DNA from: Candidatus Odinarchaeia archaeon
Lineage (GTDB): Archaea > Asgardarchaeota > Odinarchaeia > Odinarchaeales > Odinarchaeaceae
Length of the DNA stretch: 10,898 nucleotides
Assembly (NCBI GenBank): GCA_029856525.1
Contig: JAHQXC010000043.1
Span: forward strand, 1-10,898
Reading direction: 5' to 3'
The position numbers and the translations under genes are program-made. Numbering within the stretch: the first letter of the stretch is position 1; the number at the start of each line of letters is the position of its first letter. Shown here piece after piece: positions 1 through 10,898 of this stretch. The notes under the pieces were generated by a model. That model made no database searches. It had not been told where the DNA came from and was given only the letters and a program-made list of their open reading frames with translations.

Positions 1-191
1 GGGCAGAGGGAATTCACTCCAAAGGCGGGCCCTCTACTTGCGAGCGCAGTTTCAGCGTTGAAATAGGCTTCTTACGAAAGGTTTATTAAAAAGTCGTATA
101 TCTGTTTTTATGTTAAATTATAGGAAGGGTTAATCGAAGTTAATAAATTATTGAAAGGCTGGTACTCTTCTATTTCGAGGTGTAGTCTTAA

Positions 192-1316
192 ATGCAATTT
201 AATTTTGGAAACGATATAAGTTCAATACTTTCAATACTGATTTACGTATTCTTCTTCATATATATTATCTTCGCTCAGAGGATTCAATTCTGGGCTATGA
301 GCAAGCAGGTGGAGGCGGCTTTATCTAAGTTAGAGATGTATTCTTCTAAAGGGAAGTCTATAACCGTTAACACTATAAAAGAGGTTTGTAAATGCGATAT
401 AGATCCGACGAATGCTGTGAATAACTTTCTCGAATTCTTTACTATCGAACCTGTTGATAAGGATCCCGCTGGCGTGTTGAAGAGACTTGAACATATCTTA
501 GATGTTAGAGATAATCGATTTGAAATGCAAGTTCGACAACTAGCTCCTACAGCTCCTGAGTCTGAAATTCAGAATATTGAAAACCTGCTGGAGGCCGCTC
601 AAGCCGTTTACTTCATATTTAAAGTAGTCCGCCATTACTATCTTCTAGCTAAAAAATCTAAGAGCTATATTTTCATTGTTCAATTGCAGATGCAGTTAAG
701 CGAGATAATGAGAATCGCTAGCGCTTATTTTGAAGCTTTAAGAGCTTTCGCTGACGGTAAACCTATAGGTGATTCAATAGGCCCGTTTGTTGTAACAGCG
801 TTAGCTAAAGAATATAAGCGGTCAGGGAAACCTGTGAAAGAGATCTTAAACTATGTTAAGGATACAATGGTTTACGAATTAGACTACGAGAATCGTAAGC
901 TTTTCCTCGTCAGAGCTCAGGGACCCGGTGGCACGGTGGGTAAACCTGGGGAGGCTATTAAAAGATTAGTTGAAGAGAATAAGGGTAATATAAGCCGAAT
1001 TATAACAATTGATGCTGCTTTAAGACTTGAAGGTGAAAAATCCGCGGAAATAGCTGAAGGTGTAGGTGCGGCTATAGGAGGCCCAGGGGTTGAAAAATTT
1101 AAAATGGAGGATGCAGGCGTAGTTTACAATATACCTTTAGATGCTATAATCGTTAAAGAAACCATTGAAGAAGCCGTCACCTCTCTTAAAAAGGAATTAG
1201 CTGAAGCTGTTGATAACGTTGTTAACAGGGTTAAAGCAGCAATTACAGAGCGTACTAAACCGGGTGACATGATTATAGTGGCTGGTATAGGTAACACTAT
1301 AGGGGTTGGTGTATGA
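192..1316 (+). CDS. DUF1512 family membrane protein
   Basis: 374-aa ORF with GAGGTG RBS at 178-183, an N-terminal TM helix, and Gly-rich motifs (PIGDSIGP, QGPGGTVGKPG, IDAALRLEGE, EGVGAAIGGPG, AGIGNTIGVG) that I recognise as the archaeal DUF1512 family. Family call is from memory, with no HMM run. Confidence 0.8.
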   Translation: MQFNFGNDISSILSILIYVFFFIYIIFAQRIQFWAMSKQVEAALSKLEMYSSKGKSITVNTIKEVCKCDIDPTNAVNNFLEFFTIEPVDKDPAGVLKRLEHILDVRDNRFEMQVRQLAPTAPESEIQNIENLLEAAQAVYFIFKVVRHYYLLAKKSKSYIFIVQLQMQLSEIMRIASAYFEALRAFADGKPIGDSIGPFVVTALAKEYKRSGKPVKEILNYVKDTMVYELDYENRKLFLVRAQGPGGTVGKPGEAIKRLVEENKGNISRIITIDAALRLEGEKSAEIAEGVGAAIGGPGVEKFKMEDAGVVYNIPLDAIIVKETIEEAVTSLKKELAEAVDNVVNRVKAAITERTKPGDMIIVAGIGNTIGVGV

Positions 1317-1317
1317 A

Positions 1318-1704
1318 ATGAGTAGTGAAGGATCTGAAAATAAACCGAGTAAGCTCGCCAGGATAATTGCGATTATCCTAGGTGTAGCTATGGCTGCCGG
1401 TGCAGCTTATCTTATGTATTTAGGTATCACCTTAAACAACTTCCTTTATATTATAATGGGGTTTCTACTCTTCTCCTTCGTAACCACACTGTTTAACGTA
1501 GGTGTTAGACCTATTCCCCCTTTAATGAAACCTGTGAACACGATGACGGTTATTAAATGTGATAAGTGCGGTTTCTCTGAGATAAGAGAGTTTAGAAAAG
1601 GCGATTATATATTCAAAGAAATAGGTAAATGTAAGGACTGTGACGGAATCGCGTATATTAAGTCTATATATACTATAGAAGAGCAGAAGAGTAAAAGTTT
1701 CTAA
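1318..1704 (+). CDS. conserved archaeal membrane protein with C-terminal Zn ribbon
   Basis: The ORF track starts at TTG 1306; ATG 1318, 1 nt after the DUF1512 stop, is the likelier start. Two hydrophobic helices are followed by CDKC...CKDC. Probably an operon partner of DUF1512. Confidence 0.75.
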   Translation: MSSEGSENKPSKLARIIAIILGVAMAAGAAYLMYLGITLNNFLYIIMGFLLFSFVTTLFNVGVRPIPPLMKPVNTMTVIKCDKCGFSEIREFRKGDYIFKEIGKCKDCDGIAYIKSIYTIEEQKSKSF

Positions 1705-1975
1705 GGCTTAAACCTCCCAGTGGAGATGATAGCTGTCACTCTTATAAAGACGTGTTTACATTATAACTTCATGTTACACTCCTTTCTGAGAGGAGACTAC
1801 CTGGACCGGCATAATCCTGTGAAATCTTCGAGGAGTAAACTTTTAATCCAGGCTAGGGCTGTGATCGTGAACTATATCTCAATTAACCGCGAAAATCTTG
1901 CGAAAACGAGAGGGTGTTCTCACACTCCAGCACTCTTACTGTTTTTTCTTATTCTAAAATCCTGGAGCAATTTAT

Positions 1976-2467
1976 ATGACCGATAACCCTCAGGCTTCAA
2001 AGAAGTATAAACTGGTTGCAGTAGGTGGTACATTTGATCATTTTCATAAAGGACATCAGTCTCTTTTAACCAAAGCGTTTTCAATAGGGGAAAAAGTTTT
2101 AGTAGGCGTAACATGCGATTCATTTTGTAGGTGTAAGCCTTTATCGAATGAGATTCAACCATTTTATCTAAGAAAGCGTAACATCCTAAATTTCATACGC
2201 GCGCATTTTAAAGACGCTGATTTCGAGATTATTGTTTTAAAAGATAAATACGGGCCAGCGATCTCAGATAAAAACATAGAGGCTATAATCGTAACCGAGC
2301 AGACGATTCAAACCGCCAAGGAGATTAATCAAATTAGAGTCAGTAAAGGTTTGAACCCTCTTGAAATAGTGGTTGTAGACATGGTTTTAGCTTACGATGG
2401 AAAACCTATATCATCTACGAGAATTAGAAGCGGCGAGATCACAGTTGACGGTGAAGCTGTTAGCTAA
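1976..2467 (+). CDS. coaD: phosphopantetheine adenylyltransferase (archaeal PPAT, cytidylyltransferase fold)
   Basis: VAVGGTFDHFHKGH (HxGH motif), D-x-YGPA, IEAIIVT-x-T and KPISSTRIRSGEI. GGAG RBS upstream. Confidence 0.9.
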   Translation: MTDNPQASKKYKLVAVGGTFDHFHKGHQSLLTKAFSIGEKVLVGVTCDSFCRCKPLSNEIQPFYLRKRNILNFIRAHFKDADFEIIVLKDKYGPAISDKNIEAIIVTEQTIQTAKEINQIRVSKGLNPLEIVVVDMVLAYDGKPISSTRIRSGEITVDGEAVS

Positions 2468-2475
2468 AGAATAAA

Positions 2476-2483
2476 TTTATATA
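2476..2483 (+). promoter_or_regulatory. TATA box (with purine-rich BRE upstream) for the stand-alone 5S rRNA precursor
   Basis: TTTATATA preceded by AAGAATAAA, 28 nt before the first base of the precursor stem at 2512. Confidence 0.7.
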
Positions 2484-2511
2484 TTCATATTAAATATTAT
2501 TTTCAAGTCAA

Positions 2512-2662
2512 TGGTAGTATCGCGTGAAAGTTAAGCTTCCGCGCGACTATATAAGTACTGTGGTGCGAGAGCCCACGGGAACATATAGTGCTGCCAGTTC
2601 GCTGGCGGCCATAGGCGGAAGGAAACACCCGTTCTCGTTTCGATCACGGAACGATACTACCA
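2512..2662 (+). repeat. precursor stem with BHB splicing motif flanking the permuted 5S rRNA
   Basis: Perfect 11-bp inverted repeat TGGTAGTATCG 2512-2522/CGATACTACCA 2652-2662; central 4-bp helix CGTG 2523-2526/CACG 2645-2648; 3-nt bulges AAA 2527-2529 and GAA 2649-2651; short inner helix GTT/GAT. Confidence 0.9.
2529..2650 (+). rRNA. rrf: 5S rRNA, circularly permuted gene (3' half 2529-2597, UUCG linker 2598-2601, 5' half 2602-2650)
   Basis: 5' half CTGGCGGCCATAGGCGGAAGGAAACACCCGTTCTCGTTTCGATCACGGA; 3' half AGTTAAGCTTCCGCGCGACTATATAAGTACTGTGGTGCGAGAGCCCACGGGAACATATAGTGCTGCCAG. All five helices pair. I: CTGCCAG 2591-2597/CTGGCGG 2602-2608. II: GCGGAAG 2615-2621/CTTCCGC 2536-2542. III: CCGT 2629-2632/ACGG 2646-2649. 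Loop-E-proximal helix: ACTATAT 2546-2552/ATATAGT 2583-2589. Terminal helix: CTGTGG/CCACGG capped by a GAGA tetraloop. Confidence 0.95.
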
Positions 2663-2663
2663 C

Positions 2664-2673
2664 TTATTCTTTT
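2664..2673 (+). terminator. T-rich archaeal terminator candidate for the 5S precursor
   Basis: TTATTCTTTT immediately after the precursor stem. Confidence 0.45.
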
Positions 2674-2697
2674 AAGCAAAATAAATTTTAAATAATG

Positions 2698-2706
2698 TTT
2701 ATTATA
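2698..2706 (+). promoter_or_regulatory. TATA box of tRNA-Trp
   Basis: TTTATTATA at about -32 to -24 relative to G1 (2730). Confidence 0.55.
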
Positions 2707-2729
2707 CCTATAATAAATTAGTCTATAAA

Positions 2730-2898
2730 GGGGTCGTGGTCTAACCAGGTAGGACGACGGGCTCCAGAAACACTGCCTAAACGGCTGCTGACTTTACGGA
2801 TGAAGATATTCTGGAGCGTACCTGGAGAAACTCGTAAAAAGGATTTGAAAAATCCTTTTGAGGAGTGGTTAAGGGTTCAAATCCCTTCGACCCCACCA
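2730..2898 (+). tRNA. tRNA-Trp(CCA) with two introns (37/38: 2768-2829, 62 nt; 43/44: 2836-2865, 30 nt), CCA encoded
   Basis: Acceptor GGGGTCG/CGACCCC+ACCA, D stem GTCT/GGAC, anticodon stem ACGGG/CTCGT, anticodon CCA 2764-2766, T arm AAGGG-TTCAAAT-CCCTT. Removing both introns gives a normal 77-nt tRNA with variable loop TGGTT. Confidence 0.93.
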
Positions 2899-3327
2899 TA
2901 CTTATTTTCGTTATAGTAAAGGCTCCTATTATTTTTTAACGCTATCTGTGAAACACCATTTTTTGAAGACGAAGGATGGGATTAAAAGAAGCGTTTTATG
3001 TTTTTTCATTAGATTAGACTCAGGTTAAACTGGAAAAGTTAGAGCCCGGTAACCAGTTTTCTAAACACGGTTCAACGAGAACTAAACGTTTAAGTCAGGT
3101 AATCTGCGAAAGCTAGAGGTAATTCACTTACAAAGCCTTTTTTCCTCATAGTAATAAGTTATAAACACCCAGAAATTATTGTTAAATCTCACTCTACACC
3201 TATCTTAAAGAGACTTCCGGTCGATGAAGTTAAAAACAGAGTGTTTTTTAGAAGAAATATATATTAATAGGCTTTATAAAATTCTTTAACGTTTAATTAC
3301 TTTCTTCTTGAGTGAAGGTGAGTTTGT

Positions 3328-4059
3328 TTGGCTTATAGATTAGATTCTTCTCAGTTAGGATTAGAGAAAAAAGTCGTCTTGGAGACTGTTAACTTATCCC
3401 GATACTATAAACGCGGAGACCAGGTTATTAAAGCCTTAGATAATGTTAGCGTTAAAATATATCGAGGTGAGCCTACCGCTATTATGGGGCCTAGCGGTTC
3501 AGGTAAGACAACTTTTCTAAACTTAGTAGGGTTGCTGGATAAACCAACTTCAGGGTCGATATTAATTAACGGGCAGGATGTCACCTTAATGTCTAGTAAG
3601 CAGATAGTTGATTTAAGACGTCACACGATCGGATTCATATTTCAATTCTATAATTTAATTGATGTTTTAACAGCTAAAGAGAATGTTGAACTCCCTCTTC
3701 TCATAGCTGGGGTTAAAAAAAAGGAGAGAGCTCAAAGAACCGCGGCTCTTCTATCCCTGGTAGGTTTAAGCGATAGAGCGAATCATCTCCCAGATGAGCT
3801 TAGTGGAGGGGAACAGCAAAGAGTCGCTATCGCTAGAGCTTTAGTTAATAATCCTTCTCTTATCTTAGCTGATGAGCCTACAGGCGATTTAGACTCTAAA
3901 ACAGGTAGAATGGTGATGAAGATTCTTTTAGATTCTTGTAAGGAGCGTGATATCGGGCTGATCGTGGTGACTCATGATAGTGATATAGCTAATATGATGG
4001 ATAGAATACTATTTCTAAGAGACGGGCGGTTAATAGGGGAGAGTCGGCCTGGAAGCTGA
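3328..4059 (+). CDS. ABC transporter ATP-binding protein (LolD/MacB-like)
   Basis: Walker A GPSGSGKTT, Q-loop FIFQFYNL, signature LSGGEQQRVAIARAL, Walker B/D-loop ILADEPTGDLD, H-loop VVTHD. TTG start with AGGTGA RBS. Confidence 0.95.
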   Translation: MAYRLDSSQLGLEKKVVLETVNLSRYYKRGDQVIKALDNVSVKIYRGEPTAIMGPSGSGKTTFLNLVGLLDKPTSGSILINGQDVTLMSSKQIVDLRRHTIGFIFQFYNLIDVLTAKENVELPLLIAGVKKKERAQRTAALLSLVGLSDRANHLPDELSGGEQQRVAIARALVNNPSLILADEPTGDLDSKTGRMVMKILLDSCKERDIGLIVVTHDSDIANMMDRILFLRDGRLIGESRPGS

Positions 4060-4071
4060 GTGTGATCTCGT

Positions 4072-6696
4072 TTGGGGTTACTGAAAACTAGTCTACGAAC
4101 TGTTAAGAAGAGAAAATCAAGGGCGGCGTTAATTATAATATGTATTACTATAGGTGTAGCTGTTTTCGCAGGGGCTAATGTAGGCGCCGACGGTGTTGAA
4201 AACGCGTATGTCACTCGCTTATTATCAACTTTCGGAGACGTTGATTTAACTCTCTCTAATAGCTCAAACCCACTTTACTCTATTCAATATAATCAATCTT
4301 TATTAAGCCAGCTTTTGAATACCCCTCATGTAGAAGCAGTCGCTCCGCGAATATCAACGCTTCAAACCTTCTGGTTTAATTCAACAGGCAATAATACACT
4401 TCTACTAATAGGAATCGATAATATATTAGACAACCAATTCGGGTCTGTAACACCGCCCGGTTTAGTTAATCAACTTCACGGTAACAACTGTATAATAAAT
4501 CAGGTTGCAGCTGAAATATTCAATCTTACATCCGGTGAGAATATAGGGTTATATAGTCCGTTAATAGGGGTCAATGAGACAGTTCACATAATCGGCGTAG
4601 GAGTTTTTCAAGGTAAGTTTTCAGTTGAAAAATCAACTCCCATAATTGTTTTAAACATAGAGTTCATACAAAGCTTATTTCATTTAGAAAATCAGGCTAC
4701 TGAAATAGTTTTAAAAATTGACAGTTACAGGAATATTGAAACAGTTATAAATAATCTCAGAAATATATACGGGGATAAATTCACCTATTACTCGCAGAAA
4801 CTTGAAGCTTTAGAGAAATCAGAGTCTAATATATTAGTTTTAAGAGGCGCTTTAAACATTTTTTCAATACTCGCGTTAATAGTCACATTTGTTTTAATTA
4901 TAGTAGTTATGCTTATGAATATCTCTGAGAGAAAACGCGATTTAGGGATAATGAGATCTATAGGCGCCTCCACTAGACAAATCTTCTCTTATGTTATTAT
5001 TGAAACCTTACTATACGGTTTAATCGGCTCCACTGTAGGCACATTAACAGGGATATTTCTAAGCACATACATGTTAGATTTTCTAGGCGCGGCTATTTCA
5101 ACTATCACCACTCTAGGAGAATTGTCGATTATATTAAACCCTGTAACGTTAATCACATGCTTTTCAACAGGTATGATTATAGTATTATTAGCAGGTAATA
5201 TTCCGGCGATAGCCGCGACTAGAATCACAATATTAGAAACCTTCAGACCGAAGATGAAAGGGATAGCAAGAGTTAACGTGCTTAAAAAAAGCCTTATACT
5301 AGGTGTAATCCTCTTGATTTCAGGCTCGATTACCTTGTATCTACTCGGCGGCGGTATGATATTAACAGGCAACTTCACTCCTATACTCCTCTCAACCGCG
5401 CTTATAACAGCTGGTTTAATTATTTTTTTCAGTTCATCCCTATACTATGTTTCCAGAGGCGTCTCCACAATTTTTAAACCGTTGTTAAAAGAGTCTAAAG
5501 CTATTATCGAGAGGTATATTGCTCGTAACAGAACTAGGACAACTTTCACGTTCACGATGGTGGCGATTGGAATAGTATTCGTAATATTTTTCAGCTCACT
5601 TGCAGTAACGTTTACAGCGACATTCTCCACAGTTATCCGCGTGTTCACAGGCAGCGATATTAAAATGCAGGTGAACCCGGCGGTTAACTATAATTTCACA
5701 GCTGAGCTGCGCACGCTACCGGGTGTTCAAGCTGTTTCACCAAGCTATGAAAGCTGGTGTACAATTACAGGCGAAGATTTTAAAATAGCCTTAATATTCA
5801 TAGACCCTGATTCATTTCTAGATGTTTATCCGAGGATAAATACTGCAAGCGGTCCAGCTATCGAAGACGCTCTTAACACTCTTAAATCAGTTAATAAAAC
5901 AATAATTCTAGCTAAAAAAGCAGCGGATCTTCTAAATTTAACTGTCGGCGACACTATAACATTGAATGTTAAAAATATAAACGGTTCAACCACACCGATA
6001 GACTTCAATATAGTAGCGCTCGTTGAACAATTCTACGGTTACCCTCAATACATGTTTAATATAAGAGCCTTCGGAGATATTTACGGCGCTTATATATCTA
6101 TATCTCAGTTAGAGGATGTTATCGGTACTTCAAACGTGGAGGTCTTCTTTATAAAGCTTCAAACCGGAGTCGATCAAATTCAAGTTAAAAACGAGTTAGA
6201 GAATATTTTAAGCCCTAGATTTGAGAGCCTAACTTTAATATCGGCTAGAGAGTGGGAGAATCAAATTTCCTCAATCATAGAAAGCTTCTCAAATGTAGTC
6301 TATTTCTTTGTAGGGTTCTCGTTTATCGTAGCAGCTATAGGCATCGGCATAATCATGATTGTAGCTGTTTCAGAGAGGAGACAGGAGATTGGGATACTGA
6401 AAGCTATTGGGATGAGTAGAAAACAGGTTCTGAAACTCGTGGTCTGTGAAGCTGTTATAATCACGGTGATAGGTTTAATTGTCGGTATAGGCGGCGGTCT
6501 ATATCTTTGGTTTCTTTTCTTAAATAGAATAGTGTCAACAGCTTCCAACTTATTCTTCGAACTCCCTTTTATAATACCTGTTAATATAATAATTTATATG
6601 ATTGTTACAGGTGTGCTCATAGCTTTAGCAGCTTCAGCTTACCCTGCTTATAGAGCCATGAAATTAGAGGTAATCGATGCTTTACGCCGAGAGTGA
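4072..6696 (+). CDS. ABC transporter permease, FtsX/MacB family (duplicated extracellular + FtsX module)
   Basis: 874 aa, 12 nt after the ATPase. Two ER(K/R)x(D/E)xGIx(R/K)xIG FtsX motifs, two large extracellular domains, multiple TM helices. Confidence 0.9.
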   Translation: MGLLKTSLRTVKKRKSRAALIIICITIGVAVFAGANVGADGVENAYVTRLLSTFGDVDLTLSNSSNPLYSIQYNQSLLSQLLNTPHVEAVAPRISTLQTFWFNSTGNNTLLLIGIDNILDNQFGSVTPPGLVNQLHGNNCIINQVAAEIFNLTSGENIGLYSPLIGVNETVHIIGVGVFQGKFSVEKSTPIIVLNIEFIQSLFHLENQATEIVLKIDSYRNIETVINNLRNIYGDKFTYYSQKLEALEKSESNILVLRGALNIFSILALIVTFVLIIVVMLMNISERKRDLGIMRSIGASTRQIFSYVIIETLLYGLIGSTVGTLTGIFLSTYMLDFLGAAISTITTLGELSIILNPVTLITCFSTGMIIVLLAGNIPAIAATRITILETFRPKMKGIARVNVLKKSLILGVILLISGSITLYLLGGGMILTGNFTPILLSTALITAGLIIFFSSSLYYVSRGVSTIFKPLLKESKAIIERYIARNRTRTTFTFTMVAIGIVFVIFFSSLAVTFTATFSTVIRVFTGSDIKMQVNPAVNYNFTAELRTLPGVQAVSPSYESWCTITGEDFKIALIFIDPDSFLDVYPRINTASGPAIEDALNTLKSVNKTIILAKKAADLLNLTVGDTITLNVKNINGSTTPIDFNIVALVEQFYGYPQYMFNIRAFGDIYGAYISISQLEDVIGTSNVEVFFIKLQTGVDQIQVKNELENILSPRFESLTLISAREWENQISSIIESFSNVVYFFVGFSFIVAAIGIGIIMIVAVSERRQEIGILKAIGMSRKQVLKLVVCEAVIITVIGLIVGIGGGLYLWFLFLNRIVSTASNLFFELPFIIPVNIIIYMIVTGVLIALAASAYPAYRAMKLEVIDALRRE

Positions 6697-6716
6697 TATA
6701 TTTATTGAAAAATTTA

Positions 6717-6760
6717 CGCAGCTAGAACTCGGAGGATGAAACCTCTCATCTTTAGCTGCG
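6717..6760. terminator. stem-loop between convergent permease and MFS genes (possible bidirectional terminator/3' stabiliser)
   Basis: CGCAGCTA 6717-6724/TAGCTGCG 6753-6760, with inner GAGG/CCTC. The function is inferred from position only. Confidence 0.45.
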
Positions 6761-6762
6761 GA

Positions 6763-7935
6763 TCAGCGTTTAATAGTTGTTAGTAACACTGAAGCTGAGA
6801 ATGCTAAAACCGCCCCGTATATGAATATAAAACTGGCTCCGAGGATACTCCATATTAAACCAGCTATCAGACTTGAAAGAAAAGTTAGAAAGCTTATGAC
6901 CGCTTGAAATGAGCCTAGAACTGTTCCCCTTAAATGTTCAGGGGCTAAATCCGCTGCTAGAGCTCTCTGATTCGCCTCCGTCAAGGCGTTGAAAACACCG
7001 TATAATATGAATCCTATGATAAGTCCAGTTATATTCACGTAGACTAAGAATACAATATTTGTTAATATGAAGAATGTGTAGCCTATTAGCAGAGTGTTTC
7101 TTCTACCGATCTTATCTGATATCACGCCTGCTGGAAAAGAGAGGGCTGCGTAAACTATATTAAATAATATATAAAGTGAAATAGAAAGTGTTATCTTAGC
7201 TGTTGTGAATGTGAAACCCCCTCCAGTAGCCCATATAATTAAAAACATATAAGAGAAATTACCTAGCGTGAACAAGCCTACAATAATATAATATTTTAAT
7301 ACAGCTCCAGGGATATCCCTGAACTTAAATACTATTTTTCTAGATCCGCTGATTCTAGACGGATCTTTAACTAGTATTATAGGTGTTAAAGCTAGGAATC
7401 CGATAATACCAGCTACTAGAATGATTAAGTTTAACCCGAATCCGAGATAGGAGAATAAGAGAAGCGCGGTTATCGAGCCTGCGACAGCGCCAAGCGTGTC
7501 GAATGCTCTGTGAAATCCGAAAGCTCTCCCCCTATTATTTTCAGAGCTACTATCCGCGATCAACGCATCTCTCGGCGGTGTTCTAACCCCTTTACCTATG
7601 CGATCCAGCGGTCTTAAAGCTATCACATGCTGCCATATAGTTGAGAAAGGTAGCATTAACTTGGATAAAGCGGATATAAAATAACCTGAAAAAACGAAAA
7701 CCCTCCTTCGTCTAAGCCGATCAGTGAAGTAACCTGTTAAAATCTTAAAAAACCCTGAAACACTCTCCTCTAAACCACCAAGTAAACCAAGCGAGATCGC
7801 CCCTCCTCCTAGAGTAGCTAAGAAGAGCGGTAGAATCGGCATTATGATTTCACTGCTGATATCGTTTAAGAAGCTGACAGCTGATAGGACGACTATATTC
7901 CTCGATAAAAGTAGTCTTTTACCGTTATCTTTCAA
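6763..7935 (-). CDS. MFS transporter
   Basis: 390 aa, about 12 hydrophobic segments, motif A in both halves (GYFTDRLRRRR; GVISDKIGRR), and DRIGKGVRTPPRDALIAD. TTG start. Confidence 0.92.
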   Translation of the reverse strand: MKDNGKRLLLSRNIVVLSAVSFLNDISSEIIMPILPLFLATLGGGAISLGLLGGLEESVSGFFKILTGYFTDRLRRRRVFVFSGYFISALSKLMLPFSTIWQHVIALRPLDRIGKGVRTPPRDALIADSSSENNRGRAFGFHRAFDTLGAVAGSITALLLFSYLGFGLNLIILVAGIIGFLALTPIILVKDPSRISGSRKIVFKFRDIPGAVLKYYIIVGLFTLGNFSYMFLIIWATGGGFTFTTAKITLSISLYILFNIVYAALSFPAGVISDKIGRRNTLLIGYTFFILTNIVFLVYVNITGLIIGFILYGVFNALTEANQRALAADLAPEHLRGTVLGSFQAVISFLTFLSSLIAGLIWSILGASFIFIYGAVLAFSASVLLTTIKR

Positions 7936-8055
7936 ACTAGTCCCTCTTGATAACTGAGTAAATACTGTTTGCCATCCTTCAAGTAATCGATAAACATATA
8001 TATTAAGGATTTTCTACTAAAAGTTAATTTTCCACTTAATGATAGGTTGAAAAAT

Positions 8056-9483
8056 ATGAAGTTTAAGTTTACAACACTATTCTTAACGCTTACACTAATC
8101 TTTATAATCTCTACACCGTTCTCCTTAGCCGCATCCTCAGATATCTCTTGGAGTCCTAATATCAGGTTAACTAATCATGGAGGCCAGGATACTCTCAGCG
8201 TTTTAGGCGGGGCTTTAGCTTTAGACTCTGAGAATAGAATTCATGTAGTAGCTTATTATAGCGGTCAAATCTATCATATCTACGATAATCATGGTTACAT
8301 TAATGAAACCGTTGTAGCTCAAGTCGCAGGGCTAGAAAAAGGATTCGACGCAGCTCCATCCATCGCTATAGATAAAGATGATGTGATTCACATCGCTTAT
8401 TACGCTTCCGACGGCCATGACTACGAGATATATTACACTCACAGTACTTCAACCGGCGGTTTCACAACCCCTGTTAAAGTGACAGATAATAATGTTAACG
8501 ACGGATATCCTAAGATAGCAGTCGATGGAACTGGTAAAGTTCACATATTATACCAGACCTCTGAACTGGTTACTAAGAGCGGGCCGACTAAGATAACTTT
8601 AAGATACGTTCAATCTAAACCAGGAGGCGGGTTCACGGCTCCAGTTAATATCACGTATCCAGTATACCCTGAGATGTCAGTTAACCAGGATATTAAAATC
8701 GATAAAAACAATAATGTTCACATAGCTTTCATGGCTGTAGACGGCTATAACCCTCTTACCAATCATACAGTGATAGTTTACACTAATAATACAAGCGGCT
8801 CCTTCTCCATATACGAGGTAATAGACCAGACATACCAGGATTTCTCACCCTCGATCGCGGTCGACGATAATCTAACAGTGCATCTGGTGTTTAAGGGCAA
8901 CGGCTCAGTTTACTCAGGCGGCGTAAGATACCAGGACTTATATTATGTGAATAATACAGGGGGGTCGTTTAACACATCCACACCTGTGAAAATATCAACG
9001 GTTTCATTCGCGCACTCTCCTAGAATCGCTATTTCACCGAATAAAACGCTTAATATCGTATTCTACGGTTGGAACTGTACATGGTCTGAAAACCACACTA
9101 AAGTAATGTATATTAAAGGCGTGAACGGGACTTTTTCAACAGAATCCCTTATCCCAAGCCAGGACCTAGATCAGTATCTGCCTTCACTAGCAATAGATTC
9201 AGATAATGAAATTCACATAGTTTACATGTACGGTGATTTAAGCGCCGGCGCAGCTGGAAACGTGAATCTCTTCTATGTTACAACCGCCTCCTATTATCCG
9301 ATCGGTGTCCCGGAGCCTGAAAGCCCTACACTCATCTTTCTAGCTATTGGAATAGGAGGGATAGCCGCTGGTGTCATCATAGTTATAGTATTATTTAAAA
9401 GATTCAAACGCCTTGAAAAAGAGGTTTGGAAGCCCCGGCTTGAAGACGATGACACTAGCGTTGAAGAAGCATCATCTACTTAA
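8056..9483 (+). CDS. secreted, C-terminally membrane-anchored beta-propeller-repeat surface protein
   Basis: Likely ATG 8056 (the track starts at TTG 8047). Signal peptide; seven ~55-aa repeats with core (I/L)A(I/V)Dxxxx(I/V)H(I/V)x(Y/F); many N-x-S/T sequons; VPEPES linker, TM helix and KRFKR. Confidence 0.8.
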   Translation: MKFKFTTLFLTLTLIFIISTPFSLAASSDISWSPNIRLTNHGGQDTLSVLGGALALDSENRIHVVAYYSGQIYHIYDNHGYINETVVAQVAGLEKGFDAAPSIAIDKDDVIHIAYYASDGHDYEIYYTHSTSTGGFTTPVKVTDNNVNDGYPKIAVDGTGKVHILYQTSELVTKSGPTKITLRYVQSKPGGGFTAPVNITYPVYPEMSVNQDIKIDKNNNVHIAFMAVDGYNPLTNHTVIVYTNNTSGSFSIYEVIDQTYQDFSPSIAVDDNLTVHLVFKGNGSVYSGGVRYQDLYYVNNTGGSFNTSTPVKISTVSFAHSPRIAISPNKTLNIVFYGWNCTWSENHTKVMYIKGVNGTFSTESLIPSQDLDQYLPSLAIDSDNEIHIVYMYGDLSAGAAGNVNLFYVTTASYYPIGVPEPESPTLIFLAIGIGGIAAGVIIVIVLFKRFKRLEKEVWKPRLEDDDTSVEEASST

Positions 9484-10321
9484 ATGAGAGAACCGCGTCA
9501 GCTTCCTCTAGTATTCTAGTTGCACTGCTTTTTTTAATTTTAAATCTTCTAGAAAACTCTTCTATATTAAACTGTTTTAAATCTTTAACTAAAATAATAT
9601 TGTTAGCTACCAGTCTAGTTAACAACTCTCTGTTAATAGTTGATAGCACGGTAACCGGGTAAGCGTTAAATCTGTGAATTATATCTCTCAGACTCTCATT
9701 AGCAGGATAATTCCAAGTGATTAATTTAACACCCCGACAGTTTGAATATTGAACCGCTTCATCCGATGCTTTACTGTTACATACAAGCCAGACCTCGTCG
9801 AAACGGTCACATAAGCCTATAAGACTCCCCTCGCTGATATCTAGAAATCGCGCATAAGTGTACATTGCTTCTTTAAGACCGACGTAACCTTCACTCTCAT
9901 TTCGAAATTTGCATTCTATTATTATCCGCTTAACATGGTCTCCTACTTTAAGCTCTCCTATAACATCAATTTCATGAACAACGCATCTTCCTTTAATAAG
10001 CTGCCTGGTCTTCGTTGTATAACCTTGAAAATTTATAACTGAACTTATAAAATTCTCGAAGGGGAAGCCTGTAGGCCCGAGACTTAATAAAGCGTTTTTT
10101 AAATCATACCTGGCTTTTAAACCTATATGCATTTTTCTAAGCTTTGACTTGATAATTCTCAGAATCTCAGCTGTGGAAATACCGTCATATACATTTTTAG
10201 AAACTTCATCCGTGATTTTCTGAGCTATCTCAGCGGATCCCCCGGCTCTTATAATAGTATTATATATTTTCTGAGGGTTGAAATCCTCCACTCTACCATA
10301 TTTTTTAACAACCTTCACCAA
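9476..10321 (-). CDS. ATP-cone domain protein fused to Mrr-like/PD-(D/E)XK restriction endonuclease domain
   Basis: N-terminal VVKKYGRVEDFNPQKI... ATP cone, then GFPFENFI, HEIDVIG and IIECKF catalytic motifs. Overlaps the convergent gene by 8 bp. Confidence 0.85.
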   Translation of the reverse strand: MVKVVKKYGRVEDFNPQKIYNTIIRAGGSAEIAQKITDEVSKNVYDGISTAEILRIIKSKLRKMHIGLKARYDLKNALLSLGPTGFPFENFISSVINFQGYTTKTRQLIKGRCVVHEIDVIGELKVGDHVKRIIIECKFRNESEGYVGLKEAMYTYARFLDISEGSLIGLCDRFDEVWLVCNSKASDEAVQYSNCRGVKLITWNYPANESLRDIIHRFNAYPVTVLSTINRELLTRLVANNIILVKDLKQFNIEEFSRRFKIKKSSATRILEEADAVLSFK

Positions 10322-10385
10322 GCAGGTTCGCCTAAGTAAAGCTGTTTTTATATTTCTCCGCTTTTAAACAATTAAATTATTCTAA

Positions 10386-10534
10386 TGGTCCCGCCGACCG
10401 GATTTGAACCGGCGACCCTTCTCGCAGGTTTTCTGAAACCTGTCTCGGTTTCTGCTGTATGAGCCTCGGTTGAAATAATTTAACCGTTCGGTTAAATTCT
10501 ACAGCCGAGTGCTCTGCCACTAAGCTACGGCGGG
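10386..10534 (-). tRNA. tRNA-Tyr(GUA) with two introns (37/38: 10450-10498, 49 nt; 43/44: 10419-10443, 25 nt), CCA encoded
   Basis: Minus strand: acceptor CCCGCCG/CGGCGGG+ACCA (C1-G72, A73, the archaeal Tyr identity), anticodon stem CTCGG/CCGAG, anticodon GTA 10502-10500, T arm GCCGG-TTCAAAT-CCGGT. The spliced product is 75 nt with variable loop GGGTC. Confidence 0.92.
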
Positions 10535-10561
10535 ACTTAAACTATTATTTCAGCTAAAGCT

Positions 10562-10569
10562 AATTAAAA
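10562..10569 (-). promoter_or_regulatory. TATA box of tRNA-Tyr
   Basis: Minus-strand TTTTAATT about 28-35 nt upstream of C1, preceded by purine-rich AGAAAGTAA. Confidence 0.55.
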
Positions 10570-10582
10570 TATTACTTTCTAT

Positions 10583-10859
10583 GTGAGCTACTCTTCGACT
10601 AAAGTCGGGAGCTTCCAGCGTTCGTCTGAGGCTTTACGCCTTCAGTCACATCTGCTGGTTCGCGGGGCTCACAGCTCCGCCATCCTGTGCCTCTCATTAA
10701 GGCATGGGCTATGTTTATGCATGCGTTCAGATCTCGGTTATAGATTAGCTTACATCAAGGGAATATCCCTAAAACTTTTTTAAACACCGCGCGGATATTT
10801 AAGTTTTTGCCCATTCACCCCCTAACTGAAGTTAAGGGATTCTCTGGGCACCCTTTTTT
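10583..10859 (-). mobile_element. miniature non-autonomous IS200/IS605 (IS1341-like) derivative
   Basis: Minus strand: left-end hairpin TGCCCA..CCCTTAAC-TTCA-GTTAGGGG..TGGGCA (10850-10808), tnpB 3' remnant, right-end hairpin CGAC-TTTA-GTCG followed by GAGTAGCTCAC ending in TCAC at 10583. The left boundary (after TTTAT at 10864-10860) is an estimate. Confidence 0.8.
10599..10754 (-). pseudogene. tnpB: TnpB C-terminal remnant (51 codons)
   Basis: Translates CKLIYNRDLNACINIAHALMRGTGWRSCEPREPADVTEGVKPQTNAGSSRL*, which has the last Zn-finger Cys and the RuvC-III RDxNAxxNI motif. An in-frame TGA lies immediately upstream and there is no N-terminal portion. Confidence 0.85.
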
Positions 10860-10898
10860 ATAAAATTTTAGCTGTTATTTACAGTAGCGCTTAACATA

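What the first reader, a model, noticed from the sequence alone, without database searches (positions are those of the whole stretch)
2512..2662. Circularly permuted 5S rRNA gene with a BHB motif predicting a spliced, covalently closed circular 5S rRNA
Seen: the 3' half of a 5S rRNA (2529-2597) lies upstream of the 5' half (2602-2650). The usual 5' and 3' ends of helix I are fused by a TTCG tetraloop. The break point falls in the conserved AA bulge of helix III. The unit is enclosed by an 11-bp stem and a BHB motif (CGTG/CACG helix, AAA and GAA bulges), and has its own TATA box and T-rich terminator. Established: the archaeal splicing endonuclease EndA cuts after the second nucleotide of each bulge and RtcB ligates. 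Applying that rule (2528|2529 and 2650|2651) releases 2529-2650, and ligation gives ...GAUCACGGA|AGUUAAGC..., the canonical 5S sequence, as a 122-nt circle with all five helices intact. Precedents are the permuted, circularised SRP RNA of Thermoproteus and permuted tRNAs. I am not aware of a described permuted 5S rRNA gene. Inference: the ribosomes of this organism carry a circular, end-less 5S rRNA whose production depends on tRNA-splicing machinery.
Basis: partly seen in the sequence, partly recalled or inferred. Interest (0 to 1): 0.97.

Follow-up and report, generated by a model that had tools for sequence, protein, structure and literature searches.

The report
Back-to-front 5S rRNA gene, circularised
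This Odinarchaeon, like most Asgard archaea sampled, encodes its only detectable 5S ribosomal RNA gene with the two halves swapped between tRNA-intron-type cut signals, so a normal 5S can form only by cutting and re-joining the transcript into a 122-nt ring, and that joint is present in public RNA data from a related Asgard lineage.

Summary
Window 2529-2597 is the 3' part of a 5S rRNA and 2602-2650 is the 5' part. Helix I is capped by UUCG. The unit sits between an 11-bp stem and a strict bulge-helix-bulge (BHB) motif.

No other 5S match exists in this genome or in a closed genome of the same genus. The same layout occurs in 88 of 151 sampled Asgard genomes. It is mutually exclusive with canonical 5S genes. 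Ten of the 11 outer-stem pairs show compensatory changes.

Re-joining the two cut ends in silico gives one end-to-end match to canonical Asgard 5S (72 bits).

New here: on a Freyarchaeia relative's locus, contigs from four metatranscriptomes cover only the predicted 122 nt. Each carries a "goes back 122" joint at the predicted place. So cutting and joining does happen in RNA, in a relative.

Not shown: that the ring, rather than a re-opened form, is what sits in ribosomes, and any RNA evidence for this organism itself.

I found no paper describing this. One paper on closed Heimdallarchaeum genomes states that 5S genes could not be predicted. This scan has noted the same layout before on other DNA (61 notes, at least 54 genomes).

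The parts
2476..2483 (+). TATA-box-like TTTATATA, about 30 nt upstream of the outer stem; candidate promoter of the unit
   Evidence: Read. A TTATATA-type motif lies at a similar distance upstream of the unit in relatives of other lineages (flanks printed). The function is inferred.
2512..2522 (+). Outer processing stem, 5' strand (pairs with 2652-2662)
   Evidence: 11 contiguous pairs. 10 of 11 pairs show changes on both sides among 15 distinct units.
2523..2526 (+). BHB central helix, 5' strand CGUG (pairs with CACG 2645-2648)
   Evidence: Invariant in the 15 units of alignment A1 although it lies outside the mature 5S. Strict BHB scan.
2527..2529 (+). 5' bulge AAA; predicted EndA cut 2528|2529
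   Evidence: In relatives the second bulge nucleotide, which is outside the ring, varies A/G. The third, which is inside the ring, is always A.
2529..2650 (+). Predicted excised and circularised 5S rRNA, 122 nt
   Evidence: The circular fold gives five helices. The re-joined sequence matches a canonical Asgard 5S profile end to end at 72.0 bits. The homologous 122-nt ring is seen in RNA contigs of a Freyarchaeia relative.
2529..2597 (+). 3' part of 5S: second A of the helix III bulge, 3' strands of helices III and II, helices V and IV, 3' strand of helix I
   Evidence: Rfam partial match; canonical profile positions 49-119.
2598..2601 (+). UUCG cap joining the usual 3' and 5' ends of helix I
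   Evidence: The cap is 3-5 nt in all 43 units scored and is UNCG in 28 of them.
2602..2650 (+). 5' part of 5S: 5' strand of helix I, loop A, 5' strand of helix II, helix III hairpin up to the first A of the bulge
   Evidence: Rfam partial match; canonical profile positions 3-50.
2645..2648 (+). BHB central helix, 3' strand CACG. In the mature fold, 2646-2649 (three of these four nucleotides plus G2649) pair within helix III.
2649..2651 (+). 3' bulge GAA; predicted EndA cut 2650|2651
   Evidence: The third bulge nucleotide, which is outside the ring, varies A/U in relatives, while GA is invariant.
2652..2662 (+). Outer processing stem, 3' strand
2664..2673 (+). T-rich run TTATTCTTTT; candidate archaeal terminator
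   Evidence: Read. The function is inferred.

Best explanation
Window 2512-2662 is the only detectable 5S rRNA gene of an Odinarchaeia-type Asgard archaeon, and it is circularly permuted.

Proposed pathway:
1. The gene is transcribed from its own TATA promoter.
2. The transcript folds so that an 11-bp stem and a 4-bp helix present two 3-nt bulges, forming a BHB motif.
3. The tRNA-splicing endonuclease EndA, here a two-subunit type, cuts after the second nucleotide of each bulge (2528|2529 and 2650|2651).
4. RtcB joins the ends of the released piece.
5. The product is a 122-nt covalently closed RNA with the joint ...CACGGA|AGUUAAGC..., which restores the AA bulge of helix III and all five 5S helices.

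Basis of each step:
- Shown here: the gene order, the BHB, its conservation and covariation, and the absence of any other 5S gene.
- Shown in a relative: the joint exists in RNA as a closed 122-nt cycle.
- Inferred: that EndA and RtcB are the enzymes, that the same happens in this organism, and that the ring itself is the form built into ribosomes. I put that last point at about 0.55-0.6.
For: - Gene anatomy.
- Sole 5S locus: no other RF00001 match in this genome, which is 93% complete. In the closed same-genus genome G002 only the two half-matches at the homologous locus appear.
- Real DNA order: the locus is 96-98% identical in three other Odin assemblies. The layout is also present in complete chromosomes of Atabeyarchaeia and Freyarchaeia, which were validated by long reads according to PMC11291895.
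- Distribution: covariance model R1 of the permuted unit hits 88 of 151 sampled Asgard genomes. RF00001 passes its cut-off in 49 others. No genome has both. The one apparent exception, G110, is a 38-bit hit lying on a permuted copy.
- Covariation: 36 of 51 pairs overall, 10 of 11 in the outer stem and 6 of 8 in helix I.
- Conservation fits the cut sites. The variable bulge positions are exactly those left outside the ring. In other families the BHB is shifted by one nucleotide, cutting GGAA|GU, yet it gives the same product.
- RNA: on Freyarchaeia locus L020, contigs of 4 RNA runs from 4 studies cover only 2553-2675, with nothing in the flanks. Each has a joint 'goes back 122' with 2 ambiguous letters that include the predicted site. 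Contig lengths of 151-152 equal 122 plus 29-30, as expected if a 122-nt cycle is written out once by an assembler using 31-letter words; that word length is my assumption.
- Enzymes: two EndA paralogues (188 and 187 aa, each with both domains) and RtcB.
- The helix I cap is 3-5 nt everywhere and mostly UNCG. That argues the cap is part of the working RNA.
- An engineered E. coli 5S with its native ends closed by a tetraloop works in ribosomes (PMC7283268).
Against: - No RNA run holds this organism's locus. The RNA evidence comes from another Asgard class.
- The laid data are assembler contigs. They show that joint-spanning and cap-spanning words both exist in RNA, but not that one molecule holds both, and not in what proportions.
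- The BHB inner helix is weak here (3 pairs, two of them G-U) and absent in many relatives, so the motif is of the relaxed kind.
- RtcB in this assembly carries an intein and is cut off by a contig end.
[quoted passage not shown] By analogy this ring could be an intermediate.
- The genome is a 127-contig draft, so a second 5S gene cannot be formally excluded for this assembly itself.
Confidence: 0.82

Rival explanations
1. The ring is only a processing intermediate. After ligation it is re-opened, at the helix I cap or elsewhere, and ribosomes carry a linear 5S. This would parallel permuted tRNA genes of Cyanidioschyzon and the circular pre-16S/23S rRNAs of archaea.
For: - Circular pre-rRNAs of archaea are generally thought to be re-linearised (PMC12918454).
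- Permuted tRNAs mature through a circular intermediate (Soma et al. 2007, as cited in PMC4267664).
- Contig-level RNA data cannot exclude a mixture of forms.
Against: - The helix I cap is only 3-5 nt and is a UNCG-type stable tetraloop in 28 of 43 units. There is no spacer or recognisable processing signal.
- RNA contigs contain both the cap and the joint while the flanks have no cover.
- Circular 23S rRNA in mature ribosomes (PMC12918454) and the circular SRP RNA of Thermoproteus (PMC4731332) show that rings can be end products.
Confidence: 0.25
2. The transcript is cut at the BHB but not ligated. The working 5S is a linear, permuted molecule with its ends in the helix III bulge and helix I capped.
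For: - Brown-algal mitochondrial 5S is permuted in the final product (PMC4267664).
- A nick in an unpaired bulge could be tolerated structurally. This is inference.
Against: - The joint is present in RNA contigs of four runs.
- RtcB is encoded.
- The joined sequence GGAAGU is conserved even where the BHB register shifts by one nucleotide.
Confidence: 0.05
3. The locus is a rearranged pseudogene or an assembly artefact, and a canonical 5S gene elsewhere supplies the ribosomes.
For: - The draft genome is 93% complete in 127 contigs.
- rRNA genes often fail to assemble in MAGs.
Against: - The same order occurs in four Odin assemblies, in single-contig genomes of relatives, and in complete Atabeyarchaeia and Freyarchaeia chromosomes.
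- No canonical match exists in G002, G017, G027, G029, G040 or G073, all single contigs.
- Covariation is strong.
- The locus is expressed and joined in a relative.
Confidence: 0.02

Closest known systems
Permuted, circularised SRP RNA of Thermoproteus tenax (Plagens et al. 2015, eLife; PMC4731332)
   Same: A permuted gene for a universal structured RNA. Its termini lie in a motif cut by the tRNA-splicing endonuclease, and ligation gives a functional circular RNA. In both cases the gene had been 'missing' from annotation.
   Different: A different RNA (SRP versus ribosomal 5S). The SRP case is confined to some Thermoproteus species, whereas this layout spans most Asgard families sampled. For SRP RNA, the ring's function and EndA cleavage were shown at the bench. 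Here neither has been.
Circular pre-16S/pre-23S rRNA, circular mature 23S, and circularly permuted 23S of Pyrococcus/Thermococcus (PMC12918454, PMC7758197)
   Same: BHB in a processing stem, EndA cleavage, and ligation to a ring. Some rings are kept in ribosomes.
   Different: Those genes are co-linear with the RNA, and the ring merely joins native ends. Here the gene itself is permuted, so ligation is needed to create the 5S sequence. PMC12918454 explicitly excludes 5S from this pathway.
Circularly permuted tRNA genes of Cyanidioschyzon merolae (Soma et al. 2007, cited in PMC4267664)
   Same: The 3' half is encoded before the 5' half, with a BHB-type junction and a circular RNA stage.
   Different: The tRNA ring is re-opened to give a linear tRNA. 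The organism is a eukaryotic alga. In the 5S case no spacer is available for re-opening.
Permuted mitochondrial 5S rRNA of brown algae (Valach et al. 2014; PMC4267664)
   Same: A 5S rRNA whose helix I is replaced by a closed hairpin, so that the ends lie elsewhere.
   Different: In brown algae the ends lie at the three-way junction, there is no BHB and no ligation, and the product is linear and permuted. That system is organellar.
Engineered cp5S rRNA in E. coli (Huang et al. 2020; PMC7283268)
   Same: The native 5S ends are closed by a tetraloop and the molecule still works in ribosomes.
   Different: It is artificial. The new ends lie in loop C or D and are fused to 23S rRNA. It is not a free ring.
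Heterogeneous circular RNAs from canonical 5S genes in Sulfolobus and Halobacterium (PMC12558985, citing Danan et al. 2012)
   Same: Circular RNA molecules containing 5S sequence in archaea.
   Different: They have variable ends, come from co-linear genes, and are interpreted as linked to degradation. They are not needed to build the 5S sequence.

Membership tests
5S rRNA (Rfam RF00001) | Full-length match over the family's gathering score (38 bits) | tested here: not met
   In genomic order there are two partial matches of 34.5 and 19.1 bits. This is expected for a permuted gene. I could not hand the re-joined sequence to Infernal.
5S rRNA (Rfam RF00001) | End-to-end sequence homology to canonical 5S once the two cut ends are joined | tested here: met
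   nhmmer with a profile of 14 canonical Asgard 5S genes gives one hit over profile positions 3-119, 72.0 bits, E 3.7e-24. The genomic order gives two hits instead.
5S rRNA (Rfam RF00001) | Five helices around a three-way junction, supported by covariation | tested here: met
   Circular MFE folds of 15 units. Helices I, II, IV and V each have 6-7 pairs with compensatory changes. Helix III is nearly invariant.
5S rRNA (Rfam RF00001) | Incorporated in the large ribosomal subunit | not testable with these tools
   Needs ribosome preparation or cryo-EM.
Archaeal BHB splice motif (hBHBh') | 4-bp central helix flanked by two 3-nt bulges on opposite strands | tested here: met
   CGUG/CACG with bulges AAA and GAA. 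A strict motif with a stacked outer helix of at least 4 pairs is present in 34 of the 44 units listed.
Archaeal BHB splice motif (hBHBh') | Outer helix stacked on the central helix | tested here: met
   11 bp here and 4-13 bp in relatives. 10 of 11 pairs are compensatory.
Archaeal BHB splice motif (hBHBh') | Inner helix h' next to the bulges | tested here: inconclusive
   3 pairs here (G-U, U-A, U-G) and none in many relatives. This is a relaxed motif. The genome has two EndA paralogues. From my own knowledge, two-subunit crenarchaeal enzymes accept relaxed motifs.
Archaeal BHB splice motif (hBHBh') | Cleavage by EndA at the second/third bulge nucleotide | not testable with these tools
   In a relative, the ring length of 122 and the joint position within 2 ambiguous letters agree with the rule. 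The enzyme itself was not tested.
Permuted RNA genes matured by BHB splicing into a ring (Thermoproteus SRP RNA type) | 3' part encoded upstream of 5' part, native ends fused | tested here: met
Permuted RNA genes matured by BHB splicing into a ring (Thermoproteus SRP RNA type) | Joint-spanning RNA observed | tested here: met
   Met for a Freyarchaeia homologue in 4 RNA runs. Not testable for this organism, because no RNA holder exists.
Permuted RNA genes matured by BHB splicing into a ring (Thermoproteus SRP RNA type) | The ring is the functional end product | not testable with these tools
   Indirect support only: the short UNCG caps and closed-cycle contigs without flank cover.

The most novel reading that the evidence does not exclude
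In most Asgard archaea, including the Heimdallarchaeum lineage, the ribosome's mature 5S rRNA is a covalently closed ring without ends. It is made from a permuted gene by the tRNA-splicing enzymes. The permutation happened once, at the same helix III bulge, early in Asgard evolution, so a core ribosomal RNA depends on EndA and RtcB. A few lineages keep, or returned to, a co-linear gene.
Probability: 0.5. Interest if true: 0.95.

Novelty: new variant of a known kind. Interest (0 to 1): 0.9.

Why it matters
- **A universal molecule in a new form.** 5S rRNA is normally a free linear RNA of about 120 nt encoded co-linearly. A recent paper on archaeal rRNA circularisation explicitly leaves 5S out (PMC12918454). 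Here the gene cannot give a 5S at all without cutting and re-joining.
- **It is widespread.** The layout is the rule, not the exception, across the Asgard families sampled.
[quoted passage not shown] Two single-contig genomes of matching size each carry two permuted copies.
- **Practical consequences.** Standard annotation and MAG quality rules that ask for a 5S gene under-call Asgard genomes. A permuted covariance model fixes that.
- **Biological consequences.** Ribosome assembly becomes dependent on the tRNA-splicing machinery. This adds a ribosomal RNA to the short list of natural functional RNA rings. It also raises the question of which state the archaeal ancestor of eukaryotes had.

Tried and rejected
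- **RNA runs for the window itself.** No RNA holder is listed; there are only DNA holders, one of which is probably the source sample. This says nothing about expression.
- **ARAGORN on the window.** It found no tRNA, although Rfam finds two intron-bearing tRNAs.
- **Naming the families with canonical 5S (f6, f12, f16 and others).** Only the lineages named, and the size match to Heimdallarchaeum, can be stated.
- **Literature.** Six completed full-text searches found no description of a permuted or BHB-circularised archaeal 5S. A seventh, on Lokiarchaeum and Promethearchaeum ribosome structure, turned up no Asgard ribosome structure paper that mentions 5S. Subscription journals are not covered.
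- **Misassembly or pseudogene reading.** Rejected; see the rival explanations.
- **The sigma-70 promoter and terminator scanner.** Not used, because it does not model archaeal signals.
- **Depth differences between contigs in run X23.** Not used to estimate the ring-to-linear ratio, because contig depths are not local.

Full report
**1. What is in the sequence.**

The region 2470-2680 reads, in order:
- TTTATATA (2476-2483)
- an 11-nt strand (2512-2522)
- CGTG (2523-2526)
- AAA (2527-2529)
- 5S-like sequence up to 2648
- GAA (2649-2651)
- the exact complement of the 11-nt strand (2652-2662)
- a T-rich run (2664-2673)

Rfam's 5S model does not reach its cut-off anywhere in the window. With permissive thresholds it matches twice. 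The 3' part of the model matches at 2510-2599 (34.5 bits) and the 5' part from 2601 (19.1 bits).

A profile of 14 canonical Asgard 5S genes splits the same way. Profile positions 49-119 lie at 2528-2598 and positions 3-50 at 2603-2651. When 2601-2650 is placed in front of 2529-2600, one end-to-end hit results: positions 3-119, 72.0 bits, E 3.7e-24.

Helix I (2590-2597 with 2602-2609) is capped by UUCG. Folded as a circle, 2529-2650 gives the 5S three-way junction with all five helices, and so do the homologous pieces of 14 relatives. The linear region folds with z = -5.5 against shuffles.

**2. The BHB.**

On the 5' strand the outer stem runs straight into CGUG, followed by the bulge AAA. On the 3' strand CACG is followed by the bulge GAA and then the outer stem. 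This is the geometry of an archaeal tRNA intron, with the 5S in the place of the intron.

A strict scan required a 4-bp helix, 3-nt bulges and a stacked outer helix. It finds exactly this solution here, with 11 outer pairs. Under the established rule that EndA cuts after the second bulge nucleotide (knowledge of the family, not tested here), the released piece is 2529-2650. That is 122 nt, with the joint CACGGA|AGUUAAGC.

The inner helix is weak, with three pairs of which two are G-U. The motif is therefore of the relaxed kind.

The genome encodes two EndA paralogues of 188 and 187 aa, each with both endonuclease domains. It also encodes RtcB. The RtcB gene carries an intein and runs off its contig. 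A full RtcB is present in the closed same-genus genome.

**3. Is it the real and only 5S gene?**

- The genome (1.32 Mb, 127 contigs, 93% complete) has no other RF00001 match even at E 10.
- The closed same-genus genome G002 has only the two half-matches at the homologous locus.
- The locus is 96-98% identical in three other assemblies of the genus.

**4. Relatives.**

A pattern that can match only the permuted order found 16 loci among one genome per species of 185,579 species. All 16 are Asgard: Odinarchaeota, Jordarchaeia, Freyarchaeia, Atabeyarchaeia, Baldrarchaeia, Asgardarchaeum and unnamed Promethearchaeota.

Fifteen distinct units were aligned (A1). On the combined structure of outer stem plus mature 5S:
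- 93.4% of cells pair, against 36-47% when partners are slid.
- 36 of 51 pairs have changes on both sides.
- This includes 10 of 11 outer-stem pairs and 6 of 8 helix I pairs.

The CGUG strand, which is not part of the 5S, is invariant in A1. In the bulges only the nucleotides predicted to stay outside the ring vary: A[A/G]|A and GA|[A/U].

A covariance model of the unit (R1) hits 88 of 151 genomes drawn evenly from the phylum. RF00001 passes its cut-off in 49 of them. The two sets are complementary by family:
- Canonical gene: f6 26/26, f12 17/19, f16 3/5.
- Permuted gene: f4 14/14, f7 5/5, f9 21/25, f13 3/3, f14 4/4, f17 5/5, f19 5/6, f20 6/7, f21 7/7, plus the Odin families.

No genome has both. 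The 38-bit RF00001 hit in G110 lies on a permuted copy. The roughly 30-bit R1 hits in two f12 genomes lie on or beside their canonical genes.

Lower-scoring hits were read by eye and are permuted as well.

In several families the BHB is shifted by one nucleotide: the helix is CUGG or CCGG with UCAG or CCGG, the bulges are AAG and AAA, and the cut is GGAA|GU. The product is the same GGAAGU joint. Selection therefore acts on the joined RNA.

**5. RNA evidence.**

No RNA run holds the Odin window. I therefore used the Freyarchaeia chromosome locus L020, where the predicted ring is 2675 to 2554 on the minus strand.

Contigs of four metatranscriptome runs were laid on it: one soil run and three peat runs, from four studies. 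The results:
- They cover only 2553-2675, with no cover in 70-85 nt of flank on either side.
- Each run has a contig with a joint 'goes back 122'. Two ambiguous letters include the predicted site.
- The contigs are 151-152 nt long, that is 122 plus 29-30. This is what a closed cycle gives if the assembler uses 31-letter words, which I assume here.

The absence of flank cover argues against DNA carry-over. So the joint exists in RNA and the ring length is as the BHB rule predicts.

Limits of this evidence:
- It comes from a relative in another class.
- Contigs do not show that a single molecule holds both joint and cap, and they do not give proportions.

**6. Ring as end product or as intermediate?**

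In favour of the ring:
- The cap on helix I is 3-5 nt in all 43 units scored. It is UNCG in 28 (UUCG 20, UACG 5, UGCG 3). There is no spacer to process.
- An engineered E. coli 5S with capped native ends is functional (PMC7283268).
- Circular SRP RNA (PMC4731332) and circular 23S rRNA (PMC12918454) are precedents for rings as end products.

Against:
- The usual fate of circular pre-rRNAs is re-opening.
- There are no read-level data.

I put the mature-ring reading at about 0.55-0.6. I put the cut-and-join step for this organism at about 0.85.

**7. Literature.**

Full-text searches found no description of a permuted or BHB-circularised archaeal 5S. Related work:
- Permuted mitochondrial 5S (PMC4267664).
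- Heterogeneous 5S circRNAs from co-linear genes (PMC12558985).
- Circular or permuted 23S.
- PMC12918454 says that 5S does not take the circularisation route.

Wu et al. 2022 wrote that 5S genes could not be predicted in their closed Heimdallarchaeum genomes of 3.32 and 3.08 Mbp. Two single-contig genomes of one genus in my sample measure 3,326,783 and 3,081,793 bp, and each has two permuted copies. The identity of these genomes with theirs is inferred from size only.

**8. Earlier notes of this scan.**

The same layout has been noted before on other DNA: 61 notes in at least 54 genomes. A later check priced the 'ring is the ribosomal 5S' reading at 35/100. I scored on what I tested. A word search of the earlier notes for joint-spanning RNA evidence returned nothing.

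**9. Verdict.**

The final claim of an end-less 5S in ribosomes is plausible but unproven. The kind of mechanism is known from the Thermoproteus SRP RNA. Its use for a ribosomal RNA across most of a phylum is not described in the papers I could search.

Noticed in passing
window 2730-2895 (+): A tRNA gene 68 nt downstream of the 5S unit, with two inserts: 66 nt in the anticodon arm region and 31 nt before the T arm. Rfam scores it at 41.2 bits and ARAGORN misses it. It has its own AT-rich upstream region.
   Followed up: partly
window 10389-10534 (-): A second tRNA gene with two inserts, 52 nt and about 26 nt (Rfam 47.3 bits). It fits the intron-rich tRNA sets reported for Asgard archaea (PMC11291895).
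   Followed up: no
L010:1487-1675 (-), L013:1487-1675 (-), L108:48-233 (-): Atabeyarchaeia 1 and 2 and one Heimdall-family copy carry a 29-32-nt insert between the outer stem and the 5S. After the first cut-and-join the insert forms a textbook BHB intron: helix CACG/CGUG or CCUG/CGGG, 3-nt bulges, and an inner helix of 3-11 bp. Its removal restores the usual GGA|AGUUAAG joint. This could reflect two-step splicing or alternative pairing.
   Followed up: partly
L101, L102, L103 (family f9) and L104: Some permuted 5S units of family f9 carry an insert of about 30 nt in loop C of helix III. One (L104) has about 36 nt in the helix IV loop. These could be expansion segments or further introns.
   Followed up: no
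A1 and A2 units, e.g. L096:51-200 (-): The BHB register differs by one nucleotide between lineages. The cut is GGA|AGU with helix CGUG/CACG in some, and GGAA|GU with helix CUGG/UCAG or CCGG/CCGG in others. The joined product is the same.
   Followed up: yes
G029, G073, G008, G085 (two copies each), G110 (four): Several genomes carry more than one permuted 5S copy. In family f4 one copy has the 5' insert and the other does not.
   Followed up: partly
L093:1-1311 (-) (own genome, contig C95): The RtcB gene of this genome is interrupted after about residue 50 of the Pfam model by an intein with a LAGLIDADG domain. It then runs off the contig end. The same-genus closed genome has an uninterrupted match to the whole RtcB model within an open frame of 491 aa.
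   Followed up: partly
L094:1429-1995 (-), L095:1474-2037 (-) (own genome): Two paralogous tRNA-splicing endonuclease subunits (188 and 187 aa), each with N- and C-terminal domains. This suggests a two-subunit enzyme.
   Followed up: partly
window 1976-2467 (+), 3328-4059 (+), 4072-6696 (+): Neighbouring genes are a cytidylyltransferase-like protein upstream, and an ABC ATPase followed by a MacB/FtsX-type permease downstream. There is no functional link to the 5S unit.
   Followed up: no

What the first reader, a model, noticed from the sequence alone, without database searches (positions are those of the whole stretch)
2590..2609. Helix I of 5S rRNA capped by a genomically encoded UUCG loop: permanent closure or second processing site?
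Seen: GCTGCCAG-TTCG-CTGGCGGC, with no BHB or spacer where 5S ends are normally generated. Inference: either the mature RNA has no free ends, removing the need for 5S end-maturation nucleases and possibly adding thermostability, or the circle is reopened here to give a conventional linear 5S, as occurs for permuted tRNAs via a circular intermediate. The closing pair is G-C rather than the C(UUCG)G of the extra-stable motif.
Basis: partly seen in the sequence, partly recalled or inferred. Interest (0 to 1): 0.6.

Follow-up and report, generated by a model that had tools for sequence, protein, structure and literature searches.

The report
Tetraloop-sealed helix I of permuted 5S
The hairpin is the sealed "former ends" helix of a back-to-front 5S ribosomal RNA gene in an Odin-type Asgard archaeon; comparison with about 90 related genomes suggests the seal is a permanent part of a ring-shaped 5S RNA, but no RNA data could be reached to prove it.

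Summary
Observation confirmed. 2590-2609 is an 8-bp stem (one U·G) closed by UUCG, with a G-C closing pair. It joins the 3' strand of 5S helix I directly to the 5' strand. The gene (2512-2662) is circularly permuted and flanked by a canonical bulge-helix-bulge (BHB) motif. Cutting and ligation there would restore the conserved CGGAAGUUAAGC and give a 122-nt circle (2529-2650).

It is the only 5S candidate in this genome and in a closed genome of the same genus. A model of the permuted layout matches about 88 of 151 Asgard genomes in full; other families keep a conventional 5S.

Among 65 distinct caps:
- 54 are tetraloops, 38 of them UNCG.
- 64 loops are 3-5 nt long.
- No spacer or BHB was seen at the cap; one further genome, left out of the 65, carries a 31-nt insert there.
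- The stem covaries strongly (99% of cells paired, 7 of 8 pairs with compensatory changes).

I favour a permanent cap on a closed ring (about 0.6). Reopening at the loop (0.12) and an unligated linear permuted form (0.12) remain open. I found no paper describing a permuted archaeal 5S gene. This scan has already noted the layout in more than 50 other genomes.

The parts
2476..2483 (+). TATA-like box TTTATATA, about 30 nt upstream of the outer stem (likely promoter of a stand-alone 5S unit)
   Evidence: Read from the sequence. Similar boxes sit at the same distance in other families and upstream of conventional Asgard 5S genes. Function inferred.
2512..2522 (+). Outer processing stem, 5' strand (pairs with 2652-2662, 11 bp)
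   Evidence: The outer-stem columns covary in 25 sequences.
2523..2526 (+). BHB central 4-bp helix, 5' strand CGTG (pairs with CACG 2645-2648)
   Evidence: The equivalent helices are GCCG/CGGC and CCGG/CCGG in other lineages.
2527..2529 (+). BHB 3-nt bulge AAA (5' cut site)
   Evidence: The geometry h-H-B-h' matches the canonical archaeal splice motif (established knowledge).
2529..2650 (+). Predicted excised and ligated 5S RNA, 122 nt. The junction CACGGA|AGUUAAGC restores the conserved 5S sequence.
   Evidence: After rotation it aligns colinearly with conventional Asgard 5S at 73-84 identities out of 122. Folded as a circle, the MFE gives the 5S three-way junction.
2529..2597 (+). 3' part of 5S (helix II 3' strand, helices V/IV with loops E/D, helix I 3' strand)
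   Evidence: Rfam RF00001 half-match 2510-2599, 34.5 bits.
2590..2597 (+). Helix I, 3' strand GCUGCCAG
2598..2601 (+). UUCG cap loop joining the native 3' end to the native 5' end
   Evidence: UUCG is kept in all 4 genomes of the genus and in 2 genomes of a sister family of the same order.
2602..2609 (+). Helix I, 5' strand CUGGCGGC, followed by loop A CAUAG
2602..2650 (+). 5' part of 5S (helix I 5' strand, loop A, helix II 5' strand, helix III and loop C)
   Evidence: Rfam half-match starting at 2601, 19.1 bits.
2649..2651 (+). BHB 3-nt bulge GAA (3' cut site)
2652..2662 (+). Outer processing stem, 3' strand
2664..2673 (+). T-rich run TTATTCTTTT, likely archaeal terminator
   Evidence: Read from the sequence. 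Conventional Asgard 5S genes also end in T-runs. Function inferred.

Best explanation
The hairpin is helix I of the organism's only 5S rRNA, encoded in a circularly permuted gene. In this gene the native 3' and 5' ends are fused by a four-base UUCG loop.

Proposed pathway:
1. The unit is transcribed on its own, roughly 2505-2672 (inferred).
2. Its new ends pair into a canonical bulge-helix-bulge motif (shown in the sequence).
3. The tRNA-splicing endonuclease cuts in both bulges, and RtcB joins the ends. This restores the conserved loop B/helix III sequence and yields a 122-nt covalent circle (inferred).
4. The UUCG cap is not a second processing site. It stays in the mature RNA as a compact, solvent-exposed closure of helix I, so the ribosomal 5S has no free ends (inferred).
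For: Gene identity:
- Two Rfam half-matches lie in swapped order.
- This genome has no other 5S candidate, nor has the closed one-contig genome of the same genus.
- The rotated ring is colinear with, and as long as, conventional Asgard 5S.

BHB and enzymes:
- The BHB has a 4-bp helix and two 3-nt bulges on opposite strands. Any symmetric cut gives CACGGAAGUUAAGC, which matches the family consensus.
- The genome holds RtcB and two EndA-domain genes.

Spread of the layout:
- It matches in full, at 44 bits or more, in about 88 of 151 Asgard genomes.
- It is found in MAGs named Odin-, Jord-, Frey-, Atabey-, Baldr-, Njord- and Helarchaeota.

The cap:
- Of 65 distinct caps, 64 have loops of 3-5 nt and 54 are tetraloops. 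38 are UNCG, 42 are YNCG and 1 is GNRA.
- Loop positions 1, 3 and 4 are conserved (U 45, C 42, G 47 of 54), while position 2 is the most variable. This fits selection on the UNCG fold.
- Helix I plus cap is mostly 18-20 nt, the same as the two strands of a conventional helix I (19 nt). There is therefore no spacer to remove.
- No BHB was seen at the cap; one further genome, left out of the 65, carries a 31-nt insert there.
- The stem covaries strongly.

Why reopening looks unnecessary:
- Conventional Asgard 5S genes have TATA-like boxes 20-30 nt upstream and T-runs right after the 3' end. Their ends seem set largely by transcription, and no dedicated endonuclease is implied (inference).

Precedents:
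- E. coli ribosomes with the native 5S ends joined by a tetraloop are active (PMC7283268).
- The permuted SRP RNA of Thermoproteus stays circular and functional (PMC4731332).
Against: - No RNA-level evidence for this organism or genus was reached.
- Selection for a stable UNCG loop could act on folding of the precursor alone.
- Circular intermediates are reopened in permuted tRNAs (PMC3978253) and, by the prevailing view, in archaeal pre-16S/23S rRNA (PMC12918454).
- In six of the 20 families with the layout no UNCG/YNCG cap was seen (triloops, ACAU, AUUC and others), so the loop identity is not essential.
- One genome (G137) carries a 31-nt insertion exactly at the cap. It could be a spacer or a processing element.
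- Here the closing pair is G-C, which earns no extra-stability bonus.
Confidence: 0.6

Rival explanations
1. Second processing site. The ring is only an intermediate. An endonuclease opens it in or next to the UUCG loop, giving a conventional linear 5S with an 8-bp helix I, as happens with permuted tRNAs.
For: - Permuted tRNAs mature through a circular intermediate whose acceptor loop is cut by RNase P and tRNase Z (PMC3978253).
- Circular pre-16S/23S rRNAs are widely held to be re-linearised (PMC12918454).
- The cap sits exactly where conventional ends lie, and the product would have the normal length.
- One genome has a 31-nt insert at the cap.
Against: - No BHB, spacer or conserved cleavage motif was seen at the cap in the 65 distinct caps. 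Stem sequence and length vary freely (7-13 bp).
- Intervening sequences of permuted tRNAs vary from 1 to 74 nt, whereas these caps stay at 3-5 nt.
- tRNAs need a free CCA end, but 5S works with joined ends (PMC7283268).
- Conventional Asgard 5S genes show no sign of a dedicated end nuclease (inference).
Confidence: 0.12
2. Cut but not joined. The endonuclease releases a linear, permuted 5S whose ends lie at the helix II/III junction. The cap is then essential, because it alone holds the two halves together.
For: - Brown-algal mitochondrial 5S rRNAs are permuted in the final, linear product, with helix I replaced by a hairpin (PMC4267664).
- Nothing in the DNA proves that ligation occurs.
Against: - EndA products (2',3'-cyclic phosphate and 5'-OH) are the natural RtcB substrates, and RtcB is present.
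- Excised BHB RNAs are commonly circularised in archaea (PMC4731332; PMC12558985).
- A nick would interrupt one of the most conserved stretches of 5S.
- Earlier reports of this scan claim rejoined forms in environmental RNA of other Asgard lineages. I did not check these.
Confidence: 0.12
3. Chance hairpin, terminator or pseudogene remnant with no role in a functional 5S.
For: Hairpins of this size are not rare in the window.
Against: - The Rfam half-matches place it in helix I.
- It belongs to the only 5S candidate in four genomes of the genus.
- All five helices are conserved and covary across 88 distinct sequences.
Confidence: 0.01

Closest known systems
Permuted, circular SRP RNA of Thermoproteus tenax (Plagens et al. 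2015, eLife, PMC4731332)
   Same: The archaeal non-coding RNA gene is circularly permuted. The new termini form a site cut by the tRNA-splicing endonuclease. Ligation restores a conserved functional region. The circle is the functional form.
   Different: That case is a different RNA (SRP, not ribosomal) in a few species of one genus. Here a universal rRNA is affected across most of a phylum. Circularity was shown by RNA-Seq there but is not shown here.
Circularly permuted tRNA genes of Cyanidioschyzon merolae, green algae and Thermofilum pendens (Soma 2014 review, PMC3978253)
   Same: The 3' half lies before the 5' half, with a BHB at the new ends. A circular intermediate forms in which the native ends are joined by a short intervening sequence.
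   Different: [quoted passage not shown] The 5S cap is a fixed loop of 3-5 nt, mostly UNCG, with no known enzyme to open it.
Engineered E. coli cp5S rRNA with native ends joined by a tetraloop (Huang et al. 2020, PMC7283268)
   Same: Helix I is closed by a tetraloop and new ends are opened in another part of the molecule. [quoted passage not shown]
   Different: That construct is artificial and bacterial, and its new ends are tethered into 23S rRNA rather than ligated to each other.
Permuted mitochondrial 5S rRNA of brown algae (Valach et al. 2014, PMC4267664)
   Same: It is a natural 5S in which the open-ended helix I is replaced by a closed hairpin.
   Different: It is organellar, and the final product is linear and permuted with ends at the three-way junction. 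There is no BHB and no ligation.
Low-abundance circular forms of conventional 5S rRNA in Halobacterium, Sulfolobus/Saccharolobus and Pyrococcus (PMC12558985; bioRxiv 10.64898/2026.03.23.713588)
   Same: These are covalently circular 5S-derived RNAs in archaea.
   Different: They are minor species with variable junctions, made from conventional genes without a BHB. They are interpreted as decay or side products, not as the obligatory form.

Membership tests
5S rRNA (Rfam RF00001) | Sequence and structure match to the family model | tested here: inconclusive
   There are two half-matches in swapped order, at 34.5 and 19.1 bits. Both fall below the 38-bit cut-off because the model is linear. The rotated ring is colinear with conventional Asgard 5S genes that score 57-85 bits, sharing 73-84 identities out of 122.
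5S rRNA (Rfam RF00001) | Helices I-V around a three-way junction, supported by covariation | tested here: met
   RNAalifold on 25 sequences recovers helices I, II, III and IV/V, and 33 of 43 pairs show compensatory changes. Helix I is 99.3% paired in 88 sequences. The circular MFE fold gives the same architecture.
5S rRNA (Rfam RF00001) | It is the genome's 5S (no other copy) | tested here: met
   Only this locus matches in G000, which is 93% complete. The same holds for the three other genomes of the genus, including a closed one-contig genome.
BHB-processed permuted/circular archaeal RNA (Thermoproteus SRP RNA type) | Canonical bulge-helix-bulge at the new termini | tested here: met
   The central helix is CGTG/CACG (4 bp), flanked by AAA and GAA bulges on opposite strands, with an 11-bp outer stem. 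The outer stem covaries and the central helix changes in a compensatory way between lineages.
BHB-processed permuted/circular archaeal RNA (Thermoproteus SRP RNA type) | Splicing endonuclease and RtcB ligase encoded | tested here: met
   PF01139 (RtcB) matches at 75.7 bits in a 438-aa open frame. PF01974 (EndA domain) matches twice, at 105.6 and 72.4 bits.
BHB-processed permuted/circular archaeal RNA (Thermoproteus SRP RNA type) | Ligated junction and circular RNA observed | not testable with these tools
   Two metagenome scans for the ligated junction gave 0 hits.
Permuted-tRNA-type pathway (circle reopened at the native ends) | An intervening sequence or recognisable processing element between the native 3' and 5' ends | tested here: not met
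   Here there is a 4-nt loop only. 64 of 65 distinct caps have loops of 3-5 nt, and no BHB or spacer was seen. One further genome, excluded from the 65, has a 31-nt insert at the cap.
Extra-stable C(UUCG)G tetraloop | UNCG loop sequence | tested here: met
   UUCG lies at 2598-2601. 38 of 54 tetraloop caps are UNCG.
Extra-stable C(UUCG)G tetraloop | C-G closing pair | tested here: not met
   The closing pair is G2597-C2602. ViennaRNA gives G(UUCG)C the same energy as G(UAUA)C (-13.3 kcal/mol), so it earns no bonus. Across the survey the closing pairs are C-G 28, G-C 15, A-U 12, U·G 7 and U-A 5.

The most novel reading that the evidence does not exclude
Most Asgard archaea, including this Odinarchaeia genome, would build their ribosomes with a covalently closed circular 5S rRNA. 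It would be made from a back-to-front gene by the tRNA-splicing endonuclease and RtcB, with the former ends permanently sealed by a UNCG-type loop. That would make it a universal rRNA with no ends and no end-maturation step, in the closest archaeal relatives of eukaryotes.
Probability: 0.55. Interest if true: 0.85.

Novelty: new variant of a known kind. Interest (0 to 1): 0.68.

Why it matters
5S rRNA is a universal ribosome component and is conventionally treated as a linear RNA with free ends. A lineage-wide permuted gene would have three consequences if its product is sealed at helix I and joined at a splice-type site.
- The tRNA-splicing machinery would become essential for ribosome biogenesis in Asgard archaea.
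- It would explain why standard tools report no 5S gene in many Asgard genomes, because the Rfam model scores below its cut-off here.
- It would give a natural counterpart to engineered cp5S ribosomes.

Whether the cap is permanent decides if these ribosomes carry a truly end-less RNA. That question bears on RNA stability, on quality control by exonucleases, and on the evolution of 5S RNP assembly on the path to eukaryotes.

Tried and rejected
RNA evidence, none obtained:
- A metagenome scan for a ligated junction followed by the cap, covering any lineage that fits my motif, gave 0 hits.
- A second scan for the ligated junction of Odin- and Atabey-type sequences gave 0 hits. Earlier reports of rejoined Atabeyarchaeia RNA could therefore not be reproduced by this route.
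- Searches for spurious ORFs read off ring-derived contigs found no candidate. I tried the Odin + frame, the Atabey + frame and the Odin - frame.

Arguments dropped:
- "Helix I is shortened because the ring compensates." Conventional Asgard 5S genes have 7-9 bp and rings mostly 7-8 bp, so there is no clear shortening.
- "Thermostability is the driver." The layout is common in low-GC RNAs.
- The nearest-neighbour comparison of ring and reopened forms is not informative, because multiloop and exterior-loop terms dominate.

Other points:
- By eye I could not fit a canonical BHB to the 31-nt cap insert of G137.
- L134 (G109), a weak model hit, turned out to be a conventional 5S and was excluded.
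- Literature searches for a permuted or circular archaeal 5S gene found only organellar, engineered or low-abundance cases.

Full report
**What is in the sequence**

Positions 2590-2609 read GCTGCCAG-TTCG-CTGGCGGC. This is an 8-bp stem with one U·G (U2592·G2607) and one A-U pair.

A hairpin of this size alone means little. The window holds 14 such hairpins on both strands, against 2.5 expected from dinucleotide shuffles, and 93% of shuffles have at least one.

Its identity comes from context. With relaxed thresholds, Rfam 5S_rRNA aligns 2510-2599 to the 3' part of the model (34.5 bits). It aligns the stretch from 2601 to the 5' part (19.1 bits). The left arm of the hairpin falls on the model's 3' strand of helix I and the right arm on its 5' strand. 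Neither half reaches the 38-bit cut-off, and the default scan reports no 5S at all.

**The gene around it**

The order on the DNA is: outer stem, 3' part of 5S, cap, 5' part of 5S, outer stem.
- The outer stem pairs 2512-2522 with 2652-2662 (11 bp).
- Inside it lie a 4-bp helix (CGTG 2523-2526 with CACG 2645-2648) and two 3-nt bulges on opposite strands (AAA 2527-2529 and GAA 2649-2651).

This is the canonical archaeal bulge-helix-bulge geometry. Because the bulges are AAA and GAA, any symmetric pair of cuts gives the same product. That product is a 122-nt RNA (2529-2650) whose joined ends read CACGGA|AGUUAAGC, which matches the consensus ACuCggAAguUAAGc of the family.

Opened at the cap, this RNA aligns colinearly with conventional Asgard 5S genes and has the same length (73-84 identities out of 122). 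Folded as a circle, the minimum-energy structure is the 5S three-way junction with helices I-V.

A TATA-like box (2476-2483) and a T-run (2664-2673) bracket the unit. It lies between a cytidylyltransferase-like gene and an intron-bearing tRNA, not in an rRNA operon.

**Whose gene it is**
- The assembly (1.32 Mb, 127 contigs, 93% complete) has no other 5S match.
- The three other genomes of the genus have none either, including a closed single-contig genome of 1.4 Mb.
- A pattern scan of named genomes returned the same sequences from MAGs labelled Odinarchaeota. It returned the same layout from Jord-, Frey-, Atabey-, Baldr-, Njord- and Helarchaeota.
- The genome encodes RtcB and two EndA-domain proteins.

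**How widespread it is**

I built a covariance model from 25 permuted sequences and searched 151 Asgard genomes.
- About 88 genomes have a full-length match of 44 bits or more.
- About 30 have weak double matches. All 16 of these that I checked are conventional 5S genes scoring 57-85 bits on RF00001.
- The remaining 32 have no match.

So both layouts exist in the phylum, and they separate by family.

**The cap across the phylum**

I fetched 90 loci. After excluding one false hit (L134) and one cap with an insertion (L127), 65 distinct helix I plus cap sequences remain.

| Feature | Result |
|---|---|
| Loop length | 3 nt in 8, 4 nt in 54, 5 nt in 2, 7 nt in 1 |
| Tetraloop class (of 54) | 38 UNCG (UUCG 25, UACG 6, UGCG 6, UCCG 1), 42 YNCG, 1 GNRA |
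| Tetraloop positions (of 54) | position 1 U in 45; position 2 U in 36, A in 9, G in 6, C in 3; position 3 C in 42; position 4 G in 47 |
| Stem length | 7-8 bp in 48 of 65; 9-13 bp in the GC-rich RNAs (Spearman 0.51, data not independent) |
| Closing pair | not fixed: C-G 28, G-C 15, A-U 12, U·G 7, U-A 5 (counted, before the two exclusions) |
| Family spread | UNCG or YNCG caps in 14 of the 20 families with the layout |
| Covariation of the 8 model pairs | 99.3% of 690 cells paired; 7 pairs with compensatory changes; 0 of 500 shuffles reach the score; slid controls 22-56% paired |

The conserved loop positions are the ones that build the UNCG fold, and the most variable one (position 2) is the structurally free one.

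Helix I plus cap is mostly 18-20 nt. The two strands of a conventional Asgard helix I take 19 nt (9 bp plus one 3' base, or 7 bp plus unpaired ends). The cap therefore replaces the last one or two terminal pairs, and there is no spacer.

**Permanent seal or second cut?**

Evidence that the cap stays:
1. The outer junction keeps a recognisable BHB in every lineage examined, whereas I saw none at the cap.
2. The cap has stayed minimal in length across 20 families. The equivalent linker of permuted tRNAs, which is removed, ranges from 1 to 74 nt (PMC3978253).
3. The pattern of conservation within the loop suggests selection on a folded UNCG. The stem below it changes freely.
4. Conventional Asgard 5S genes have a TATA-like box 20-30 nt upstream of the 5' end and a T-run directly after the 3' end. 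Their ends seem to be set largely by transcription. I see no evidence of a dedicated 5S endonuclease that a ring-bearing lineage could reuse (inference).
5. Free ends are not needed for function. E. coli ribosomes carrying 5S with its native ends joined by a tetraloop are active. [quoted passage not shown]
6. A permuted archaeal RNA that stays circular and functional is already known (PMC4731332). Circular 23S rRNA within ribosomes has also been reported (PMC12918454).

Evidence that it may be reopened, or that the case is open:
- No RNA data were reachable.
- Selection on the loop could serve precursor folding only.
- Circular intermediates are reopened in permuted tRNAs and, by the prevailing view, in pre-16S/23S rRNA.
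- In six families no UNCG/YNCG cap was seen.
- One genome (G137, L127) has a 31-nt insertion exactly at the cap, and I could not fit a canonical BHB to it.
- In Odin the closing pair is G-C, which earns no extra stability in nearest-neighbour parameters.

A third possibility is a cut but unligated, linear permuted 5S. In that form the cap would also be retained and would be indispensable.

**Thermostability**

The layout is common in RNAs of 37-50% GC, so it is not an adaptation specific to thermophiles. Thermophile-like GC-rich RNAs do extend helix I to 9-13 bp. The Odin 5S itself has only 53% GC.

**What could not be done**
- Two scans of metagenome contigs for the ligated junction found nothing. 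One required the junction followed by the cap. The other required the junction alone, for Odin- and Atabey-type sequences.
- Three searches for spurious ORFs predicted on ring-derived contigs found no candidate.

**Earlier reports of this scan**

Earlier reports describe the same permuted 5S in more than 50 other genomes. Some claim rejoined rings in environmental RNA of Loki-, Heimdall- and Atabey-type lineages. I could not verify those claims, and I do not count them as evidence.

**Literature**

I found no paper on a permuted archaeal 5S gene. The nearest reports are:
- organellar permuted 5S (PMC4267664);
- engineered cp5S (PMC7283268);
- low-abundance circles of conventional 5S (PMC12558985; bioRxiv 10.64898/2026.03.23.713588).

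**Verdict**

The hairpin is the sealed helix I of a permuted 5S gene that is conserved across much of the Asgard phylum. My estimates are:
- about 0.6 that it is a permanent cap on a closed 122-nt ring;
- 0.12 that the ring is reopened at the loop;
- 0.12 that the cap is retained in an unligated linear form.

The question needs RNA end mapping or a ribosome structure.

Noticed in passing
window 2730-2895 (+) and 10389-10534 (-): Two tRNA genes each carry two insertions that look like introns. The first has 66 nt in the anticodon region plus about 31 nt near the variable/T arm. The second has 52 nt plus about 26 nt. ARAGORN finds neither gene. Rfam tRNA scores are 41.2 and 47.3 bits.
   Followed up: partly
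window 2662-2730; L009/L050 (Asgardarchaeum abyssi contig): A tRNA gene follows the permuted 5S within about 70 nt here, and within about 15 nt in a different family. This 5S-tRNA linkage may be conserved.
   Followed up: no
L127 (G137:C7:20062-20322, minus strand): A Loki-type permuted 5S has a 31-nt insertion exactly at the helix I cap (ACUGUAAA, then the insert, then UUCG-UUUACGGU). By eye I could not fit a canonical BHB. It could be an expansion segment, a relaxed intron or a spacer. A genome of the same genus (G143) lacks it.
   Followed up: partly
L122, L125, L130, L131 (Loki-type genomes G023, G033, G124, G013): These permuted 5S genes carry a further insertion of about 20-40 nt in the loop C/helix III region. 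It is probably a BHB intron inside the 5S.
   Followed up: no
L010/L066 and L013/L065 (Atabeyarchaeia chromosomes): The outer stem lies about 30 nt further upstream, and a second CGTGA(A/G)AG-like element precedes the real one. There is an extra segment between the outer stem and the BHB on the 5' side.
   Followed up: no
L070/L074 (family f21) versus L143/L153 (conventional 5S, family f16): The permuted cap GCUGAAGG-U-UCUUCGGC reads like a direct head-to-tail fusion of the conventional 3' end GCUGAAGGU(C) and 5' end (A)UCUUCGGU seen in another family. This hints at how the permutation arose.
   Followed up: no
L025 (DATKTP010000169.1, 'Deferrimicrobium' MAG) and L043 (JAPDJY010000015.1, 'Thermoproteota' MAG): Contigs filed under a bacterial MAG and under a Thermoproteota MAG carry Asgard-type permuted 5S genes. 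This is probably binning contamination or mislabelling.
   Followed up: no
G029, G073, G085, G008 (two loci each) and G110 (four): Some Asgard genomes hold several permuted 5S copies. The second copy in G008 (L124) has a degraded helix I.
   Followed up: no
window, whole: Hairpins of 8 bp plus a 4-nt loop are enriched: 14 on both strands against 2.5 in shuffles. Several lie in the tRNA/intron regions (10424, 10467, 10478) and next to the 5S (2635, 2698).
   Followed up: no
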